From Candidatus Latescibacterota bacterium (GTDB lineage Bacteria > Latescibacterota > UBA2968 > UBA8231): a stretch of DNA of 64,000 nt. The stretch covers positions 704,001 to 768,000 of the forward strand of contig CBDCXV010000009.1 of assembly GCA_965223905.1 (NCBI GenBank), read 5' to 3'. The translations under genes and the position numbers were made by a program. The notes beneath the pieces are model-generated. The model searched no databases, was not told the DNA's origin, and saw nothing but the letters and a program-made list of their open reading frames with translations. Position 1 is the stretch's first letter; the number at the start of each line of letters is the position of its first letter. Below are positions 1-64,000 of the stretch, piece by piece.

Positions 1-2
1 TG

Positions 3-395
3 CATCCGCGCACCCGCAACAACCTGCGCCGCTTCGGTCTCGAGGGACTGGTCGCCGCAGCCGGGAACCTGCGTCTCGTCGAGCCGCTCGGTTATCTCGA
101 CATGCTGCACCTGCTCTCATCCTCCGCCATCGCCCTGGTGGACTCTGGCGGCATTCAGGAGGAGACCACCGTGCTCGGCGTCCCCTGCCTGACCCTCAGG
201 GAATCGACCGAGAGGCCGATCACCCTCACCCAGGGAACCAACAGGCTGACGGGAATCGCAACCGGGCGTATCGTCGAGGAGGCGGGGCGGGTCCTCGACG
301 GCGAGGCCCCGCAAGGGAGCATACCCGACCTCTGGGACGGTCGCAGCGCCGAGCGCCTGGTCGCGCACCTGCGGCGGCCGCTCGAGCGCAGATGA
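3..395 (+). CDS. wecB: UDP-N-acetylglucosamine 2-epimerase (non-hydrolysing), 3' part; gene starts before the window
   Basis: Frame open from the window edge (HPRTRNNL...EPLGYLD); contains [26 protein letters not shown], the C-terminal signature of the family. Confidence 0.92.
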
Positions 396-426
396 CGCCG
401 GCGACGGAAAGCGAACGGAGCGCCGA

Positions 427-1359
427 ATGAGAGTGCTGATAACGGGAGGGGCCGGTTTCATCGGCTCCCATCTTTGCGACCTCTTCCTGGCGGAAGGCTG
501 CGAGGTGATCTGCATGGACAACCTGCTGACCGGCAGGCTGGAGAACATCGCCGGGCATTTCGACGATCCCAGGTTTCGCTTCGCCCGCTACGACGTGACC
601 GAGTACCTCGACGTCGACGGGGACCTCGACTACATCCTGCATTTCGCCAGCCCGGCCAGTCCCGCCGACTTCGAGGAACTGGGGATCCGCATCCTCAAGG
701 TCGGCGCCCTCGGGACCCACAAGACCCTCGGCCTGGCGCGGGCCAAGGGGGCGAGGTTCCTTCTGGCCTCGACCTCAGAGGTCTACGGCGACCCCCTCGT
801 CCACCCGCAGAGCGAGGAGTACCGGGGCAACGTGAACTGCATCGGCATCCGCGGCGTCTACGACGAGGCCAAGCGCTTCGCCGAGTCGATGGCGATGGCC
901 TACAACCGCACTCACGGCATCGACGTGCGCATAGTGAGGATCTTCAACACCTACGGAGAGCGCATGCGCAGGAACGACGGCCGCGCCGTCCCCAACTTCA
1001 TATCCCAGGCCCTGGCCGGGGAAGACGTCACCGTGTACGGCGACGGCAGCCAGACGCGCAGCATCCAGCACGTCAGCGACCTCGTAGCCGGGATTCGCGC
1101 CCTGATGCGGTCGGACGTGACCACACCGGTCAACATCGGCAACCCCGCGGAGATGACGATGCGCCAGCTCGCCGGGAAGATCATCGAGCTGGCCGCTAGC
1201 GGCAGCCGCATCGCTTACCGGCCCCTGCCCGAGGACGACCCGAAAATCCGCCTGCCGGACATTACCAAGGCGCGCAGCCTGTTGAACTGGGAGCCGAAGG
1301 TCGCCCCGGACGAGGGGCTGCGGCGCACCATAGAGTGGTTTCGAAAGGAGCACTCGTGA
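427..1359 (+). CDS. UDP-glucuronate decarboxylase (UDP-xylose synthase)-like extended SDR
   Basis: [10 protein letters not shown] Rossmann motif, [21 protein letters not shown] catalytic YxxxK, RIFNTYG, DDPKIR. Confidence 0.9.
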
Positions 1360-1478
1360 GCACTGTCGGTGGACCTTGTTTACTCCCCGGATGCGCGCCG
1401 GAGGAGAGTCTGCGAAAGGGCAGGCGCGACCGGTCCGCCAAGGTGTGCGAAGTCGCGGGGAACCGCGGCGCCCGCTTC

Positions 1479-2924
1479 ATGAGGAAGCGCGGCGGGCAGT
1501 TGCTGCTCCCGCTGTGTCTCGCCCTGGCAGTCTGCGGCTGCGCCTCGGCCCCGCCGGTGAAGACACAGGGACACGGGCTCGTATTGCCCCCTCTGTGGCA
1601 CGGGCAGGACGGGTCCGGTTCCGGCCCGGTGGACGAGCTCTGGTGGCGGCGCTACGACCCGGCGCTCAGCCGGCTGCTCTCCGAAGCGCTGCAGCACAAC
1701 CACAGTCTCGAGGCCGCGGCTTCCCGGGTAGCGGCCGCGGCTGCGCAGGGGCGCATCGCCGGCGCCCCGCAATGGCCGCAACTGGGGGCCACAGGCACCG
1801 GGTCGCGGCGGCGGCAGAACTTCGCGGGCTTTCCGCTGCCGACAGGCGGCAGGGAGGTGCTGGCGACGACCACCAACAGTTTCGGCGTCTCCCTCAACGT
1901 CAGCTGGGAGGTCGACCTGTGGGGCCGGCTGCGGGCGGGCCAGGCCGCGGCGCTCGCCGAGGTTTTGGCGAGCCGGGCCGACCTGGCGGGTGCGCGCCTG
2001 TCGCTGATCGCGCAGACCGCGCGCGCCTACTGGGCGGCGACCGAAGCCCTGAAACAGGTGGACCTGGCGGCCGCGGCGGCAGCCGACGCGCGGCTGTCGA
2101 CCGGGCAGGTCGAGGAGCGCTACCGGCGCGGCCTGCGCTCCGCCCTGGACCTGCGCCTGGCGCGGTCGAGCGAGGCGGCGGCCGAGGCCGTGCTGAGCCA
2201 GCGCCGGCACCGGCTCGATCTGCTCAAGCGGCAACTGGAGATACTCCTGGGCCGGTACCCGGCCGCCGAGATCGAGACCGGGGCGGAGCTGCCGGAGGTC
2301 GCAGATCCGATACCCCCCGGCCTGCCGGCGGATCTGCTGGCGCGGAGGCCGGACCTGGTGGCCGCGGAGCGTCGTCTCGCCGCCGCGGACGCTCGCCTCA
2401 GCGAGGCCCGCCGGGCGCTGTACCCGCGCATCAGCCTGACCGGCTCCGGCGGCCGGTCCAGCGCCGAGTTGAGGGACCTTCTCAACGGGGACTTCGGCGT
2501 CTGGAGTCTCCTGGGAAACCTGACCCAGCCGCTGCTCCAGGGCGGCCGCCTGCGCGCCGGGGTAGACCTGGCGGAGGCCAACAGGGAGCAGGCAGTGGCG
2601 GGATTCGCCCAGCAGGTGCTGCTCGCCTGCGGCGAGGTGGAGAGCGCCCTCGGGGCAGACGCCTACCTCGCTGAGCAGGAGACGGCGCTGCAGCGCGCCG
2701 CGGAGGAGGCGGCGGCGGCCCGGAGACTGGCGCGGGAGCGCTACGACCGGGGCCTGGCCGACCTGATCGCCCTGCTCGAAGCCCAGCGCCGCGCCTACGA
2801 CGCCGAGAGTCAGCTCGCCTCGGTGCGGCGGCAGCGCCTGGACAACCGCACCGATCTGCATCTCGCCCTCGGAGGGGATATCAGCGCCGCGGCCGTGTCC
2901 GAAATTCCAAGCGAGTCGAACTAA
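1479..2924 (+). CDS. RND efflux outer-membrane lipoprotein (NodT/OprM family)
   Basis: Lipobox-like LAVCGC; WEVDLWGRLR and GLPADLLARRPDLVAAERRLAAA motifs; ATG at 1479 preferred over the longer ORF start. Confidence 0.88.
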   Translation: MRKRGGQLLLPLCLALAVCGCASAPPVKTQGHGLVLPPLWHGQDGSGSGPVDELWWRRYDPALSRLLSEALQHNHSLEAAASRVAAAAAQGRIAGAPQWPQLGATGTGSRRRQNFAGFPLPTGGREVLATTTNSFGVSLNVSWEVDLWGRLRAGQAAALAEVLASRADLAGARLSLIAQTARAYWAATEALKQVDLAAAAAADARLSTGQVEERYRRGLRSALDLRLARSSEAAAEAVLSQRRHRLDLLKRQLEILLGRYPAAEIETGAELPEVADPIPPGLPADLLARRPDLVAAERRLAAADARLSEARRALYPRISLTGSGGRSSAELRDLLNGDFGVWSLLGNLTQPLLQGGRLRAGVDLAEANREQAVAGFAQQVLLACGEVESALGADAYLAEQETALQRAAEEAAAARRLARERYDRGLADLIALLEAQRRAYDAESQLASVRRQRLDNRTDLHLALGGDISAAAVSEIPSESN

Positions 2925-4187
2925 GTGGAACAGACTGGACCGATGTCGAAAAAACCCACCGGATCGCGCCTGTGGCGGATCCTGATCCCGATCGCAATCG
3001 TCGCCGCCGGCGCCGGGGTGTACGCCGGGATGGTCGCCATGAAAACCCCCCCGCCCCGCCGCCCGCGCGCCCACATGGGCCCGTTGGTGGAAACCATCTC
3101 CGCGCCGGCGCAGTCGCTGCGCGTGACCGTGAAGGGGCACGGGACCGTGCGCCCCGCCGAGGAGATCGACCTGGTTCCGCAGGTCGCCGGGACCGTCGTG
3201 TGGAAATCGCCGCGGTTCGAATCGGGCGGCTTCTTCAAGCGCGGCGAGCTGCTGCTGCAGATCGATCCCAGGGAGTACCGACTCGCCGTCGAGGTCGCCC
3301 AGGCCGAGGTTGCGCAGAGCCAGTACGCCCTCGAGGTGGCGCGGGGAGAGGCCGGTGTCGCCCGCCAGGAATGGGAGCTGATCCAGGGACCCGAGGGGGA
3401 TTCGAACCCGCTGGCCCTGCACGTTCCCCAGCTGCGAGCCGCCGAGGCGAGGCTGCAGGCCGCCAGGGCGCGCGCCGAAGAGGCGCGCCTGCGGCTCGAG
3501 CGCACCGAGCTGTACGCGCCGTTCGACGGGCGGGTCGGAGAAACCCGGCTAGACCGCGGGCAGTTTGCGTTCGCGGGGCAATCCCTGGCCCGCATCCACG
3601 CCACCGGGGCGGTCGAGATCGTAGTGCCGGTAGCGGACGAGGATCTCGCCTGGATCGAGCTGCCAGTTGTCGATGGCAACGGCAGCGGGAACCGGGGCGA
3701 TCGGGCAGGGGTGGTGACCGCCATCGGCGAGGGCCGTGAGGACGCCGCCGAACCGGTCTTCCCGGGCGCCGCAATCAGCGGCCGCTACGCCGGCCGCGAG
3801 CGCCGCTGGCAGGGGGTGGTGCGCCGCATCGAAGGGGAGCTCGACCCGCGCAGCCGCCTGGCGAACCTGGTGGTCGAGGTCGCCGACCCCTATGCCGATC
3901 CGGAGGCGCCGCTGGTCGTGGGGGCGTTCGTCGACGTAGAGATCGCCGGCCGCTCCGTCGACGGGGTGCGAACGCTTCCGCGCTACGCCCTGCGCGATGA
4001 CGGCAGCATCTGGGTAGCGGCCGCGGACGGTACCTTGCGGGTGCGTCCGGCCGGCGTCGTCCACCGGCGCGGGGAAGAGGTGCTCGTCTACGCCGACCTC
4101 GAGCCCGGGGAGGAGGTCGTGGTCTCGGCGCTGCAGGGGGTCACCGACGGCATGCGCATCCGCGTCGCCGGGGAGGAACCGCGATGA
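2925..4187 (+). CDS. RND efflux periplasmic adaptor (MFP) subunit
   Basis: N-terminal TM; lipoyl half motifs (PQVAGTVV, LYAPFDGRV); coiled hairpin; lies between OMF and RND genes. Confidence 0.88.
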   Translation: MEQTGPMSKKPTGSRLWRILIPIAIVAAGAGVYAGMVAMKTPPPRRPRAHMGPLVETISAPAQSLRVTVKGHGTVRPAEEIDLVPQVAGTVVWKSPRFESGGFFKRGELLLQIDPREYRLAVEVAQAEVAQSQYALEVARGEAGVARQEWELIQGPEGDSNPLALHVPQLRAAEARLQAARARAEEARLRLERTELYAPFDGRVGETRLDRGQFAFAGQSLARIHATGAVEIVVPVADEDLAWIELPVVDGNGSGNRGDRAGVVTAIGEGREDAAEPVFPGAAISGRYAGRERRWQGVVRRIEGELDPRSRLANLVVEVADPYADPEAPLVVGAFVDVEIAGRSVDGVRTLPRYALRDDGSIWVAAADGTLRVRPAGVVHRRGEEVLVYADLEPGEEVVVSALQGVTDGMRIRVAGEEPR

Positions 4188-7100
4188 GGGCCCCCGTCAC
4201 CTGGATGGCCCGCAACCACGTCGCCGCCAACCTGCTGATGTGTTTTCTCCTGCTTTCCGGGTTTCTCGGCATTGCGGGGATGCGCAAGGAGACCTTCCCC
4301 GAGTTCTCGTTCGACCAGATCCAGATACAGGTTCCCTACCTCGGCGCCAGTCCGGAAGAGGTGGAGGACGGGGTCTGCCGCCGGGTCGAGGAGCGCCTCG
4401 CCGGCCTTTCGGGAATCCGGCGCGTCCAGTCGACGGCCTCGGAGGGCATGGGAATCATCACCGCAGAGCTCGAGCAGGGGGAGGATTCCAGCCGCATCCT
4501 CGACGACATCAAGGCCGCCGTCGACCGCATCGAGACCTTCCCCGTGGAAACCGAGAAGCCGGTGGTCAAGGAGTCGGTGCGGCGCAACCAGGTGATCGAC
4601 GTGGTCGTTTACGGGGATGTGCCCGAGAAGACCCTGAAGGTCGTCGCCGAAAGGGTCCGCGACGATCTGCGCGCGACGCCCGGCATTTCCCAGGTCGAGC
4701 TCTCGGGGGTGCGCGTCGACGAGATCTCGATCGAAGTGCCCGAACGCACCCTGCGAGAGCACCGCCTGACCTTCAGCGAGATCTCCGGCGCCGTGCGGCG
4801 CGCCAGCCTCGACATGCCGGGGGGGAGCGTGCGCAGCGAGGACGGCGAGATCCTGGTGCGCACCAAGGGGTTGAAATACCGGGGCAGCGAGTACGCCGAC
4901 ATCCCCGTGCTGTCGCGGGCGGACGGCACGGAGCTGAGACTCGGGGACATAGCGACGATCGTCGACGGCTTCGAGGACGGCGACCTGATCTCCCGCTTCA
5001 ACGGCCAGCCCGCGGCCGTGGTCCAGGTGTTCCGGACCGGCGAGCAGAGCGCCCTGGAAATTTCGGAATTCGTGAAGGAATACATCGCGGAGCAGCAGGG
5101 ACACCTGCCCGCGGGGGTGGGCATCGGCTACGCCAGGGACGACGCCCGCCTGCTGCTCAGCCGCCTCGACCTGCTTCTGCGCAACGCGCAGCTCGGACTG
5201 GTGCTGGTGTTCATCTGCCTCAGCCTGTTTCTCGACCTGCGGCTCGCCTTCTGGGTGATGATGGGCATCCCGATCTCGCTGCTGGGCAGCTTTCTGCTGA
5301 TGCAGCCCTTCGACCTGTCGATCAACATGCTGTCGCTGTTCGCCTTCATCGTCTCCCTCGGAATCGTCGTCGACGACGCCATCGTCGTCGGCGAGAACAT
5401 CTTCGCCCACCGGGAGCGCGGCAAGGATTTCGTCACGGCCGCGGTCGACGGCACCCTGGAGGTCGGCAAACCAGTCGTCTTCGCGATCTTCACCAGCGTC
5501 GCCGCCTTCGCGCCCCTGGCGTTCGTCGCCGGCATGATGGGCAAGTTCATTGGGATCATTCCCATCATCGTCGTGTCCATGCTCCTGGTCTCCCTGGTCG
5601 AGGCGCTGATGATACTGCCGGCCCATCTCAGCGGCAACGGCGACGGGCCGCTGCAGCGCGTCTGGACGCGTCTGTTCCGCACCCCGCTGGGCTGGCACCG
5701 CGCCCTGCGACGCTTGGTGGACCGCAATCTCCGGCGCCTCATCGACGGCCCCTACACCCGGACGGTGCGGGCCGCGGTCGCCCGCCCGGCCACCGCAATC
5801 GCCGTCGGCCTGGCCCTGATGCTGGGAACCGCGGGAATGGTCACCGGCGGGCACATCAAGTTCACCTTCATGCCGCAAATCGATTCCGACTGGCTCATAG
5901 TTTCCCTGGCGATGCCCCAGGGCACCACCGCGGCGCAGACGGAAGCGGTGGTGAGCCGGATAGAGAAGGCTACCCTGGAAGTCCGCGACGAGTACGACGA
6001 GGCCAACCCGGGGGAGCTCTCGGTTTTCAAGCATGTCTTCACCGTCGTCGGCGACCAGCCGATGGGACGGAGATCGCAGATTGCGGCGCTGGGGCCCGGC
6101 GGCGGGCAGGGCCATCTGGCCGAGATCACCATCGAGCTCCTGCCTTCGGAGCAACGCGAGGTCGGCAGCACCGAGATAGCCGCCCGCCTGCGCGAACGGG
6201 TGGGTGAGATCCCGGGGGCGGAATCGCTGCGGTTTACGGCCTCGATATTCTCCGCCGGCAACCCCGTCGAGGTGCAGCTGTCGTCGGAGGACTTCGATCA
6301 GCTGTTGCAGGCGGTGGAGCGTCTCAAGGAGGAAGTGGCGAGCTACCCGGGCACCGGCGACATCGAAGACAGCTTTCAGGAAGGCAAGCAGGAGATGAAG
6401 CTCTCCCTTAAACCGGCCGCGCGGACCCTCGGCATCACCCTGGCCGACCTGGCGCGGCAGGTGCGACAGGGGTTTTACGGCGACCAGGCCCTGCGCGTGC
6501 AGCGGGGCAACGACGATGTCCGGGTCATGATCCGCTACCCCGCCGCGGAGCGCCGCACCCTGAACGACATCGAGAGCATGCGCATCCGCACCCCGGCCGG
6601 CGCCGAGGTGCCGTTCTCGGAGGTGGCCGAATCCTCGATCGGCTACGGGTACGCCGTCATCCGGCGGATAGAGGGGGAGCGGGTGGTCACCGTCACCGCA
6701 GACGTCGAAGAGTCGATCGCCAACGCCGAGGAGATCAACCGCGACCTCGAAACGAGGTTCCTGCCGGACCTGCTGGAGGACTACCCCGGCCTGCGCTACA
6801 GCTACGCCGGTGAGCAACGGGAGCGCGCCGACTCCTTCTCCAGCCTGGGACGCGGCTTCGTAGTCGCCATGTTCGCCATCTATGCCCTGCTGGCCGTCCC
6901 GTTCCGCTCCTACATACAGCCCCTGGTGATCATGAGCGCGATACCATTCGGGATGATGGGGGCGGTGTGGGGACATGTGCTGATGGGGCTCGACCTCGGG
7001 CTGCTCAGCGTATTCGGCATCGTCGCGCTCTCGGGAGTGGTCGTCAACGACTCCCTCATCCTGCTGAGCTTCTACAACCAGCTGCGCGACCAGGGGGTCG

Positions 7101-7399
7101 AGCGGGACCAGGCCCTGGTGGAGGCGGGACGCCAGCGCTTCCGGCCGATCCTGCTTACGTCGCTGACGACCTTCCTGGCGCTGCTGCCGATGATTCTCGA
7201 GAAGAGCGTGCAGGCGCAGTTCCTGATTCCGATGGCGGTCAGCCTCGCCTTCGGGATCCTGTTCGCCACCGGGATCATCCTCGTCGGCGTTCCCGCCTCG
7301 ATGAAGGTAGTGGCCGTGCTGCAGGAGCTCGCAGCCTCCTGGCGCGTTCCGGAAACCCCCCGGGCGGCACCGGTTCAGGCGGCCCGCAGCGCGCCTTGA
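4184..7399 (+). CDS. RND efflux permease (AcrB/AcrD/AcrF family)
   Basis: 1071 aa; LGIVVDDAIVVGENI, GVVVNDSLIL and RFRPILLTSLTT motifs; ATGA overlap with the MFP gene. Confidence 0.93.
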   Translation: MRAPVTWMARNHVAANLLMCFLLLSGFLGIAGMRKETFPEFSFDQIQIQVPYLGASPEEVEDGVCRRVEERLAGLSGIRRVQSTASEGMGIITAELEQGEDSSRILDDIKAAVDRIETFPVETEKPVVKESVRRNQVIDVVVYGDVPEKTLKVVAERVRDDLRATPGISQVELSGVRVDEISIEVPERTLREHRLTFSEISGAVRRASLDMPGGSVRSEDGEILVRTKGLKYRGSEYADIPVLSRADGTELRLGDIATIVDGFEDGDLISRFNGQPAAVVQVFRTGEQSALEISEFVKEYIAEQQGHLPAGVGIGYARDDARLLLSRLDLLLRNAQLGLVLVFICLSLFLDLRLAFWVMMGIPISLLGSFLLMQPFDLSINMLSLFAFIVSLGIVVDDAIVVGENIFAHRERGKDFVTAAVDGTLEVGKPVVFAIFTSVAAFAPLAFVAGMMGKFIGIIPIIVVSMLLVSLVEALMILPAHLSGNGDGPLQRVWTRLFRTPLGWHRALRRLVDRNLRRLIDGPYTRTVRAAVARPATAIAVGLALMLGTAGMVTGGHIKFTFMPQIDSDWLIVSLAMPQGTTAAQTEAVVSRIEKATLEVRDEYDEANPGELSVFKHVFTVVGDQPMGRRSQIAALGPGGGQGHLAEITIELLPSEQREVGSTEIAARLRERVGEIPGAESLRFTASIFSAGNPVEVQLSSEDFDQLLQAVERLKEEVASYPGTGDIEDSFQEGKQEMKLSLKPAARTLGITLADLARQVRQGFYGDQALRVQRGNDDVRVMIRYPAAERRTLNDIESMRIRTPAGAEVPFSEVAESSIGYGYAVIRRIEGERVVTVTADVEESIANAEEINRDLETRFLPDLLEDYPGLRYSYAGEQRERADSFSSLGRGFVVAMFAIYALLAVPFRSYIQPLVIMSAIPFGMMGAVWGHVLMGLDLGLLSVFGIVALSGVVVNDSLILLSFYNQLRDQGVERDQALVEAGRQRFRPILLTSLTTFLALLPMILEKSVQAQFLIPMAVSLAFGILFATGIILVGVPASMKVVAVLQELAASWRVPETPRAAPVQAARSAP

Positions 7400-7506
7400 C
7401 ACTCCAAGAGCCCCGGCTATCTTTGCCGGTCGCTTCAGACGAAAATCCACGAAAAAGGGACCGGCGGCGTCCCGGCGCCGGTTGTCTTCCATAAAGGAGC
7501 AGGGCT

Positions 7507-8415
7507 TTGAAGAACTTCGAATACACGGCTCCGCAAACCCTGAGAGAAGCAGTCCGACTGCTGGCGGAGAAAGGGTCGGACGCGCGCGTCCTGGCGGGGG
7601 GAACCGACCTGATCGTGCAGATGCGGATCAACCGGCATCGCCCCGACCGCGTCGTCGACGTCAAGAACATCCGCGAGGTCAACGAGCTGGCCGTCCGGCC
7701 GCGCAAGGGCCTGGTCATCGGCGCCGCGGTTCCCTGCCATCGCATCTACGACGACAGCGAGATCTGCGAGCGCTACCCGGGCCTCGTCGACGCCGCGGCG
7801 ATCATCGGGGGCATCCAGATCCAGGGCCGCGCCACCTTCGGGGGCAACCTCTGCAACTCCTCGCCGAGCGCCGACACCACTCCGATCCTGATCGCCCACG
7901 GAGCCACCGCGGAAATTACCGGCCCCGAGGGCAAGCGCCGCGTCGCGGTCGAGGATTTCTGCACCGGCCCGGGAACCAACGTCCTGGGGGACGGCGAACT
8001 GCTGGTCTCCCTGGTGGTGCCGCTCAACCGCAGGAACAGCGGCTCCCACTACCTGCGCTTCATCCCGCGAAACGAGATGGACATCGCCGTCGTCGGCGCC
8101 GGGGCCTGCGTCGAGCTGGGCAGGCGCGGCAAGGTTTTCAAGAGTGCACGCATTGCCCTCGGAGCGGTAGCACCTACCCCTCTTTACGCCCGGGAGGCGA
8201 GCGAGAGTCTCGCCGGGAAGCCGGTGAGCGAGGAGACGATCGCCGAGGCGGCCGAGGCGGCCCAGGGGATCGCCCGGCCGATTTCCGACATGCGCGGTCC
8301 TGCGGATTATCGCACCCACCTCGTCGGGGTCCTGGTCAAGCGGGCCCTCAACGGCGCCGTTGCCCGCGCCCGAGGCCAGTTCGTCGCCAACGCCGTCCAG
8401 GAAGCGGCGGGATAG
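7507..8415 (+). CDS. Xanthine dehydrogenase/CoxM-family FAD-binding subunit
   Basis: LAGGTDL, ATFGGNLCNSSPSAD and PISDMRGPADYR; TTG start after AAAGGAG. Confidence 0.9.
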   Translation: MKNFEYTAPQTLREAVRLLAEKGSDARVLAGGTDLIVQMRINRHRPDRVVDVKNIREVNELAVRPRKGLVIGAAVPCHRIYDDSEICERYPGLVDAAAIIGGIQIQGRATFGGNLCNSSPSADTTPILIAHGATAEITGPEGKRRVAVEDFCTGPGTNVLGDGELLVSLVVPLNRRNSGSHYLRFIPRNEMDIAVVGAGACVELGRRGKVFKSARIALGAVAPTPLYAREASESLAGKPVSEETIAEAAEAAQGIARPISDMRGPADYRTHLVGVLVKRALNGAVARARGQFVANAVQEAAG

Positions 8416-8463
8416 GCTGCGAGAGGCCTATCCCGCAGGAGTTTCGCAAGGCGAAACTCCTGC
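8407..8463. other. Two adjacent GC-rich hairpins between the FAD and 2Fe-2S subunit genes
   Basis: GCGGGATAGGC/GCCTATCCCGC (8407-8436) and GCAGGAGTTTCGC/GCGAAACTCCTGC (8435-8463). Confidence 0.6.
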
Positions 8464-8533
8464 TCTTAGGGATGTCAGCGGAAGACAGTGATTCGAGATC
8501 GGACCAATAGTTCAGAAAGGGTAAGTTGAGATC

Positions 8534-9013
8534 ATGAGCGACAAGATTCACCTCAGCTGTAAGTTGAACGGGGAGGCCACCGATTTTCTGTGCGAGGCGC
8601 GGCAGAGCCTGCTCGAGGTGCTGCGCGAGGAGCTGGGATTCACCGGCACAAAGGAGGGCTGCAACGACGGCAACTGCGGCGCCTGCAGCGTGCTGGTCGA
8701 CGGCGTGCTGGTCGACTCCTGCCTGGTGCTCGCCGTCGAGGCCGACGGCAAGGAGATCGCCACGGTCGAGGGCTTGGCGACGCCGGAGGGACTGCATCCC
8801 CTGCAGCAGAAGTTCCTCGAGCACGCCAGCCTGCAGTGCGGCATCTGCACCCCGGGTTTCCTCGTCGCCAGCAAGGCGCTGCTCGACAGGAATCCCGATC
8901 CCAGCGAACACGATGTCCGCCACTGGCTGGCAGGGAACCTCTGCCGCTGCACCGGGTACGACAAGATCGTGCGCGCCGTTCTCGACGCCGCCGAGGAAGT
9001 GCGCGGCGCCTGA
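8534..9013 (+). CDS. Xanthine dehydrogenase/CoxS-family (2Fe-2S) subunit
   Basis: GTKEGCNDGNCGAC, QCGICTPG and GNLCRCTGY. Confidence 0.95.
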   Translation: MSDKIHLSCKLNGEATDFLCEARQSLLEVLREELGFTGTKEGCNDGNCGACSVLVDGVLVDSCLVLAVEADGKEIATVEGLATPEGLHPLQQKFLEHASLQCGICTPGFLVASKALLDRNPDPSEHDVRHWLAGNLCRCTGYDKIVRAVLDAAEEVRGA

Positions 9014-9065
9014 ACGGCGGCCAATCAGGAACCAACCTGCTTTTCAGAAACACGGAGGATGATAG

Positions 9066-11378
9066 ATGGCATCGTCCCACGGTGAGATTCGCGACTACGG
9101 CAACAAGGAGTACAAGGTCATCGGCACCCGGCCGATACGGCACGACGGCACCGACAAGGTGACGGGGCGCGCGGTGTACGGAGGGGACGTACAGCTCTCC
9201 GGCATGCTCTACGGGCAGGTGCTGCGCTCGCCACACGGGCACGCCCGCATCAAGTCGATCGACACCAGCAGGGCCGAGGCGCTGGAGGGGGTGCGCGCGG
9301 TGGTCACCGGACTGGGGGACCTGCCCCCGACCGAAGGGGACGAGATCGTCGACCTCGGCGAGGGGCCGGCCAAGCTGAAATACATGCGCGACAACGTCCT
9401 GGCAACCGACAAGGTGCTCTACCGCGGCCATGCGGTCGCCGGGGTCGCCGCGGTCAACCCGCACATCGCCGAGGAAGCGCTCGGCCTCATCGACGTCGAA
9501 TACGAGGTGCTGCCGTCGTACACCGAGGTCCTCGAGGCGATGAAGGAGGATTCCGTGCTCCTGCACGAGGACCTGACCACGCAGGAGTTCGGCGAGGACA
9601 CCGGCAGGAAGAGCAACATCGCCTCCCACAACCAGGACAAGCTCGGTGCCGTCGCCGAAGGTTTCGCCCGGGCGGACGTGGTGGCCGAGTACGAGGTCAA
9701 CACCGCCACCGTGCACCAGGGGTACATCGAACCGCACAACGGCACCGCTTCCTGGAGCCAGGACGGCAACCTGACGGTCTGGACCAGCACCCAGGGCTCC
9801 TTCACCGCACGCGGTCAGCTCGGGGCCGTGCTCGACGTCCCGGTGCAGAAGGTCAAGGTCGTGCCGCAGGAGATCGGCGGCGGTTTCGGCGGCAAGATTC
9901 CGGTCTATCTCGAGCCGGTGGCGGCGCTGCTTTCGCGCAAGACCGGACAGCCCGTCAAGATCATCATGACCCGGGCCGACTGCTTCGAAGGCACCGGTCC
10001 GACGCCGGGATCGTTCGTGCGCGTCAAGATGGGGGCCGACAGGAACGGCAGGCTGACCGCGGCCGAGGCCTGGATCGCCTTCGAGGCCGGGGGGTATCCC
10101 GGCTCGCCGGTGTTCGCCGCGGCGATGTGCGTCTTTTCATGCTACGCTATTCCCAACTGTCTCGTCGACAGTTTCGACGTGGTGACCAACAAGCCCCGCA
10201 GCTTCGCCTACCGCGCACCGGGATCGACCCACGTCGCCTTCGCCACCGAGAAGGTGATGGACGATCTCGCCGCCCAGCTCGGGAAGGATCCGGTGGAGTT
10301 CCGGTTGCAGAACGTCGCCGTCGAGGGGACGCGGCGCTCCGACGGCGTCGTCTACCCGCGCATAGGCGCCAGGGAGTGCCTGGAGGTGGTGCGCGACCAC
10401 GACCACTACAAGGCCGCGCTGGAAGGACCGAACCGGGGCCGCGGGGTGGCGCTGGGCTACTGGTTCAACATCGGCTTCAAGTCCGCGGTGACGGCTTCCG
10501 TGAACGACGACGGCACCGTAAACCTCGTCGAGGGCTCAACCGACATCGGCGGCACCCGCACCAGCATCGCCATGCAGTTCGCCGAGACCCTCGGGCTGGC
10601 AGCCGAAGAGATCAACCCGGCGGTGGTCGACACCAACTCGATCGGCTTCACCGACGTTACCGGGGGCAGCCGGGTTACCTACGCCACCGGCTGGGCCGCC
10701 CATGACGCCGCCATCGACGTCCGCAACCAGATGATCGAGCGGGCCGCGGCCCTGTGGGAGGTGGATGCGGCCGATGTCGAGTACGAGGACGGCTTCTACC
10801 GCACCAGGGACGGCGCCAGGAAGCTGACCTTCAAGGAGCTTGCCGGTAGACTGGGCGAAACCGGAGGCCCGGTGATCGGCAAGGCCTCGGTCGATCCGAA
10901 CGCCGGCGTCGGCGGCTCGTTTTCAGCCAACATCGTCGACGTCGAGGTCGACCCGGAGACCGGCAAGGTCACCATCCTTCGCTTCACGGCGATTCAGGAT
11001 GCCGGCAAGGCGATTCACCCCAGTTACGTCGAGGGCCAGATGCAGGGCGGGTCGGTTCAGGGTATCGGCTGGGCTCTCAACGAAGAGTACTTCTACGCCG
11101 ACGGGGTCATGGAGAATTCGACCTTCCTCGACTACCGCATTCCGACCACCCTCGACCTGCCGATGATCGACACCGTCATCGTCGAGGTTCCCAACCCCGG
11201 CCACCCGTTCGGGGTCCGCGGCGTCGGCGAGGCGAACATCGCTCCGCCGCCGGCCGCGATCGCGTCGGCGATCGCCGACGCCACCGGGGTGCGGCTCTGC
11301 GACCTCCCGATGCGTCCCGACCGCATCGCCGCGGCGATCGCGGAGAAACGGGAGGCGGATTCGCTGGCCGCCGGATAG
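9066..11378 (+). CDS. Xanthine dehydrogenase/aldehyde oxidoreductase-family molybdopterin-binding large subunit
   Basis: IGGGFGGK; active-site loop AYRAPG; GQMQGGSVQGIG; GVRGVGE. Confidence 0.92.
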   Translation: MASSHGEIRDYGNKEYKVIGTRPIRHDGTDKVTGRAVYGGDVQLSGMLYGQVLRSPHGHARIKSIDTSRAEALEGVRAVVTGLGDLPPTEGDEIVDLGEGPAKLKYMRDNVLATDKVLYRGHAVAGVAAVNPHIAEEALGLIDVEYEVLPSYTEVLEAMKEDSVLLHEDLTTQEFGEDTGRKSNIASHNQDKLGAVAEGFARADVVAEYEVNTATVHQGYIEPHNGTASWSQDGNLTVWTSTQGSFTARGQLGAVLDVPVQKVKVVPQEIGGGFGGKIPVYLEPVAALLSRKTGQPVKIIMTRADCFEGTGPTPGSFVRVKMGADRNGRLTAAEAWIAFEAGGYPGSPVFAAAMCVFSCYAIPNCLVDSFDVVTNKPRSFAYRAPGSTHVAFATEKVMDDLAAQLGKDPVEFRLQNVAVEGTRRSDGVVYPRIGARECLEVVRDHDHYKAALEGPNRGRGVALGYWFNIGFKSAVTASVNDDGTVNLVEGSTDIGGTRTSIAMQFAETLGLAAEEINPAVVDTNSIGFTDVTGGSRVTYATGWAAHDAAIDVRNQMIERAAALWEVDAADVEYEDGFYRTRDGARKLTFKELAGRLGETGGPVIGKASVDPNAGVGGSFSANIVDVEVDPETGKVTILRFTAIQDAGKAIHPSYVEGQMQGGSVQGIGWALNEEYFYADGVMENSTFLDYRIPTTLDLPMIDTVIVEVPNPGHPFGVRGVGEANIAPPPAAIASAIADATGVRLCDLPMRPDRIAAAIAEKREADSLAAG

Positions 11379-11413
11379 CCCCCCGGGGCGCCCGGCAGCG
11401 GCACCTCTCTCTC

Positions 11414-11689
11414 ATGCCGACCGTGTGGATCCCACCCCTCTGGAGAGACAAGCTCACCGGGGGGCAGGAGACGGTGGAAGTGTCCGGCGGCACCGTGCGT
11501 GAAATCGTCGCCGAGCTCGAGGCCCGGTTTCCCGGGATTCGCGAGCGCCTCGTCGACGAGGAGGAAGACCGGATTCGCCGCAATATCGCCGTCGCCGTCG
11601 ACGGGGAGGTGTCGCGGGAGGGAATGCGCAGGAAGGTGCCCGAGGGCGGCGAGGTGCACTTCCTGCCGGCGATGAGCGGCGGCAGGTAG
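11414..11689 (+). CDS. moaD: MoaD/ThiS-family sulfur carrier protein
   Basis: 91 aa beta-grasp pattern ending FLPAMSGG-R; follows the molybdoenzyme genes. Confidence 0.8.
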   Translation: MPTVWIPPLWRDKLTGGQETVEVSGGTVREIVAELEARFPGIRERLVDEEEDRIRRNIAVAVDGEVSREGMRRKVPEGGEVHFLPAMSGGR

Positions 11690-11873
11690 TTTCCCCGAAA
11701 AGGGGCGGTCTTGCCTTCCTCTCTTCTGGCAGCCTCCCGGCTGCTGCAGGCGGAGAGGCGCAGAAAGGTTGCCGACCCTCGCCGAAAACCTGCTGATTCG
11801 CGCCTCGGTCTGGACGCCGGCTCCCAGGCTCTTCCCTTCACCTGACTGCCAGGATCCCTTCCTCGGCAGCCGG

Positions 11874-13535
11874 TTACCCTGTGAGAGTGATGAAGAGAAG
11901 CACGACGGTGGTCACCTCGCCGATGACCGCCATGGTTTGCGTGAAGATCGTCCAGTAGTCGCGCACCGGTTTTTCCAAGATCCAGATGCGGTCTCCAGGC
12001 TCGACTCGCCGCACGTCCTTGGCCCACTTGGGCTGTCCGGTGCTCGCCTTGATGACGCGCACCTTTCCCGAGGCCCGCCATCCGTACCCGTCCGCGCTCT
12101 CGATGTAGTCCCACACCGAATAGTCGGGGTTGTAGACGACGGCACCGGGACTCGTCGCAGCCCCGCTGACTATCACCATCTGCTGCAGGCGCGGCACCGC
12201 GATGATGTCTCCGGGCAGCAGCTCGATGTCCTGGGATTCGTCCCCCGCCTCGAGAGCGACGAAATCGACGACCATCTCACCCGGCCTCTCGCGGCTTTTC
12301 ATGATGAAGTACTGATTCTCGTCTTCCGTCCTGTCGGCCGGGGGGATGAAACGGATGCGCTCGAACTCGGGATCCCCGGCGACCTCCTCCCGCAGCCTGA
12401 CCACTCGCGCTTCGGACAGGGAGGCCTCGCGCGTGAACCCGCCTGCGAGGGCGAGGGCCTCACTCAACGAGGTGCCGTCTTTGTCGACGACATGGGAACC
12501 GGGCAGCTCGACCTCCCCGACGATCTGGATTGTGCTGCGGTCGTGGTACCCGGTCAGCTTCCTCAGGACGATCCAGTCGCCGGCCTGCAGCGGCAGGTCG
12601 GCCTCTTCCCGTCCCTGGAGAATCGCCTCGACATCGATTCTGCGCGTGTACTGAGTCTTGCCGTCCTCGCGATACCGGAAAAGATAGGCGTTGGCCGGAT
12701 CGTAGTACGGGGCCGCACCGAGAGCGAGGGTAAGGAGGTCGCTGATGCGGTCCCCCTCGACGAATTCGAAGAATCCGGGTCGCTGAACCGACTCCCGGGC
12801 GGCGATGGTGCCGATCTGCCCCGGCACTATCACGATATCGCCGTCTTCGATGAACGGGTTGTACCGCGACAGCCCGGTCGCCTCGTACAGGCTCAGATCG
12901 GCGCGGTGCGATTCCAGCGCCTCGAGCGCCTTGGTGTCTCCGCGCTGAGCACGCGCGCTCAGCTCCGCAGCGGTGGCGGAATCGAGCGCGGCGGTCTTGA
13001 CCACGCGGATGTTGCGGCGCGAGGCGGATCCGGTCAATCCACCCGCCACGTTGATCAATTCGCTGACCCGCATTACTCCGCTGGCCTTGTGGAGCCCCGG
13101 CCCTGCGACCATGCCGACGACGGCAACCGGGAAGCGCCGGAGCTTGCTGAGCTCGACGTGGATCGTGCCTACCCGCACGGTGGCCTGGAAGGTGTCGACA
13201 ATCGCCCGGTGAACCTCCCGCAGCCGCCGTCCGCCAACGCGGATGGGGCCGATCTTCGGGAGGAACAGGCCCCCCTCGGAAAGCACCGGACTTATGAACG
13301 GTTCCTCCGTGCCGGTGACGTAGATCAAAAACTCGTCGCCCGGCCCCACGAGGTAGGTGCCGCTCTCCAGCACCTCGCGAAAGGCATCCATGCCTATCAG
13401 CGCCGCGGGATCCGCGGGCTGGGGCTGGCGCAACTCGATAATCATCCCCCCTTCCGACGACTCCTGCGCGCCGGCGGAGGGGAGCAGGCCGAGCAGGAAT
13501 GCCCCGGCGGCGAGCAGGGAAACGGTCCGCCTCAT
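11874..13535 (-). CDS. SLBB-repeat polysaccharide export protein (Wza/KpsD-like)
   Basis: Signal peptide; YLVGPGDEF Poly_export motif; several SLBB repeats (GEVELPG, LAGGFTREAS); ATGA overlap with the upstream gene. Confidence 0.82.
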   Translation of the reverse strand: MRRTVSLLAAGAFLLGLLPSAGAQESSEGGMIIELRQPQPADPAALIGMDAFREVLESGTYLVGPGDEFLIYVTGTEEPFISPVLSEGGLFLPKIGPIRVGGRRLREVHRAIVDTFQATVRVGTIHVELSKLRRFPVAVVGMVAGPGLHKASGVMRVSELINVAGGLTGSASRRNIRVVKTAALDSATAAELSARAQRGDTKALEALESHRADLSLYEATGLSRYNPFIEDGDIVIVPGQIGTIAARESVQRPGFFEFVEGDRISDLLTLALGAAPYYDPANAYLFRYREDGKTQYTRRIDVEAILQGREEADLPLQAGDWIVLRKLTGYHDRSTIQIVGEVELPGSHVVDKDGTSLSEALALAGGFTREASLSEARVVRLREEVAGDPEFERIRFIPPADRTEDENQYFIMKSRERPGEMVVDFVALEAGDESQDIELLPGDIIAVPRLQQMVIVSGAATSPGAVVYNPDYSVWDYIESADGYGWRASGKVRVIKASTGQPKWAKDVRRVEPGDRIWILEKPVRDYWTIFTQTMAVIGEVTTVVLLFITLTG

Positions 13536-14671
13536 GGCTGTGTCTCCGGCCATGACCGCGAGTTTTCGTATGCGGTGACTTTCATGTTGCCGTCCTCTCC
13601 TTTTTCGGCGTAAAGGCGGAATCGATCGGCGGCGTAGCTGCCGAACACGCCGGTTCCACCATCGACGTGAAAGATCGGACCGGTGTCGCTGTCGGCGCCC
13701 GAAATTCCGTTCAGTACGGTCCGGAAGTAGTCGACGTAGTTCCTGTCCGCGGCATGCAGCGCGACCTCGTATTCCCCCTCGAAACGGACGCCGAACCACC
13801 AGAAGTCGCTGCGCGTCGAATCGGCGGGAATCCAGTAGTCGAAGACGCGGTTCTGGTAGAGCTCCCGGCGCTTACGGCGCCACTTCCGGCCCTCGCTCCA
13901 GTCCGCGCGGTCGATCTCGTCCCAGTCCTCCTGCTCCCGGTCCCGCAGCCAACGGATCCCGCTGCCGTCGCCGCGCACCATGGAGATGTTTCCCCCGAGG
14001 AAATCTCTCAGCCTGCGGATCTCGCTGTCCAGCGCCGCCAGCGAATCGGCATCGACCTGCCCGTCGAGGCGTTCGCGCAGGGCGACCAGCGAGTCGAGGT
14101 CCGCGGTCAGCGGCTCGGCGGTGACCGGCAGGGATCTCACCTCCAGCGCCTCGATGACGATGATGTACCCCGCGGCCGTCGGACTGGGTTCCCAGGAAAA
14201 CTCTCCGGGGTGGTTGAGGTCGCCGAAGCGGTCTCCGAACCCCTGCAGGTAGGTGATCGTATCCCCCAAAGACCCGGACAACCTCGCTTGCCACGGGACG
14301 GTCGTTTGCGCCCGCAGCAGGCGTTCCTCGTGCCGCACCTCCAGGCGATAGGTCTCTCCCTCGACGACCGGCAGCAATTCGGCGGCCACGGCGTAAGTGC
14401 CGGGTGAATCTGTCCTCTCCTCGAGAACGACCCTTCCCTCGTCGTTGCCGATGGCGACCTCGGCTCCGCTGACGATCTCCTCGCGGCCCTCCCAGAAGCG
14501 CTCGGGCGGCAGGGTCTGGCGCAGCAGGACCTCGACGTCGCTGCCCGGAGTCAGGAACGACTCGACGTACAACACCTGCTGCGGATCGTCGATGCCCCCG
14601 GGATTGCTGCAGCCGGCCGCGGCGGCAAGGCATGCGAGTGCGGTCAGGATCGGCAAGGTACGGCGTTTCAT
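13532..14671 (-). CDS. DUF4249-like lipoprotein, probable partner of the TonB-dependent receptor
   Basis: MKRRTLPILTALACLAAAAG-C lipobox; C-terminal HVDGGTGVFGSYA; TGATG overlap with the receptor stop. Confidence 0.72.
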   Translation of the reverse strand: MKRRTLPILTALACLAAAAGCSNPGGIDDPQQVLYVESFLTPGSDVEVLLRQTLPPERFWEGREEIVSGAEVAIGNDEGRVVLEERTDSPGTYAVAAELLPVVEGETYRLEVRHEERLLRAQTTVPWQARLSGSLGDTITYLQGFGDRFGDLNHPGEFSWEPSPTAAGYIIVIEALEVRSLPVTAEPLTADLDSLVALRERLDGQVDADSLAALDSEIRRLRDFLGGNISMVRGDGSGIRWLRDREQEDWDEIDRADWSEGRKWRRKRRELYQNRVFDYWIPADSTRSDFWWFGVRFEGEYEVALHAADRNYVDYFRTVLNGISGADSDTGPIFHVDGGTGVFGSYAADRFRLYAEKGEDGNMKVTAYENSRSWPETQP

Positions 14672-16951
14672 CAGAACTTGAAATCGATGCCGATGCTGGG
14701 CAGCACGGGGAGCATCGGGATCTCCCGGCGCTTCCCCGCCTGGCGCTTGTGAGCGCTGCCTTCGCTCCAGTAGTAGTTGAAGACGTTCCTGTGGTTCGTC
14801 AGGTTGATGACCTGGAGAATGGCCGTCATCCCCCAGGAGGTAAACTCGAAACCGCGGGCAATCGACACGTCGAGGCGTTGATACGAGGGCAGTCGCGAAC
14901 CGTTCAGCGGCCCCTTCTCCTCGAACACCCAGCGGCGCTCCGTCGGCAGGGTGAGCTCTCCGCGGCCGAACACCTGCGTGTAAGGCTGGCCCGAGGCGTA
15001 GGCGGCGCGGGTGTTGAGGCTCCACCTTTCCCGGAAACGCAGCGAGTGGATGAGGTTGAGGTTGGCGCGGCGGTCGAACTTGGAGCGGAAGGCTTGCTCG
15101 CGTCCGGCGCCGTCGAGATTGAGGCCGCCGATGGTCCGTTCGGTCACCCCGAGGGAGAGGGACAGCCATCCCAGGTGGCGGCCGGAGCGCTTGCGCAGCA
15201 GCAGGTCGAGCCCGAAGGCCTCGCCGTCGCCGCGGCGCAGGATGTCGCCGATCTCGCTCGACTCCTGTTCGTCGTAGTTGATCTCGTAGAGGCCGCCGTA
15301 ATCCTTGTAATAGAGCTCGCCGTCGATATCGATACCGAACCGGCGCGTCTCCAGGCCGGCGACGAAGTGGGTGGAGCTGCCGGGTGAGGCGGTCGAGTCC
15401 GCCAGCACCCAGATGTTCGACAACAGGGAAATCCCCTGAAACTCCCGGGTCAGGCGGAAGATGTACTGGTGGTAGCGCCCGACAGCGGCCTTCAGCGAGG
15501 TCTCGGGTCCGAGGCGGTAGCGGCCGGCAAGGCGAGGGGACCAGCCGGAGTACCCCCCGTTCGAGAAGTAGCTGAAGCGCAGGCCCGGCTGCAGGGTCAG
15601 GCGCTCGCCGGCAGTCCAGTTGTCCTGGACGTAGGCCGAGTGGTGGTACCCGGTGACGTCGATATCGTACCAGAGCTGGTCGGACTCGCCGAAGAGGTAC
15701 TCCGTCGATTGCCGTTTGCCGAGAATCCCCAGCTCGAGCTTGTGCGCCTGCGACGGGAAGTAGTTGATGTCCCCCTTGAACGACAGGTCGGTGAGCCGGT
15801 TCGACTCGCGCAGGCTGACGTCTTCGAAGTGGAACAGGGTGGAGGCCTTGAAGCGGCTTCCCGTGACCAGGAAGTTGCCGAAAAGGGAGCTGTCGAACAC
15901 GTGCGTCCACCGCGAGCTGATCGTGCGGTTGCCCCACTCGAGATCGAAGTCGAACTCGTCGAAGCGGTACTGCAGGTTGTCCTGCCCGGTGTAGCCGGCC
16001 AGGGTGAACTGGTCGTCGTGCGACAGCACCTGGTGGGTCTTGCCCTGCAGGTCGTAGAAGCGGTAGCCGAAGGCCTGCAGGTCGAAGGCGTTGCGGACGG
16101 CGGCGATGAGGGGCTCGAGATGGGTGCGGCGCCCGGAAATCAGCCACGAGCCGCGGCCGGCCGGGCCCTGAAGCGTCAGGCGCGAGTTGAGCAGGTCGGC
16201 GCCCCCCCCGGACCTCGAACCGCTCCTTGTTGCCCTCGTCGGTGATGACGTTGAGCACCGACGAGAGGCGGCCGCCGTACTTGGCGGGGTAGCCGCCGCG
16301 CAGCAGCTCCGTGCTCTTGGCGGCGTCGACGGGAAAGGTGCTGAAGAGCCCGAACATGTGGGAGGCGTTGTGGACCTCTGAGCCGTCGAGGAGCACGAGG
16401 TTCTGATCCGGGGTGCCGCCGCGAACGTAGAGGCCGACCGAGAAGTCGGAGAGGCTGGCCACCCCGGGCAGGGTCTGGATGGTGCGGATCGGATCGGCCG
16501 AAAGCGCCGCGGGCGCCATCTTCAGCTCGCGGACCTGCAGCGTCGTCCGGCTCGGGGAGATGTCGAAGCTCTCGACCTTTTGCCGCTCCGCCTCCACTAC
16601 CGTCGCCTCGACCTCGATGGCCCTTTGCTCCATGCGGACCTCGACGACGACGTCGCGGTCCGCGAGCTCGAGCTCCCGCGTTTCGGTTTTGTAGCCGATG
16701 ATGGAGGCGACGAGGGTGTAGCGTCCCGGGGGGACGCCGGCGATGGCGTAGTACCCGCTCTCGTTGGAAATGCTGCCCCAGTTGAGGCCTTCGAGGTAGA
16801 CCGTGGCGAACGGCAGGCTTTCGCCGTCACTGGCGTCGCGCACGAAGCCGCTGATGTCGGCCGCTTCCGCGGTTCCCGTCCCTGCGGCGAAGGCAGCCTG
16901 AACCAGGGTAGCGGCGAGGGGGGCGCTGAACGCGCGCAGGAACCTCCGCAA
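14671..16951 (-). CDS. TonB-dependent receptor with carboxypeptidase-regulatory-like N-domain; +1 frameshift in a G8 run at 16202-16209
   Basis: ISGFVRDASDGESLPFATV; plug motifs LYVRGGTPDQNLVLLDG and GGYPAKYGGRLSSVL; after the G run the frame resumes ADLLNSRLTLQGP... and ends in IDFKF (terminal Phe). Confidence 0.85.
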
Positions 16952-16954
16952 GGA

Positions 16955-17401
<447 letters not shown>

Positions 17402-17536
17402 GTGGCCCCGCGGAGGGCCGCCTCCGGCACCCGTCTCATCGCCAGGGCGCCGCCGCATCGAGGCTGCCGGCGGCCGCCTGCAGGATGCGCGGCGGCGAGG
17501 AGACGGTCGCGGCCGAGCCGGTGCAGCAGCCGCGGT

Positions 17537-18541
17537 TCAACGGTTTGCATACTGCTTCTCGTAGTAGGCCCGGTACTCTTCCCCGGACTTGATCCGCCGC
17601 CACCAGGCCTCGTTGCGGACGTACCAGTCCACGGTGGCGCTCATGGAGGCGGCCAGGTCGCGCCGCGGCTTCCAGCCCAGGGCGGCGATCTTGGAGGAGT
17701 CGAGGGCGTAGCGGTGGTCGTGCCCGCTGCGGTCCCTGACGAACTCGATGAGCGATTCCGGCTTGCCGAGCTGCTCGAGAATCCCGTGCGCGACCTCCAG
17801 GCCGTTCGACTCGTTCTCCCCCCCGACGTTGTAGACCTCGCCCACCTGCCCTTCGTGAAGCACCAGGGCGATCGCTTCGCAGTGATCCTCGACATGGAGG
17901 TGATCGCGCACCTGCCTGCCGTCGCCGTAGACCGGCAGCGGCCGGTCGTCGATGGCGTTGGTGATGTAGAGCGGGACCCGCTTCTCCGGGTACTGGCAGG
18001 GGCCGATGTTGTTCGACGCCCGGGTGATCACCGCGGGAAGGCCGTGGTTGACGTGGTAGGCGCGCACCAGGATGTCGGCGGCCGCCTTGCTGGCCGAGTA
18101 GGGATTGCGCGGGTCGATGGGGGACTCTTCGGTCCAGGCTCCCTCCTCGAGGCTGCCGTAGACCTCGTCGGTGCTGACCTGGAGATAGCGCTCGACCCCG
18201 TAGCGGTTGGCCGCTTCGAGCAGCACCGCGGTCCCGTAGACGTTGGTGCGCACGAACTCGGCGCCGCCGAGCAGGGAGCGGTCGACGTGGCTCTCGGCGG
18301 CGAAGTGGACGACGGCGTCCGCCTCTTCCACGAGAGGGTCGACGACCTGCGGATCGCAGACGTCTCCGCGCACGAACCGGTAGCGCGGATCTCCCTCGAC
18401 ATCGGCGAGGTTCTCCGGGTTACCGGCGTAGGTCAGCTTGTCGAGGTTGGTCACCGTGCAGGCGGGGTACCGTGCGAGCAGGTAGCGCACGAAATTGCTG
18501 CCGATGAAGCCGCAGCCCCCGGTGACGAGTATTGTCTTCAT
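17537..18541 (-). CDS. rfbB: dTDP-glucose 4,6-dehydratase
   Basis: GGCGFIGSNF, DKLTYAGN, AAESHVDRS, STDEVYGS, YSASKA and DRSGHDHRY. Confidence 0.95.
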   Translation of the reverse strand: MKTILVTGGCGFIGSNFVRYLLARYPACTVTNLDKLTYAGNPENLADVEGDPRYRFVRGDVCDPQVVDPLVEEADAVVHFAAESHVDRSLLGGAEFVRTNVYGTAVLLEAANRYGVERYLQVSTDEVYGSLEEGAWTEESPIDPRNPYSASKAAADILVRAYHVNHGLPAVITRASNNIGPCQYPEKRVPLYITNAIDDRPLPVYGDGRQVRDHLHVEDHCEAIALVLHEGQVGEVYNVGGENESNGLEVAHGILEQLGKPESLIEFVRDRSGHDHRYALDSSKIAALGWKPRRDLAASMSATVDWYVRNEAWWRRIKSGEEYRAYYEKQYANR

Positions 18542-19920
18542 CGCCTCAGGTTCGCAGCGGCACGAAGCGGACCGGAGAGGCCCAGGTCCGGCTCTTCTCC
18601 CGCTTCGCCGGGGGTCCGGGGACGGCGCCCGACGCTGACGTACTCGAAGCCGAGCTCGCCCATGCGCCGCGGCTCGTAGACGTTGCGGCAGTCGAGGAAC
18701 TTCGCCGTGCGCAAGGCCTCCCGAAGGCGCGGCAGGTCGATGTTGCGGAACTCGTTCCACTCGGTCAGCAGGACGATGGCGTCGCACCCCTCGGCAGCGG
18801 AATAGGGGTCTTCGAAACAGTGGATCTCGGGAAATTGCGCCTGCGCGCGTTCGTTGGCGGCCGGGTCGCAGGCGCGCACCGCGGCTCCTCCCGCCAGCAG
18901 CGCCGCGATCATGTCGAGGGAAGGGGCTTCGCGGATGTCGTCGGTGTCCGGCTTGAACGACAGCCCGAGGAGGCAGACCGACTTGCCCTGGAAAGGGCCG
19001 ATGAGGTCGGCCAGCTTGGAGATCATGCGCCGCCGCTGCAGCGTGTTGCTGCCGTCGATCGACTCGATGAGCGGGGCCTCGACCCCTCCCTTGCGTGCGG
19101 TGGCGGCCAACCCGGTGACGTCCTTGGGAAAACAGCTGCCGCCGTAGCCGGCGCCGGCGTTGAGGTAGCGGTGCCCGATGCGCTCGTCGAACCCCATGCC
19201 CCGGGCCACCGATGAGACGTCGGCGCCGTAGGCCTCGCAGATGCTGGCGATTTCGTTGATGAAGGAGATCTTGGCGGCGAGCAGGGCGTTCGACGCGTAC
19301 TTGATCATCTCCGCCGACTCGACATCCGTCAGCACCATCGGGATGTCCCGCTCGTACAGCGGGTTGTACACGTCGAGGATCGCCTCCATGGCGCGGCGGC
19401 TCGTCGCCCCGATCACCAGCCGGTCCGGGTGCAGGAAGTCGTCGATCGCCGAACCCTCGCGCAGGAACTCGGGATTGGACACGACGTCGAAGTCCTGGTC
19501 CGGCCGCACCCTGCGGATCACCTCGCCGACATCGACCCCGGTGCCGACCGGAACCGTCGACTTGTTGACGATGATCTTGTAGTCCTCCATGAAGGTGCCG
19601 ATGGTCTCGGCCGCGGCGGTGACGTAGGAGATGTCGACGTCCCCGGTAGGGAGGGGCGGCGTGCCGACGCAGATGAAGATGAGCTCCGATGTCTTGACGG
19701 CGAAGGCGACCTCGGTCGAGAAGGTCAGGCGGCCGCGGCTGACGTTGCGGGAGACCAGCTCGTCCAGTCCCGGTTCGTATATGGGCGATTCCCCCGCCTT
19801 GAGCCGGGAGATCCGCTCCTCGTCGATGTCGACGCAGACCACGGCGTTGCCGAAGTCGGCGAGACAGGAGCCGGTGACGAGGCCGACGTAGCCCGTCCCC
19901 ATTACGCAGACGCGTCTCAA
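18538..19920 (-). CDS. ugd: UDP-glucose 6-dehydrogenase
   Basis: GTGYVGL, SNPEFLREG, GYGGSCFPKD catalytic Cys and FKPDTDDIRE. Confidence 0.95.
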   Translation of the reverse strand: MRRVCVMGTGYVGLVTGSCLADFGNAVVCVDIDEERISRLKAGESPIYEPGLDELVSRNVSRGRLTFSTEVAFAVKTSELIFICVGTPPLPTGDVDISYVTAAAETIGTFMEDYKIIVNKSTVPVGTGVDVGEVIRRVRPDQDFDVVSNPEFLREGSAIDDFLHPDRLVIGATSRRAMEAILDVYNPLYERDIPMVLTDVESAEMIKYASNALLAAKISFINEIASICEAYGADVSSVARGMGFDERIGHRYLNAGAGYGGSCFPKDVTGLAATARKGGVEAPLIESIDGSNTLQRRRMISKLADLIGPFQGKSVCLLGLSFKPDTDDIREAPSLDMIAALLAGGAAVRACDPAANERAQAQFPEIHCFEDPYSAAEGCDAIVLLTEWNEFRNIDLPRLREALRTAKFLDCRNVYEPRRMGELGFEYVSVGRRPRTPGEAGEEPDLGLSGPLRAAANLRR

Positions 19921-20057
19921 TGATTTCCGCTCCGGTTGTTCTTCAGGGTAGGTCGTATCTGGCGGGACGGCGCCGCCGAAGAGCCCCTCATCACCCTTCG
20001 AGCCGCGCCGCAGAAGACAAGCATCTATTTGTTAAAGAAAGAGTTAGCAGATCATTT

Positions 20058-20086
20058 ACCTTAGGTGCCGCGATCGCGGATGTCAA
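20058..20086 (-). promoter_or_regulatory. Sigma70-type promoter for the ugd operon
   Basis: Minus strand TTGACA-N17-TAAGGT in an AT-rich intergenic patch about 140 nt upstream of ugd. Confidence 0.7.
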
Positions 20087-20145
20087 ACCGCCGCGGGCAG
20101 TTTCCCTCACCTTCCGGAGGCCCCGGGGGCCGGGCTTGTTGCAGG

Positions 20146-21945
20146 TCAATCGTCGTCCTCGCGTTCCGACAGCAGGTCGCCGCGCTGCAGGCGCTCGGCG
20201 TTTTCCGTCGACCAGAGGATCCCCTTCATCAGCTTTTGCGCCGTGATGTAGCGGGTGGCGGCGAGCATGTGCATCCGCTTCTCCTCCCCGTCGCCGCTCA
20301 GGTCGAAGTGGCGGAAGGCGACTTCGAGGACCTGGAACATGTGCAGCTCGGCGTCCTCGCGCAGGAGGACGTGGGCCAGGGTCCGGCGCAGGCGGGTGAG
20401 GTCGTGCCCCTCCTCGAGATACTGGTTCACAAGCACCTCGGCCTCGAAAACCTTCTGGAAGTCGGCGAACTCCTGCAGCCGCTCGAGCATGGCTTCGGGG
20501 CCGTCGAAGGCTTCGGCCAGGCGCTGTCCGGGGCGCGGCAGGCGGGCGGCCGGCATGTTGAGCCAGCGCAGGTAGGTCAGGAAGACGGCGCCGTGGAAGA
20601 GACCGCGCAGCAGCTCCCTGCCTGGGGCGAGGTGGAAGGCGCGGTAGAGGCCGTGGGCATAGGAGTAGATGTTGGCGACGTCGTGCCAGTCCCCCTCGTT
20701 CTTGAGGTGGAAGCGGGCGACGCGGATGGCCCCGGCGTAGGCCATGGCGCGGCACAGGTCGCGCGGATCGACGCCGGCACGGAGGCGCGCTTCGATCTCG
20801 GCGAGGATCGGCTCGAAGTCGTCGCCGAGCATGACCTGGGCGAAGGCGGAGATGTCGAGCGGGGCTTCGTTCTCCCGGTTCTCCTTCCAGATGTCGTCGA
20901 GGCGGGTGAAGATCTCCTCGAGGACGGGGACGCTGTCCGACCAGCGCGAGGTCTCTTCGTGGCGCGTGCGCCCGACCAGGTCGACGACGATGGGACGCAG
21001 GATTTCGTGGGCCCCTTCCCATTCCACGTAGTCGAGGGCCTCGAACATCTTGTTGGCGAAGTCGAGGGCGTGGCCGTCCCCGGTGAAGTAGAAATCGGTG
21101 GCGGTGGTGAAGACCAGGTCGGCGAGCACCTCGGCCGGGTAGCCCCTGTCGTGCAGGGTGAGGAGGATGCGCTCGGCCGGCCCGCGGTCGCGCTGGTCGA
21201 TGTAGCGGCGGAACCAGCGGCGCATGGTGTCGAGATCGGGGTCCCGGCTGGCGGGCGGAAAGGGGGAACGCTGCCGCCGCGAGCTCCCCGAGGTGCGGCT
21301 GGCGATCTGGCTGAGGCCGTGGACGAGAAAGAGGTTCCGGTCCCCGGGGTCGATGTCCTCCCACAGGTTGGCCGCCAGGGTCAGGATGGTCACCCCGGAG
21401 GACCAGCCCTCGCTGGTTTTGTGAGTTCCGAAGTAGAGCCCCTGCTGGATGATCTCGCGCGGCGGAGCCCCGGCCTGGCGCAGGGCGGTCACCGCCTTGG
21501 CGATGAGGAAGGAGCTGCGGTCCTTGAGGCCCTGTTCCAGCCCCCTCTTGCCCCTTTCGATGAGGCGCCGCGCCGCGGCCTCGCGTTCGTCCGCGGCCAG
21601 GCCGACGTAGAGACAGCCGTCCCGGCGCTCCTCGACCGGGAAGGTCTTGAGGTCGTCCCCCGAGGTGAGGAAGCAGCCGCCGGTGTTCAGGTCGAACTCC
21701 CAGTGGTGCCAGTGGCAGATGAGAACGCCGTCGCGGATGCTGCCCTTGGACATCGGGTAGCCCATGTGGGGGCAGCGGTTGTCGACGGCGTGGAAGCCGT
21801 CCTCGTAGCGGAAGAGGGCGAGGTGGGTGCCGTTGACGCTGAAGGGGCGGCTTTCCCCTTCGGCGATGTCGGCGGCGGCGCACAACCGGTGGTACATCAG
21901 AGGGGCGGCAGGGGAAGAATCGCTCGGGCGGGTCGCCTGACTCAT
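20146..21945 (-). CDS. Rieske (2Fe-2S) ferredoxin-domain protein with a large helical C-terminal region
   Basis: NRCPHMG...CHWHHWEFD Rieske ligands; GAGGAGG RBS before the ATG at 21945. Confidence 0.85.
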   Translation of the reverse strand: MSQATRPSDSSPAAPLMYHRLCAAADIAEGESRPFSVNGTHLALFRYEDGFHAVDNRCPHMGYPMSKGSIRDGVLICHWHHWEFDLNTGGCFLTSGDDLKTFPVEERRDGCLYVGLAADEREAAARRLIERGKRGLEQGLKDRSSFLIAKAVTALRQAGAPPREIIQQGLYFGTHKTSEGWSSGVTILTLAANLWEDIDPGDRNLFLVHGLSQIASRTSGSSRRQRSPFPPASRDPDLDTMRRWFRRYIDQRDRGPAERILLTLHDRGYPAEVLADLVFTTATDFYFTGDGHALDFANKMFEALDYVEWEGAHEILRPIVVDLVGRTRHEETSRWSDSVPVLEEIFTRLDDIWKENRENEAPLDISAFAQVMLGDDFEPILAEIEARLRAGVDPRDLCRAMAYAGAIRVARFHLKNEGDWHDVANIYSYAHGLYRAFHLAPGRELLRGLFHGAVFLTYLRWLNMPAARLPRPGQRLAEAFDGPEAMLERLQEFADFQKVFEAEVLVNQYLEEGHDLTRLRRTLAHVLLREDAELHMFQVLEVAFRHFDLSGDGEEKRMHMLAATRYITAQKLMKGILWSTENAERLQRGDLLSEREDDD

Positions 21946-22233
21946 GGTCAGCCTCCTCGGCGTGAGGGTGGGCCGGGTTGGGGGGGAATACGGGTTCGGT
22001 TGCTCCCCGGCGGGAACAGTACGCAAGTAACGTTTTGCGCTCCCGTTTGCAAGGGGCCGGGCTCCCGGGAAACCCTCCGCGGTTCGGATGGAGGGGGTTG
22101 GCCGGGAGCTGCCCTGACTTCCGTCTTGATCCATCCCGGGTGCGGCCCTTATTTGCCCCACTTACCGGCTTCCCAATAGAACACCCCGGAACCGCCGGCG
22201 TTCCCGGACCTCCTTCGACAGGCAGTATCCCCC

Positions 22234-23238
22234 ATGAACGCTTCCTCCAAGGACCTGATCATCGGCGTTGCCGCATGCGCCCTCATCGTTTTCATCTTCG
22301 CCAGCATCGAGCTGATCGAGCTCTTCTTCGACTTCACGCGCCAGTACGAGGAATGGAACCTCGATGAAGCGATTGCCGCGGTGCCCGCCCTGGCGCTGGT
22401 GAGCGCCTGGTTCGCCGGGCGGCGTTGGCGCGAGATCCGCCGTCTGAACGGGGAGCTGGAAGAGACGGTGGCGCAGCTCGAGGAGGCGATCGCGCAGCGC
22501 CGCGCCATGGAAGACCAACTCGGGGAAGCGTACAAGATGGCGGCCATGGGCGCGCTTACAGGCGGGCTCGCCCACGAGTTCAACAACGTGCTGCAGCCGA
22601 TCGTCACCCTCGCCCAGTTGAGCCTCGACCGCGACGGGACGGAAGAGCAGAAGACCCGGATCCGACATATCCTCAAGGCGGCCGAGCACGGCTGCGAGAT
22701 CGTCAAGGGGACCCTGGCCTTCCCCGCCGGCGGAACCCAGGAAACGCACGACATGGTCCCGGCCGAGGATGTCGCAGGCTTCGTCGAGCAGGCAAGGGGC
22801 CGTCTCGGCAAGGTCGAGATCGACGCCCGGATCGCCGCCGACTCCGGAGCCATCCGCGTCAACAGGGCGGAGTTCAACCAGGTGATGACCAACCTGGTCA
22901 GGAACGCCGCCGAAGCGATGGACCACAGGGGCAAGGTCGAGATCGGCCTCGGGTCCCGCACCCTCGATGCAGAGGCGGCGCGCGCGAAGGGCCTGGCAGC
23001 CGGCAGGTACGTCCGCGTGACCGTGGCCGACAACGGCCCGGGCATGGTCTCCGAGGTGAGGGACCAGATCTTCGATCCCTTCTTCACCACCAAGGAGGCG
23101 GGAGAAGGCACGGGACTGGGTCTCGCCATCGTCTACAGCTTGGTGCAGGGATGGAACGGCAGGATCTCCGTGTACTCGTCCCCCGGGAACGGGGCGGCGT
23201 TCGAAATACTGATCCCGAGGCTGGAACGGGGGGCCTGA
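22234..23238 (+). CDS. Membrane sensor histidine kinase
   Basis: Two TMs; H-box LAHEFNN; N box NLVRNA; DNGPGM; FDPFFTTK; GTGLGL. Confidence 0.92.
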   Translation: MNASSKDLIIGVAACALIVFIFASIELIELFFDFTRQYEEWNLDEAIAAVPALALVSAWFAGRRWREIRRLNGELEETVAQLEEAIAQRRAMEDQLGEAYKMAAMGALTGGLAHEFNNVLQPIVTLAQLSLDRDGTEEQKTRIRHILKAAEHGCEIVKGTLAFPAGGTQETHDMVPAEDVAGFVEQARGRLGKVEIDARIAADSGAIRVNRAEFNQVMTNLVRNAAEAMDHRGKVEIGLGSRTLDAEAARAKGLAAGRYVRVTVADNGPGMVSEVRDQIFDPFFTTKEAGEGTGLGLAIVYSLVQGWNGRISVYSSPGNGAAFEILIPRLERGA

Positions 23239-23241
23239 ACG

Positions 23242-23643
23242 ATGGCGGCCATACTGCTCGCCGACGACGACGCGGGAGTGCTTTTCGCGCTGGGGATGCT
23301 GTTGCGGGAGGCAGGCCACGAGGTGCTCGAGGCCGACCGCTGCCAAGCGGTCTTGGAGACCGTTACAAGCAGAAGGCCGGATCTCGCCGTGACCGACGTC
23401 AACATGCGGGACATGAGCGGGGTCGAGCTGATCGAGCAGCTGCGCAAGGCCCGTCCCGGAGTCCCGATAATCGCCATGACAGGCGGCGGCATGCACCAGA
23501 CACCGGAGCTGGCCGCGACTCTCGCCGGGAATGCCGGGGCCGACAGGGTGCTGCAGAAGCCGTTCGGCAACGACGCCCTGCTGGCCGAGGTCGCGGCGCT
23601 GCTTCCCGATTCCGGAGTTTCCTCCCGGGGCCGGAACTCGTGA
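23242..23643 (+). CDS. Single-domain response regulator (receiver)
   Basis: LLADDD, TDVNM phospho-Asp, AMTG, QKPF. Confidence 0.9.
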   Translation: MAAILLADDDAGVLFALGMLLREAGHEVLEADRCQAVLETVTSRRPDLAVTDVNMRDMSGVELIEQLRKARPGVPIIAMTGGGMHQTPELAATLAGNAGADRVLQKPFGNDALLAEVAALLPDSGVSSRGRNS

Positions 23644-23798
23644 ACCGTATGCACGTCGGGTACGCGGCTGTCTACCTGCCGCCTGCAAGGAGCCGAATCA
23701 CCTGACCTCGTTCAGCATGCAGGCTGACGATTAATGCATGAAACACTTACACAATGCCACACCGGAAACCATCCGGACAGAAGGGGAGAAAGCCTGAG

Positions 23799-24821
23799 AT
23801 GAAGAAAAATGACCTGATCGACATTGCGCAGGCCCTGGTCCCGCCCGGCAGGGGAATCCTGGCGGCCGACGAAAGCTCCGGCACGATCGCGAAGCGGTTT
23901 GCGAGCATCGGAACCGAGTCGACGGAGGAGAACCGGCGCTCGTACCGGGAGCTCCTGTTCACCACGCCCGGCATGGAGGAGTTCATCAGCGGGGTCATAC
24001 TGTACGACGAGACCATCAGGCAGGCGGCCGGGGACGGCACGCCGCTGCCGCAGGTGCTTTCGGCAAAGGGAGTGATTCCCGGGATCAAGGCGGACACGGG
24101 GTTGAAGGACCTGCCAGGTTTCCCGGGCGAGCAGACAACCGAGGGGCTCGACGGCCTTCAGGACCGGCTGGCCGAGTACCGCGAGCTGGGAGCGCGGTTC
24201 GCCAAGTGGCGGGCGGTGACCGCCGTCGGCGACGGGCTCCCCACCTCCGGCTGCATCGAGGCCAACGCCCAGGGGCTGGCGCGCTACGCGGCGATATCGC
24301 AGGCGGCCGGGCTGGTGCCGATCGTCGAGCCCGAGGTGCTGATGGACGGCGCCCACGACCTGCGGGCCTGCGAGGAGGCGACCGCGGCCACCCTGGCCTG
24401 CGTCTACGAGCAACTGTACAGCCAGCGCGTCGAGCTCGAGGGCACCCTGCTGAAACCGAACATGGTGCTTTCGGGCAAGGACTGCCCGGAGCAGGCTTCG
24501 GTCGAGGAGGTCGCCGAGGCGACGCTCCGCTGCTTCCGCCGCCACGTGCCCGCGGCGGTCCCGGGCATCGTGTTTCTCTCGGGGGGCCAGGGCCCGGAGC
24601 AGGCGACAGCCCACCTCAACGCCATGAACGCTCTCGGCGGGGCGCCCTGGCAGCTGAGCTTCTCCTACGGCCGCGCCCTGCAGGAGACGGCGTTGAAGGC
24701 CTGGAAGGGAAATGCCGCCAACATCGAAGCGGCGAAGCGGGCCTTCTACCTGCGCGCCAGGCTCAACGGTGCCGCCCGCAGCGGGGAGTACACCCTGGCG
24801 ATGGAGAGGGAAGCCGCCTGA
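23799..24821 (+). CDS. Fructose-bisphosphate aldolase class I (eukaryotic-type)
   Basis: GILAADES, ARFAKWR, VPIVEPEV, LLKPNMV Schiff-base Lys, FLSGGQ and FSYGRALQ. Confidence 0.95.
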   Translation: MKKNDLIDIAQALVPPGRGILAADESSGTIAKRFASIGTESTEENRRSYRELLFTTPGMEEFISGVILYDETIRQAAGDGTPLPQVLSAKGVIPGIKADTGLKDLPGFPGEQTTEGLDGLQDRLAEYRELGARFAKWRAVTAVGDGLPTSGCIEANAQGLARYAAISQAAGLVPIVEPEVLMDGAHDLRACEEATAATLACVYEQLYSQRVELEGTLLKPNMVLSGKDCPEQASVEEVAEATLRCFRRHVPAAVPGIVFLSGGQGPEQATAHLNAMNALGGAPWQLSFSYGRALQETALKAWKGNAANIEAAKRAFYLRARLNGAARSGEYTLAMEREAA

Positions 24822-24990
24822 CTCACGGCGGCCGGGGGCGCGACCTTCCCGGAGAACCAGCTACGGGAAGGCAGCAGGGAACCGAAAGCTCCCGGAGGCT
24901 GTAGTATCAGCAGACTGTAGAGGCGCGGCCGCACAGAAGCGGTCGCGCCTTTTTCCTGCTCACACGGCGGCGGGGGACGAGGGGAGCACC

Positions 24991-27666
24991 TCAGGCATGG
25001 GTCGGGTCGCGCTTCTCCGGATCGATGTCGAGCTCGGAGATCGCGCGGCGCACCTCCTCTTGGCCGAGCGTTCCCTGGCGGTGCAGGTCGGCGATCGCGG
25101 CATAGGCGATCGTCTCGGCGTCGACCTCGAAGAAACGGCGCAGCGACGCGCGCGACTCGCTGCGGCCGAAGCCGTCGGTGCCCAGGGCGACCGGCGGCCG
25201 CGGGAACCAGCGCGCGATCGAGTTCGGCAGCGCCTTGATGTAGTCGGAGGCGATGACGAAGCTGCCGCTTTCCCCCTCGAGACATTCGCCGATCCAGGAT
25301 TTCGGGGAGGCGCCTTCCCGCTGTCGCAGGCCGACCCGTTCGCAGGCGCCGCCGTCCTCGTGCAGCTGGCGGAAGCTGGTGATCGACCAGACGCTGGCGC
25401 CGACGTCGAAGCGCTCGGCGAGGATCTCCCGCGCCCGCAGCGCCTCGTTGAGGATGCTGCCGCTGGCGAACAGGTGGGCACGCCTTTCGAGTCCTTCCGG
25501 CGCTTCCCGCAACCGGTACATCCCCCTGAGGATCCCCTCCTCCGCCCCCGGCGGCATGGCCGGCATCGGGTAGTCCTCGTTCTGGACGGTCAGGTAGTAG
25601 ACGAGGTCCTCGCCGCGGCCGTACATGCGCTCGATCCCTTCCCGCAGGATGACGGCGAGTTCGTAGCCGAAGGCGGGGTCGTAGGCGACCACGTGGGGAT
25701 AGCTGTAGGAGAGCAGGTGGCTGTGCCCGTCCTGGTGCTGCAGCCCTTCCCCGTTGAGGGTCGTGCGCCCCGAGGTGGCGCCGATGAGGAAGCCGCGCGC
25801 CCGCTGGTCGCCGGCGGCGAAGACGAGATCGCCGACGCGCTGGAACCCGAAGATCGAGTAGAAGACGAAGAACGGCAGGGTGTGAATACCGTGGCTGGAA
25901 TAGGCGGTCCCCGCGGCGATGAAGGAGGACAGGGCTCCGGCCTCGGTGATCCCCTCTTCGATCAGCTGCCCGTCCCGGGCCTCGCGGTAATAGGTGAGGG
26001 TCTCGCTGTCGACCGGCTCGTACAGCTGTCCGATATGCGAGTAGATCCCGTACTGCCGGAACAGCGCCTCCATGCCGAAGGTGCGCGCCTCGTCGGCGAC
26101 GATCGGCACGATCAGCGGCCCGAGCTGCTTGTGCCGCATCAGCTTCGCCAGGATGCGCACGAACATCATGGTCGACGACGCGCGGCGCTCTCCGGTGCCG
26201 GGAAGGAATTCGTCGAACAGGTCGCGGTGCTGCGTCTCCTCCGGCGGCGGCCCTGCCGGGCGGCTCGGCACGAACCCCCCGAGGGCCCGGCGGCGGTCGA
26301 CGAGGTACTGGCTCTCCGGGGTCTCGGCTGCGGGCCGGTAGTAGGACAGCTGCTCGACCTCCTCGTCGGAGAGGGGAATGGCGAAGCGGGTGCGGATTTC
26401 CCGCAGGGCCCCGGTGTCGAGCTTCTTCTGCTGGTGCGCCCCCATGCGCCCTTCCCCGGCTTCCCCCATTCCGTACCCCTTGATCGTCTTGGCGAGCACC
26501 ACCGACGGGGCGCCGCGGAACTCCAGGGCGGCGCGGTAGGCGGCGTACACCTTCTCGGGGTCGTGGCCGCCGCGGCGGATGGTGCGGATGTGCTCGTCGG
26601 TCAGGTGCCGGGAGAGCTTCATCAGGCTTTCGTCGACTCCGAAGAAGTGGTTGCGCTGGTAGTTGCCGTCGGAGACGCTGTACTTCTGGTACTGGCCGTC
26701 GACGAGCTCCCCCATGCGCCGCGCCAGCAGCCCCCGCTCGTCCATGGCCAGCAGCGGGTCCCAGTCGCTCCCCCAGATCACCTTGATGACGTTCCAGCCG
26801 GCGCCGCAGAAGACCGTCTCCAGCTCCTGGATGATCTTGCCGTTGCCGCGCACCGGGCCGTCGAGCCGCTGCAGGTTGCAGTTGACGACGAAGACGAGGT
26901 TGTCGAGCTGCTCGCGCGCCGCCAGGGAGATGGCCCCGAGGGATTCCGGCTCGTCCATCTCGCCGTCGCCGATGAAGGCCCAGACCTTGGCGTCGGAGGG
27001 CTGCTTGAGGCCGCGGTCCTCGAGATAGCGGTTGAAGCGGGCCTGGTAGATCGCCATGATCGGGCACAGCCCCATCGACGCCGTGGGGAACTGCCAGAAA
27101 TCGGGCATCAGCCTTGGGTGCGGGTAGGAGGACAGTCCCCCTTCCGGCCTGAGCTCGTGGCGGTAGTTGTCGAGCTGCTCTTCGCTCAGCCGCCCCTCGA
27201 GGAAGGCGCGCGCGTAGATCCCCGGGGCCGTATGCGCCTGCCAGAAGACGTGATCCCCCTCGAAACCGCGGTCGCGGCCGCGCATGAAGTGGTTGAGCGC
27301 CACCTCGTACAGGGCCGCAACCGAGGCGTAGGTCGCGATATGGCCGCCGATCGTCGGGTCGGCGCGGTTGGCGCGCACCACCATAATCATGGCGTTCCAG
27401 CGGATGATGTTGCGGATGCGCCGCTCGAGGTCGTGGCTGCCCGGATAGGGGGGCTGCGCGCCGGGGGGAATGGTGTTGACGTAGGGCGTGCTGGCGGCGA
27501 ACGGCAGCGACACCCCGCGCTCACGGGCGTGGTCGCGCAGGCGCTCCAGCAGCTCGCGGACGCGCTCCGGCCCCGAGTGCTCGAGCACGTAGTCGAGGGA
27601 CTCGAGCCACTCCCCGGTCTCGAGGGACTCGAGCAGCTCCTCGTCGGTCCGCGGCATGCCGGTCAT
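24991..27666 (-). CDS. aceE: Pyruvate dehydrogenase E1, homodimeric type
   Basis: GGHIATYAS, SSYPHP, GDGEMDEPES TPP motif, LQRLDGPVRGNGKIIQELE, GEGLQHQDG; RBS GAGGAG. Confidence 0.95.
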   Translation of the reverse strand: MTGMPRTDEELLESLETGEWLESLDYVLEHSGPERVRELLERLRDHARERGVSLPFAASTPYVNTIPPGAQPPYPGSHDLERRIRNIIRWNAMIMVVRANRADPTIGGHIATYASVAALYEVALNHFMRGRDRGFEGDHVFWQAHTAPGIYARAFLEGRLSEEQLDNYRHELRPEGGLSSYPHPRLMPDFWQFPTASMGLCPIMAIYQARFNRYLEDRGLKQPSDAKVWAFIGDGEMDEPESLGAISLAAREQLDNLVFVVNCNLQRLDGPVRGNGKIIQELETVFCGAGWNVIKVIWGSDWDPLLAMDERGLLARRMGELVDGQYQKYSVSDGNYQRNHFFGVDESLMKLSRHLTDEHIRTIRRGGHDPEKVYAAYRAALEFRGAPSVVLAKTIKGYGMGEAGEGRMGAHQQKKLDTGALREIRTRFAIPLSDEEVEQLSYYRPAAETPESQYLVDRRRALGGFVPSRPAGPPPEETQHRDLFDEFLPGTGERRASSTMMFVRILAKLMRHKQLGPLIVPIVADEARTFGMEALFRQYGIYSHIGQLYEPVDSETLTYYREARDGQLIEEGITEAGALSSFIAAGTAYSSHGIHTLPFFVFYSIFGFQRVGDLVFAAGDQRARGFLIGATSGRTTLNGEGLQHQDGHSHLLSYSYPHVVAYDPAFGYELAVILREGIERMYGRGEDLVYYLTVQNEDYPMPAMPPGAEEGILRGMYRLREAPEGLERRAHLFASGSILNEALRAREILAERFDVGASVWSITSFRQLHEDGGACERVGLRQREGASPKSWIGECLEGESGSFVIASDYIKALPNSIARWFPRPPVALGTDGFGRSESRASLRRFFEVDAETIAYAAIADLHRQGTLGQEEVRRAISELDIDPEKRDPTHA

Positions 27667-27671
27667 GGCTT

Positions 27672-27833
27672 GTGCTCCTCGGCGCAAGAAATTGCGCTTG
27701 ATAAGGGCGTCGAGGCGCCCGGCTCGCAAGGCGCGCGACCGACGTGGGTTGGGGTACCCACCGAGGGAGCGCAACGTAGCGAGTCGGGATGCATCGGCGG
27801 CCTTATGGGGAAGAAATTGCGCCGGGGGAGCAC
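27672..27833. repeat. Self-complementary 160-bp intergenic element (REP/MITE-like) spanning the gap between the dehydrogenase stop and the aceE RBS
   Basis: Terminal inverted arms GTGCTCC(T)CGGCGCAA / TTGCGCCGGGGGAGCAC; inner arms ATAAGG/CCTTAT and GGCTCGC/GCGAGTC; 12-bp direct repeat AAGAAATTGCGC at 27686 and 27811. Confidence 0.6.
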
Positions 27834-28790
27834 TTAGTTCACGACGTTCTCGGGCTCGCCGGCGAGGTACGCCTTGACGTTGTCGACCAGGGTGTTGAGG
27901 AGCCGCGAGCGCGCCGACCGCGTCGCCCAGGCGATGTGCGGCGTCACGAAGCAGTTTCTGGCGCTGAACAGGGGATTGTCGCGCGGCGGCGGCTCCACCG
28001 GGACGACGTCGAGCCCGGCCCCGGCGATGCGGCCGGCGTTGAGAGCGTCGGCGAGCGCCTGGTCGTCGACGAGGGGGCCGCGGCTGGTGTTGATGAGCAG
28101 GGCCGATTCCTTCATCAGGTCGATGCGCCCGGCGTCGACGAGGTTCTCCGTTTCCGGGGTCAGGGGGCAGTGCAGGCTGATGACGTCGCTGCGCCGGAAC
28201 AGGTCGTCGACCTCGGTGAACTCGACACCGGGAAAATCCGCAGGGTCGAGGAAGGCGTCGTGGGCGAGCAGCTCCATGCCGAGGGCGCGGCCGATGTTCC
28301 CGGTGCGCTGGCCGATGCGGCCGTAGCCGACGATCCCCAGGGTCAACCCGTCGAGCTCGCGCAGCGGGAAGTCCCAGTAACAGAAGTCGCGGCATTCGCT
28401 CCAGCGGCCCTCCTGGACGGTGCCGGCGTGGTGGGCGACCCGCTGGGTCAGATTGAGGACGTGAGCGAAGACCATCTGCGCCACCGAGGCGGTGCCGTAG
28501 GTCGGGATGTTGGTCACCGGGATGTCCCGCTCCCGCGTCGCCTCGATGTCGACGACGTTGAACCCGGTCGCCTGCACCCCGATGTATTTCAGGTCGGGAA
28601 GCCGGCCGATCACCTCGCGCGAGAGCTCCACCTTGTTGGTCATGACGACCTCCGCCCCCCGGGCCCGTTCCACCGCCTGCTCGTTGAGGGAATGGTCGTA
28701 GACCGTGAGCTCGCCGAGGGCCTCCAGTCCCTCCCAGCTGAGATCGCCGGGATTGAGGGTGTATCCGTCGAGTACGACAATCTTCATCAA
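27834..28790 (-). CDS. D-2-hydroxyacid dehydrogenase (glycerate dehydrogenase-like)
   Basis: GIVGYGRIG, SLHCPLTPET, INTSRGPLVD, AGLDV and TPHIAW. Confidence 0.92.
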   Translation of the reverse strand: MMKIVVLDGYTLNPGDLSWEGLEALGELTVYDHSLNEQAVERARGAEVVMTNKVELSREVIGRLPDLKYIGVQATGFNVVDIEATRERDIPVTNIPTYGTASVAQMVFAHVLNLTQRVAHHAGTVQEGRWSECRDFCYWDFPLRELDGLTLGIVGYGRIGQRTGNIGRALGMELLAHDAFLDPADFPGVEFTEVDDLFRRSDVISLHCPLTPETENLVDAGRIDLMKESALLINTSRGPLVDDQALADALNAGRIAGAGLDVVPVEPPPRDNPLFSARNCFVTPHIAWATRSARSRLLNTLVDNVKAYLAGEPENVVN

Positions 28791-29346
28791 TCGCGTCTCC
28801 TGTCGCCCCGTGAGGGGATAGGCTTTCCGTTCGCTGCGGGGCCGCGGATAACGGGCGGCGTGGTCAGGACAGGATAAACGGATTTAGCGGGGGAGCGGGC
28901 AAGGGAAAGCGTGCGCCTGCCTTTGTCATTTGTGCTGATGGCGGTGTCACGTCGAGAGCACGAGGAACCGGCGTGGATTCTTCACGCGGCATTTCCCGGA
29001 CGGGAGGTGCGACCTTTGGAGCGCCGACAAGCTCTTCCGATAGTTCAGCCGCTGAACTCAGTTGGGCCGGGAGCCCACGGTTTTGGAGTCTGGGACTATC
29101 AGGCGACTGGGCAAACCAGCAGTTTAAGGTGGAGCTTGGCGATTCGTATCGGAGGCCGTCCTTGGGAACCGATTTCAGCGGTACGCCCTCGGCAAACGGT
29201 CCGGTTCGGACCCCTCAGACCGGGTCGCATGGACGATCGACAGCCAACCATCACCGACGCTTTGGGAAAAGCGCTCGCCGGAAATTGTAAAATTCGGATT
29301 AGCCTTCATTGATCGGAGGGGAGCGGTAGCCATACAACAGACCCGA

Positions 29347-32300
29347 ATGCATCTCACGGACAAATGGCTCTTCAGGTCCCGGGACTGGAACGACGATTGC
29401 CGGCGGCTGGCGGCGCAGGTCTCCCGGCTGGGGATCTGTCTCCTGGGCGCCGGGATGGTTGGATGGGCAGAGCCGGCGGCGGCGCAGGATGGCGGGGCCG
29501 TCGAGCTGTGCCGGAACGGCGTCGTCGTGCCTGAGCCGCAGGACTATCCAGGCCTCGTGGCTGATTGTGCAGCGCTGCTGGGCGCGTTGAACCAGTGGGA
29601 AGATTCCGGTTTGAACTGGAGCGCGGAAAGACCGATCCGTCGATGGGAGGGTGTCTTTTTGTCGCAAGACCCCCTCCCTAGTTATTTGCGTTCCACCTCA
29701 AGCGAATTGCGGGTCACCTTGCTGCGCCTGAATTCCAACTACTTGGAGGTGCTCCCCCCTGAAATAGGCCAACTGGCAAAGCTTGAGTATCTGGATTTTT
29801 CCCGGAATGAACTCAAGACCATTCCACCTGAAATAGGTCAACTTATCCAACTGAAGAGCTTGGACCTGCGTTCCAACAACTTGGAGATGCTCCCTCCTGA
29901 AATAGGTCAACTCATCCAACTGAAGGAATTGAAACTGCATCTCAACAACTTGGAGGAGCTCCCCCCTGAAATAGGTCAACTGTCAAAGCTTGAGTATCTG
30001 ACACTCTGGGCGAATGAACTCAAGACGATCCCACCTGAAATAGGTCAACTCACGCAACTGGAGACCCTGGTCCTGTCTGCCAACTACTTGGAGGAGCTCC
30101 CCCCTGAAATAGGCCAACTGGCAAAGCTTGAGTATCTGTCACTCTCGGGGAATGAATTCGAGACGATCCCTTCCGAGTTAAGCCAACTTGGAAACTTGAG
30201 GACACTCTATATCGGCTTTTGTCGACTGAGGGGAGCGATCTTGCCTGATTTGGGCAATCTCGACCAGTTGGAGTGGCTTTTCTTGGCGGGCAACTTTTTG
30301 TCGGGGGCGATTCCCCCTGAGTTGGGTCAATTGGCCTTGTTAGAGATCTTGGACCTCTCCGAAAACGATCTGACGGGAGAGATTCCACATGACTTGGGTC
30401 GCATGGCTGCCTTGGAAAGGTTGGACCTCTCCCGCAATGCCTTGAGTGGACCGATTCCGCCCGAGTTGGGTCAATTGGCCACGTTAGAGATCTTGAATCT
30501 CTCCGAAAACCATCTGACGGGGCAGATTCCGCCTGACTTGGGTCGCATGGCTGACTTGAGGGGTTTGGAACTCTCCGGCAATGACTTGAGTGGACCGATT
30601 CCGCTCGAGTTGGGTCAATTGGGGTGGCTCCGGATTCTGGACCTTTCCCACAACCGATTGAGCGGGCCCTTTCCGCCTGAGTTGGCTCAATTGGCTCGGC
30701 TCGACAGTCTGGACCTTTCCCACAACCGGTTGAGCGGGTCCCTTGGCCCCGGACTGGTCAAGCTGTTTCGTCAGAATCCGGTTGTTGTGGACTTCACCGG
30801 CAACGGAATGATCTGCGTGGCGGAGTCGCCATTTGCCTTTGGCGACGTACCCCCCTGTGACCCCCCGCCCCCGCCGGAGGGAAGGATATACTGGACGGAC
30901 CTGGGCTCGGGGGACATCCGGCGGGCCGACCTGGATGGGGGCTCCAATATCCAGATCGTGATCGATGGAGGCGGGAGCCCGGAAGGGATCGCCCTGGACC
31001 CCGCCGCAGGCAAGATGTATTGGACGAAATGGAACGGAGCCGTCGGCAAGATCCAACGGAGTGATTTGGACGGCTCGAATCCCGAAACCATCGTCGTTAC
31101 GGGGCGATGGCATCCAAGGGGGATTGCCCTGGATCTCGATGCAGACAAGGTCTACTACACGGTCTCCAGTCGCTACTTGGCCCGTGAAGCCGGAGTGGTG
31201 GTCGATGTGTACTTGTCCGGCGGGGTCAGGCGCGCGAACCTGGACGGCTCCTCGCCGGAGGACCTCGTGTGGGAGGAATGGCTTGAAGGCCTGGAGGTGG
31301 ACATCGCCCTGAACGTCAGCGCAGGAACCATGTTCTGGACGGACGGGGAATCCATCAGGCGAGCCAACCTGGACGGCACCGGCAACAGCCCATGCCTGCG
31401 CATAAACAGCGTTGACGGCATTAACACCGTTGACATCGTCCTGGACGTACCCGGAGGCAGGATCTACTGGTCGGACAGCCAGGGCATCCACCGGGCGGAC
31501 CTGGACTGCTCGAAAAGAGAGACTCTCGTCACCTTTGACGGGCAACCAGTGCCGAGGAGTCTCGCTCTGGACCTGAAGGGCGGCAGGATGTACTGGACGG
31601 ACGCCCAAGTGATCTACCGGGCGGACTTGGACGGCTCCCATGCCGCCCCCTTGTTCACCGGGGCAGAATATCCCGGAGGAATCGCCTTCGACCCGGTCGG
31701 CGACAGGATGTACTGGACGGAACCGGGAACGGAGAGAATCCGGCGGGTCGATCGGGATGGAACCCATGCCGAGACCCTGATCGCAGAGGTAAGAAGGGCT
31801 CCTGTCAGCCTCGCCCTGGACCTGGCCGGAAACAGGATGTACTGGACGGACCGGGGAACGAACAGGATCCACCGGGCGGATCTCGATGGCGATAATATCG
31901 AGGATCTCGCCGGTGGATTGACAGCCCCTGGGGGGATTGCCCTGGACGCGCCCGGGGGAAAGATGTACTGGACGAACCGGGACACGAGTGTGATTCACCG
32001 GGCGGACCTGGACGGGGGCAACGTGGAAAACCTCGCCATCCCAACCGATCCGGATGGAATGGCAGGGATCGCCCTGGACTTGGCGGCCGGCAGGATGTAC
32101 TGGATGGATTGGCGTTTCGAAAATTGGGAGGATATGACGTACAGCATCGGACGAGCCGGGCTGGCCGGTACAAGTGCTGAAGTCCTTTTGCACTACAGCT
32201 TTTACACCGATGGCTTTTTCCCGGGGCGCGGCGTGGGCGGTATAGCCCTGGACCTTGTTGGTGGCAAGATGTACTCGGTAATCCGGCGCTGGGTCTATCG

Positions 32301-32862
32301 GGGCAATCACGAGAATCCGGAATTCCCCGGCAGCCTCCACCGCTCCAACTTGGACGGCAGCGACCTGGAGTCCCTCGGCATCCCCGTGGGGTCGGATGCC
32401 ATCGCCGTGGATGGGGTCGAAGGCAGGCTGTACTGGTCGCAGGGGGGTTCAATCCACTTGTCCGACCTGCAGGGCAACGAGGCAACCCTCATCACGGGAT
32501 TGGGCGGGGTAGGGAGCATCGCCCTGGCGGTTTCCCGACCCGAGACCTCAGTCTCGACCTTTCTTCCCGAATCCGGCCTTCCCGCCCTCAGCGCCCTGGC
32601 GCCCAACTATCCCAATCCCTTCAACGCCGGCACCCGGCTCGTCTACCGCCTGGCCGACGCCGGACCGGTGCGGCTGGAGGTCTACAACGTCCTGGGCCAG
32701 CGGGTGCGGACGCTGGTGGACGAGACCCAGAAGGCCGGCTCCTACCGGGTCCACTGGGACGCGCGCGATCAGGGGGGCACGCCGGCCGCGGCCGGCGTCT
32801 ATGTGACCCGCCTGCAGTACCCGGGCGGGGAGCAGACGCGGCGGCTGCTTCTGCTCAAGTAG
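29347..32862 (+). CDS. Secreted leucine-rich-repeat + YWTD (LDL-receptor class B) beta-propeller protein with a C-terminal FlgD-Ig/T9SS-type-A-like domain
   Basis: Hydrophobic signal ending AAAQ; about 15 LRRs; about 12 YWTD-like repeats (KMYWTD, RIYWSD...RADLDG); NYPNPFN...YNVLGQRVRTL...WDARD tail. Confidence 0.88.
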   Translation: MHLTDKWLFRSRDWNDDCRRLAAQVSRLGICLLGAGMVGWAEPAAAQDGGAVELCRNGVVVPEPQDYPGLVADCAALLGALNQWEDSGLNWSAERPIRRWEGVFLSQDPLPSYLRSTSSELRVTLLRLNSNYLEVLPPEIGQLAKLEYLDFSRNELKTIPPEIGQLIQLKSLDLRSNNLEMLPPEIGQLIQLKELKLHLNNLEELPPEIGQLSKLEYLTLWANELKTIPPEIGQLTQLETLVLSANYLEELPPEIGQLAKLEYLSLSGNEFETIPSELSQLGNLRTLYIGFCRLRGAILPDLGNLDQLEWLFLAGNFLSGAIPPELGQLALLEILDLSENDLTGEIPHDLGRMAALERLDLSRNALSGPIPPELGQLATLEILNLSENHLTGQIPPDLGRMADLRGLELSGNDLSGPIPLELGQLGWLRILDLSHNRLSGPFPPELAQLARLDSLDLSHNRLSGSLGPGLVKLFRQNPVVVDFTGNGMICVAESPFAFGDVPPCDPPPPPEGRIYWTDLGSGDIRRADLDGGSNIQIVIDGGGSPEGIALDPAAGKMYWTKWNGAVGKIQRSDLDGSNPETIVVTGRWHPRGIALDLDADKVYYTVSSRYLAREAGVVVDVYLSGGVRRANLDGSSPEDLVWEEWLEGLEVDIALNVSAGTMFWTDGESIRRANLDGTGNSPCLRINSVDGINTVDIVLDVPGGRIYWSDSQGIHRADLDCSKRETLVTFDGQPVPRSLALDLKGGRMYWTDAQVIYRADLDGSHAAPLFTGAEYPGGIAFDPVGDRMYWTEPGTERIRRVDRDGTHAETLIAEVRRAPVSLALDLAGNRMYWTDRGTNRIHRADLDGDNIEDLAGGLTAPGGIALDAPGGKMYWTNRDTSVIHRADLDGGNVENLAIPTDPDGMAGIALDLAAGRMYWMDWRFENWEDMTYSIGRAGLAGTSAEVLLHYSFYTDGFFPGRGVGGIALDLVGGKMYSVIRRWVYRGNHENPEFPGSLHRSNLDGSDLESLGIPVGSDAIAVDGVEGRLYWSQGGSIHLSDLQGNEATLITGLGGVGSIALAVSRPETSVSTFLPESGLPALSALAPNYPNPFNAGTRLVYRLADAGPVRLEVYNVLGQRVRTLVDETQKAGSYRVHWDARDQGGTPAAAGVYVTRLQYPGGEQTRRLLLLK
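29716..30760 (+). repeat. Coding tandem repeats: 69-bp LRR units followed by 72-bp LRR units with a 144-bp super-period
   Basis: CCTGAAATAGG(T/C)CAACT recurs every 69 nt; GAGTTGGGTCAATTGGCC at 30319 and 30463; GC lower than flanks. Confidence 0.85.
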
Positions 32863-32905
32863 CCTTGACGAAGGTTGCCACCTGGAGGGGGTCAGGCCCT
32901 GCTTC

Positions 32906-34171
32906 TCAGAAGTAGAGCTTGGTCTCGAGGTAGTAGAAGTCGGGATAGGTTCCGAACTCGCTGCGGAACCTGAGGTCTTCCGCAGTGCCCCCAACCGGCC
33001 GCCGGCCGCGCGCGATCACCGCCCCCGTGACCACCTCGACTTCGTCCGCGGCCGCCCAGACGAGGCCGGGCTGCGCCAACCATGAGCCGTCCCCGATTCC
33101 CCACAACAGGGCGAGGGAGCCGCTGACCAGGGGGTGAATCCGGCCGCTGGCGAGCCCGCCGAGAAGGTGGCGGCTCACGTGCCGGAGACGGCCTTCGGCG
33201 ACCAGGACGAACCGTTCCTTCAGGTCGCCGCGCGCGGCCCCGTTGTAGAAGTACTCCGCCTGAAGCTGCAGGTCGCGGACGGCGAAACCTCGGCCGACGC
33301 CGGCGACCGCGGCGAGGTGGTCGCCAACCGCTGAACCGCCCGAAGCCCCGGCCCCGGTCCCGTCCTGCGCGGCGAACCAGGCCGCTTCCCCGCGCAGCTG
33401 CAGGTCCCCCAGTTCACCCGTCACGGCTCCTCCGAGCTGATACCCCCCGAGAATCTTTCCTCCCTGCGCGGCGAGGTCCCAGCCGCGGGCGTTTCCATAG
33501 GCGCGCGCCACCAGGGCGCTGCGGTACCAGGCGTCCTCCCCCCCAGGCTGGGCTCCGGACTGCGCCCGCCCCGGCACCGCGACCAGGGTGGCGCCCGAGA
33601 AGTCGCCGAGGGGGAGATCGACGCGCAGGGCGTCGACGCCGGGCTTGTAGTCGCGGTCGAACTGGGTGGAGCCGAACGGCAGGAAGATATCGAGGGGGTT
33701 CCAGAACCAGGCCTTGCCGAAGGTGATCGCCTGACGCCCGGCGGTGATGTCGGCGCGCTCCAGGGCGATCCTGAGATGGGCGCGGTCGACGTGCGCCGAG
33801 GCCCTGACGTCGCCGGCGTCCCCCCACTCCCAGCGCGCGCCGGCAAGTCGGTAGGGATCCTCGGCGCCGCCGGCCCCCAGCAGGTTCACCGCGTCGCCGG
33901 CGGCGCTCGCTAAGGTGGTCAGCGCCAGGTTCTGAACGACGTGCGCCTCCCAGCGCAGGCGCGGGCCCGGGCGGCCTGAGGCGATGAAGCGCAGGGAAAG
34001 GTCGGTGCGGCCGTCGGCGCCGTTGTTTCGGCCCCAGAGCAGCTCCTGGTCGTAGTTGCGCGCCGCCACGCTGGTGGTCCGCAGGTTGGCGTCGATGTCC
34101 GCCGCGGCGATGCTGGCCGCCGCCAGCCCCGAGAGCGCAGCGCCGAGGCAGGCGGCGGAAACCGGCCTCAT
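32906..34171 (-). CDS. Putative outer-membrane beta-barrel protein associated with the Lol-like ABC operon
   Basis: Signal peptide; GRQAITFGKAWFWNPLD; alternating beta strands; C-terminal LKLYF-type end (ETKLYF); ATGA overlap with the ATPase gene. Confidence 0.72.
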   Translation of the reverse strand: MRPVSAACLGAALSGLAAASIAAADIDANLRTTSVAARNYDQELLWGRNNGADGRTDLSLRFIASGRPGPRLRWEAHVVQNLALTTLASAAGDAVNLLGAGGAEDPYRLAGARWEWGDAGDVRASAHVDRAHLRIALERADITAGRQAITFGKAWFWNPLDIFLPFGSTQFDRDYKPGVDALRVDLPLGDFSGATLVAVPGRAQSGAQPGGEDAWYRSALVARAYGNARGWDLAAQGGKILGGYQLGGAVTGELGDLQLRGEAAWFAAQDGTGAGASGGSAVGDHLAAVAGVGRGFAVRDLQLQAEYFYNGAARGDLKERFVLVAEGRLRHVSRHLLGGLASGRIHPLVSGSLALLWGIGDGSWLAQPGLVWAAADEVEVVTGAVIARGRRPVGGTAEDLRFRSEFGTYPDFYYLETKLYF

Positions 34172-34875
34172 TCGGCGGGGCGGCTCCCCGGCGCCGTATC
34201 GCCGGTGATGCGGCCGTCCGTGAGGGTCAGCAGGCGCCGGGCGCGCTCGAGGACGTGACTGTCGTGGGAGGAGAACAGGAAGGTCGTGCCCCGCTCTTCG
34301 TTCAGCTGCGCCATCAGGTCCATCAGCGACGAGGCGGTCGTCTGGTCGACGTTGGCGGTCGGCTCGTCGGCCAGCACCAGCGCCGGTTCCGAGGCGATGG
34401 CCCGGGCGATGGCGACGCGCTGCTGCTGCCCGCCGGAGAGCTCGCGTGGAAAGCGGTGCTCCATGCCGGCGAGACCGACCTGCGCCAGCAGCTCCATCAC
34501 CCTCTCGCGCCGCTCCCGCAGCCGCACCCCCTGCAGCATGAGGATGTACTCGGCGTTCTCGAAGGCGGTGAGAACGGGGAGGAGGTTGTAGGCCTGGAAG
34601 ACGAAGCCGATGCGCCGCAGGCGCAGCTCGCTGAGCCGGCTCCCCGCAGCGGAGGTGATCTCCTCGCCGGCGACGAACACCCTGCCCTCGGTGGTTCGGT
34701 CGAGGCCGCTGGCGACGTTGAGCAGGGTGCTCTTGCCGGAGCCGGAGGGCCCGGCGACGGCGGTGAACTCCCCGGGATGGATCTCGAGGTCGATCCCGGC
34801 GAGGGCGCGGGTCGCGACCTCCCCTTCGCCGTACTCCTTGACGACCCCCTCGAGGCGGACGATGGCGGCGTTCAT
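34168..34875 (-). CDS. ABC transporter ATP-binding protein (LolD/MacB-like)
   Basis: GPSGSGKST, LSGGQQQRVAIARA and LADEPTAN. Confidence 0.95.
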   Translation of the reverse strand: MNAAIVRLEGVVKEYGEGEVATRALAGIDLEIHPGEFTAVAGPSGSGKSTLLNVASGLDRTTEGRVFVAGEEITSAAGSRLSELRLRRIGFVFQAYNLLPVLTAFENAEYILMLQGVRLRERRERVMELLAQVGLAGMEHRFPRELSGGQQQRVAIARAIASEPALVLADEPTANVDQTTASSLMDLMAQLNEERGTTFLFSSHDSHVLERARRLLTLTDGRITGDTAPGSRPAE

Positions 34876-34878
34876 CGC

Positions 34879-36120
34879 TCAGGCCCGCAGCACGTCGGCG
34901 ACGGCGATGCGCGAGATCTGCCGTCCCGGAATCAGGCTGAGAAATACAGTGGCGGCGAAGACCAGCAGCCACATCGAGACGAGGAGCTCGACGGTGACGT
35001 CGGCGTGGACCATGGTGTCGAGGGCGAATCCCGAGACGTCGATGTCATCGCCGTAGAAGCGCGAGATGTCGAGGCCTTCGGCCTGCATCCAGTAGCCGAG
35101 GCCCCCGCCGAGCAGGATCCCGAGGCTGCTGCCGAGAGCGCCGAGCAGGGCGGACTCGATCACCACCTGCAGGCGCAGCAGGGAGGCCGACACCCCGAGG
35201 GCGAGCTGCATCGCCAGCTCGCGGGTGCGCTCCAGCACCGACATCAGGATGGTGTTGAAGATCGTGAACAGGCTGAGGAAGACGACGATCCCCTGGAAGA
35301 TCAGGTTGCTGCCGCGGTCGACGCGGACGTAGCTGGCGAGCTCGGGCATCACTTCTTCCCAGGTGCGCAGGGCAACCCCGCGGGGAACGAGCTCCCGCGC
35401 CGCGGCCATGACCGCAGGCCGCCGGCCGGGATCGGCGAGCAGGACGCCGACCTGGGTGGCGTCGTCGTCGCCGAGGCCGTAGAGCCGGCGCGCGAACTCC
35501 AGCGGGATCTGCACCAGGTAGGCGTCCACTTCGTCGGAGCCGACCTCGAAGGTCCCCTTGACCCTGAAGAGCTCCTCGACGATCTCGCCGGAAGCGTCGT
35601 TCGTGGCGATGACGAGCTTCCTGCCGGTCCGGACCTCGAGCCGCTTCGCCAGCCCGGAGCCGACGACGATCTTGCGCCCGTCCCCCTCTTCGAGGTAGGA
35701 CCCGGCGACCATCCTGCCGGCGATCGGGGACGCCCCTGCCTCGATTGACGGCTCCACCCCCATTACGGACACACCTACCGCGCCGCTGCCCGACTTGGCG
35801 ACCCCCTGGCCGAGGATGAGGGCCTTGGTGCCCAGGACGCCGTCGAGCCCCTCGAGCTGGTCGCGCAGGCCGGAGACGCCGCCGACGAAGAGATCGACCG
35901 CGGGGGCCTCGCGGTAGTGCGGGTGCTCGAGGGTGAAGTGACCGCCCTGCATGCGCGTGGCGTCGTCGATCAGCTGGTTGTAGACGCCGTCGGCGAAGGC
36001 GATGAAGAAGACCGCCAGGGCGAGGCCGAAGGCGATGGCGCTGAGCGTGATCCAGGTGCGCCGCCGGTTGCGCCAGATGCTGCGCCAGGAAATCCTGAAG
36101 ATCACTGCGAGCTTGTCCAT
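34879..36120 (-). CDS. ABC transporter permease (FtsX/LolE-like)
   Basis: WRNRRRTWIT; large periplasmic domain; NTILMSVLERTRE. Confidence 0.9.
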   Translation of the reverse strand: MDKLAVIFRISWRSIWRNRRRTWITLSAIAFGLALAVFFIAFADGVYNQLIDDATRMQGGHFTLEHPHYREAPAVDLFVGGVSGLRDQLEGLDGVLGTKALILGQGVAKSGSGAVGVSVMGVEPSIEAGASPIAGRMVAGSYLEEGDGRKIVVGSGLAKRLEVRTGRKLVIATNDASGEIVEELFRVKGTFEVGSDEVDAYLVQIPLEFARRLYGLGDDDATQVGVLLADPGRRPAVMAAARELVPRGVALRTWEEVMPELASYVRVDRGSNLIFQGIVVFLSLFTIFNTILMSVLERTRELAMQLALGVSASLLRLQVVIESALLGALGSSLGILLGGGLGYWMQAEGLDISRFYGDDIDVSGFALDTMVHADVTVELLVSMWLLVFAATVFLSLIPGRQISRIAVADVLRA

Positions 36121-36192
36121 GTCAGATGGTACTGATTACCCGTTGCCGCCGATACGTCGCTGAAGGTGCGTCGTTCCGTTGCGCCGCTGCCC

Positions 36193-37428
36193 TCACTGAT
36201 GGGTCATCGCCGCCACCGGGTCGAGGCGCGCCGCCTTGAGCGCGGGAAACAGCGCCGCCGCGACGCAGACCGCCGACATCGAGACGACCGCAGTCGCCAC
36301 CCTCCCCGGATGCAGGGAGAACTGGTAGACCGCGGCGATCGGCATCCCCGACATGGTCAGCGATTCCCCCTGCCAGCGCGTCAGGTCGAGGCCGCCCGAG
36401 GCCTCGAAATAGAGGCTGACCCCGCTGCCGAGAACCGCCCCGATCAAGGAGGCGAACCCCGACAGCACCAGCGCCTCGACGAGGACGTCGCCGACGATGC
36501 GATGCGGCCGGGTGCCGAGGGCCTTGAGCATGCCGAACTCACGCACCCGGTCGTGGGTGGCCATGAACATCGTGTTGAGAACCCCCAAACCGGCGGCCAG
36601 CAGGAAGATGACGGAGAAGATCCCCATCGAGGCGCCGGAGACATTGAGCATGTCGGACAAGGTGGGCAGCAGCTCGCGCCAGGTTTCGGCCACCAGGGCC
36701 TGCCCCTCCTCTTCCCGGCCGGCGTACAGGGCCGCCACCTCCTCGGCGGCGGCGCCGTTGCCGAGCAGGGCGACCTCGTGGACGCGTCCGTCGGCGACGA
36801 AAAGGCGGTCGAAGTCGTCCCTGTGCATGAGGATGCCGCCGCGGTCGATCTCCTCGCCGACGCTTTGCAGGATGCCGGCGACCTGGAAGAGATCGTTGCC
36901 GAGGGAGCCGTCCGCGGCCTGCACCACGGCGACGATCTCCGAGCCGACGTCCGCCTGCAGACTGCGGGCGAGCCGGCGCCCGATCACCACCTCGGACTGC
37001 GCCGGCGCCGACAGGAAGCGGCCCCGCTGGAGCTTGCCGGCCATCTCGAAGGTGCTGCTCTCCGCGGCCGGATCGATGCCCCAGTAGCTGGCGCCCGCGG
37101 ACTTGGCGCCGCACGAGACCAGGCCGAAGCCGAAGCTGCGGGCCGCGGCCCCGAAGCCGGCGGCGGCCGCCCTGTCGAGCAGGGCCTGCGGCTCGGAGAG
37201 GCTCTTGTATATCGAGCGGTCGGCGCGGTACCCCGGTGCGTGCAGCTGCACGTCGCCGACGTAGGTGTGCCGCGAGCTGTGCACCAGCTGCGCGATCATG
37301 CCGTCCATCATCGCGTAGGTGAAGATGAGCACGGCCGTGTTCAGGGCGACGGCGGCCACCGTCACCGCGGTCCGCCGCGGCTTGCGCATGATGTTGCGCC
37401 AGGCAATGGCCAGGGTTGCGTCAGGCAA
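36193..37428 (-). CDS. ABC transporter permease (FtsX/LolE-like)
   Basis: AWRNIMRKPRRT; NTMFMATHDRVREFGMLKALG; PALKAARLDPV. Confidence 0.9.
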   Translation of the reverse strand: MPDATLAIAWRNIMRKPRRTAVTVAAVALNTAVLIFTYAMMDGMIAQLVHSSRHTYVGDVQLHAPGYRADRSIYKSLSEPQALLDRAAAAGFGAAARSFGFGLVSCGAKSAGASYWGIDPAAESSTFEMAGKLQRGRFLSAPAQSEVVIGRRLARSLQADVGSEIVAVVQAADGSLGNDLFQVAGILQSVGEEIDRGGILMHRDDFDRLFVADGRVHEVALLGNGAAAEEVAALYAGREEEGQALVAETWRELLPTLSDMLNVSGASMGIFSVIFLLAAGLGVLNTMFMATHDRVREFGMLKALGTRPHRIVGDVLVEALVLSGFASLIGAVLGSGVSLYFEASGGLDLTRWQGESLTMSGMPIAAVYQFSLHPGRVATAVVSMSAVCVAAALFPALKAARLDPVAAMTHQ

Positions 37429-37602
37429 TTATTTCGGATTCTCCTCTCGGCAGAAATCCCCACAGCGTCCGGACCAAACCTGTCAGGCTTTGGGGAGCGA
37501 GAAAGCCACGGGATTTTACGTTGAATCCGGTGTCGATCAGTGGTTTTCCAAAAGGTTGAAAAACATCCGATGCTCCCATGGCCAGGGATCGCATTTATAC
37601 GC

Positions 37603-38340
37603 TTACTCGCGCAGGCTGCGCAGGGAGAAGAGGTCCTCGGCGAGGGGAAGGTCGAACTCGATCTCCTCGTAGCGGACCTCGGTGTGCTCGTCCGGCTCGT
37701 CCGCGGGGGCGATGCGCATGCGTAGCGGAATCAGCCGATCCCCTACCTCGCGGTAGTCGCCGAAGCTCATTGTCCGGGCCGGCTCCATGTCCTCGTCGAA
37801 GTACTCGACCGCCACCGGCATCCCGTCGGCGCTGCGCATCCGGACCACCACCTTGCCCCAGACCACCGCCGCATCCGGTTTGGGGATGCAGACCACGGCG
37901 ATCTCCCCGGAACCGGCCTCGCCGTACTCGAAGTTGTAATCGTCGGCCATGCGGCTCTCCTTGACGAGGTCGTCGTTGGTGAAGTGGCTGCCCATCCAGG
38001 AGCCGCCCATCATCGACGACGGGACCTTGATGACGCGGTTGACCTTGGGCAGGTAGTTCCACATCTGCCGGCCGGACTTCAGGGTGGTCGTCCCCTTCTC
38101 CTTGCGCGGCGACAGGATGCGGAACAGCGACTTCTCCCTGCCCTGGCTCCAGGCCTCGAGCTTCAGCTCCCGGGTCCAGTGTTCGGTGACCACCGTCATC
38201 GCCATGACCGCGCGCGAGGAGTCGCCGCGGTAGAGGTCGTCGAAGCGGTCGAGAACCTCCCGGGGGCTCAATTCGCCGGAAGCGCCGACGGCGACGGGAA
38301 GGGCGAGCAGGAGCAGCAGCGCTGCCGGGATGGTTTTCAT
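37603..38340 (-). CDS. Outer-membrane lipoprotein-sorting protein (LolA-like)
   Basis: Signal peptide; MWNYLPKVNRVIKVPSSMMGGSWMGSHFTNDDL family motif. Confidence 0.85.
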   Translation of the reverse strand: MKTIPAALLLLLALPVAVGASGELSPREVLDRFDDLYRGDSSRAVMAMTVVTEHWTRELKLEAWSQGREKSLFRILSPRKEKGTTTLKSGRQMWNYLPKVNRVIKVPSSMMGGSWMGSHFTNDDLVKESRMADDYNFEYGEAGSGEIAVVCIPKPDAAVVWGKVVVRMRSADGMPVAVEYFDEDMEPARTMSFGDYREVGDRLIPLRMRIAPADEPDEHTEVRYEEIEFDLPLAEDLFSLRSLRE

Positions 38341-38533
38341 GGCAGGTGGCCGGGTGTGGGAAGCCATTTCCGGATCTCAATATAGGAGGAGAGCAGGAGC
38401 GCAACCCGGCTTCGGGGCGGCATGCCCACAGCCACGTGTATCTTACCAGTTGCAGGCCGGGCCGGTAGCCAGGTGCGCCAGATGCTCCCCATCAACAAAG
38501 CGACAAAGCCGCAGCCCACGCTTGCAGACGAGG

Positions 38534-39388
38534 ATGCAGGACATGGAAACTGGCCCAGGGCCGTCGAGAAGGCCGATCTGGGAAATCGAGGTACTCCGGG
38601 ACCGCCCGACCTTCGTAGCCGCGGCCTTGGGTGGGGACGGTGCCGCAAGGGCTTTCGCGCGCAACGAGCGGGGCCGGGACTTCGTCGTCGGCGATATCCA
38701 CGGGATGTTCTCCGCCCTCGAAAACTTCCTCGAGGAGCTGTCCTTCGACCCCGGCAGGGACCGGCTGTTTTCGGTGGGGGACCTGATCGACCGCGGCCCG
38801 GAATCCGACGCGGTTCTCCAGTGGCTGACCGGGCGCAGCTGGTTCCACGCCATCCGCGGCAACCACGACCAGTTCCTTCTCGACGCGGCCGCGGATCCCG
38901 CGGGGGAACGGGGCGAGGAGCATGACCTGTGGGTGAACTACAACGGCGGCGGGTGGTGGACCTCGGTCCCGGCCTCCGGGCGGCCTGCCTACGTGCAGGC
39001 GTTCTCTTCCCTGCCGTTTGCCGCGGAGGTGGATTGCGAGATTGGGCCTGTCGGGATCGTCCATGCCGATGTTCCGGAGGACCGCACCTGGGTGGAGTTT
39101 CTCTCCGCGCTCCGGGACGGAAGCCGCGAGGACAGCTATTGCGCGATATGGTCCCGGCGTCGCATGGAGCGCTTCGTCTACAGCGGCTCCGCCGAAAAGG
39201 CTCCTGCGGTAGAAGGGCGCGTGGCGTGCGTCATCTGCGGGCACGCCCGTGGACAGCGGGTAGTCAGGATCGCAAATCTGTGGATGATCGATACCGGGGC
39301 GGCCTACACCTGGGCGATGCCGAGCTCTCGCTTCACCATCGCCCGGATTCACCCCGGGCCGATACGGCTATTCGAGTATCCGACGTAG
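38534..39388 (+). CDS. Metallophosphoesterase, PphA/lambda-phosphatase-like Ser/Thr phosphatase
   Basis: GDIHG, GDLIDRGP, RGNHD, VHAD, CGH and IDTGA; start uncertain (38534 or 38543). Confidence 0.85.
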   Translation: MQDMETGPGPSRRPIWEIEVLRDRPTFVAAALGGDGAARAFARNERGRDFVVGDIHGMFSALENFLEELSFDPGRDRLFSVGDLIDRGPESDAVLQWLTGRSWFHAIRGNHDQFLLDAAADPAGERGEEHDLWVNYNGGGWWTSVPASGRPAYVQAFSSLPFAAEVDCEIGPVGIVHADVPEDRTWVEFLSALRDGSREDSYCAIWSRRRMERFVYSGSAEKAPAVEGRVACVICGHARGQRVVRIANLWMIDTGAAYTWAMPSSRFTIARIHPGPIRLFEYPT

Positions 39389-39433
39389 TCGTTTCGGCGC
39401 ACCATTCGCCGTGGAACGCGCCCAAACACGAGG

Positions 39434-39820
39434 TTATCCGCCCATTTGCGCGATCCTTCGCGCCATCCAGGAGACATAGGCCGTACGGGTCATTTTGCGC
39501 CTCCGGGCCTCGGAGTCGATGAAGGAAGCCACCCCTTCGTCGAGGTTCAAATGGGCGCGCACGGTGCGGCCCGAGGGACGGATCAGGGGAATGGACACCA
39601 GCGCTTCTCCATCGAGGGGCTCGATGTCTTCGAGCGCGCTCGGGGCAGCCAGGGCCGCGCCGTCTTTTTCCGCTTCGATCGCACCATCCCGAAGCGCCTC
39701 TTCGGCATTCATCAGGGCCTCATCCATCGTCTTGCCCATGGCCGCGATGCCGGGAAGGTCCGGGAAGGTCACACCGTAGGCGCCTTTTTCGCCGTCGATC
39801 AGTGCAGGATATCGGATCAT
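39434..39820 (-). CDS. hicB: HicB-family antitoxin
   Basis: YGVTFPDLPG...GKTMDEALMNAEEAL plus C-terminal RHH-like segment. Confidence 0.9.
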   Translation of the reverse strand: MIRYPALIDGEKGAYGVTFPDLPGIAAMGKTMDEALMNAEEALRDGAIEAEKDGAALAAPSALEDIEPLDGEALVSIPLIRPSGRTVRAHLNLDEGVASFIDSEARRRKMTRTAYVSWMARRIAQMGG

Positions 39821-39844
39821 GGTCTCTCTTGTTTCCTTGGCCGC

Positions 39845-40036
39845 TTATTTGTCCACCCAACCGGCCTTCTTTGCAATGGAACGGGCCACTCCAGGCGACA
39901 GCTTGCTGTGTCTTGGCAAGGTGATTATGCCCTTGATGAGGGGATGCCGATAAATGTCATGTCCGCCACCGTGGCGCACCATATACCAACCTTCTTTCTC
40001 CAATTTCCTTTTGATCAGGCTGGTCCTGGTTTCCAT
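39845..40036 (-). CDS. hicA: HicA-family mRNA interferase toxin
   Basis: 63 aa basic protein, LEKEGW...GGHDIYRHP...LPRH...SIAKKAG; upstream of hicB. Confidence 0.9.
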   Translation of the reverse strand: METRTSLIKRKLEKEGWYMVRHGGGHDIYRHPLIKGIITLPRHSKLSPGVARSIAKKAGWVDK

Positions 40037-40123
40037 CTTCGTGGTCCGATATGCGTACATATATGCACATTTCGGGAGCCAATGCCAATGTTGTCCATAT
40101 AATCCACTTCAGGAGTTCGGGAG

Positions 40124-40180
40124 AATACCCTGCCGCCGCGGGACCAGCCCGTCCTCGAAGAGCGGGACGGCATTCGCTGA
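40124..40180 (+). pseudogene. 3' remnant of a VapB-type antitoxin
   Basis: ...LPPRDQPVLEERDGIR* resembles VapB C-termini and overlaps vapC by TGATG; frame closed upstream by TAA with no start codon. Confidence 0.6.
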
Positions 40181-40578
40181 TGTACATGCTGGATACCAAC
40201 ATCTGCATCTACGTCATCAACGAGCGCGACGAGGCCCTGCGCGAACGGTTCGAAGCACACGCGGCGGAGATCTGCATCTCCTCGATCACCTACGCGGAGC
40301 TTTGCTACGGGGTCGCCAATTCGGAACGCGTCGAGGAAAACAGGCGGATGCTGGAGGATTTTCGTCACGATCTGGCGATTCTTCCGTTCGGCGCCGATGC
40401 CGCGGCGCATTACGGCGAGATTCGCCAGGCGCTCAGGCAGCGCGGCAGGCCGATCGGTGCGAACGATCTCTTCATTGCGGCGCATGCCCGCAGTCTGGAC
40501 GCGGCTCTGGTTACGAACGATCCGGGGGAGTTCGGGCGCGTGCCGAAACTGCGGGTGGAGAACTGGTCCCGGTCGTAA
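40180..40578 (+). CDS. vapC: VapC PIN-domain toxin
   Basis: MYMLDTNICIY, SSITYAEL, IGANDLFIAAHA and LVTND..EF.RV..L.VENW. Confidence 0.92.
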   Translation: MYMLDTNICIYVINERDEALRERFEAHAAEICISSITYAELCYGVANSERVEENRRMLEDFRHDLAILPFGADAAAHYGEIRQALRQRGRPIGANDLFIAAHARSLDAALVTNDPGEFGRVPKLRVENWSRS

Positions 40579-40752
40579 CCCCCTGCCTCCGCCGAGGTGT
40601 GACTGGTCCGCGCGGACGGTCAGCACCGCCTGTCTTCACCGGGAATGATACCGCGCATGAACTGGTCGGACAGGGGCAACCGTGAAGGAGGTATCACCGT
40701 CCAGGGCCGCGACCGCAGGCGCTGGAGTGCCGGCATGCAGGAACCGCCCGGG

Positions 40753-40781
40753 TTGCGGAACGTCAGCGGTCCGGGTATGTT
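40753..40781 (+). promoter_or_regulatory. Putative sigma70 promoter of the cus operon
   Basis: TTGCGG-N17-TATGTT ending 19 nt before the ATG at 40801. Confidence 0.5.
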
Positions 40782-40800
40782 GCGACAAATCGGAACTGAA

Positions 40801-41181
40801 ATGAGAATCGCCCGAGCCATCGCGCTGGCAGCGCTCGTCGCCGCCCTGCCGGCTTCCAGCTTCGCCCTGGAGGGGTACTGCCTCCACTGCGCGCAGGTGG
40901 AGACCGTCCCAGGCTGCCACCCGCAGCAGGCCGACGACCGGCCGCAGCTTCGGGCCGACTGCTTCTGCTGCGCCGCCCTGGCCTGCGCCGAGGATTCGCA
41001 GCCTTCCTCCGAGCCGGGCCACAGCTATCTGCCCGCGGCCAAGGCCCCGGCCGTTGCGCTCGCCGCCAAGGCTCCGGAACGCGCTCCCCGGGCGGCAACG
41101 CCGCGCCCCTCCGGAATTCGCCCCCCGCTGCATCCCGCCACAGTTCCCCTCTACGTCCTCCACGACGTCTACTTGATCTGA
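40801..41181 (+). CDS. Cys-rich exported leader protein upstream of cusC (DUF2946/CutF/CruR-like architecture)
   Basis: Signal peptide; CLHC, CH and CFCC; Pro/Arg-rich tail RPP...LYVLHDVYLI. Confidence 0.7.
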   Translation: MRIARAIALAALVAALPASSFALEGYCLHCAQVETVPGCHPQQADDRPQLRADCFCCAALACAEDSQPSSEPGHSYLPAAKAPAVALAAKAPERAPRAATPRPSGIRPPLHPATVPLYVLHDVYLI

Positions 41182-41339
41182 TCCTCCTCCGCTCTCGTCG
41201 CGCCGCCGCGGCCGATGCAGAGCGCAACAAGTGAAGCGCAGGCCGGTCCTGCCCCGAAGGCCGGGCCGCGAGTCCTGCGCATTGCCGCGCGTACCGGTCT
41301 ACCCGGCGCGCGGGCCGTTCGCCTTTTTCAGGAGGAGGA
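41182..41339 (+). promoter_or_regulatory. Structured intergenic RNA whose anti-SD pairs with the cusC ribosome-binding site
   Basis: TCCTCCTCC (41182-41190) is the exact complement of GGAGGAGGA (41331-41339); three internal hairpins. Confidence 0.65.
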
Positions 41340-41341
41340 AG

Positions 41342-42601
41342 ATGCACCGAAGAATCATTGCCGCCGCGGCGCTGGCGCTGGCCGCGTCCGCAGGCGCCGA
41401 ACCACCCGAGCTCGACTTCGAGCGCCTGATCGAGGAGGCCCTGGCCGCGAATCCCGGGCTGAAGGCGCTCGAGCACCGGACAGCCGCGGCCGAGGCCAGG
41501 GTCCCGGCGGCCGGGGCGCTGCAGGACCCGTCGCTGCGGCTGGAGCTGAGCAACGTCCCTTTCAGTCCCCTCGACCTCGACGGCTCGCCGATGAGCGGCC
41601 GCCAGGTAACCCTGTCCCAGAAGCTCCCCTACCCGGGCAAACGCAAAGCCCGGGAACGCGCCGCCTCCCACGCCGCCGAGGCCGTTGCAGCCGCCCACCG
41701 GGAGCGCGAGCTGACCGTGGCCAACATGGTGAAGCAGGCCTATTACGAGCTCGCCTTCCTCGACCGGGCGATAGCCATCGCCGAGAGGAACCGGTCTCTG
41801 CTGAAGGATTTCGTCCGCATCGCGCAGAGCAAGTACTCGGTCGCCCGCGGCCCGCAGCAGGACGTGCTCAAGGCGCAGGTGTCGCTGTCGAGCCTGCGCG
41901 GCCGCCTGTTGATGCTGGAACGGCAACGGCGGCGGACTGGCGCCCGACTGAATGCGGTGCTGAACCGGCCCCCGGGCGAGCCAGTGGGCAGGACGCCCCC
42001 GATCGAGCCGACCCCTTTCGACATCGACGCGGGCCGGCTGCGGGAGATCGCCCAGGGGGAGCGGCCACTGCTGAACGGCCTGCGCGCTCGGCGAGACCGC
42101 TGGCGCGCCACCGAGGAGTTGGCGGTCCGGGAACGCCGCCCGGACTTCCAGGTCAGCGCCGCCTGGCGCCAGCGCGGCTTCAGGGAGGATCCGGTGGCGG
42201 GAAGCGACTTCTTCTCCGCCGGCGTAGTGCTGAACCTGCCGGTCTACCAGGGGCGCAGGCAGGACCGGGAGATCGCCGCGGCGCGGGCCGAGGTCAGGGC
42301 GGCCGAGGCGGAGCTCGAGGCGGAAAGCCGGGAGCTGGCGCTGCAGATCGAGCAGTTGCGGATCGACGCCGAGACCCACCTGCGGGAGATGGCGCTGTTC
42401 CGCGACGCGATCATCCCCCAGGCCGACCAGTCGCTGGCCGCGGCCATCGCCGGCTACCAGGTCGACGAGGTCGACTTCCTCACCCTGCTGGACAGCCAGG
42501 TAACCCTGCTGAATTTCGAGATCGACTACTACCGCCACCTGTCGCAATACGAGAAGACCCTGGCGCAGCTGGAGTCCGTCGTGGGCAGGAGGATCTTCTG
42601 A
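41342..42601 (+). CDS. cusC: Heavy-metal efflux outer-membrane factor (TolC/CusC/CzcC-like)
   Basis: Signal peptide; SQKLPYPGKR, QQDVLKAQV and YQVDEVDFLTLLDSQ; precedes cusB and cusA. Confidence 0.82.
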   Translation: MHRRIIAAAALALAASAGAEPPELDFERLIEEALAANPGLKALEHRTAAAEARVPAAGALQDPSLRLELSNVPFSPLDLDGSPMSGRQVTLSQKLPYPGKRKARERAASHAAEAVAAAHRERELTVANMVKQAYYELAFLDRAIAIAERNRSLLKDFVRIAQSKYSVARGPQQDVLKAQVSLSSLRGRLLMLERQRRRTGARLNAVLNRPPGEPVGRTPPIEPTPFDIDAGRLREIAQGERPLLNGLRARRDRWRATEELAVRERRPDFQVSAAWRQRGFREDPVAGSDFFSAGVVLNLPVYQGRRQDREIAAARAEVRAAEAELEAESRELALQIEQLRIDAETHLREMALFRDAIIPQADQSLAAAIAGYQVDEVDFLTLLDSQVTLLNFEIDYYRHLSQYEKTLAQLESVVGRRIF

Positions 42602-42780
42602 TGCTCGCCGGCAAACCATTTCTCGCGAAGGGGCCGGTGCAGTACGGACTCGCTGGGCTGCACTTCCCCGGCGGGTGCCCAACCACTCACCGGTTGCCCG
42701 CCATGCGAGCCGGGCGCCCCGGCGCCCTGGTCGGGCGCGAGTACCTGCTGCTGCGAGCACTGAGGGAGCGAAGATCATGA
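42601..42780 (+). CDS. Putative 59-aa small ORF bridging cusC and cusB
   Basis: ATG overlaps the cusC stop (TGATG) and its TGA overlaps the cusB start (ATGA); no recognisable family. Confidence 0.35.
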   Translation: MLAGKPFLAKGPVQYGLAGLHFPGGCPTTHRLPAMRAGRPGALVGREYLLLRALRERRS

Positions 42781-44156
42781 AGAACACCACGTGGAAATAC
42801 GGGATCGCCGTCGTCCTGTCGCTGGCCGCCGGGCTCGGTCTCGGCCTGTGGCTGGGGGGCGCATTCGAAATGCAGACGTACGCCCAACATGAGGAAGCCT
42901 CCGTGTACCGCTGTCCCATGCACCCGACCGTGGTCTCCGACGGTCCGGGCAGCTGCCCGGTCTGCGGCATGGACCTGGTGGCCGACGAGCCGGCCGGAGG
43001 CAGCGCATCCGGAGGCGAACGCGTCATCGCGTACTGGCGGGCGCCGATGGACCCGTCGTACACCTCCCCGGAGCCGGGAAAGTCGCCGATGGGAATGGAC
43101 TTGGTGCCGGTGTACGAGGACGAGCTCCAGGCCGAGGGCACGGTGACCATCGATCCGGCGACGGTGCAGAACATCGGGGTGAAGACCGCGGCGGTGGAGC
43201 GCCGGATTCTGCACCGCACCCTGCGCACCGTCGGCCGCGTCGACTACGACGAGACGCGCATGACCGACGTCAACACCAAGATCGCCGGCTGGGTGGAGAA
43301 GCTGTTCGTCGACTACACCGGGCAGATGGTCGGGAAGGGAGAGCCGCTGCTGCAGATCTACAGCCCGGAGCTGGTGGCGGCCCAGGAGGAGTTCCTGACC
43401 GCCGTCGACTACAGCGAGCGCCTGCGGGCCGGCGCGGAGGGCGACGCCCTTGCGGGCGCGCGCGACCTGCGGTCGGCGTCGCTGCAGCGGCTGCGCTACT
43501 GGGACATCAGCGACCGGCAGATCGAGGCGCTGCGGGAGACGGGGAAGGTGCGGCGCACCATGACCGTGCACTCCCCGCAGCAGGGGACCGTGGTTCACAA
43601 GGGGGTGTTCGACGGCCAGCACATCGCCCGGGGGCAGCACCTCTACCGCATCGCCGAGCTGTCGCGGGTCTGGGTGTACGCCGACATCTACGAGTACGAG
43701 CTGCCGTGGGTGCGGGAGGGGCAGGAGGCCGAGGTCGAGCTCTCCTACCTGCCCGGGAAGACCTTCACCGGCAAGGTCACCTACGTCTATCCGTTTCTCG
43801 AGGCGAAGACCCGCACCGTGAAGGTGCGCATGGCCTTCCCCAACCCCGGACTCGAGCTGAAGCCGGGGATGTACGCCAACGTCACCATCCGCTCGCCGCT
43901 GCCGGCCGAGAGCGTCGTCGCGGTTCCGGTGCAGGCGGTGATCCACTCCGGGCCGCGCTACGTCGCCGTCGTCAGCCTCGGGGAGGGCCGCTTCCAGCCG
44001 CGCGACATCCGCGTCGGGGCCGAGGCCGGCGGCTTCTACGAGGTGCTCGAGGGCCTCCGCGAAGGGGAGCGGATCGTCACCTCGGCGCAGTTCCTGATCG
44101 ACTCGGAGAGCAACCTGAAGGCCGCGGTCGGCTCCATGCGGGAGGGTTCGTCATGA
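42777..44156 (+). CDS. cusB: CusB-family heavy-metal efflux adaptor with N-terminal metal-binding domains
   Basis: YRCPMHP...CPVCGMDLV, YWRAPMDP...KSPMGMDLVP, LKPGMYA and QFLIDSES. Confidence 0.9.
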   Translation: MKNTTWKYGIAVVLSLAAGLGLGLWLGGAFEMQTYAQHEEASVYRCPMHPTVVSDGPGSCPVCGMDLVADEPAGGSASGGERVIAYWRAPMDPSYTSPEPGKSPMGMDLVPVYEDELQAEGTVTIDPATVQNIGVKTAAVERRILHRTLRTVGRVDYDETRMTDVNTKIAGWVEKLFVDYTGQMVGKGEPLLQIYSPELVAAQEEFLTAVDYSERLRAGAEGDALAGARDLRSASLQRLRYWDISDRQIEALRETGKVRRTMTVHSPQQGTVVHKGVFDGQHIARGQHLYRIAELSRVWVYADIYEYELPWVREGQEAEVELSYLPGKTFTGKVTYVYPFLEAKTRTVKVRMAFPNPGLELKPGMYANVTIRSPLPAESVVAVPVQAVIHSGPRYVAVVSLGEGRFQPRDIRVGAEAGGFYEVLEGLREGERIVTSAQFLIDSESNLKAAVGSMREGSS

Positions 44157-47100
44157 TAGGGCGCGTCATCGAAGCCTGCATCCGCAACAAGCTGTTGACC
44201 CTGCTGCTGACCCTGCTTGCGGCCGGCGCCGGGCTCTACGCCGTGGCCGACACCCCCCTCGACGCCATCCCCGACCTGTCGGACGTGCAGGTGATCATCT
44301 TCACCGAGTACCCGGGGCAGGCCCCCCAGGTGGTCGAGGACCAGGTGACCTTTCCGCTGAGCACGGCGATGCTGGCGGTGCCGTTCGCCAGGGCAGTGAG
44401 GGGGTACTCCTTCTTCGGGCTCTCCTTCGTCTACGTCATCTTCGAGGACGGCACCGACATGTACTGGGCGCGCAGCCGGGTGCTGGAATACCTCAATTAC
44501 GCCGGCGACCGGCTGCCGTCCGGGGTGCGGCCGCGGCTGGGTCCGGACGCGACCGGGGTCGGCTGGGTGTACGAGTACGCCCTCGTCGACACCAGCGGCC
44601 GCCGCGACCTCGCGGAGCTGCGCTCGATCCAGGACTGGTACCTGCGCTACGAGCTGACCAGCGTGCCCGGGGTCGCCGAGGTGGCGAGCATCGGCGGCTT
44701 CGTCAAGCAGTACCAGGTGACCGTCGACCCCAACAAGCTGGTGGCCTACGGGATTCCCCTGCAGCAGGTCGGGGCCGCGATCCGGCGCAGCAACAACGAT
44801 GTCGGCGGCCGCCTCATCGAGCTGGCGGAGACCGAGTTCATGGTGCGCGGGCTCGGGTACATCGAGTCGCTCGAGGACATCCGCAACGTGCCGGTGAGCG
44901 CCGGCCTCTCCGGGACCCCGGTGCGGGTGCGGGACGTCGCCACCGTGTCGGTCGGGCCGGAGCTGCGCCGCGGCCTGGCGGAGTGGAACGGCGAAGGGGA
45001 AGTCGCCGGGGGCATCGTGGTGATGCGCTACGGCGAGAACGCGCTGGAGGTGATCGACGCGGTCAAGGAGAAGCTCGCCGCGCTCGAGGCCGGGCTGCCG
45101 GAGGGGGTGGTGGTGGAGACCGCCTACGACCGCTCCGGCCTCATCCGCCGCGCCGTCGGCCACCTGCAAGAGAAGCTGATCGAGGAGTGCCTGGTGGTGG
45201 CCGCGGTATGCGCGCTCTTCCTCCTCCACTTCCGCAGCGCCTTCGCCGCGGTCTTCACCCTGCCCGTCGGCATCCTCGTCTCCTTCATCGTCATGTGGGG
45301 CCAGGGGATCAACGCCAACATCATGTCCCTCGGGGGGATCGCCATCGCCGTCGGCGCCATGGTCGACGCCGGCATCGTGCAGATCGAGAACGCCCACCGG
45401 CATCTCGAGCGCGACCGCGGCCGCAAGGGCCACTGGGAAATCATCGCCGACGCCTCCAAGGAGGTGGGGCCGGCCCTGTTCTACTCGCTGCTGATCGTCA
45501 CCCTGTCCTTCCTGCCGGTGTTCACATTGGAGCAGCAGGAAGGGCGGCTGTTCAAGCCGCTGGCCTACACCAAGACCTACGCCATGGCGGCCGCGGCCAT
45601 CCTGTCGATCACCGTGGTGCCGGTGCTGATCGGCTTCTGCCTGCGCGGCCGCATCGTGCGCGAAGAGCGCAACCCCCTCAACCGTTTCCTGGTCCGGGGG
45701 TACGTGCCGGTCCTCGGCTGGCTGCTGCGCCACAAGGCGGCCGTGCTGGCCGCCGCCGCGGCGGTGGTGTTCGTGTCGCTGTTTCCCTTCCGCAGCGCCG
45801 TCGCCGACCGTTTCGCCGACCGGCCCGGAAGCTTCGCGCACCAGGCGCTCCAGCGCCTGCAGCGGCTGTTTCCCCTCGAGATGATCGGATCGGAGTTCAT
45901 GCCGCCGCTGTACGAGGGGGACCTGCTCTACATGCCGACGACCCTCCCGGGGGTGTCGGTCTCCAAGGCGCGGGAGCTGCTGCAGCAGACCGACCGGATC
46001 ATCCGCAGCTTCCCCGAAGTGGAGAACGTTTTCGGCAAGGTCGGCCGCGCCGAGACCGCCACCGACCCGGCGCCGCTGTCGATGATCGAGACCACCATCA
46101 CCCTGCGGCCGCAGGAGGAGTGGCGGCCGGGCATGACCCCGGAGAAGCTGGTCGAGGAGCTCGACGCCGCGGTCCGCTTTCCCGGCCTCACCAACTCCTG
46201 GACCATGCCGATCAAGACGCGCATCGATATGCTCTCGACCGGCATCAAGACCCCCGTCGGCATCAAGGTCGCGGGGGACGATCTCCAAACGCTCGAGGAG
46301 GTCGGCCGGCGGATCGAGCAGGTGATGCGCGAGATCCCCGGCACCGCCAGCGTTTACGCCGAGCGGGTCGCCGGAGGCAACTACATCGACTTCGAGATCG
46401 ACCGCGAGGAGGCGGCCCGCTACGGGCTGACGGTCGGCGACGTGCAGGACGTGATCCTGTCGGCGATGGGGGGCGTCAACGTCACCTACACCGTCGAGGG
46501 GCGCGAGCGTTACCCGGTAAACCTCCGCTACGGGCGCGAGCTGCGCGACAACCTGCCGGCTCTCCAACGGGTGCTGGTGGCCACGCCGTCCGGGGCGCAG
46601 GTGCCGATGGCGCAGCTCGCCGACCTGCGCATCCGCAAGGGGCCGCCCGGCATCAAGAGCGAGAACGCGCGCCTCAACGCCTGGGTCTACGTCGACATCC
46701 GCGACGCCGACGTCGGTACCTATGTCGAGCGGGCGCGGCAGGTCGTCGGCGAGCAGGTCGACCTGCCGCCGGGAACCAGCCTGGTCTGGAGCGGCCAGTA
46801 CGAATACATGGAGAGGGCGCAGCGGCGGCTGAGCATCGTCGTTCCGGTAACCCTTGCCATCATCTTCCTGCTCCTGTATCTCAACTTCCGCAGCGTCACC
46901 GAGAGCCTGATCGTCATGTTCACCCTGCCTTTCGCCCTGGTCGGGGGGATCTGGTTCATCTACCTGCTCGGCTACAACATGAGCGTCGCCGTCGGCGTCG
47001 GGTTCATCGCCCTCGCCGGGGTGAGCGCCGAGCTCGGAGTGGTCATGCTGACCTACCTCGACCAGGCGCTGGAGAGCCGCCGCAGGGACGGCCGGCTCGA

Positions 47101-47401
47101 CAGCTCCGGCGATCTCGTTGCCGCGGTTATTGAGGGCGCATCGAGAAGGGTGCGGCCGATCTTCATGACCGTCGGCTCGACGGTCGGCGGCCTGCTGCCG
47201 ATCATGTGGGCCTCGGGAACCGGGTCCCAGGTGATGAAGCGGATAGCGGCCCCGATGGTCGGGGGGCTGGCGACCGCCACCCTGCTCGTACTGCTGGTGC
47301 TGCCGGCCGTTTACGCTCTGTGGCGCGGCCTTGAGTTGCGCGCCGGCACGAAACCGACAACTGATACACACACCCACAAGGAAGGAGTCAGTGCATCATG
47401 A
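44153..47401 (+). CDS. cusA: CusA/SilA Cu(I)/Ag(I) RND permease
   Basis: LDAIPDLSDVQVII, GPDATGVGWVYEY, EFMPPLYEGDLLYMP, WTMPIKTRIDMLSTG (Met triad) and MKRIAAPMVGG. Confidence 0.95.
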   Translation: MIGRVIEACIRNKLLTLLLTLLAAGAGLYAVADTPLDAIPDLSDVQVIIFTEYPGQAPQVVEDQVTFPLSTAMLAVPFARAVRGYSFFGLSFVYVIFEDGTDMYWARSRVLEYLNYAGDRLPSGVRPRLGPDATGVGWVYEYALVDTSGRRDLAELRSIQDWYLRYELTSVPGVAEVASIGGFVKQYQVTVDPNKLVAYGIPLQQVGAAIRRSNNDVGGRLIELAETEFMVRGLGYIESLEDIRNVPVSAGLSGTPVRVRDVATVSVGPELRRGLAEWNGEGEVAGGIVVMRYGENALEVIDAVKEKLAALEAGLPEGVVVETAYDRSGLIRRAVGHLQEKLIEECLVVAAVCALFLLHFRSAFAAVFTLPVGILVSFIVMWGQGINANIMSLGGIAIAVGAMVDAGIVQIENAHRHLERDRGRKGHWEIIADASKEVGPALFYSLLIVTLSFLPVFTLEQQEGRLFKPLAYTKTYAMAAAAILSITVVPVLIGFCLRGRIVREERNPLNRFLVRGYVPVLGWLLRHKAAVLAAAAAVVFVSLFPFRSAVADRFADRPGSFAHQALQRLQRLFPLEMIGSEFMPPLYEGDLLYMPTTLPGVSVSKARELLQQTDRIIRSFPEVENVFGKVGRAETATDPAPLSMIETTITLRPQEEWRPGMTPEKLVEELDAAVRFPGLTNSWTMPIKTRIDMLSTGIKTPVGIKVAGDDLQTLEEVGRRIEQVMREIPGTASVYAERVAGGNYIDFEIDREEAARYGLTVGDVQDVILSAMGGVNVTYTVEGRERYPVNLRYGRELRDNLPALQRVLVATPSGAQVPMAQLADLRIRKGPPGIKSENARLNAWVYVDIRDADVGTYVERARQVVGEQVDLPPGTSLVWSGQYEYMERAQRRLSIVVPVTLAIIFLLLYLNFRSVTESLIVMFTLPFALVGGIWFIYLLGYNMSVAVGVGFIALAGVSAELGVVMLTYLDQALESRRRDGRLDSSGDLVAAVIEGASRRVRPIFMTVGSTVGGLLPIMWASGTGSQVMKRIAAPMVGGLATATLLVLLVLPAVYALWRGLELRAGTKPTTDTHTHKEGVSAS

Positions 47402-47834
47402 AACGCTTCGATTCGCCGCCATCCTCGCCCTCGCCCTGCCGGTCGCAGCGGCCGGCAGCCCATCCGGGGCGACCGAGGAGACCGCCGTCGATACGGCTTC
47501 CATGCAGGGAGAGATCGTCGACATCGCCTGCTACTTCCGCCACGACTCCAGCGGGCCGGAGCACACCAAGTGCGCCGTCTACTGCGCCAACCTCGGGATG
47601 CCCCTGGCCTTCCTCGAGGAGGAGACGGGCAACCTCTTCGTCGTGCTGCCCTCCGGGCACGCGGACCCGAAGGAAGTTGTGCTGCCGCACCTCGGCCAGG
47701 CTGTGAGCGTCGAGGGGATCCTGTGGTCCTCGGGAGGCCTGACCGGGATCGAGATCATGGAGATTCAACCTGCCGGGGAGGCCGGTGCCGACCCGGCGGA
47801 AGGGGAGATGGAGGGAGGGCACAGTGAACACTAA
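47391..47834 (+). CDS. Exported Cys/His putative metal-binding protein
   Basis: GTG after GAAGGAG; signal peptide; GEIVDIACY...HTKCAVYC...GMPL; His-containing acidic tail. Confidence 0.72.
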   Translation: MHHETLRFAAILALALPVAAAGSPSGATEETAVDTASMQGEIVDIACYFRHDSSGPEHTKCAVYCANLGMPLAFLEEETGNLFVVLPSGHADPKEVVLPHLGQAVSVEGILWSSGGLTGIEIMEIQPAGEAGADPAEGEMEGGHSEH

Positions 47835-48159
47835 AGGGAAAGCCACCCTCGCCGTCGCAGCTGCGGCGGTTCTTCTGGCCGGAGGCGGCTACCTGTTGCA
47901 TGACCAAAGCCAGCCTCCGGAGTTGCCGCCTGACGGACTCGCCCTCTACCGGACCCTGCTGGAGGAGATCCCCGAGGTGGTCAGCGAGGTGCCGTGCGCC
48001 TGTTGCAAACAGACCCTGGCCTGGTGCTACGAGGGAGGCTGTCCCCCTACCTGACGCCAGTGCAACGAAGAAGGCCGTGACGCCTTCGAATGGCACCATG
48101 AAGGAAGGGGGATCGAGGAGATCAAGGAGCTGATCCTGGCGAAGTACTTCGACCAGTAG
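47824..48159 (+). CDS. Candidate selenoprotein, PCYCGC-like membrane-anchored Cys-rich protein with UxxC (UGA at 48052-48054)
   Basis: N-terminal TM; PCACC...LAWCY; frame continues past TGA as RQCNEEGRDAFEWHHEGRGIEEIKELILAKYFDQ* with host-like codon use; SECIS-like hairpin downstream. Confidence 0.78.
48052..48090 (+). promoter_or_regulatory. Putative bacterial SECIS element
   Basis: Stem GAAGGC/GCCTTC (48070-48087) with loop CGTGAC (GU at loop positions 2-3), 21 nt after the UGA. Confidence 0.65.
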
Positions 48160-48264
48160 TGGCCAGTCGTTATCATACCATGGTTGTCGGCTGGTTGGCG
48201 CTGTCGGCACCGGAGGCAGCCGATCACGGAGCGAGCGGCGAAGACCATTGATAGCAAAGAACGG

Positions 48265-49528
48265 ATGAATTCCATACAGGCGGGGGAAGATACCGAGCTC
48301 GAACTGAAGGAGATCGTGTTCCGGGGAGATAGGATTTCCTTTGCCAGGGAGGAAGGACGGGCTGCGTCCAAACTCGCAGAAGTATTCGTCAGCATGGCCA
48401 ACACGAAGGGGGGCGAGGTTGTGATGGGCGTGCCCAACAGCGATCGCATTCCAGTCGGAATCGACCACGAGATGCGCGATCTCCTGGAGCAATTCGTAGT
48501 CAACGTGGCGCTGAACAACTGCAAGCCTATGATCGTACCGGCGTTGAACTGGGAATACCTTCCCGGAGAAGACAGCGTGCCAAAGCTGTGTCTGATTGTT
48601 GAAATCCCCATGTCCAGATTCGATGTACACCAGACGAGCGACGGCCGCTTTCTTCAACGATTGGGAAGTCACCGGCAATCCATCCCTCCGGAACGACTGG
48701 CAGGCCTGCTGAGTGCTCGTCGCCTGACCAGCCCTGTAGAAGAAAGACCGGTTTTGGGCAGCAATCTGGATGATCTGAGCGAGGTTCGCTTGAACCAATA
48801 TTTCCTCGATCGCTTCCCGGACTGGTCCAGGCCCGAGGACTGGGGCTCCACCCTCGTCGACCACAAACTCGCCGTCGAGCTGGACTCGGGTGTGACGCCG
48901 ACGCACCTCGGAGTCTTGCTCTTTGCCGAACTACCAGAGCGGCATTTGAACGGCGCCTGCATCGATCTGGCCGCATATGCCCACGAGGAGCCCGACGGCA
49001 ATACCGTGGACAGCAAGCGGATCGTCGGCCCCGTGCCCGATCAGATCGCCCAGGCGCTGTCGTACATCCGGCTTTCACCCCTGGTTCCGACGCTCTCCAG
49101 GAAGGACGGAGAGGGCCGCATGGACTATCCGAGGTACGTGGAAACGGCTCTACAGGAAGCGGTCGTCAACGCCGTCGTGCACCGGGATTACGAGATCGCG
49201 GGTTCGCAGATCATCATCCGCCTGTTTCCCGACCGGATCGAGTTCCAGAATCCCGGTGCCCTCTACAACACCCTGACCATCGAGAACCTGTACGCGGGCT
49301 GTCAGCCTGTCCGCCGAAATCAGCTTCTGGCGGGATTCATGCGCGATTACAAGAGCGCGCTTACCGGCCGCAGCTATATGGAAGCGAGAGGCGAGGGGAT
49401 TCCTGAACCTGGTCAGGGACAGCCTGCGTCTGTCCGGGCGCCTCCCCAAGCTCGAACAGATCGGGGACGCGACCAAGCTGACGATCTACGCTGCGCGTCA
49501 TGAGGAGTTGGTGAATGATACGGATTGA
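48265..49528 (+). CDS. Schlafen/AlbA_2 + HATPase_c_4 (RecG C-terminal-like) protein; +1 frameshift at the G4 run 49395-49398
   Basis: GEDTELELKE, SMANTKGGEVVMGV, ALQEAVVNAVVHRDY, IEFQNPG and RRNQLLA; removing one G gives EARGEGFLNLVRDSLRLSGRLP...TKLTIYAA to TGA at 49528. Confidence 0.8.
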
Positions 49529-50082
49529 CGACGCACTCCTGCGATGGATGGCAGGGCGAAACATCGGCGTAGGGGGCTCAGGTAGTGGGCACCGAAGCTC
49601 TTCGCGTTGGTGATGCGGTCTTCGCCAGGCGTGATCGCCAGGGCCGGCAGGCTGCCGAACGCTGGGAGCTTCGGGAAGTCCTGGCGGTCGACGGCAGGGG
49701 GGATGTGAGTCACACGTGCCCCACAGGCAACCCGTCCGCTGAAGAGCCTACGATGTGGAACACCCTGGAATCTCAGTGCATCACCAGCGTCAGGACCATA
49801 CCGGCGACCCACCAGGGGATCGCCCGGAAACTGGCCGGCAAACTGGCGGGACGAACCGTGAACCAAAAGAATCTCTTTCGTCTCTACGAGCGATTCTTCG
49901 ATATATCAGTTCCTTCGCTGGGTATCTCCATACTTGCCGACCTGGATCTGCTCGACAGCATGGACCTGGACTGCTACTTGACCGAGTAACAGCCTGGGGG
50001 CCTTCTCGGCCGGGTGACATCCAGATCTTAAGAGATCATGCCGCCAGCCGCATTCTCATCTCCTGCCAATAAAGAAGCCTTG

Positions 50083-50118
50083 AAAACTGACTGAATTAAC
50101 GTAGATTCAGTCAGTTTT
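50083..50118. promoter_or_regulatory. Perfect 14-bp inverted repeat (operator-like) abutting the ATPase start codon
   Basis: AAAACTGACTGAAT-N8-ATTCAGTCAGTTTT, followed immediately by the ATG at 50119. Confidence 0.7.
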
Positions 50119-51270
50119 ATGACTGAAATTTACATACCTCAGGCACAACTGACTCGGCTCGAGCGTTCGGTCGCACCGGGAAAGGTCGTCGTGGTGTACG
50201 GTCCGAGGCGGGTCGGGAAGACCACCTTGATCCGGCGCTACGTTCAGCAGCACGACCGGGACGCCCTCGTGGTGACCGGCGAGGACATCGCCGTGCGCGA
50301 GTACCTGGAAAGCCAGTCCCTTGCCAAACTGAGGGCATTCGTCGGCGGGCGGCGGACGCTGATTGTGGACGAGGCTCAGTACGTGCGCCAGATCGGCCTG
50401 AACCTCAAGCTTCTTGCGGATCACGTCGAAGGCCTCCACATCATCGCCACGGGTTCTTCCTCCTTCGATCTCGCCCGGCAGACTGGCGAGCCCCTGACGG
50501 GTCGGAAATACACGCTGCTGCTTCTGCCCCTGGCCCAGCTGGAGCTCCGGGAAGTGGAAGCAGCCCATGAAACCAAGGCCCGGCTCGAAATGCGGCTGAT
50601 CTACGGGTCCTACCCGGAGGTCGTCCTCATGGAATCAAACGAGGACCGCGAGCTCTACATCAGGGAGTTGGTCGCTTCCTATCTGTTCAAGGACATCCTG
50701 CAGCTGGAGGGGGTCCGGCATACCGACAAGCTGCTGCGCCTGCTCCAGCTGCTGGCTTTCCAGATCGGCCGCGAGGTTTCGGTGTCCGAACTGGGGACCC
50801 GGCTCGGCATGAACAAGAACACGGTGGACCGCTATCTCGACCTGCTGGAGAAAGCCTACGTCATCTACAGCCGGGGCGGCTTCAGCCGCAATCTTCGCAA
50901 GGAGATCACCAAAAGCCGTCGCTACTACTTCTACGACAACGGGATCAGGAACGGACTGATCGGCAACTTCAACCCCCTGTCCCTCCGCGACGACGCCGGC
51001 GCCCTGTGGGAGAACTACATCATGGTCGAGCGGCTGAAGTACAACCTGTACACGGGGCGCCTGGCCGAGAGCCGTTTCTGGCGCACCTACGACCGGCAGG
51101 AGATCGACCTGGTCGAGGAGTGGGGCGGGCGGCTGCACGCGGCGGAAATGAAGTGGTCCTTCAAACCTGGCCGAGCCATCCGTGCGCCCGGCGGTTGGCG
51201 GCAGGCTTATCCCGACAGCTCGTTTGAGGTGGTTCACCCCGGGAACTACCTCGGTTTCATCGCCGGCTGA
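50119..51270 (+). CDS. AAA_14 ATPase + wHTH + DUF4143 protein
   Basis: YGPRRVGKTT, IVDEAQ, ATGSSS, YGSYPE, YFYDNGIRN, GALWENY and QEIDLV...AAEMKW. Confidence 0.9.
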   Translation: MTEIYIPQAQLTRLERSVAPGKVVVVYGPRRVGKTTLIRRYVQQHDRDALVVTGEDIAVREYLESQSLAKLRAFVGGRRTLIVDEAQYVRQIGLNLKLLADHVEGLHIIATGSSSFDLARQTGEPLTGRKYTLLLLPLAQLELREVEAAHETKARLEMRLIYGSYPEVVLMESNEDRELYIRELVASYLFKDILQLEGVRHTDKLLRLLQLLAFQIGREVSVSELGTRLGMNKNTVDRYLDLLEKAYVIYSRGGFSRNLRKEITKSRRYYFYDNGIRNGLIGNFNPLSLRDDAGALWENYIMVERLKYNLYTGRLAESRFWRTYDRQEIDLVEEWGGRLHAAEMKWSFKPGRAIRAPGGWRQAYPDSSFEVVHPGNYLGFIAG

Positions 51271-51594
51271 ACTTGGGCGCGGAAAGGGTCAAGGCAAGGA
51301 AGAGTGTGCCCGAGGTGTTTGCCCGTAAGACCTCTCGGGACGCCCTAGAACACAAGACACCGACCCTGTCAGGCGACGCCCCTTACCCTATCTTCCCCCT
51401 CCATCCGACTCACACCGAGACATGCAGACGATACTAAAGTCTGGAACAGTACATCATGTGGCGCCTGTTCCGGTTCAGGCTCTAGAAATGGGTGAGTTGG
51501 TGAAGGCCAGGGGAGACGATTCAAACAAAGGGCGCCGTGACAAGAAATAGGGCGAAATGACCCCAAAGGGATAGCTGAGAGCGAAGAGTTGCCG

Positions 51595-51841
51595 TTGAGC
51601 CCTGAAGTTCCCATCCGCGAAGGACAGGTTCTGACCGGTCCGCCGTTCAACGCAACGACACTGGACCGTCTGCACGCGGCCTTGCTGCTCCAAGCCAGCG
51701 GCCACGCCAACGCGCTCCGAACGCTGATCGGCGCCGAGCAGGATCGAGACCCCGATTTTCTTCGACTCGCAAACGCTGTATCCGCGCGGCAGTCAGGAAA
51801 AGCGGCTCCTCGACGCCATGCTGCTTGCGGTTCCGAGATAG
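51595..51841 (+). pseudogene. Deletion scar: N-terminus of an SNF2-type helicase joined to the C-terminus of a DUF1156 DNA methylase
   Basis: IREGQVLTGPPFN | ATTLDRLHAALLLQASGHANALR...PDFLRLANA, then in a shifted frame LYPRGSQEKRLLDAMLLAVPR*; recognised from memory of these families. Confidence 0.6.
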
Positions 51842-51871
51842 TCGACCACCCATGAACTACGGAGGGAAGAT

Positions 51872-52123
51872 ATGACGACCAGCGATGAACTTTTGAACCG
51901 CATAACAGCCCGTCCCGAAGTATTCGGCGGCAAGCCCATCGTGCGGGACATGCGGATATCTGTGGAGCTGATACTGAGCCTGATGAGCCAGGGAGCCACA
52001 CAGGAGGAACTCCTGGACGACTACCCTGGGCTGGAATTGGAAGACATCCGCGCCTGCATCGCCTACGCACACACAGTGATAGCTGGCGACACTCTGGCGC
52101 CGGTCTCGGTTGGAGGACGATGA
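51872..52123 (+). CDS. DUF433-family antitoxin-like protein
   Basis: RITARPEVFGGKPIVRDMRISVELIL...ELLDDYPGLELEDIRACIAYA. Confidence 0.9.
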   Translation: MTTSDELLNRITARPEVFGGKPIVRDMRISVELILSLMSQGATQEELLDDYPGLELEDIRACIAYAHTVIAGDTLAPVSVGGR

Positions 52124-52479
52124 GATTCCTTACCGACCGATGCGCCGGGCGGAGGCTGGCAGAGTGGCTGCGCACCAAGGGACACGACGTCGTTGAAGCG
52201 GAGACCCTCGGCCCGGACCCCGGCGACAGGGCATTGCTAGAACGGGCGGGGTCAGAAGACCGGGTTCTGGTCACCGTCGACAAGGACTTCGGAGAACTGA
52301 TCTACCTGCGCCGAGTTGTCCACGCCGGATTGATACTGCTGCCTGACGCTCGAGTGCCCCAGCGGATCGAACTGGTTGAAGCAGTCATCGACCATCACCA
52401 TCAAGCGCTGAAAGAGCGGGCCGTGATAACGATACGCGGTGGGCGGGTTCGGATTTCACACCCGACGGCCTCAGGATGA
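52120..52479 (+). CDS. DUF5615 PIN-like toxin (VapC45/Mut7-C-like)
   Basis: MRFLTDRC...GHDVV...D...EDRVLVTVDKDFGEL; ATGA overlap with DUF433. Confidence 0.88.
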   Translation: MRFLTDRCAGRRLAEWLRTKGHDVVEAETLGPDPGDRALLERAGSEDRVLVTVDKDFGELIYLRRVVHAGLILLPDARVPQRIELVEAVIDHHHQALKERAVITIRGGRVRISHPTASG

Positions 52480-52569
52480 AGCGCTGACCATTCAACGGGG
52501 CCTGCCCTTTGCGATCGTCCAACCGCCTCCTGTTCCCGTCCTCTTTGTGCGTCTGCCGGCTCGCAGGAT

Positions 52570-53424
52570 CGGCTCTGCCCACGAGGTCTACCGGGGCCTC
52601 GACTATTCCAGCGAGATCATCAACGACGGCGTCATAGACGGCACTGTCTTCCTAGGCTTGGATCGCCGGTCGTTCCTGAGCACGGCCTGCGTTAAGCAGG
52701 CCGACATTCAGTCGGTCGTGAACGATGCGGAGGAACTTCAAGAATACAGGCAACGGGCGGCAGCCACTGCGGGCAAAGACGCCACCGCGGCGGCAGCGCT
52801 CACTGCGATTGAAGAATACCACCGGGACACCGTCGGCTCGAACCGGAGCAACAGCACCAAACCGCTCAGAACCGGGACCGTCCGTTTGGAGGACGCACGA
52901 GTTCGCCTCCAGGAGGCCAACGAGGCCCACGCGAATTATTACCAGGAGCGGTCAATAGTTGACAATTTTCCGCCTGATACAGAGGGGTGTGATGTCAACT
53001 TTAGGGTGCTCCCCGTGATACGTAGCCAAGCTAGGGGACCTGGAAGCACTTGAAGCGGAGGCGGGTAAAGCAGAGCGTGACCGGGAAATCGTCGAAGCCG
53101 CGATAAGGTCAAAGGCAGCGGATGAAGCGCAAAGGAAATTTTGACCGGGCACGCGAGTTGAGCGCCAGGCACCCCCATGATCCAGGGCCGGAACATGAAC
53201 AGCAAGGAGAAAAGGTGCAGCAGATCAGGATAGCCCTCTACAGATGGAACAACCGGCCCGCGCCCGTCAACCTCACCGGGCCCAGCGCGGAGGAACTCCG
53301 TCGGCAACTAAACGACCTGCCGCCCATGCCAGGAGGAGACATCGAGCCGCATTCCACTGTCGTAGGCGCAAGGGACGGTTACAACCACGCCCGGCAAAGT
53401 CTGAGAGACCATCTTTGCTGGTAG
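52570..53424 (+). pseudogene. Fragments of a Rad50/SbcC/YhaN-like coiled-coil ATPase
   Basis: DGTVFLGLDRRSFLSTACVKQADI...LQEYRQRAAATAG followed by coiled coil; no Walker A; interrupted by stops; second fragment 53122-53424. Confidence 0.45.
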
Positions 53425-53537
53425 ACCAGCGGAGCCGGAAACCGTAGACACTGGTGGCCAGACCTCTGGGGATATCCGCGCCCTGATTCCAGAACTCAGC
53501 TTACCGTGATATCATTATGTAAACCAAAATTGAGCTT

Positions 53538-54128
53538 ATGACCGTGATGAGTTGTCTGTTGTGGATCTCTCCAGCCTCGGACGTAATCGTAGCCGTTGCG
53601 GCGATAGTGACTGCCTGCATGGCAATCCGGGGATTACAGGTTTGGAAAAGACAAGTCAGGGGACAGTCTGAGTACGAATGTGCCCGAAGGCTTCTCGCCT
53701 CAATCCGTCAGGTGCAGTATTCCTTTGAATCCGCACGTTCACCTTTAGGGTTTACGTCCGAGGGGGAAGGCTTTTCGGGTATGTTCGATGATCGTATACG
53801 CATTATGGACGCGGCGTTTCGTGAGATGCGGACTCATGGAATAAATGCGGAAGTCCTTTGGGGGAGTGAGAAGATTCGGGGATTGCTCGACCCGATTGCC
53901 AAGTGCTGCATGAAGTGGAAAATGAGCGTAGGACGTTATTGTCAATTGGATGCGCAGTATTCGAAGCCCCACCTTCGCCGGGTCATGCCCCCGGAGGTCG
54001 TCCAAGAATATGATAGACTTGAAAAGGTTGTATATGGTGACAGACCAGACGATGTGTTCCACGGTGAATTGCTTGATGCCGTCTCTGAGGCGGAAGCCTT
54101 CCTACGACCCCGGATAGAGGTCAAGTAA
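53538..54128 (+). CDS. Hypothetical protein with N-terminal TM helix, lower GC
   Basis: 196-aa ORF in atypical composition; hydrophobic VIVAVAAIVTACMAIRGL followed by WKRQ. Confidence 0.65.
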   Translation: MTVMSCLLWISPASDVIVAVAAIVTACMAIRGLQVWKRQVRGQSEYECARRLLASIRQVQYSFESARSPLGFTSEGEGFSGMFDDRIRIMDAAFREMRTHGINAEVLWGSEKIRGLLDPIAKCCMKWKMSVGRYCQLDAQYSKPHLRRVMPPEVVQEYDRLEKVVYGDRPDDVFHGELLDAVSEAEAFLRPRIEVK

Positions 54129-54292
54129 GGCCCAGGATGGGCCATCGATTCAGCCGTCGCAAGGCAACCTGATCTTGTGGAAAACCCTGTGAAAAACAAT
54201 AAAGGATTAGGTTTTCCGGTGGACGGTGGATAATCTCAAACTGAGACACTACCCGGCATTGAAGGGGTGACGGCTGCGACGCGACGGGGCGC

Positions 54293-55357
54293 TCATCCGT
54301 CGAGGCTGATCCGGTCCCCGTTCGACAGCAATCCCGCCTCGTAGACCTGCATGACCTCCAGGGCGAATTCAAGGCTTCCCGTGACCGCCGCCTCGCCGGC
54401 CAGTACCCGGTCGCAGAAGTAGCGCATCTCGTTGTAGATCCCCTGCGTGAACAGGGCCTTGTTCTCCAGCGTGGAGATGTTGTTCTGCGGCTCCCAGACG
54501 ATGGCGCCGCTGTCGATGCCTTCGGGGAGATAGCTGGTGATTTGGGCGTACTGAAAGGGAATCCCTCTCTGCACCGTCACCCTGTGGTTGTTGTCTACGG
54601 TGACGCTGCAACCGTCGCCGAAGAAGCTGTAGCGTTCCAGCGGTTGAGCATCCAGCGGCTGCTGGCCGGACCCACCGCTGGACATGTGGAAGTTGCCCAT
54701 GGCGCCGCTGGCAAAATCCAGCACGCAGACGCCGCCGCCCCGCTGACCGCGGTGTACGGTAACGGCGGACACCGCGCCGCCGACTCGCATCATCAGCGAC
54801 AGGGGATGACATCCATTGGCGAGCCAGCCGTTGATTTCCCGCTCGCGCAGCACCTTTTCTGCGTCTTCCGGAACGTCCATCGAGTAGACGGCTAGCATGT
54901 TTCTCAGTGGGCCGTAGCCCTCCATGGCGAGCATTTCGATGACTTTGTCGGCGGCCGGCATGAAAGCCTTTTTGTACCCGACCACGGCCACCCTGTCCTT
55001 GCGGTGTCTGATCATCTCCTCCACCTCGCTGGCGCGCATGGCGGGCGGTTTCTCCATCCACACATGCAAGCCCGCGTCGAATGCCTGACAGGCCAGCTCC
55101 GGATGCAATTGCGGTGACACGCACAGGAACACGGCATCGAGGTCCTCGTTCCGATACATCTGCCGGGCGTTGTCGTAGCAGGCTGTCACCCCGTATTGGG
55201 AAGCGGTCGAACGCATCCGCTCCTCATCGACGTCGCAGATGGCGCGCAGCGTCACCGGCAGAAACGTCATCGTCGGCATGATGTTGCGGTAGGCGTGCGA
55301 GCCGACGCCGACCATTCCCACCCTCAGCTTGTTTTCAAACTCTCTCTGGTATGCCAT
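54293..55357 (-). CDS. Gfo/Idh/MocA-family oxidoreductase
   Basis: [19 protein letters not shown] and NGCHPLS. Confidence 0.9.
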
Positions 55358-55368
55358 CGATTACTCCG

Positions 55369-56235
55369 TCAGGCGATTTCCGGAATGGCGCGGCGGATGA
55401 AGTCCATGTCCCGCTGCACGATGTCGGCGTAGTCGTAGCCGGCTTTCTTGTCGCCGTGAGAGCCGTTCAGGCAGATCACCGGCGTTGCTCCGTCCGCGAC
55501 CACCTGTCGAGTGATCTCCACGACCGGCCAGGAGGCATCCTCCAGGGACGTTCTCCAGCAAAGGTCCGTGCTCGAGTCGTTGTGCTGCCCGCCCTTCAAA
55601 TGATAGTAGCGGACCAGATGTTTGATCGCCTGGTACACCTCGATCGAGGGAAAAGTCCCCAGCTCCCACAGATTCTGGACGTCCCAGGTGAAGGAGACCT
55701 TGCCGGTCCGGTCCAACTCCCGGAAGAAGCCGAGGATTTCGTTGGGATTGGCCAGGATGCATTGCCCGGTCTCGTTTTCTATCGTGGTGTGGAAGCCTGC
55801 TTCGTGCACTTGATCGATGGCCTCTGCGTACAGGGGAAGGGCCCAGGGATGCTCGGCCTTCAGATAGGCCACGCTGTCGCCCACCGTCGCTCTCCGGGTC
55901 GTCTGGGCCGCCAGGAGCCGGATCATTTCGGGTTGCAGGATCCGGGCAATTTCAATGGTGTGATCGACTTTCCCGAGGTGGTCCCGGCGGAATACCTCCT
56001 CGCCCAGCTCCACTTCGGGTTCGAAGAGCTGGGTCGAAAAGCAATGGACGAAGAGCCCGTGATGTTGAATCAAGTCTCGGGCTCGCAGGGCCTCCTCTTC
56101 GGTCAGGTCCACGATGCGCTTGCCGAAGACCCAGTCTTTCAGGTCCAGGAATTTCATCCCCCATTCCTGATGGCGTTCCAGCGCCTCGGAGAAGTCGCTC
56201 GATGCCATCGTGTTCAGTACGGTCAGGTCAACCAT
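55369..56235 (-). CDS. Sugar phosphate isomerase/epimerase (xylose-isomerase-like TIM barrel)
   Basis: TIENE, TWDVQN and YHLKG metal-site pattern; adjacent to a Gfo/Idh/MocA gene. Confidence 0.78.
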   Translation of the reverse strand: MVDLTVLNTMASSDFSEALERHQEWGMKFLDLKDWVFGKRIVDLTEEEALRARDLIQHHGLFVHCFSTQLFEPEVELGEEVFRRDHLGKVDHTIEIARILQPEMIRLLAAQTTRRATVGDSVAYLKAEHPWALPLYAEAIDQVHEAGFHTTIENETGQCILANPNEILGFFRELDRTGKVSFTWDVQNLWELGTFPSIEVYQAIKHLVRYYHLKGGQHNDSSTDLCWRTSLEDASWPVVEITRQVVADGATPVICLNGSHGDKKAGYDYADIVQRDMDFIRRAIPEIA

Positions 56236-56448
56236 TTGATCCCCGGGGTGTCATCCATTCCACACGACAGGCGCAGACCCGTGGTGAATGCATAGTGGTG
56301 AATGCATGGAAGTATGCAGTGGCCTTTCAGGCTCCTGATATGCCGCGTGCGCTCAGCCGCAAAGCAGCGCAGCAACGGCGTTCCGGCTGGTGATGGCCAC
56401 TTGGGCCAGCCGGAAAATGAAGCCGGACCCAAGGCCGGCGACCCGAGG

Positions 56449-59400
56449 TCAGGGCCGCCTCCGCCCGGAGAACGGCTCCGCCCTCGCCGCGGCGACGAAG
56501 CTGTCGAAGATCCCCCTGGTATCGTCCATCAGCTGCATCAGCTCCTGCTCCAGGGCGCGGCCGTCGGCGGCCCCCAGGGTCCGGGCCAGCCTTTCCAGCT
56601 CGGGGCCGCCGGGCAGGGCGGTGATCGGGCGGTTGCCCATCATGCGGAACCCCTTCTCCACCTCGCGGAAGCGGTCGTAGGCCGGCAGCAGGACCTGTCC
56701 GTCGTCGCGCCCGATCAGGCCGCTCTCGAGCAGTCGCACCAGCAGCGGCCGGGTGCCGCTCATCGCCAGCCCCGGTGTGGTTTTCCCCTGGGTGATCAGC
56801 AGGATCTGGGCGATGAGCTCGATGTCGGTGATGCCCCCTCGGCCCCGTTTGATGTCGGCGCTTCCCGGTGGCACCGATTCCTTCAGGCGGCCGTGGATGT
56901 CGACGAGGCGCTCGAAGCGGTCGCCGTCGACGGGGTCGCGGAAGAGAAAGCCCCTGATCGCCCGCTGCACCTTCCCGCACAGATCCGGATCGCCGGCCAC
57001 CGGCCGGGAACGGGACAGGGCGAGCCGCTCCCAGTCGATGGCGCGATCCTTCAGGTAGCGCCGGTACCCGGCGAGATCGATGGCTATCGGCGCCCTTCTG
57101 CCCTCGGGCCGCAGGCGCGCGTCGACCTCGTAGGAGAGCTGCTTCAGGGTCTGCATGAAGACCTGGGCGAGCTCGCTGAAGAACTCGTTGTTGTCGACGG
57201 ATCGGCCGGTCTGTCCGGCGGCGCCGTACACGAAGAAGAGGTCGAGGTCGGAGCCGAAGTTGAGCTCGCGGCCTCCGTATTTCCCTGCGGCGAAGCAGGC
57301 GAACCCGACCTCGGCGCCGCGCCGGGACCTCGGCCTTCCGCGCCGCAGGACGCAGCTGCGCCAGGCGTGGCGGAAGGCGATCCGCACCATGCTGTCGGCG
57401 AGGTCGGACAGCTGCAGGAAGGTGTCCTCCGGGGTCGACAGGCCGAGCAGGTCTTCGGCGCCGATGCGCAGCAGCTCGCGGTTGCGGTAGCGGGCGGCGG
57501 TTCCCAGGTCGAGAGCCCTGCCCTCAGGGGCTTCCCCGCCTGCGGACAGCACCGGGGTGACGAGGCGGTCGAGCAGCGCCGGATCGCGCACCACGAGGTC
57601 GGTCAGGTACTGGCTGGCGCCGCAAATGGCGATCAGCATCCTGCGGAACTCGGGGTTGCTCTCGAGGAGCTGCAGGAAGATGCCCGGGGCCCCGTAGGCG
57701 CTGATGACGCTGCGCAGCCGCACCAGGGAATGCAGCGGATCGGGCGAGGCCCCCAAAGCGGCCAGCACTCCCGGGATCGTGGTGCCGAAGTTGCGGCGCG
57801 CCAGCTCCGTCATCATCGGCTCGGAGCTCATCTCCGCCAGCATCTGGCGCGCTTCTTCAGGTGCATCGAAACCGAGGGCCCCGAGCCGCCCCTCGATGGC
57901 CGCGGGATCCGCGGTCAGCCAGTCGAGATCCTCCCCGTCCGCGGCCGGCTCGGCGAAAAAGACGTCGTCGTAGATCGCCCGCACGCGGGTCAGGTGGCCC
58001 TGGATATCGCCGTCGAGGGCGGCGGCGTCGTCGAGATCGAGGGCCGCGGCCAGACCGTTCCGGGCCGCCGGCGAGTCCGGGACCTCGTAGACCGCCCGGT
58101 CCGACTCGATCTGCAGGAGGTTCTCGAGCCGGCGAAAGAAGCGGTAGGCGGCGCGCAGGTCGCGGGCCTCGGACGCCGACAGGGTCGTGGCCGCCCGCAG
58201 TCTCGAAATCGCCTCGAGGGTGTTCGGCGCGCGCGCGCGCCGGTTGGCGCCCCCGCCGATCAGCTGCAGGCACTGGACGACGAACTCGATGTCGCGGATA
58301 CCCCCGGGGCGCAGCTTGATGTTCTCGGGATTGCGCGACCTCTCGACCTTGGCCTCGATGCGCTGCTTGACGTGCCGGATCTCCCGCTGCGGCGCCTCCT
58401 CGAGGCGTCCGGGATAGACGAAGGAAGCCAGCATCTGCTGGAACTGCTTCCACAGGCGGACGGAGCCGCCCGCCCGCCGCGCCTTGATCAGCATCTGCCG
58501 TTCCCACAGCTCCCCCCGGGTCTCGTAGTGGACCCAGTAGCTGCGTATCGAGCGCACCAGGGGCCCGCGCAGGCCGTCGGGCCGCAGGCGCATGTCGACG
58601 CGGTAGAGGCTCCCCTCCCCGGTGACCCGGGTCAGCTCGCGGATCAGGGCCTCGCCGAGGCGGGTGAAGAACTCGTAGTTGTCGATCGGCTGTCTCCCCG
58701 CGGCCGCGGCCGCGCCCTCGCCGTCGTACACGAAGAGGAGGTCGACGTCGGAGCTGAAGTTGAGCTCTTCGCCGCCGTACTTGCCGAGGGCGACGACGCA
58801 GAAGCGGGCGCGCCGGCCGCGGCTGTCGCGGGGAACACCGTAGCGTTCCTCCAGCTGCCGGGTCAGGGTCTCGAGGACGGTCTCGAGAACGAAGTCGGCC
58901 AGCCAGGCCAGCTCGGCCCCGATGCGGGAGACATCCTTGAGGCCGAGGATTTCCGAGGCTCCCAGGCGCAGGAGCTCGCGCCGCTGCGCCCGCCGCAGTT
59001 GCTCGAGACCGGTTCCGTCCGGAGTACCGAGGTCGAAGTCGCGGTGCAGGGAAGCGCTCAGCCGCCTGCGGTCCAGGGAGCGGGTGAGAAACGGGGTTTC
59101 CTCGAGGAGCCAGTGGAGGTACTCGGGATCGCGGACCAGGATGTCGGTCAGCAGGGCGCTGTGCCCCAGGAGGGCGAGCAGGCGGTCGCAGAGGGGCCCG
59201 GAGTCGGCGAGGCGGCGGTAGAGGGCGGAGGGGGCCCCGCCGGCGTGGGCGAAGCGCTCGAAGTGGCGCAGCGCCTGGTCGGGACGGCCGCAGACCGAGG
59301 CGGAGACCAGCACCTCCGGGGGCGGCGCCGAGGATGGTTCTGCGGGGGTTGCGGGGGAACGGCGCCGCGGTTTCCGGGGCGAACTTGCAGGTTCCGCGGC

Positions 59401-59544
59401 CTCGCGGAGCCGGTCGAGGATGCGGCCGGCGAGCTCCGGATCGGTGAAGCCGAGCCGCGCCAGCGGGCCCGCGGCCGCGGCTCCCTTTCCAGCCATGGCC
59501 TTGCGGGCGAGTGCCAGCAGCGGCCCCCGGTCAGCTTCCCGCAT
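56449..59544 (-). CDS. glnE: Bifunctional glutamine synthetase adenylyltransferase/adenylyl-removing enzyme
   Basis: Two nucleotidyltransferase motifs (GKYGGEELNFSSDVDL; GKYGGRELNFGSDLDL), DMRLRPDG, WERQ and NIKLRPGGIRDIEF. Confidence 0.92.
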   Translation of the reverse strand: MREADRGPLLALARKAMAGKGAAAAGPLARLGFTDPELAGRILDRLREAAEPASSPRKPRRRSPATPAEPSSAPPPEVLVSASVCGRPDQALRHFERFAHAGGAPSALYRRLADSGPLCDRLLALLGHSALLTDILVRDPEYLHWLLEETPFLTRSLDRRRLSASLHRDFDLGTPDGTGLEQLRRAQRRELLRLGASEILGLKDVSRIGAELAWLADFVLETVLETLTRQLEERYGVPRDSRGRRARFCVVALGKYGGEELNFSSDVDLLFVYDGEGAAAAAGRQPIDNYEFFTRLGEALIRELTRVTGEGSLYRVDMRLRPDGLRGPLVRSIRSYWVHYETRGELWERQMLIKARRAGGSVRLWKQFQQMLASFVYPGRLEEAPQREIRHVKQRIEAKVERSRNPENIKLRPGGIRDIEFVVQCLQLIGGGANRRARAPNTLEAISRLRAATTLSASEARDLRAAYRFFRRLENLLQIESDRAVYEVPDSPAARNGLAAALDLDDAAALDGDIQGHLTRVRAIYDDVFFAEPAADGEDLDWLTADPAAIEGRLGALGFDAPEEARQMLAEMSSEPMMTELARRNFGTTIPGVLAALGASPDPLHSLVRLRSVISAYGAPGIFLQLLESNPEFRRMLIAICGASQYLTDLVVRDPALLDRLVTPVLSAGGEAPEGRALDLGTAARYRNRELLRIGAEDLLGLSTPEDTFLQLSDLADSMVRIAFRHAWRSCVLRRGRPRSRRGAEVGFACFAAGKYGGRELNFGSDLDLFFVYGAAGQTGRSVDNNEFFSELAQVFMQTLKQLSYEVDARLRPEGRRAPIAIDLAGYRRYLKDRAIDWERLALSRSRPVAGDPDLCGKVQRAIRGFLFRDPVDGDRFERLVDIHGRLKESVPPGSADIKRGRGGITDIELIAQILLITQGKTTPGLAMSGTRPLLVRLLESGLIGRDDGQVLLPAYDRFREVEKGFRMMGNRPITALPGGPELERLARTLGAADGRALEQELMQLMDDTRGIFDSFVAAARAEPFSGRRRP

Positions 59545-59554
59545 GAGGAGTCGC

Positions 59555-59962
<408 letters not shown>

Positions 59963-60034
59963 TTAATTGCCTCGCGTGACACACAATGTAAGAAACCGGC
60001 TCGAACTGCCGGAAATCCGCGGCAACCAGGGGCC

Positions 60035-60613
60035 ATGAACGGCGGCGGCGACGGCTTCTCCCGCGGACTCCTGTCGCGGCTGTTCATCGCCCAGAAAGAG
60101 CGGCCCGGCCACCTGGGGGAGATCGACCTCGAGGCGCTGACCCCGTTCGAGCGCGGGCTGCTGGTCATCGTCGGCCTGGTGACCCAGTTCATCGAGGCGC
60201 ACCAGCTCGAAGCGGTCGATGTCGAGCAGCTCTCCCAGGAGAGGATCGTCCTGGAAGGGGACCAGCCCTGGCTGCAGGCCGCGGCCGGCGACCGGGTCGC
60301 CTCGCGCTCGGTGCTGCTGACCGGCGCCGAGAGCGGCAGGGTGTACGTCCACGGGCAGGCCCTGATTGTCGAGGAACGCCTGCCTCCCGGGCTGCGAGTC
60401 GCCCTCGCCACGCGGCATCTCGGCATCGGCCGCGCCCTGCGCCGGGAGCGGATCGAGCTTTTCGGCGACCTGCTCTGGTGCGGAATGGAGCGGGTCGATC
60501 TTCCGGGCCTGTGCCACGACAGGCCGGTCGTAAGCCGCACCTACCGGTTCGTCACCGCGGGAACGCCCTCGATGTTGATCACCGAGCGCTTCGCACCTCA
60601 CGGAAACAGCTGA
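60035..60613 (+). CDS. Chorismate pyruvate-lyase (UbiC/DUF98)-like protein
   Basis: R.LL...G.VT..IEA, RSVLL, GIGRAL and SRTY...ITERF pattern. Confidence 0.65.
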   Translation: MNGGGDGFSRGLLSRLFIAQKERPGHLGEIDLEALTPFERGLLVIVGLVTQFIEAHQLEAVDVEQLSQERIVLEGDQPWLQAAAGDRVASRSVLLTGAESGRVYVHGQALIVEERLPPGLRVALATRHLGIGRALRRERIELFGDLLWCGMERVDLPGLCHDRPVVSRTYRFVTAGTPSMLITERFAPHGNS

Positions 60614-60626
60614 AGCAGGAGCCGTC

Positions 60627-61877
60627 ATGACACGAGTGTCGCAAAGACTGAAACAGATTGCCGCCTGCGCCGCGGGAGCCTCGGCCCTGCTGGCGCTGCC
60701 CCGGTTGGCGGACCCGTCCCACGGAGAGGACTGGCCCCAGTGGCGGGGACCGAACCGGGACGGGATTTCCCCGGAGACAGGGATCCTGCGAGAGTGGCCG
60801 GCGGAAGGTCCCCCCGTGGTCTGGAGGGAGCCGGGAGGGGAGGGGTTCTCCGGCGTTTCGGTCGCCGGGGACCGCGCCTTCACCATGGTCGCCGCCGGCG
60901 AGGAGGAGTTCGCCCTGTGCCTGGAAGCGGCGACCGGGAAGCAGCTCTGGAAGCGCCGGCTCGACGTGAAGTTCACCGAAGGTAATGGGAACGGACCGCG
61001 CTCGACGCCGACCGTGGAAGGCGACAGGGTGTTCTTCCTGAGCTCGCAGGGAAAGCTGGTGGCGCTGAACGCCGGCAGCGGCGAAAACCTGTGGGCGTCG
61101 AACCTGCGCGAGGTTCTCGACAGCGGCCTCCCGCCCTGGGGATTCGCCGCCTCGCCGCTGATCGAGGAGGAGCTGCTGATCGTCCAGGGGGGCTCCGGAG
61201 GGTCCCATTGCATCGCCGCCTTCGACAAGGGGACGGGCGCGGTGGTCTGGACCTCCCTCGAGGACGGCGGCGACTACTCCTCGCCGATTGCGGTCACCGC
61301 GCGCGGGGCGAGGCAGGTGCTGTCGCTGACCGAGCACGCCCTGGTGTCGCTGGCGCCGGCCAGCGGGGCGCTCAACTGGCGCTACCCGTTCAAGGGGAAC
61401 ATCAACATCGCCACCCCCCTGATGGTGACGCAGGACCAGGTTTTCATCTCCGCGGCCTACGACAAGGGGGCCGCCCTCGTCGAGATGACCGGGGAGCCGG
61501 GCAGGCTCGGCGTCGAGGAGGTCTGGTTCCGCCGGGAGATGAAGAACTGGTTCAGCTCTTCGGTGCTGCACGACGGCCATCTCTACGGTTTCGACAACGC
61601 GATATTCAAGTGCATCTCCGCGACGACCGGGGAGAGGCGCTGGCGCCAGCGCGGCTTGAATCGCGGCTCGCTGATCCTCGCCGACGGACTCCTGATCGTC
61701 CTGGGTGAGGAGGGAAGGCTGGCCCTGGTCGAGGCGGCCCCCGACGCCTATCGCCCCAAGGCAGGGTTCCAGGTGGTGGAGGGGAAGTGCTGGACGGCCC
61801 CGTCGCTGGCGAACGGCCGGCTCTTCCTGCGCAACCAGGAGGAGATCGTCTGCCTCGACCTGTCGGCCGGCGGCTGA
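60627..61877 (+). CDS. PQQ-like beta-propeller repeat protein (BamB-like)
   Basis: Signal; DWPQWRGPNRDG, GPRSTP, ASPL, YSSP and CWTAPSLANGRLFLRN. Confidence 0.88.
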   Translation: MTRVSQRLKQIAACAAGASALLALPRLADPSHGEDWPQWRGPNRDGISPETGILREWPAEGPPVVWREPGGEGFSGVSVAGDRAFTMVAAGEEEFALCLEAATGKQLWKRRLDVKFTEGNGNGPRSTPTVEGDRVFFLSSQGKLVALNAGSGENLWASNLREVLDSGLPPWGFAASPLIEEELLIVQGGSGGSHCIAAFDKGTGAVVWTSLEDGGDYSSPIAVTARGARQVLSLTEHALVSLAPASGALNWRYPFKGNINIATPLMVTQDQVFISAAYDKGAALVEMTGEPGRLGVEEVWFRREMKNWFSSSVLHDGHLYGFDNAIFKCISATTGERRWRQRGLNRGSLILADGLLIVLGEEGRLALVEAAPDAYRPKAGFQVVEGKCWTAPSLANGRLFLRNQEEIVCLDLSAGG

Positions 61878-62020
61878 GGCTGGGTTGCCCCCGGTCGTGC
61901 GCAGCCGCCGCCGATGGAATCCCGCTTGATCGTCGAGCCTGGCAGGGATAGTCTCCCGCGCCCGGGAGCCCCGTGAAGGTCTACCAACCCCGATCCGACC
62001 GGCACCCGGAGGCAGGAACC

Positions 62021-63916
62021 ATGACCCGAATCCAAGCGAATATCCCGTTCATCGAGGCGCCCGAATGGGCCCTGCTCGAGCGCAGCCTCATCGACCTGAT
62101 GGACGACTCGGTCGTCCCCGTGATGGAGCGCTACGTGCGCGGCGACGGCTCGGTGATGTGGCCGACCCGGGAGGATTTCACCGGCATCGACGGCCTCGAC
62201 GACGCCTACGAGAGCTTCCACAACTGGCCGCTCTTCTACCTGATGGGGGGAGGCGACCACCTGCTCGAGTACTCCCACCTCGCCTGGGAGGGGATCACCC
62301 GCCAGTTCAGCCGCTACGGCACCGGGCACGGACACCCGATGGTGGTCAAGGAATACGAGCAGGGGTACGACTGGATGCACCAGGGAGAGGGGTACGCCTT
62401 CTTCTACCACCTCTGCCTCGCGGACCCGGGGAACGAGCGCAACGCCGACAGGGCGAGGCGCTACGCCGGCTTCTACCTCAACGAGGATCCGGAGGCGCTC
62501 AACTACGACCCGGAAAAGAAGCTGATCAAATGCGCTCACAACGGCTCGATGGGGCCGGCGTTCCGCAACTTCGAGAAGCACTACACCGCCTACCGCTACG
62601 CCCAGTGGAAGCCGTGGCCCCTGCCGTTCCACGACCTGCCCGGCATCGACACGGTGGAGGACCTTCAGAATCCGGGCATGGAGGAGCTGATGGGGCGCAC
62701 CCTCGTCGAGCGCATGGGGCGCGGCGACGTCGCCACCAACCTCGGCGCCACCACCCTGGTCGCCAACGCCTACCTGTTCGGCGGCGAGGCCAAGTACCGC
62801 GACTGGGTGGTGGAATACACGGAAAGCTGGATGGAGCGCACCCGGGAGAACGGCGGCATCATCCCCGACAACGTCGGCCTGTCGGGAAAGATCGGCGAGT
62901 ACATCGACGGCAAGTGGTGGGGCGGCTACTACGGCTGGACCTGGCCGCACGGCTGGCACCTGATGGCCGACGCGGTGACCGCGGCGGCCGAGAACGCCGC
63001 GCTGCTCTGCCGCGATCCCGGCTACATGGAGTTCCCGCGCTCGCAGATCGACCTGCTGATGGAGAAGGGGGAGCGGCGCGGCCTCACCATGTACGCCCCC
63101 CATCACTATCACGACAAGGGATGGGACGGGTACTCGCCGATGCATCCGGCGCCGATGACGCACATCTGGCAGATGACGATGAGCGCCGCCGACGCGGAAC
63201 GGCTCTTGCAGCAGCGCAACCACGAGTCGGAGGAATGGTGCCGGATCCGCTCGCACGGCTCCAAGCACGGCGCCGGCCACGAGGCCGCCTGGTTCTCCTG
63301 GCTCAACGGGGAGTACCCCGGGTTTCCGCTCGACATCCTGCGCCACAACCTCGCCCAGGTGCGCCAGCGGCTGGCGTTCATGCGCGACGACCGGAAGGAC
63401 CCGGACACCTACGGCGACTGGTACCTGCAGGTGCGCAATCCCATCACCGTGGAAGGGCTGCTGCAGCTGACCATGGGCGGGCCCCTTTACCTGTACAACG
63501 GCGGACTGCAGGTGGCGCGGCTGCGCTACTTCGACTGCCACCGGCGCCGGCCCGGACTGCCGCGCGACGTCGCCGCCCTGGTCGAACGCCTCGAGGAGGA
63601 CCGCGTCGTCGTGCAGCTGGTGAACCTCAGCGCCACCGAGGAGCGGGAGATGCTGGTGCAGGCCGGGGTCTTCGGCGAGCACCGCTTCACCAGCGCCTCG
63701 TATCAGCAGCGCCGTCTCCTCGGTGCCGAAGAGGCCGCGGCCAGCCAGACGCACGAGGCCCAGTTCCGGGAGGTGGTCGAGGGGCAGCTGGAGGAGCGGA
63801 CGGACGAGGTGAACGACCGGCAGTTCACCGTCGGCCTCGCTCCCGGCGCCTGCATCCGTCTCGACCTGGGGATGGAGCGGTACGCCAGCGAGCCGTCGTA
63901 CTCGCTGCCTTGGTAG
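62021..63916 (+). CDS. Conserved hypothetical protein, probable alpha-helical barrel enzyme
   Basis: Host-like codon use; GGAGG upstream; motifs DDAYESFHNWP, YDWMHQGEG, IPDNVG and WWGGYYGWTWPHG. Confidence 0.75.
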   Translation: MTRIQANIPFIEAPEWALLERSLIDLMDDSVVPVMERYVRGDGSVMWPTREDFTGIDGLDDAYESFHNWPLFYLMGGGDHLLEYSHLAWEGITRQFSRYGTGHGHPMVVKEYEQGYDWMHQGEGYAFFYHLCLADPGNERNADRARRYAGFYLNEDPEALNYDPEKKLIKCAHNGSMGPAFRNFEKHYTAYRYAQWKPWPLPFHDLPGIDTVEDLQNPGMEELMGRTLVERMGRGDVATNLGATTLVANAYLFGGEAKYRDWVVEYTESWMERTRENGGIIPDNVGLSGKIGEYIDGKWWGGYYGWTWPHGWHLMADAVTAAAENAALLCRDPGYMEFPRSQIDLLMEKGERRGLTMYAPHHYHDKGWDGYSPMHPAPMTHIWQMTMSAADAERLLQQRNHESEEWCRIRSHGSKHGAGHEAAWFSWLNGEYPGFPLDILRHNLAQVRQRLAFMRDDRKDPDTYGDWYLQVRNPITVEGLLQLTMGGPLYLYNGGLQVARLRYFDCHRRRPGLPRDVAALVERLEEDRVVVQLVNLSATEEREMLVQAGVFGEHRFTSASYQQRRLLGAEEAAASQTHEAQFREVVEGQLEERTDEVNDRQFTVGLAPGACIRLDLGMERYASEPSYSLPW

Positions 63917-64000
63917 CTGTCAGCAGGGAAGGGGATGCCCCCGACCATGGTGGGCTCGTTCGGACTAGTAGCTGGGATTGGAAGAGAAATTCAGCGGTGA

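Follow-up and report, generated by a model that had tools for sequence, protein, structure and literature searches.

Translation of a small leader gene probably unmasks the Shine-Dalgarno (SD) site of cusC, the second gene of what we propose to be a leader-cusCBA operon in Candidatus Latescibacterota. The last codon of the leader, its stop codon and the nine bases that follow would form one strand of an RNA helix, and the cusC SD and start codon would form the other, so that a ribosome terminating on the leader would open cusC for initiation. The nascent leader peptide may also tune synthesis of the pump to metal. We place the probability of this explanation as a whole at roughly 0.6. A leader switch that hides an SD is already known in kind; here, synthesis of the pump probably requires that translation of the leader run to completion. 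All features described below lie on the forward (+) strand, and their coordinates refer to the window, the whole 64-kb stretch of DNA that was analysed.

The operon and its upstream region

The leader open reading frame (40801..41181; 126 codons plus TGA, with the ATG at 40801 and the TGA at 41179-41181) is separated by a 160-nt spacer from the gene for a cusC-type outer-membrane factor (41342..42601; Pfam OEP, E 4e-46). This is followed by genes for a cusB-type adaptor with heavy-metal-binding domains (42675..44156, start codon provisional; HlyD_D23 and HMBD), whose best NCBIfam match, CusB PRK09783, falls below the cut-off, and for a cusA-type HME-RND permease (44153..47401, an in-frame stretch whose exact start is provisional). 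The permease scores 1233 bits against TIGR00914, above the cut-off, and 1277 bits against E. coli CusA versus 528 bits against ZneA. No CusF-like gene is recognised in the operon, the ORFs behind cusA matching no family. Seven of the eight ORFs tested downstream of leaders match Pfam OEP, and the remaining one is truncated at 103 aa. Four runs of sponge metatranscriptomes yield short contigs for this locus, only within 40822-41510, and no weight attaches to the gap on either side of that range; one contig (41034-41265) bridges the leader stop, and another (41254-41404) bridges the spacer into cusC. These RNA-library contigs fit a single leader-cusC transcript, with DNA carry-over possible in these libraries.

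Upstream of the leader, conservation marks a promoter-like block (40738..40781), which is nearly invariant in seven loci of two genera; the DNA flanking it upstream cannot be aligned. We take the block to be readable either as an ECF-like promoter (GGAAC at 40740-44, N16, CGTC at 40761-64) or as a sigma70-like one (TTGCGG at 40753-58, N17, TATGTT at 40776-81). A consensus scanner found no sigma70 site. Its conservation suggests that a transcriptional layer may be present too. An earlier note on this DNA, made from the sequence alone, had pointed to the lack of a nearby regulator. Sigma70_r2, MerR_1 and Trans_reg_C indeed have no match within the 64-kb window, and the CsoR family has none in the 93.6%-complete genome, but the argument from a missing regulator to control at the RNA level only is weakened by the promoter-like block.

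The leader and its family

Judged from its sequence, the leader is an exported-looking, Cys-rich, SilD/CusD-like peptide of the CutF-like class and a conserved gene. Its homologues (n=23) share 41-99% identity, the MRI start is common to 22 of 23 aligned leader proteins, and the family forms 43 clusters at 50% identity among 1.84 billion proteins. Codons for the conserved tail residues vary synonymously (CTC, CTT, CTG, CTA and TTG for Leu, ATC and ATT for Ile), which, together with these homologues and clusters, argues for selection at the protein level. The leader is unmatched by Pfam and NCBIfam models, and a scan of the 43 members gave scattered chance matches only; DUF2946 (PF11162) matches 0 of the 43 members at E <= 1 and nothing in the genome that carries the window at E <= 0.01. 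An ESM Atlas cluster with DUF2946 in 23% of its members scores 0.93, which we treat as a lead only.

Across 168 Latescibacterota genomes the family is confined to one family-level group (10 genomes). Scanning the complete source genome of the window for the motif of the leader tail gave three matches, namely the leader and two unrelated longer frames, and no second leader. Scanning metagenomes with the leader-family alignment gave 68 pattern matches, none of them confirmed, and scanning a genome collection with a second leader alignment gave only four loci (L011-L014), all known already and left aside thereafter. Two candidates fall outside the family: the closest plasmid-borne CusC relative, from Pelobacter, has a sigma-54 two-component system beside it and lacks an annotated leader, and a small His/Cys ORF with a PP tail on a Methylomonas plasmid is a different ORF.

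The N-terminus of the leader (MRIAR, a hydrophobic Ala/Leu core, and ASSFA-L) is signal-peptide-like by eye, and conservation and a predicted helix mark the putative signal-peptide codons MRIARAIALAALVAALPASSFA (40801..40866). Two genera of only ~52% overall identity have nearly the same residues 1-19, with some synonymous changes. AlphaFold predicts a confident helix only at residues 2-20; the mature leader has no confident fold (pLDDT 50-66, pTM 0.27). The alignment then shows a Cys/His cluster (40879..40986) consisting of C27xxC30, C39H40, C54xC56C57 and C62. Among the 43 aligned members, C39 and C56 never vary, and conservation of C30, C54 and C57 reaches 90% or more; these conserved CxxC, CH and CxCC motifs are putative metal ligands. 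With the conserved family and the CusA-like permease, they bear out the earlier description of an exported-looking Cys-rich leader heading a Cu/Ag-type RND operon.

Between the cluster and the tail lies a Pro/Ala-rich spacer (40987..41145) that is poorly conserved and of fixed length: in 40 of 41 motif-bearing members, 64-71 aa separate the CCC motif from the C-terminus, and the sequence between is unconserved. The family alignment defines a C-terminal motif, P-L-Y-V-L-H-D-V-Y-L-I plus TGA (41146..41181). The true conserved tail of the leader is VPLYVLHDVYLI, corresponding to a family consensus of P-L-[FY]-x-L-x-x-x-x-L-I-stop, and LI is the C-terminal end in 42 of the 43 members. We know of no arrest peptide that carries a P-L-[FY]-x-L-...-L-I tail.

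The helix between the leader stop and the cusC SD

The nine bases directly after the leader TGA, TCCTCCTCC (41182-41190), are the exact complement of the cusC SD, GGAGGAGGA (41331-41339), which confirms both the coordinates and the 9-bp pairing given by the earlier note. Counting both strands, the anti-SD 9-mer occurs three times in the 64-kb window, and two of these occurrences are the two arms; shuffles have a mean of 1.36. The minimum free energy (MFE) of the fold of 41170-41350 is -92.5 kcal/mol, compared with a shuffle mean of -76.9 (z -3.83), and 0 of 200 shuffles equal it. The predicted closing helix pairs 41182-41190 with 41331-41339 (9 bp), 41176-41179 with 41340-43, and 41174-75 with 41345-46. 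Because these pairs extend beyond the anti-SD, the helix includes the last codon of the leader, part of its stop, and the cusC AUG: in the 5' arm (41174..41190) the anti-SD is joined by the last sense codon and part of the stop, and the 3' arm (41331..41346) comprises the SD, AGAU and the start codon (41342-44).

The 140 nt between the arms of the helix are folded into hairpins. The structured spacer (41191..41323) contains hairpins at 41191-41223, 41231-41285 and 41286-41312 and a weak one at 41313-41323, after which comes CUUUUUC. The three hairpins of the earlier note are therefore present, but its four-way junction is in the MFE fold a five-way one, through the weak fourth hairpin. Nor is the junction supported as a functional unit, since the inner hairpins vary in number and shape among relatives, one of which is without hairpin 1. 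Rfam 15 covariance models have no match in the spacer (41182-41341) at E <= 1; their sole match is a chance miRNA match inside cusC.

In the folded RNA, P(unpaired) of the cusC SD is 0.012, and removal of the RNA 5' of 41188 raises it to 0.30. In an equilibrium fold of the entire leader and spacer in which the bases under the ribosome are masked, the value rises only to 0.14, as the SD finds other partners within the coding region. The position of the ribosome matters for the arrest site that had been suggested, an RPP near the C-terminus. R107-P108-P109 (41119-41127) lies in the Pro/Ala-rich spacer, 17-19 codons before the end and 54 nt upstream of the stop, and its position is not conserved across the leader family. 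With a ribosome held there the SD stays paired (P(unpaired) 0.012), and RPP is accordingly not supported as the arrest site.

Conservation of the pairing

The pairing was tested in 20 loci of the seven lineages with available DNA, the downstream start codons and lineage groupings being the analyst's choice, by scoring 21-nt windows against the downstream ribosome-binding site (RBS); the 295-498 windows per locus cover leader and spacer. The best partner of the RBS lies over the leader stop at 17 of 20 loci and in six of seven lineages, with sequences that differ by lineage; windows near the stop make up ~5% of all windows in this test. At L009, 37 of 467 windows beat the stop-region window, and the MFE fold still pairs both arms with a z of only -1.23; this window is also below first rank at L017 and L021. 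All 5' arms fall -18 to +15 nt from the leader stop, a span that, from footprint data, falls inside a terminating ribosome. The earlier proposal that a ribosome at the leader end would cover the anti-SD and free the cusC SD agrees with this placement.

The 9-bp helix is kept in all eight loci of two genera; in the second genus, U-A takes the place of the C-G pair at its centre at all five loci. When every RBS is paired with every stop region in a 7x7 cross-lineage matrix, the best partner is its own stop region for 7 of 7 RBSs, and 1 of 5040 permutations reaches the observed mean. Conservation and co-variation of the anti-SD/SD pairing across lineages are thus supported by the aligned loci. 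The leader stop is TGA in 20 of 20 loci; a requirement for an RF2-specific stop was considered and dropped, since SilD ends in TAG.

Proposed mechanism and alternative explanations

With its SD and start codon held in the helix, cusC would be closed to initiation in free mRNA. A ribosome with the leader stop in its A site would hold the 5' strand within the mRNA channel and release the cusC RBS, which the helix had kept beside the terminating ribosome; initiation at cusC would then require the leader to be translated right through to its stop. The predicted structure and the comparison of loci make this unmasking by the terminating ribosome well supported. Metal sensing by the leader is something that we infer, and we regard tuning of CusCBA synthesis through the leader nascent chain as a real possibility that falls a little short of even odds. 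The signal peptide would take the chain co-translationally into SecYEG, the 64-71-residue spacer would put the Cys/His cluster on the periplasmic side as the ribosome reaches the stop, and the conserved last 11 residues, P-L-[FY]-x-L-x-x-x-x-L-I, would sit in the exit tunnel. The nascent chain would set the time that the ribosome spends at the leader stop codon, and Cu(I)/Ag(I) bound at the cluster could prolong or shorten this dwell, tuning CusCBA synthesis as for CutF. More tentatively, the tail P-L-[FY]-x-L-[HYN]-x-x-x-L-I-stop might be an undescribed, non-polyproline, termination-stage arrest module that works with the 64-71-residue ruler, an idea that we consider somewhat unlikely. Such a module would be shared with Burkholderiales SilD though the sensor halves differ, and periplasmic Cu/Ag would be read out as dwell on a stop codon sitting on the anti-SD.

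The stop-to-SD structural evidence is equally compatible with plain, unregulated coupling, in which the leader is a periplasmic metal-binding chaperone or sponge that replaces CusF/SilE, the helix only ties CusC to leader output, and the conserved tail and Cys cluster serve the mature protein. The conserved Cys/His cluster and the operon's want of a recognised CusF-like gene would both suit such a protein, and regulation could be carried by the conserved promoter-like block. However, the constant length (64-71 aa, 40/41) of a spacer whose sequence is not kept fits a nascent-chain ruler better than a folded protein, and the mature leader has no confident predicted fold, although a metal-dependent fold would escape prediction. 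In addition, the signal peptide is unusually conserved, and the most conserved residues are the last eleven, at the stop, which SilD has despite its different N-terminal part. CutF is itself described as degraded after export and as acting only in cis (PMC9973294). On balance, we consider plain coupling unlikely.

Two other explanations give the spacer RNA a larger part. Control of transcription, in which translation of the leader or arrest on it decides termination in the spacer (by Rho or at a U-tract hairpin) and with it mRNA length, would explain the terminator-like hairpin followed by CTTTTTC at 41310-41329. Yet this U-tract is limited to three loci of the window's genus, being absent from the five sister-genus loci and from the other lineages; the conserved feature is the pairing with the SD itself; the RNA-library contig 41254-41404 reads past the hairpin into cusC; and the spacer is G+C-rich and tightly folded, which makes for a poor Rho loading site. 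We judge this control improbable here, even though CruR itself acts so with a 162-nt spacer (PMC9426467; PMC9973294) and transcript values reported for C. metallidurans are 291 for cusD versus 1.7 for cusC and 129 for silD versus 4.0 for silC (PMC11647585). An element made of RNA only, working without leader translation as a riboswitch, thermometer or RNase III processing site or by stabilising the mRNA, is very improbable. The fold is stable and multi-branched, and loss of the CutF stem-loop region is reported to have also altered mRNA stability (PMC9973294), but the spacer lacks an Rfam match at E <= 1, the inner hairpins (with hairpin 1 missing in one relative) are not conserved, and the 5' arm tracks the leader stop in six of seven lineages, for which an RNA-only element provides no reason.

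CutF is the one protein for which an exported nascent chain has been shown to sense periplasmic copper at the level of translation; in the much larger group of small ORFs before RND metal pumps, such sensing has been proposed from bioinformatics only. The reading that leader translation opens cusC adds a concrete comparative anatomy from the window locus and its relatives: an anti-SD on the leader stop, co-varying arms, a fixed spacer, and a non-polyproline tail shared with SilD. It also offers a function-level hypothesis for a wholly unannotated family in the uncultivated phylum Latescibacterota and for SilD/CusD of a model metal-resistant bacterium.

Comparison with known systems

In SecM-secA, MifM-yidC2 and VemP-secDF2, an exported nascent chain sets ribosome dwell, and the stalled ribosome melts an SD-hiding structure. 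In TnaC-type termination-stage arrest, the ribosome is held while a stop codon occupies its A site. What these systems sense is the activity of secretion or a small molecule within the tunnel, whereas the model for the window would sense a periplasmic metal; they have no sequence similarity to the leader, whose arrest is proposed by analogy.

CutF and CruR remain the apt class for comparison, as the earlier note had it. Much as the leader appears to be, CutF of Rhodobacter capsulatus is an exported small ORF with a Cys motif, and an SD-shielding structure precedes its next gene; its translation, signal peptide, Cys motif and C-terminus are reported to be needed to open the stem-loop (PMC9973294). 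Arrest is described as depending on a PPP two residues from the end (10.1101/2025.02.05.636593) and as requiring EF-P (Ozturk et al. 2023, PMC9973294; 2025 preprint). As CutF is presented in these sources, the window differs in that its leader has a single Pro in the last 11 residues rather than PPP, the next gene encodes an efflux-pump component rather than a multicopper oxidase, the helix is long-range, and the leader family is without a DUF2946 Pfam match (0/43). OEP (CusC/CzcC/SilC) genes are reported as the commonest downstream neighbours of CutF-like genes, and SilD, CusD and CzcI are counted among the class (PMC9973294). By the rules given for this class, the window's leader is short enough (126 aa, with a limit of < 150 aa), has Cys motifs and is followed by OEP/HlyD_D23/HMBD/CusA-type genes; 38 of 43 family representatives are also < 150 aa, and the other five, at 154-214 aa, are extended at the N-terminus, probably through upstream start calls. 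The class also calls for an N-terminal Sec signal peptide, where the leader offers its conserved, signal-peptide-like N-terminus. The SD-shielding stem-loop also lies within reach of a ribosome at the leader end, as in the CutF mechanism. The rule from which the leader departs is a PP within the last 15 residues: its PP is at residues 108-109, 18-19 from the end, whereas 22 of the 43 representatives have one there (at -12/-11).

CruR of Bordetella pertussis (Roy et al. 2022) is likewise a Cys-motif upstream ORF heading a copper-related operon, with a spacer of 162 nt versus 160 nt in the window. It is described as acting through transcription control, in which copper relieves arrest and leads to Rho-dependent termination; it represses an import gene and is signal-sequence-independent (PMC9426467). 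CruR carries a C-terminal RAPP, a motif absent from the window's leader and from its family.

In silDCBA and cusDCBAF of Cupriavidus metallidurans, as in the window, a small first gene lies directly upstream of a Cu/Ag HME-RND outer-membrane factor. To our knowledge, SilD and CusD are named small proteins of putative function. SilD resembles the leader in having an N-terminal hydrophobic segment and a Cys/His cluster, and its C-terminus, ...PRPLAILHCCFRI-stop, aligns with the leader-family tail as ...P-L-x-x-L-H-C-x-x-x-I-stop; the silD stop and the next bases pair with the silC SD (z -3.18). The relatives of SilD found on plasmids come from Ralstonia and Cupriavidus, apart from single records in Sphaerotilus and in Polaromonas. 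By hhalign, no full-length homology was found between the leader and SilD, and only leader residues 102-126 align with SilD 107-131 (25 residues; probability 41%, E 2.8e-4). The N-terminal metal motifs differ (HxH..LCQAHCH in SilD versus CxxC/CH/CCC in the leader family), as do the spacer (72 nt with one hairpin versus 160 nt with 3-4 hairpins) and the stop codon (TAG versus TGA); like the leader, SilD has no match to Pfam DUF2946. For the present analysis we defined a tail motif, P-L-x-x-L-H-x-x-x-x-I-stop, placed before an SD-hiding structure. A literature search found no published definition of such a SilD/CusD-like tail motif, and the window's leader carries it directly before its SD-hiding structure. 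Given the tail and the stop-to-SD hairpin that it shares with SilD, the leader family is, as far as its sequences tell, a SilD/CusD-like branch of the published CutF-like class.

The leader gene and the pump operon

The leader frame runs from an ATG at 40801 through 126 codons to a TGA at 41179-41181, and its conservation indicates that it is a real gene. Its 23 homologues show 41-99% identity, and the start at MRI is kept in 22 of the 23 aligned proteins. Among 1.84 billion representative proteins, a profile search recovers a family of 43 clusters, nearly all of whose proteins are 120-135 aa long and match the profile end to end. Searches of the 43 family members against Pfam and NCBIfam at E <= 1, including the DUF2946 model, gave only scattered chance matches. 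Features found throughout the family are a signal-peptide-like N-terminus, the motifs CxxC, CH and CCC (or CxCC), a weakly conserved spacer, and the tail [P]-P-L-[FY]-x-L-x-x-[S]-x-L-I-stop, with the LI terminus present in 42/43 members. Since synonymous codons vary at the conserved tail residues, selection acts on the peptide. In 40 of the 41 members with a CCC motif, 64-71 residues separate this motif from the C-terminus; the remaining one stands apart because the regex hit an earlier motif. An AlphaFold model of the leader is confident in the signal peptide only (mean pLDDT 62.8, pTM 0.27). Between genera, the signal peptide (40801-40866) is the best-conserved part of the leader (~20/22 residues versus ~52% identity overall), with some synonymous changes among its codons. 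Signal peptides are seldom so well conserved, and a need to target the nascent chain may lie behind it.

Downstream of the leader lie genes for an OEP outer-membrane factor, an HlyD_D23 adaptor with HMBD domains, and an HME-RND permease. The permease is closer to E. coli CusA (1277 bits) than to the CzcA-like ZneA (528 bits), and cusCBA is a reasonable name for the operon. Of 8 loci tested, 7 have an OEP gene after the leader, and the downstream ORF of the eighth is truncated. Directly upstream of the leader promoter region is a PIN-domain (VapC-like) gene (40051-40578); two overlapping ORFs upstream (39446-40102 and 39954-40685), both without a family match, could include its antitoxin. An ORF downstream of the pump operon (48184-49503) contains Schlafen AlbA_2 and HATPase_c_4 domains and is overlapped on the opposite strand by a 383-aa ORF (47755-48906) without a family match. 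The MacB/FtsX-type permease and LolA-like genes further upstream (34879-38367) are unconnected with the leader-cusC system.

Pairing of the leader stop region with the cusC Shine-Dalgarno sequence

The nine bases directly after the leader TGA, TCCTCCTCC (41182-41190), are exactly complementary to GGAGGAGGA (41331-41339), the cusC SD, which lies three bases before the cusC ATG at 41342; the earlier note had described this match correctly. With both strands counted, the 9-mer occurs only three times in the 64-kb window, and two of these occurrences are the helix arms themselves. The fold of 41170-41350 (RNAfold) has an energy of -92.5 kcal/mol versus -76.9 for shuffled sequences (z -3.83), and none of 200 shuffles is as stable. 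The stop-to-SD pairing in the window far exceeds what chance would give. More bases join the closing helix than the 9 bp first noted: AUCU (41176-79) also pairs with AGAU (41340-43) and UG (41174-75) with CA (41345-46); the last codon of the leader, part of its stop, and the cusC AUG consequently all lie within the helix. The three spacer hairpins previously reported agree in position with RNAfold, and the MFE structure adds a weak fourth (41313-41323).

The pairing was compared across the DNA of 20 loci: eight from two genera of the same family, two from more distant genomes of that family, and ten from metagenomes. These were sorted by protein similarity into 7 lineages, a grouping of our own. 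All eight close loci retain the 9-bp helix; in the sister genus the arms are TCCTTCTCC and GGAGAAGGA, in which a C-G pair has become a compensated U-A. The inner hairpins vary among these loci, one of which lacks hairpin 1 while another has a different one, so the four-way junction proposed in the earlier note is not a conserved unit. For all 20 loci the RBS window, spanning -18 to +3 relative to the start codon downstream, was scored against every 21-nt window of leader plus spacer. The best partner overlaps the leader stop codon in 17/20 loci and 6/7 lineages, while stop-overlapping windows make up ~5% of all windows. The misses are L009, L017 and L021; at L009, 37 of 467 windows pair better than the stop region, and the MFE fold still joins the stop region to the RBS. 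The paired sequences differ by lineage, and the 5' arm lies within the last six codons in some and 3' of the stop in others, always between -18 and +15 relative to the stop. In a cross-lineage matrix the strongest pairing of each RBS is with the stop region of its own lineage (7/7), and among the permutations the true assignment alone (1/5040) reaches the observed mean energy. By these comparisons, stop-region/SD pairing is conserved and co-varying.

Candidate promoter region and transcription

Upstream of the leader, a stretch of 44 nt (40738-40781) has hardly changed across 7 loci of two genera, in surroundings that do not align. The block reads as an ECF-like promoter (GGAAC-N16-CGTC) or as a weak σ70-like promoter (TTGCGG-N17-TATGTT); thus, an additional transcriptional layer at the operon is likely. 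No sigma factor gene was found within the window, where Sigma70_r2, MerR_1 and OmpR-type (Trans_reg_C) models have no match, and the CsoR family has none in the genome (93.6% complete).

Short contigs from four sponge metatranscriptome runs cover 40822-41510; one (41034-41265) bridges the leader stop and another (41254-41404) bridges the spacer into cusC. These fit co-transcription of leader and cusC and argue against a fully efficient terminator in the spacer, with the caveat that the libraries may hold DNA and that the contigs carry neither strand nor ends. At 41173 an RNA-library contig has C for T, a synonymous Leu change (TTG to CTG) to the base found in all related genomes, a hint that the sponge samples contain a closely related strain.

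Proposed unmasking of cusC

With a stop codon in the A site, a ribosome shields ~12-15 nt of mRNA downstream of the P site. If the leader is translated to its end, the 5' arm would lie inside the terminating ribosome and the cusC SD would be freed. When RNA 5' of 41188 is removed in the fold computation, the probability that the SD is unpaired rises from 0.012 to 0.30, leaving only a weak local hairpin with the U-tract. The earlier note had placed arrest at the RPP codons; this site cannot work because it is 54 nt before the stop, and a ribosome placed there leaves the SD paired (unpaired probability 0.012). A caveat is that alternative SD partners exist in the leader coding region: folding the full 600-nt RNA at equilibrium, with the terminating-ribosome footprint masked, lets the SD re-pair with this region (unpaired probability 0.14), a stretch that in the cell would carry ribosomes. 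Overall, there is good support for the idea that translation of the leader to its end would unmask cusC. Spanning the exit tunnel and translocon requires ~65 residues, close to the 64-71 residues of the family spacer. We infer that dwell at the leader stop codon may be tuned by metal, given the conserved signal peptide, the Cys cluster, the fixed spacer length, the tail, and the precedent of CutF. The reading first proposed is borne out in part: its class and logic hold, its arrest site does not, and the junction is not what is conserved.

Relation to CutF, CruR, and SilD/CusD

In Rhodobacter, opening of the stem-loop occluding the cutO SD needs CutF translation, its signal peptide, its CxxxC motif and its C-terminus (Ozturk et al. 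2023, PMC9973294). The same paper describes a rule-based set of 5,334 CutF-like proteins, whose commonest downstream neighbour is of the OEP/CusC type and whose network includes SilD, CusD, CopL, CruR and CzcI. The same authors have traced CutF arrest to a PPP stretch, residues 114-116 of 118, with dependence on EF-P (2025 preprint, 10.1101/2025.02.05.636593); CruR combines RAPP arrest with Rho-dependent termination (Roy et al. 2022, PMC9426467). Another ORF that looks like a CutF-like leader lies on a Methylomonas sp. plasmid (L026:1973-2311): 112 aa, His/Cys-rich, without a Pfam match, ending ...PPDIKPPIITL, and 147 nt upstream of a TolC/CusB/CusA-type operon.

SilD of Cupriavidus metallidurans (pMOL30; L027:4940-5419, minus strand) ends ...RPPPRPLAILHCCFRI-stop (PLAILHCCFRI-TAG), the same tail as that of the leader family, and hhalign matches the two over the last 25 residues only (E 2.8e-4, probability 41%). 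The silC SD and start codon find their partners in the SilD stop codon and the sequence that follows, and the 72-nt spacer forms a hairpin (z -3.18). A literature search for SilD/CusD found no tested function; the papers it turned up list them as operon members or expression-table rows only. Transcript values listed for C. metallidurans are 291 for cusD versus 1.7 for cusC and 129 for silD versus 4.0 for silC (PMC11647585), which would fit attenuation or decay downstream of the leader gene in these two operons. Taken with the published class, the shared tail and stop-to-SD pairing place the leader-cusC system in a SilD/CusD-like branch of the CutF-like proteins. Unlike that class as published, the window leader matches no family model, comes from a new phylum, and does not end in polyproline, and its long-range helix closes a variable, multi-hairpin spacer.

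Follow-up and report, generated by a model that had tools for sequence, protein, structure and literature searches.

The window analysed here is a 64,000-nucleotide stretch of a contig from a Candidatus Latescibacterota bacterium, in which a small open reading frame interrupted by TGA lies beside genes for heavy-metal export. The features considered are the following:

41231 to 42601, + strand: TolC-family outer-membrane channel (TIGR01844, E 5.2e-22, below the cut-off of that model)
42675 to 44156, + strand: CusB-like periplasmic adaptor with N-terminal HMBD repeats (PF16576, 279 bits; PF19335 HMBD, 72.7 bits)
44168 to 47401, + strand: CusA/CzcA-family heavy-metal RND pump (TIGR00914, 1226.8 bits against a cut-off of 701; PF00873)
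47398 to 47834, + strand: P2, a frequent partner gene with a putatively exported product outside known families (modelled OB fold, helical insert)
47824 to 48159, + strand: predicted selenoprotein gene of 111 codons including one UGA (read-through translation, homologues, dN/dS, AF2 model)
48052 to 48054, + strand: UGA predicted to be read as selenocysteine (Sec), residue 77 and first position of a UxxC (conserved TGA, Cys in homologues, downstream coding conservation)
48070 to 48087, + strand: SECIS-type hairpin, stem 48070-48075/48082-48087 (GAAGGC/GCCUUC), loop 48076-48081 (CGUGAC)

The pump, the adaptor and the outer-membrane channel are encoded in one same-strand block, which, judged by sequence, would constitute a CusCBA-type heavy-metal RND operon. 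The CusA-family pump carries a TM4 motif of the A-x-G-x-M-V-D-A-x-I-V-x-x-E-N kind, which we take to be typical of monovalent Cu/Ag pumps. The best NCBIfam CusB model for the adaptor, NF007303, gave 214 bits and did not reach its cut-off of 390, and TIGR01730 was passed (131 against 94.9); the HMBD repeats of this adaptor are periplasmic and contain Cys. The P2 gene is located between cusA and the selenoprotein gene, and its start was assigned to ATG 47398 because three runs have an extra C after 47408. No Pfam or NCBIfam family matched P2 at E <= 0.001. Its AF2 model has a mean pLDDT of 87.1, and every top Foldseek match is an OB-fold protein (E about 4e-3, TMq about 0.5); the helical insert contains three conserved Cys, two conserved His and a conserved Met (alignment A5). 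The CusCBA context proposed in an earlier note on this DNA, which was made from the letters alone, is thus real (TIGR00914 at 1226.8 bits, HMBD adaptor, TolC family), and it recurs in relatives. The same note had called the small frame the last gene of the operon; the Cus context stands, but "last" is only approximate, because the next same-strand ORF begins at 48184, 25 nt past the selenoprotein gene.

The selenoprotein gene starts with GTG at 47824, a purine run (GGAGGGAGGG, 47810-47819) ending 4 nt before it, and its 5' end overlaps the TAA (47832-47834) of the preceding gene. As the earlier note had described, the frame continues cleanly past the TGA at 48052-48054, with 34 further sense codons before TAG at 48157-48159, and the read-through translation places the TGA at the first position of a CxxC-type motif (U-x-x-C). 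An open frame past a TGA is weak evidence by itself, since GC-rich DNA has many long spurious ORFs; this frame goes beyond chance on account of the conserved TGA, the Cys codons in homologues, the downstream purifying selection and the frozen synonymous sites of the stem. A scan of 40400-49700 for promoters and terminators found sites no more numerous than in shuffled sequences. Contigs from two RNA libraries, which may contain DNA, overlap the gene; one extends only 22 nt past the UGA and the other ends before it.

The comparative evidence at the TGA is as follows. All 12 distinct Sec-form genome loci have TGA at this codon; so does L038, in which there is an extra in-frame stop. Among 27 real metagenome loci, TGA is found at the Sec codon in 19 and the remaining 8 are Cys forms. 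TGT or TGC was seen at this codon in three distinct Cys-form sequences (L031=L040, L032=L041 and L051). The homologues with Cys at the TGA that the selenocysteine reading leads one to expect were thus found, and the column of residue 77 is an invariant Cys across 67 aligned superfamily members. Conservation is present on both sides: the summed pN/pS, calculated from 66 pairs of 12 sequences, is 0.26 downstream of the TGA versus 0.31 upstream, and purifying selection acts on the 32-34 codons following it. Public gene calls of 17 of 18 close homologues end exactly at the TGA, and the call of the 18th gives W at the Sec position, where its DNA has TGA (L075). The homologues themselves do not end there, as in-frame conservation of their DNA reaches the KYF end. 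In contigs from two further DNA runs, X2 and X4, the codon is likewise TGA: the listed differences do not include 48052-48054, and neither TGC nor TGT takes its place.

Two other explanations of the codon were rejected. Reading of TGA as Trp is contradicted by the Cys in homologues and by several relatives' copies, in which TGA is the inferred terminal stop. Sequencing error would not explain why TGA recurs across many assemblies and also in the X2 and X4 runs.

The hairpin that follows the UGA was described in the earlier note as SECIS-like, with its loop at 21 nt, and this was borne out: it has a 6-bp stem and a 6-nt loop that begins 21 nt past the UGA, is frozen in Sec forms and is lost in Cys forms. 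Among Sec forms the stem is GA(A/G)GGC/GCCUUC and the loop CGUGAY. The GGC, CGT, GCC and TTC codons keep the same third base in all 12 Sec forms, whereas other conserved codons vary. Folding of 48040-48110 gave -27 kcal/mol (z = -3.24), and none of 200 shuffled sequences was as stable. In 33-nt windows, the six intact Sec forms have folding energies of -8.7 to -11.3 kcal/mol and L038 one of -7.2 kcal/mol, whereas three Cys forms, which lack the hairpin, reach only -1.3 to -1.9 kcal/mol. The bSECISearch model looks for a G among the first loop positions of a stem-loop that lies a short way 3' of the UGA, and the hairpin agrees with these features in stem, spacing and loop G. A scan of 47700-48300 against Rfam at E <= 10 matched no SECIS family, the sole match being a chance microRNA.

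The genome also encodes the machinery for selenocysteine. The selA match reached 541 bits, selD 367 bits and selB 321.6 bits for the main match or 344.6 bits with a second in-frame match included; tRNA-Sec scored 72.6 bits and was called tRNA-SeC (tca) by ARAGORN. All four exceed their curated cut-offs, so that the selA, selB, selC and selD genes which the earlier note had wanted looked for are represented. The selD gene itself has one in-frame TGA, and selB was found in five of five other Sec-form genomes tested. Alternatively, the TGA would be a true stop, the product would have 76 residues, and the downstream conservation would stem from another small ORF or from an RNA element. The public gene calls that stop at the TGA agree with this, as do a database entry (P0062) in which the downstream part is called as a separate 32-residue protein, a TAA six codons past the TGA in the Eisenbacteria copy, and the sole RNA-library contig crossing the UGA, with its end 22 nt beyond. 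However, the frame is unbroken in all 12 Sec forms and its dN/dS is protein-like, Cys forms encode one continuous protein, the partner Cys of the CxxC and two helices of the confidently modelled domain come after the TGA, and the genome has the full Sec machinery. A true stop is accordingly very improbable, and the gene almost certainly encodes a genuine selenoprotein of 111 residues.

The protein consists of an N-terminal hydrophobic anchor or signal, replaced by a lipobox in some relatives, and a helical domain rich in Cys, which contains a CxCC, two single Cys and a UxxC; from this layout it is predicted to be exported or membrane-tethered. The AF2 model is all-helical with a mean pLDDT of 87.3, reaching 95-98 in 10-residue blocks across residues 31-110, and Sec77 immediately precedes a helix at residues 78-92. 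The five Cys (CxCC, C, C) and the UxxC at the helix N-terminus fall within 23 residues. No conserved Met or His was found in this domain in the homologue alignment.

Based on profile comparisons, the selenoprotein is assigned to a divergent CxCC sister branch of the PCYCGC/CYCXC (OS_HP4) superfamily. Its match to NF041379 reaches 33.5-33.9 bits against a curated 90 (E about 3e-8, profile positions 22-89 of 90), and none of 168 genomes of the phylum has an NF041379 match above the cut-off. Against Pfam, including PF13798, the protein gave no match at E <= 1 and stayed below the gathering threshold. The branch profile reaches 60 CxCxC clusters; of the 67 aligned members reached, 54 match PF13798 (E <= 0.01) and 63 match NF041379. 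For a Cys-form homologue, the nearest named clusters in the Atlas were PF13798/CYCXC (scores 0.80-0.81), which serves as a lead only. The resemblance to PCYCGC and CYCXC proteins suspected in the earlier note therefore reflects a real link (NF041379 E 2.4e-8, branch profile), but a distant one, below both curated thresholds.

The proteins of the branch and the CYCXC/PCYCGC proteins are alike in being small, exported and rich in Cys, in having Sec or Cys first in the only CxxC, in six Cys columns (C58, C60, C68, C77 and C80 invariant, C61 nearly so), and in a C-terminal helix pair G-x-S/x-x-E-I ... Y-G/F. As judged from the alignment, the UxxC expected by NF041379 is present, the only CxxC column pair of the superfamily corresponding to U77/C80 of the window protein. 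They differ in several respects: the window protein and its branch have CxCC where the family has CxCxC, and thus lack C-Y-C-x-C; the window protein has an additional Cys ahead of Sec; the branch has a Sec-type anchor or a lipobox, whereas many CxCxC relatives have twin-arginine signals; and the branch recurs next to copper exporters. CYCXC/OS_HP4 is listed as a selenoprotein ("UxxC, 1 Sec") in a review table (PMC13188914, available part), and in the available part of a 2022 review it is a hypothetical protein without function (PMC9312934). The novelty is therefore lower than the earlier note estimated: the family was already known as a UxxC selenoprotein, and what is new is a divergent CxCC branch, unannotated past the UGA, beside copper pumps. 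In the available parts of the literature searched, no description of a link between PCYCGC/CYCXC proteins and copper exporters was found; the review supplements, which lay outside the search, may list branch members.

About half of the loci adjoin CusA/CusB/TolC, a copper-type P-type ATPase or P2, in several gene orders. CusA is located upstream of the gene in eight genomes (G000, G001, G002, G005, G161, G165, G166 and G167), and the orders CusB-CusA-Sel-P2-ATPase and P2-Sel-TolC-CusB-CusA also occur; a TolC homologue adjoins the selenoprotein gene in L030, L080, L081 and L092. P2 adjoins the Sec or Cys gene in several gene orders, and Cys forms adjoin a YHS/HMBD P-type ATPase or CusBA-P2. The linked loci are not independent, as many of the genomes concerned are related, with four in genus g18 and three in g1. 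The available DNA of 11 of 19 metagenome Sec loci contains neither Cus nor ATPase nor P2 genes, and the same is true of G006, G131, G144 and the Eisenbacteria locus; several of these contigs span only 1-2 kb, but around L082, L086, L090, L042 and L038 unrelated genes extend for kilobases. The neighbourhood with cusA that the earlier note proposed to compare is thus conserved in eight genomes and in other orders, but one Sec-form clade has no metal genes nearby.

These absences, at 11 of 19 metagenome Sec loci and four genome loci, would suit a real selenoprotein unrelated to copper, namely a general extracytoplasmic Cys-rich protein whose adjacency to Cus in some lineages reflects common ancestry or an island acquired by transfer. 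The identity of CusA is 86-88% between the genera g1 and g18, and also with contigs that bear the label of a different phylum, which suggests one transferred block counted repeatedly; furthermore, a PCYCGC lipoprotein adjoins an iron-binding protein gene in a Bacillales genome, according to the available part of PMC13068155. On the other hand, the link persists through rearrangement, with four or more gene orders observed; it is also seen for Cys forms that share no more than 31-38% identity with the window protein (tblastn), and it includes another class of exporter, the P-type ATPases. A role unrelated to copper is therefore considered improbable, and there is about an even chance that the selenoprotein is an accessory of copper/silver export.

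For this accessory role the following mechanism can be proposed. The UGA at 48052-48054 is almost certainly decoded by SelB and tRNA-Sec with the help of the hairpin located 16 nt 3' of it, and the product is predicted to be exported and held by its N-terminal hydrophobic segment. In the periplasm, the selenolate-thiolate centre may bind Cu(I)/Ag(I), cycle redox equivalents, or both, and the protein would act with P2, bearing Cys, His and Met on an OB fold, and with the HMBD-bearing CusB. The soft metal could thereby reach CusCBA, or leave a P-type ATPase in an exportable Cu(I) state; by analogy, this would be a CopG-like task on a CcmH-like scaffold. The explanation as a whole, comprising the selenoprotein, its CxCC branch and its part in copper/silver export, is slightly favoured.

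A different function would be that of a CcmH-like thiol/selenol-disulfide oxidoreductase without copper binding of its own, which keeps periplasmic Cys reduced under copper stress or repairs copper-induced wrong disulfides, for example in the HMBD repeats of CusB or in P2. The UxxC lies at a helix N-terminus, Sec and Cys exchange at this site, and such exchange is typical of redox centres. CcmH is also the best profile and fold match, possible clients exist in the Cys-containing HMBD repeats of CusB and the three conserved Cys of P2, and the clade without metal genes suits a more general redox role. However, three of the four tests of similarity to CcmH do not reach significance, the UxxC is not matched in the hhalign alignment to the CcmH region corresponding to the superfamily CxCxC, and the loci examined show no DsbD- or CcmG-type electron donor next to the gene. 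This function is rather unlikely, and the accessory role in copper/silver export is kept as the working proposal.

A bolder extension of that proposal, which we regard as doubtful, is that the selenoprotein and P2 form an unrecognised periplasmic module that replaces CusF-type chaperones and serves both RND pumps and P-type ATPases, the selenolate-thiolate centre capturing or reducing copper/silver and handing it on; the whole PCYCGC/CYCXC (OS_HP4) superfamily would then be a CcmH-derived extracytoplasmic class of thiol/selenol proteins. If true, this would be the first functional assignment for the superfamily. A copper/silver role of the selenoprotein would also bring selenium chemistry into soft-metal handling outside the cytoplasm. 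The recurrent placement near copper exporters and P2 provides a functional hypothesis open to testing and a first clue to copper handling. Neither curated model detects the branch, and gene callers systematically truncate it at the UGA, so that it is missing from selenoproteome counts for the phylum and for marine metagenomes.

Among known systems, CcmH (PF03918) has a similar architecture, namely a membrane-tethered periplasmic small helical domain in which a Cys motif is followed by a helix pair G-K-S-x-x-E-I ... Y-G. A wide branch profile aligned with CcmH in hhalign with a probability of 78.9% (E 1.6e-5), versus 0.3% for the control with the P2 profile, and the narrow profile A2 gave 11.7%. 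The best two Foldseek matches in PDB are CcmH structures (2hl7 and 2kw0; TMt 0.55 and 0.50; E 2.1 and 2.2), and none was found at E <= 0.001. A sequence search of PDB returned CcmH at E 0.13 alongside designed helical proteins; most of the CcmH match comes from a G-K-S-x-x-E-I helix cap, which is common. These profile and fold comparisons weakly point to a remote CcmH kinship, which could provide a structural frame for the entire family. The two differ in the number and positions of Cys; the window protein has no Pfam match and its gene no cytochrome c maturation genes nearby, and a separate bona fide CcmH gene is located elsewhere in the genome (G000:C1:319658-320023).

CusF, the periplasmic Cu(I)/Ag(I) chaperone of the E. 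coli cusCFBA operon, has an OB-type barrel fold. P2 resembles it as a small exported protein that is encoded in a Cus operon and modelled as an OB-type barrel; it differs in that its sequence matches no family and in its candidate ligands, Cys, His and Met, which are located on the helical insert. CopG binds a Cu4 cluster via CxCC, is linked to copA/cusCBA and has been suggested to interconvert copper or hand it on (PMC7558416, available part). The window protein has in common with CopG the predicted periplasmic location, the CxCC motif and the genetic link to copA and cusCBA. CopG, however, has a thioredoxin-like fold with two Met ligands, whereas the model here is all-helical without conserved Met; there is no sequence match, and the available part of PMC7558416 does not report CopG as a selenoprotein. 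The parallel is a common short motif on another fold. Finally, selenoproteins of metal transport listed in the available part of PMC13188914 include a Cu/Zn efflux transporter of the SO_0444 family (UxC), an E1-E2 cation ATPase and mercury transport proteins, and according to the same source Sec may serve as a metal ligand in some of them. They likewise have Sec in place of Cys in proteins tied to soft-metal export, but those are transporters or domains of transporters, whereas the window encodes a separate small, probably tethered protein of another fold.

The gene at 47824-48159 encodes a genuine selenoprotein that is systematically mis-called, with the in-frame TGA 48052-48054 standing at residue 77. 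As the earlier note had observed, the frame continues past this codon, for 34 further codons ending at TAG 48157-48159, and the read-through product has 111 residues. On the same strand lie, in order, genes for a TolC-family channel, a CusB-like adaptor, a CusA/CzcA-family pump, an exported partner protein (P2) and the selenoprotein. The features are as follows:

41231-42601, + strand: TolC-family channel
42675-44156, + strand: CusB-like adaptor with HMBD repeats
44168-47401, + strand: CusA/CzcA-family pump (1226.8 bits)
47824-48159, + strand: selenoprotein gene, GTG start at 47824 overlapping the stop of the preceding gene, with a purine-rich ribosome-binding run ahead
48070-48087, + strand: SECIS-type hairpin, loop beginning 21 nt after the UGA

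In GC-rich DNA such as this an open frame says little, and the case for a selenoprotein therefore rests on comparison. Among public protein calls, 17 of the 18 close homologues stop exactly one residue before the TGA; the eighteenth (L075) has tryptophan at the site and continues into the conserved tail, and its underlying DNA is TGA. Genome searches with stops read through found the gene in 8 of 61 relatives, counting the window's own genome (TGA in six, no stop in two), and phylum-wide in 16 of 168 genomes (TGA in 12, none in four); among named records, those that carry it are MAGs with the labels Latescibacterota, Gemmatimonadaceae and Eisenbacteria. The site codon is TGA in all 12 distinct Sec-form loci, where the next 32-34 codons are conserved up to K-Y-F, and the cysteine codons TGT or TGC align with it in three Cys forms. 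Of 28 loci from a metagenome scan, some of them on the same contigs as genome loci, 19 are Sec forms, 8 are Cys forms and one is spurious. Conservation extends on both sides of the site: pN/pS, summed over 66 pairs, was 0.31 for the 44 codons that precede the TGA and 0.26 for the 32 that follow, which argues that the tail is translated in the same frame. The site is also covered by run contigs of two more studies, for which 48052-48054 shows no listed difference.

The machinery named in the earlier note is present in the genome: selA (541 bits), selB (main match 321.6 bits in a 645-codon frame, 344.6 bits with a second match in the same frame), selD (367 bits) and tRNA-Sec (72.6 bits; called by ARAGORN as tRNA-SeC, anticodon tca). 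The selD gene (G000:C10:1272233-1273156, L023) itself holds one in-frame TGA, so that SelD is likely a selenoprotein in this genome too. Three of four Cys-form genomes have selB above the cut-off and the fourth has a fragment at a contig end; loss of machinery thus does not explain the Cys forms. Decoding of UGA 48052-48054 as selenocysteine is strongly supported.

The hairpin reported after the UGA was likewise borne out. Its local fold is more stable than 200 of 200 shuffles (z = -3.24), and its geometry agrees with the bacterial SECIS criteria; Rfam gave no SECIS match in this region. The stem is GA(A/G)GGC / GCCUUC, its sole change being A-U to G-U, and 11 of the 12 Sec forms share the loop CGUGAY. 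Across these 12, the Gly, Arg, Ala and Phe codons of stem and loop keep a constant third base, whereas equally conserved Gly, Ile, Lys, Tyr, Phe and Asn codons outside the hairpin vary there. In 33-nt windows, six intact Sec forms fold at -8.7 to -11.3 kcal/mol, the Eisenbacteria copy (L038) at -7.2 and three Cys forms at -1.3 to -1.9; the stem-encoded peptide E-G-R-D-A-F is missing from these Cys forms.

The Eisenbacteria MAG copy (L038:6016-6246) has the TGA plus an in-frame TAA six codons on, within the 5' arm of the hairpin. Its tail past the TAA is still conserved and metal genes are absent near the locus; either the gene decayed recently to a pseudogene or the assembly is wrong here. In a 56 aa database fragment of the branch (P0043), Gly replaces Sec and the N-terminus is unrelated; the codon may have changed from TGA to GGA, or the call may be chimeric.

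After a hydrophobic N-terminal segment (residues ~7-25), the protein has the conserved sequence L-P-x-D-G ... E-I-P-x-V-V. Seven Cys/Sec residues are packed in 23 residues (CxCC 58-61, C68, C73 and U77-x-x-C80), and the tail past UxxC consists of two helices with K-Y-F at the end. The hydrophobic N-terminus, together with lipoboxes in relatives, strongly supports a predicted exported or tethered location. The AlphaFold2 model, built with a 67-sequence alignment (mean pLDDT 87.3; the 10-residue blocks of residues 31-110 score 95-98), has helices at 38-48, 50-53, 65-72, 78-92 and 97-109, Sec77 directly preceding the fourth, and a compact helical domain rich in Cys/Sec is strongly supported.

The linkage to cusA recurs. 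CusA immediately precedes the Sec gene, sometimes with P2 in between, in eight genomes (G000, G001, G002, G005, G161, G165, G166 and G167), and other orders occur: P2-Sel-TolC in G003, and CusB-CusA-Sel-P2-ATPase and P2-Sel-TolC-CusB-CusA on metagenome contigs. The Cys forms follow CusB-CusA-P2-ATPase (G028), CusA (G164) or CusA-P2 (L097), or adjoin a YHS/HMBD P-type ATPase (G033, L098). However, a Cus, ATPase or P2 neighbour was missing at 11 of the 19 metagenome Sec loci within the available contig DNA, and likewise at G006, G131, G144 and the Eisenbacteria locus; the genes beside such loci are unrelated ones (dioxygenase, glycosidase, oxidoreductase, cyclase and ankyrin). Since many of the linked genomes are closely related, and the block shows 86-88% identity between genera, few independent events are represented.

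CusA shares 86-88% amino acid identity between genera g1 and g18 and also with short Gemmatimonadaceae-labelled contigs (L034, L035, L043 and L045-L047, against window 44168-49503), and in L034 the downstream Schlafen/AlbA_2-HATPase_c_4 gene is also near-identical (85%). This near-identity suggests a transferred block or a binning or label mismatch. In the window, that gene (48184-49503, +) begins 25 nt past the selenoprotein stop, the promoter-like site before it being no better than chance, and a gene for an AAA_14-DUF4143 ATPase follows (50119-51270, +). Just 5' of the TolC gene, a small putative ORF (40645-41181, +) without a family match has a signal-peptide-like stretch and several Cys/His clusters (C-x-x-C, C-H-P and C-F-C-C). 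RNA libraries with contigs on this stretch are only X19 and X20, both recorded as sponge metatranscriptomes, and these contigs align at 95-100% with portions of P2 and of the selenoprotein gene.

P2 matched no family. Its alignment conserves three Cys, two His, one Arg and one Met-Pro, and its model (mean pLDDT 87.1, although just two of the five models are confident) shows a barrel; every PDB neighbour of this barrel has an OB fold (E ~4e-3). CusF is also an OB-type barrel, which makes P2 a candidate chaperone. In the window's uncorrected frame P2 has odd GTG/TTG starts. Contigs of three runs (X19, X2 and X4) carry one extra C after 47408, and the window therefore probably has a 1-nt assembly deletion (47398-47410); with the C restored, P2 starts at ATG 47398, overlaps the cusA stop through ATGA and begins with a normal signal peptide.

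The earlier observation holds, and its reading as a selenoprotein linked to metal efflux is supported. For the function we infer a selenolate-thiolate centre that would bind Cu(I)/Ag(I) and/or shuttle electrons; the selenoprotein and P2 would together assist both CusCBA and copper ATPases. The chief competing view is a protein-thiol reductase of the CcmH kind, which would keep periplasmic Cys ligands reduced. The best two PDB fold matches are CcmH periplasmic domains (2hl7 and 2kw0; TMt 0.55 and 0.50; E ~2), no fold match at all reaching E <= 0.001, and a PDB sequence search gave CcmH at E 0.13. A CcmH alignment made from the genomes of 12 relatives matched the wide superfamily profile in hhalign with probability 78.9% (E 1.6e-5, 63 columns), against 11.7% for the narrow profile and 0.3% for the P2 control. 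Remote kinship with CcmH is thus likely but unproven. Most CcmH-family proteins of the lineage (L055-L070; the window genome's own copy is at G000:C1:319658-320023) carry C-L-C-G-D-C ... T-C-x-C, with five Cys in place of one CxxC pair, an arrangement reminiscent of the CxCxC ... C seen in PCYCGC proteins.

Pfam gave no match for the selenoprotein, and NF041379, the NCBIfam 'CYCXC family (seleno)protein', scored 33.5-33.9 bits across the Sec site, below its 90-bit cut-off. A domain-profile search of 1.84 billion proteins (E <= 0.001) returned 103 cluster representatives: 23 have CxCC and end where the Sec would stand, 12 have CxCC without truncation, 60 have CxCxC, one has both motifs and seven are of other kinds. 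The suspected PCYCGC/CYCXC kinship holds for the aligned members, 54 of 67 matching PF13798 and 63 of 67 NF041379 with five invariant Cys columns, the Sec column among them, but the window branch itself falls below both curated thresholds. Many CxCxC relatives have twin-arginine (RRxFL) N-termini (e.g., P0059, P0066 and P0073), a hint that they fold, or bind a cofactor, ahead of export; an H-P-x-P-R-x-G motif, common to many of them, is absent from the window's branch.

The window protein is a variant of a known selenoprotein superfamily, not a new kind: a 2022 review gives UxxC for OS_HP4 (PMC9312934), as does a table in PMC13188914, so selenocysteine at the CxxC was already known for the superfamily. 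The branch differs in that CxCC replaces CxCxC, Cys73 is additional, and Sec-type anchors or lipoboxes stand in place of the twin-arginine signals of many relatives. Its association with copper export is new and testable, and a CcmH ancestry is possible. For the copper-handling role, parallels are provided by CopG, in which CxCC holds a Cu4 cluster and which is linked to copA/cusCBA (PMC7558416), and by metal-transport selenoproteins that a review names (PMC13188914).
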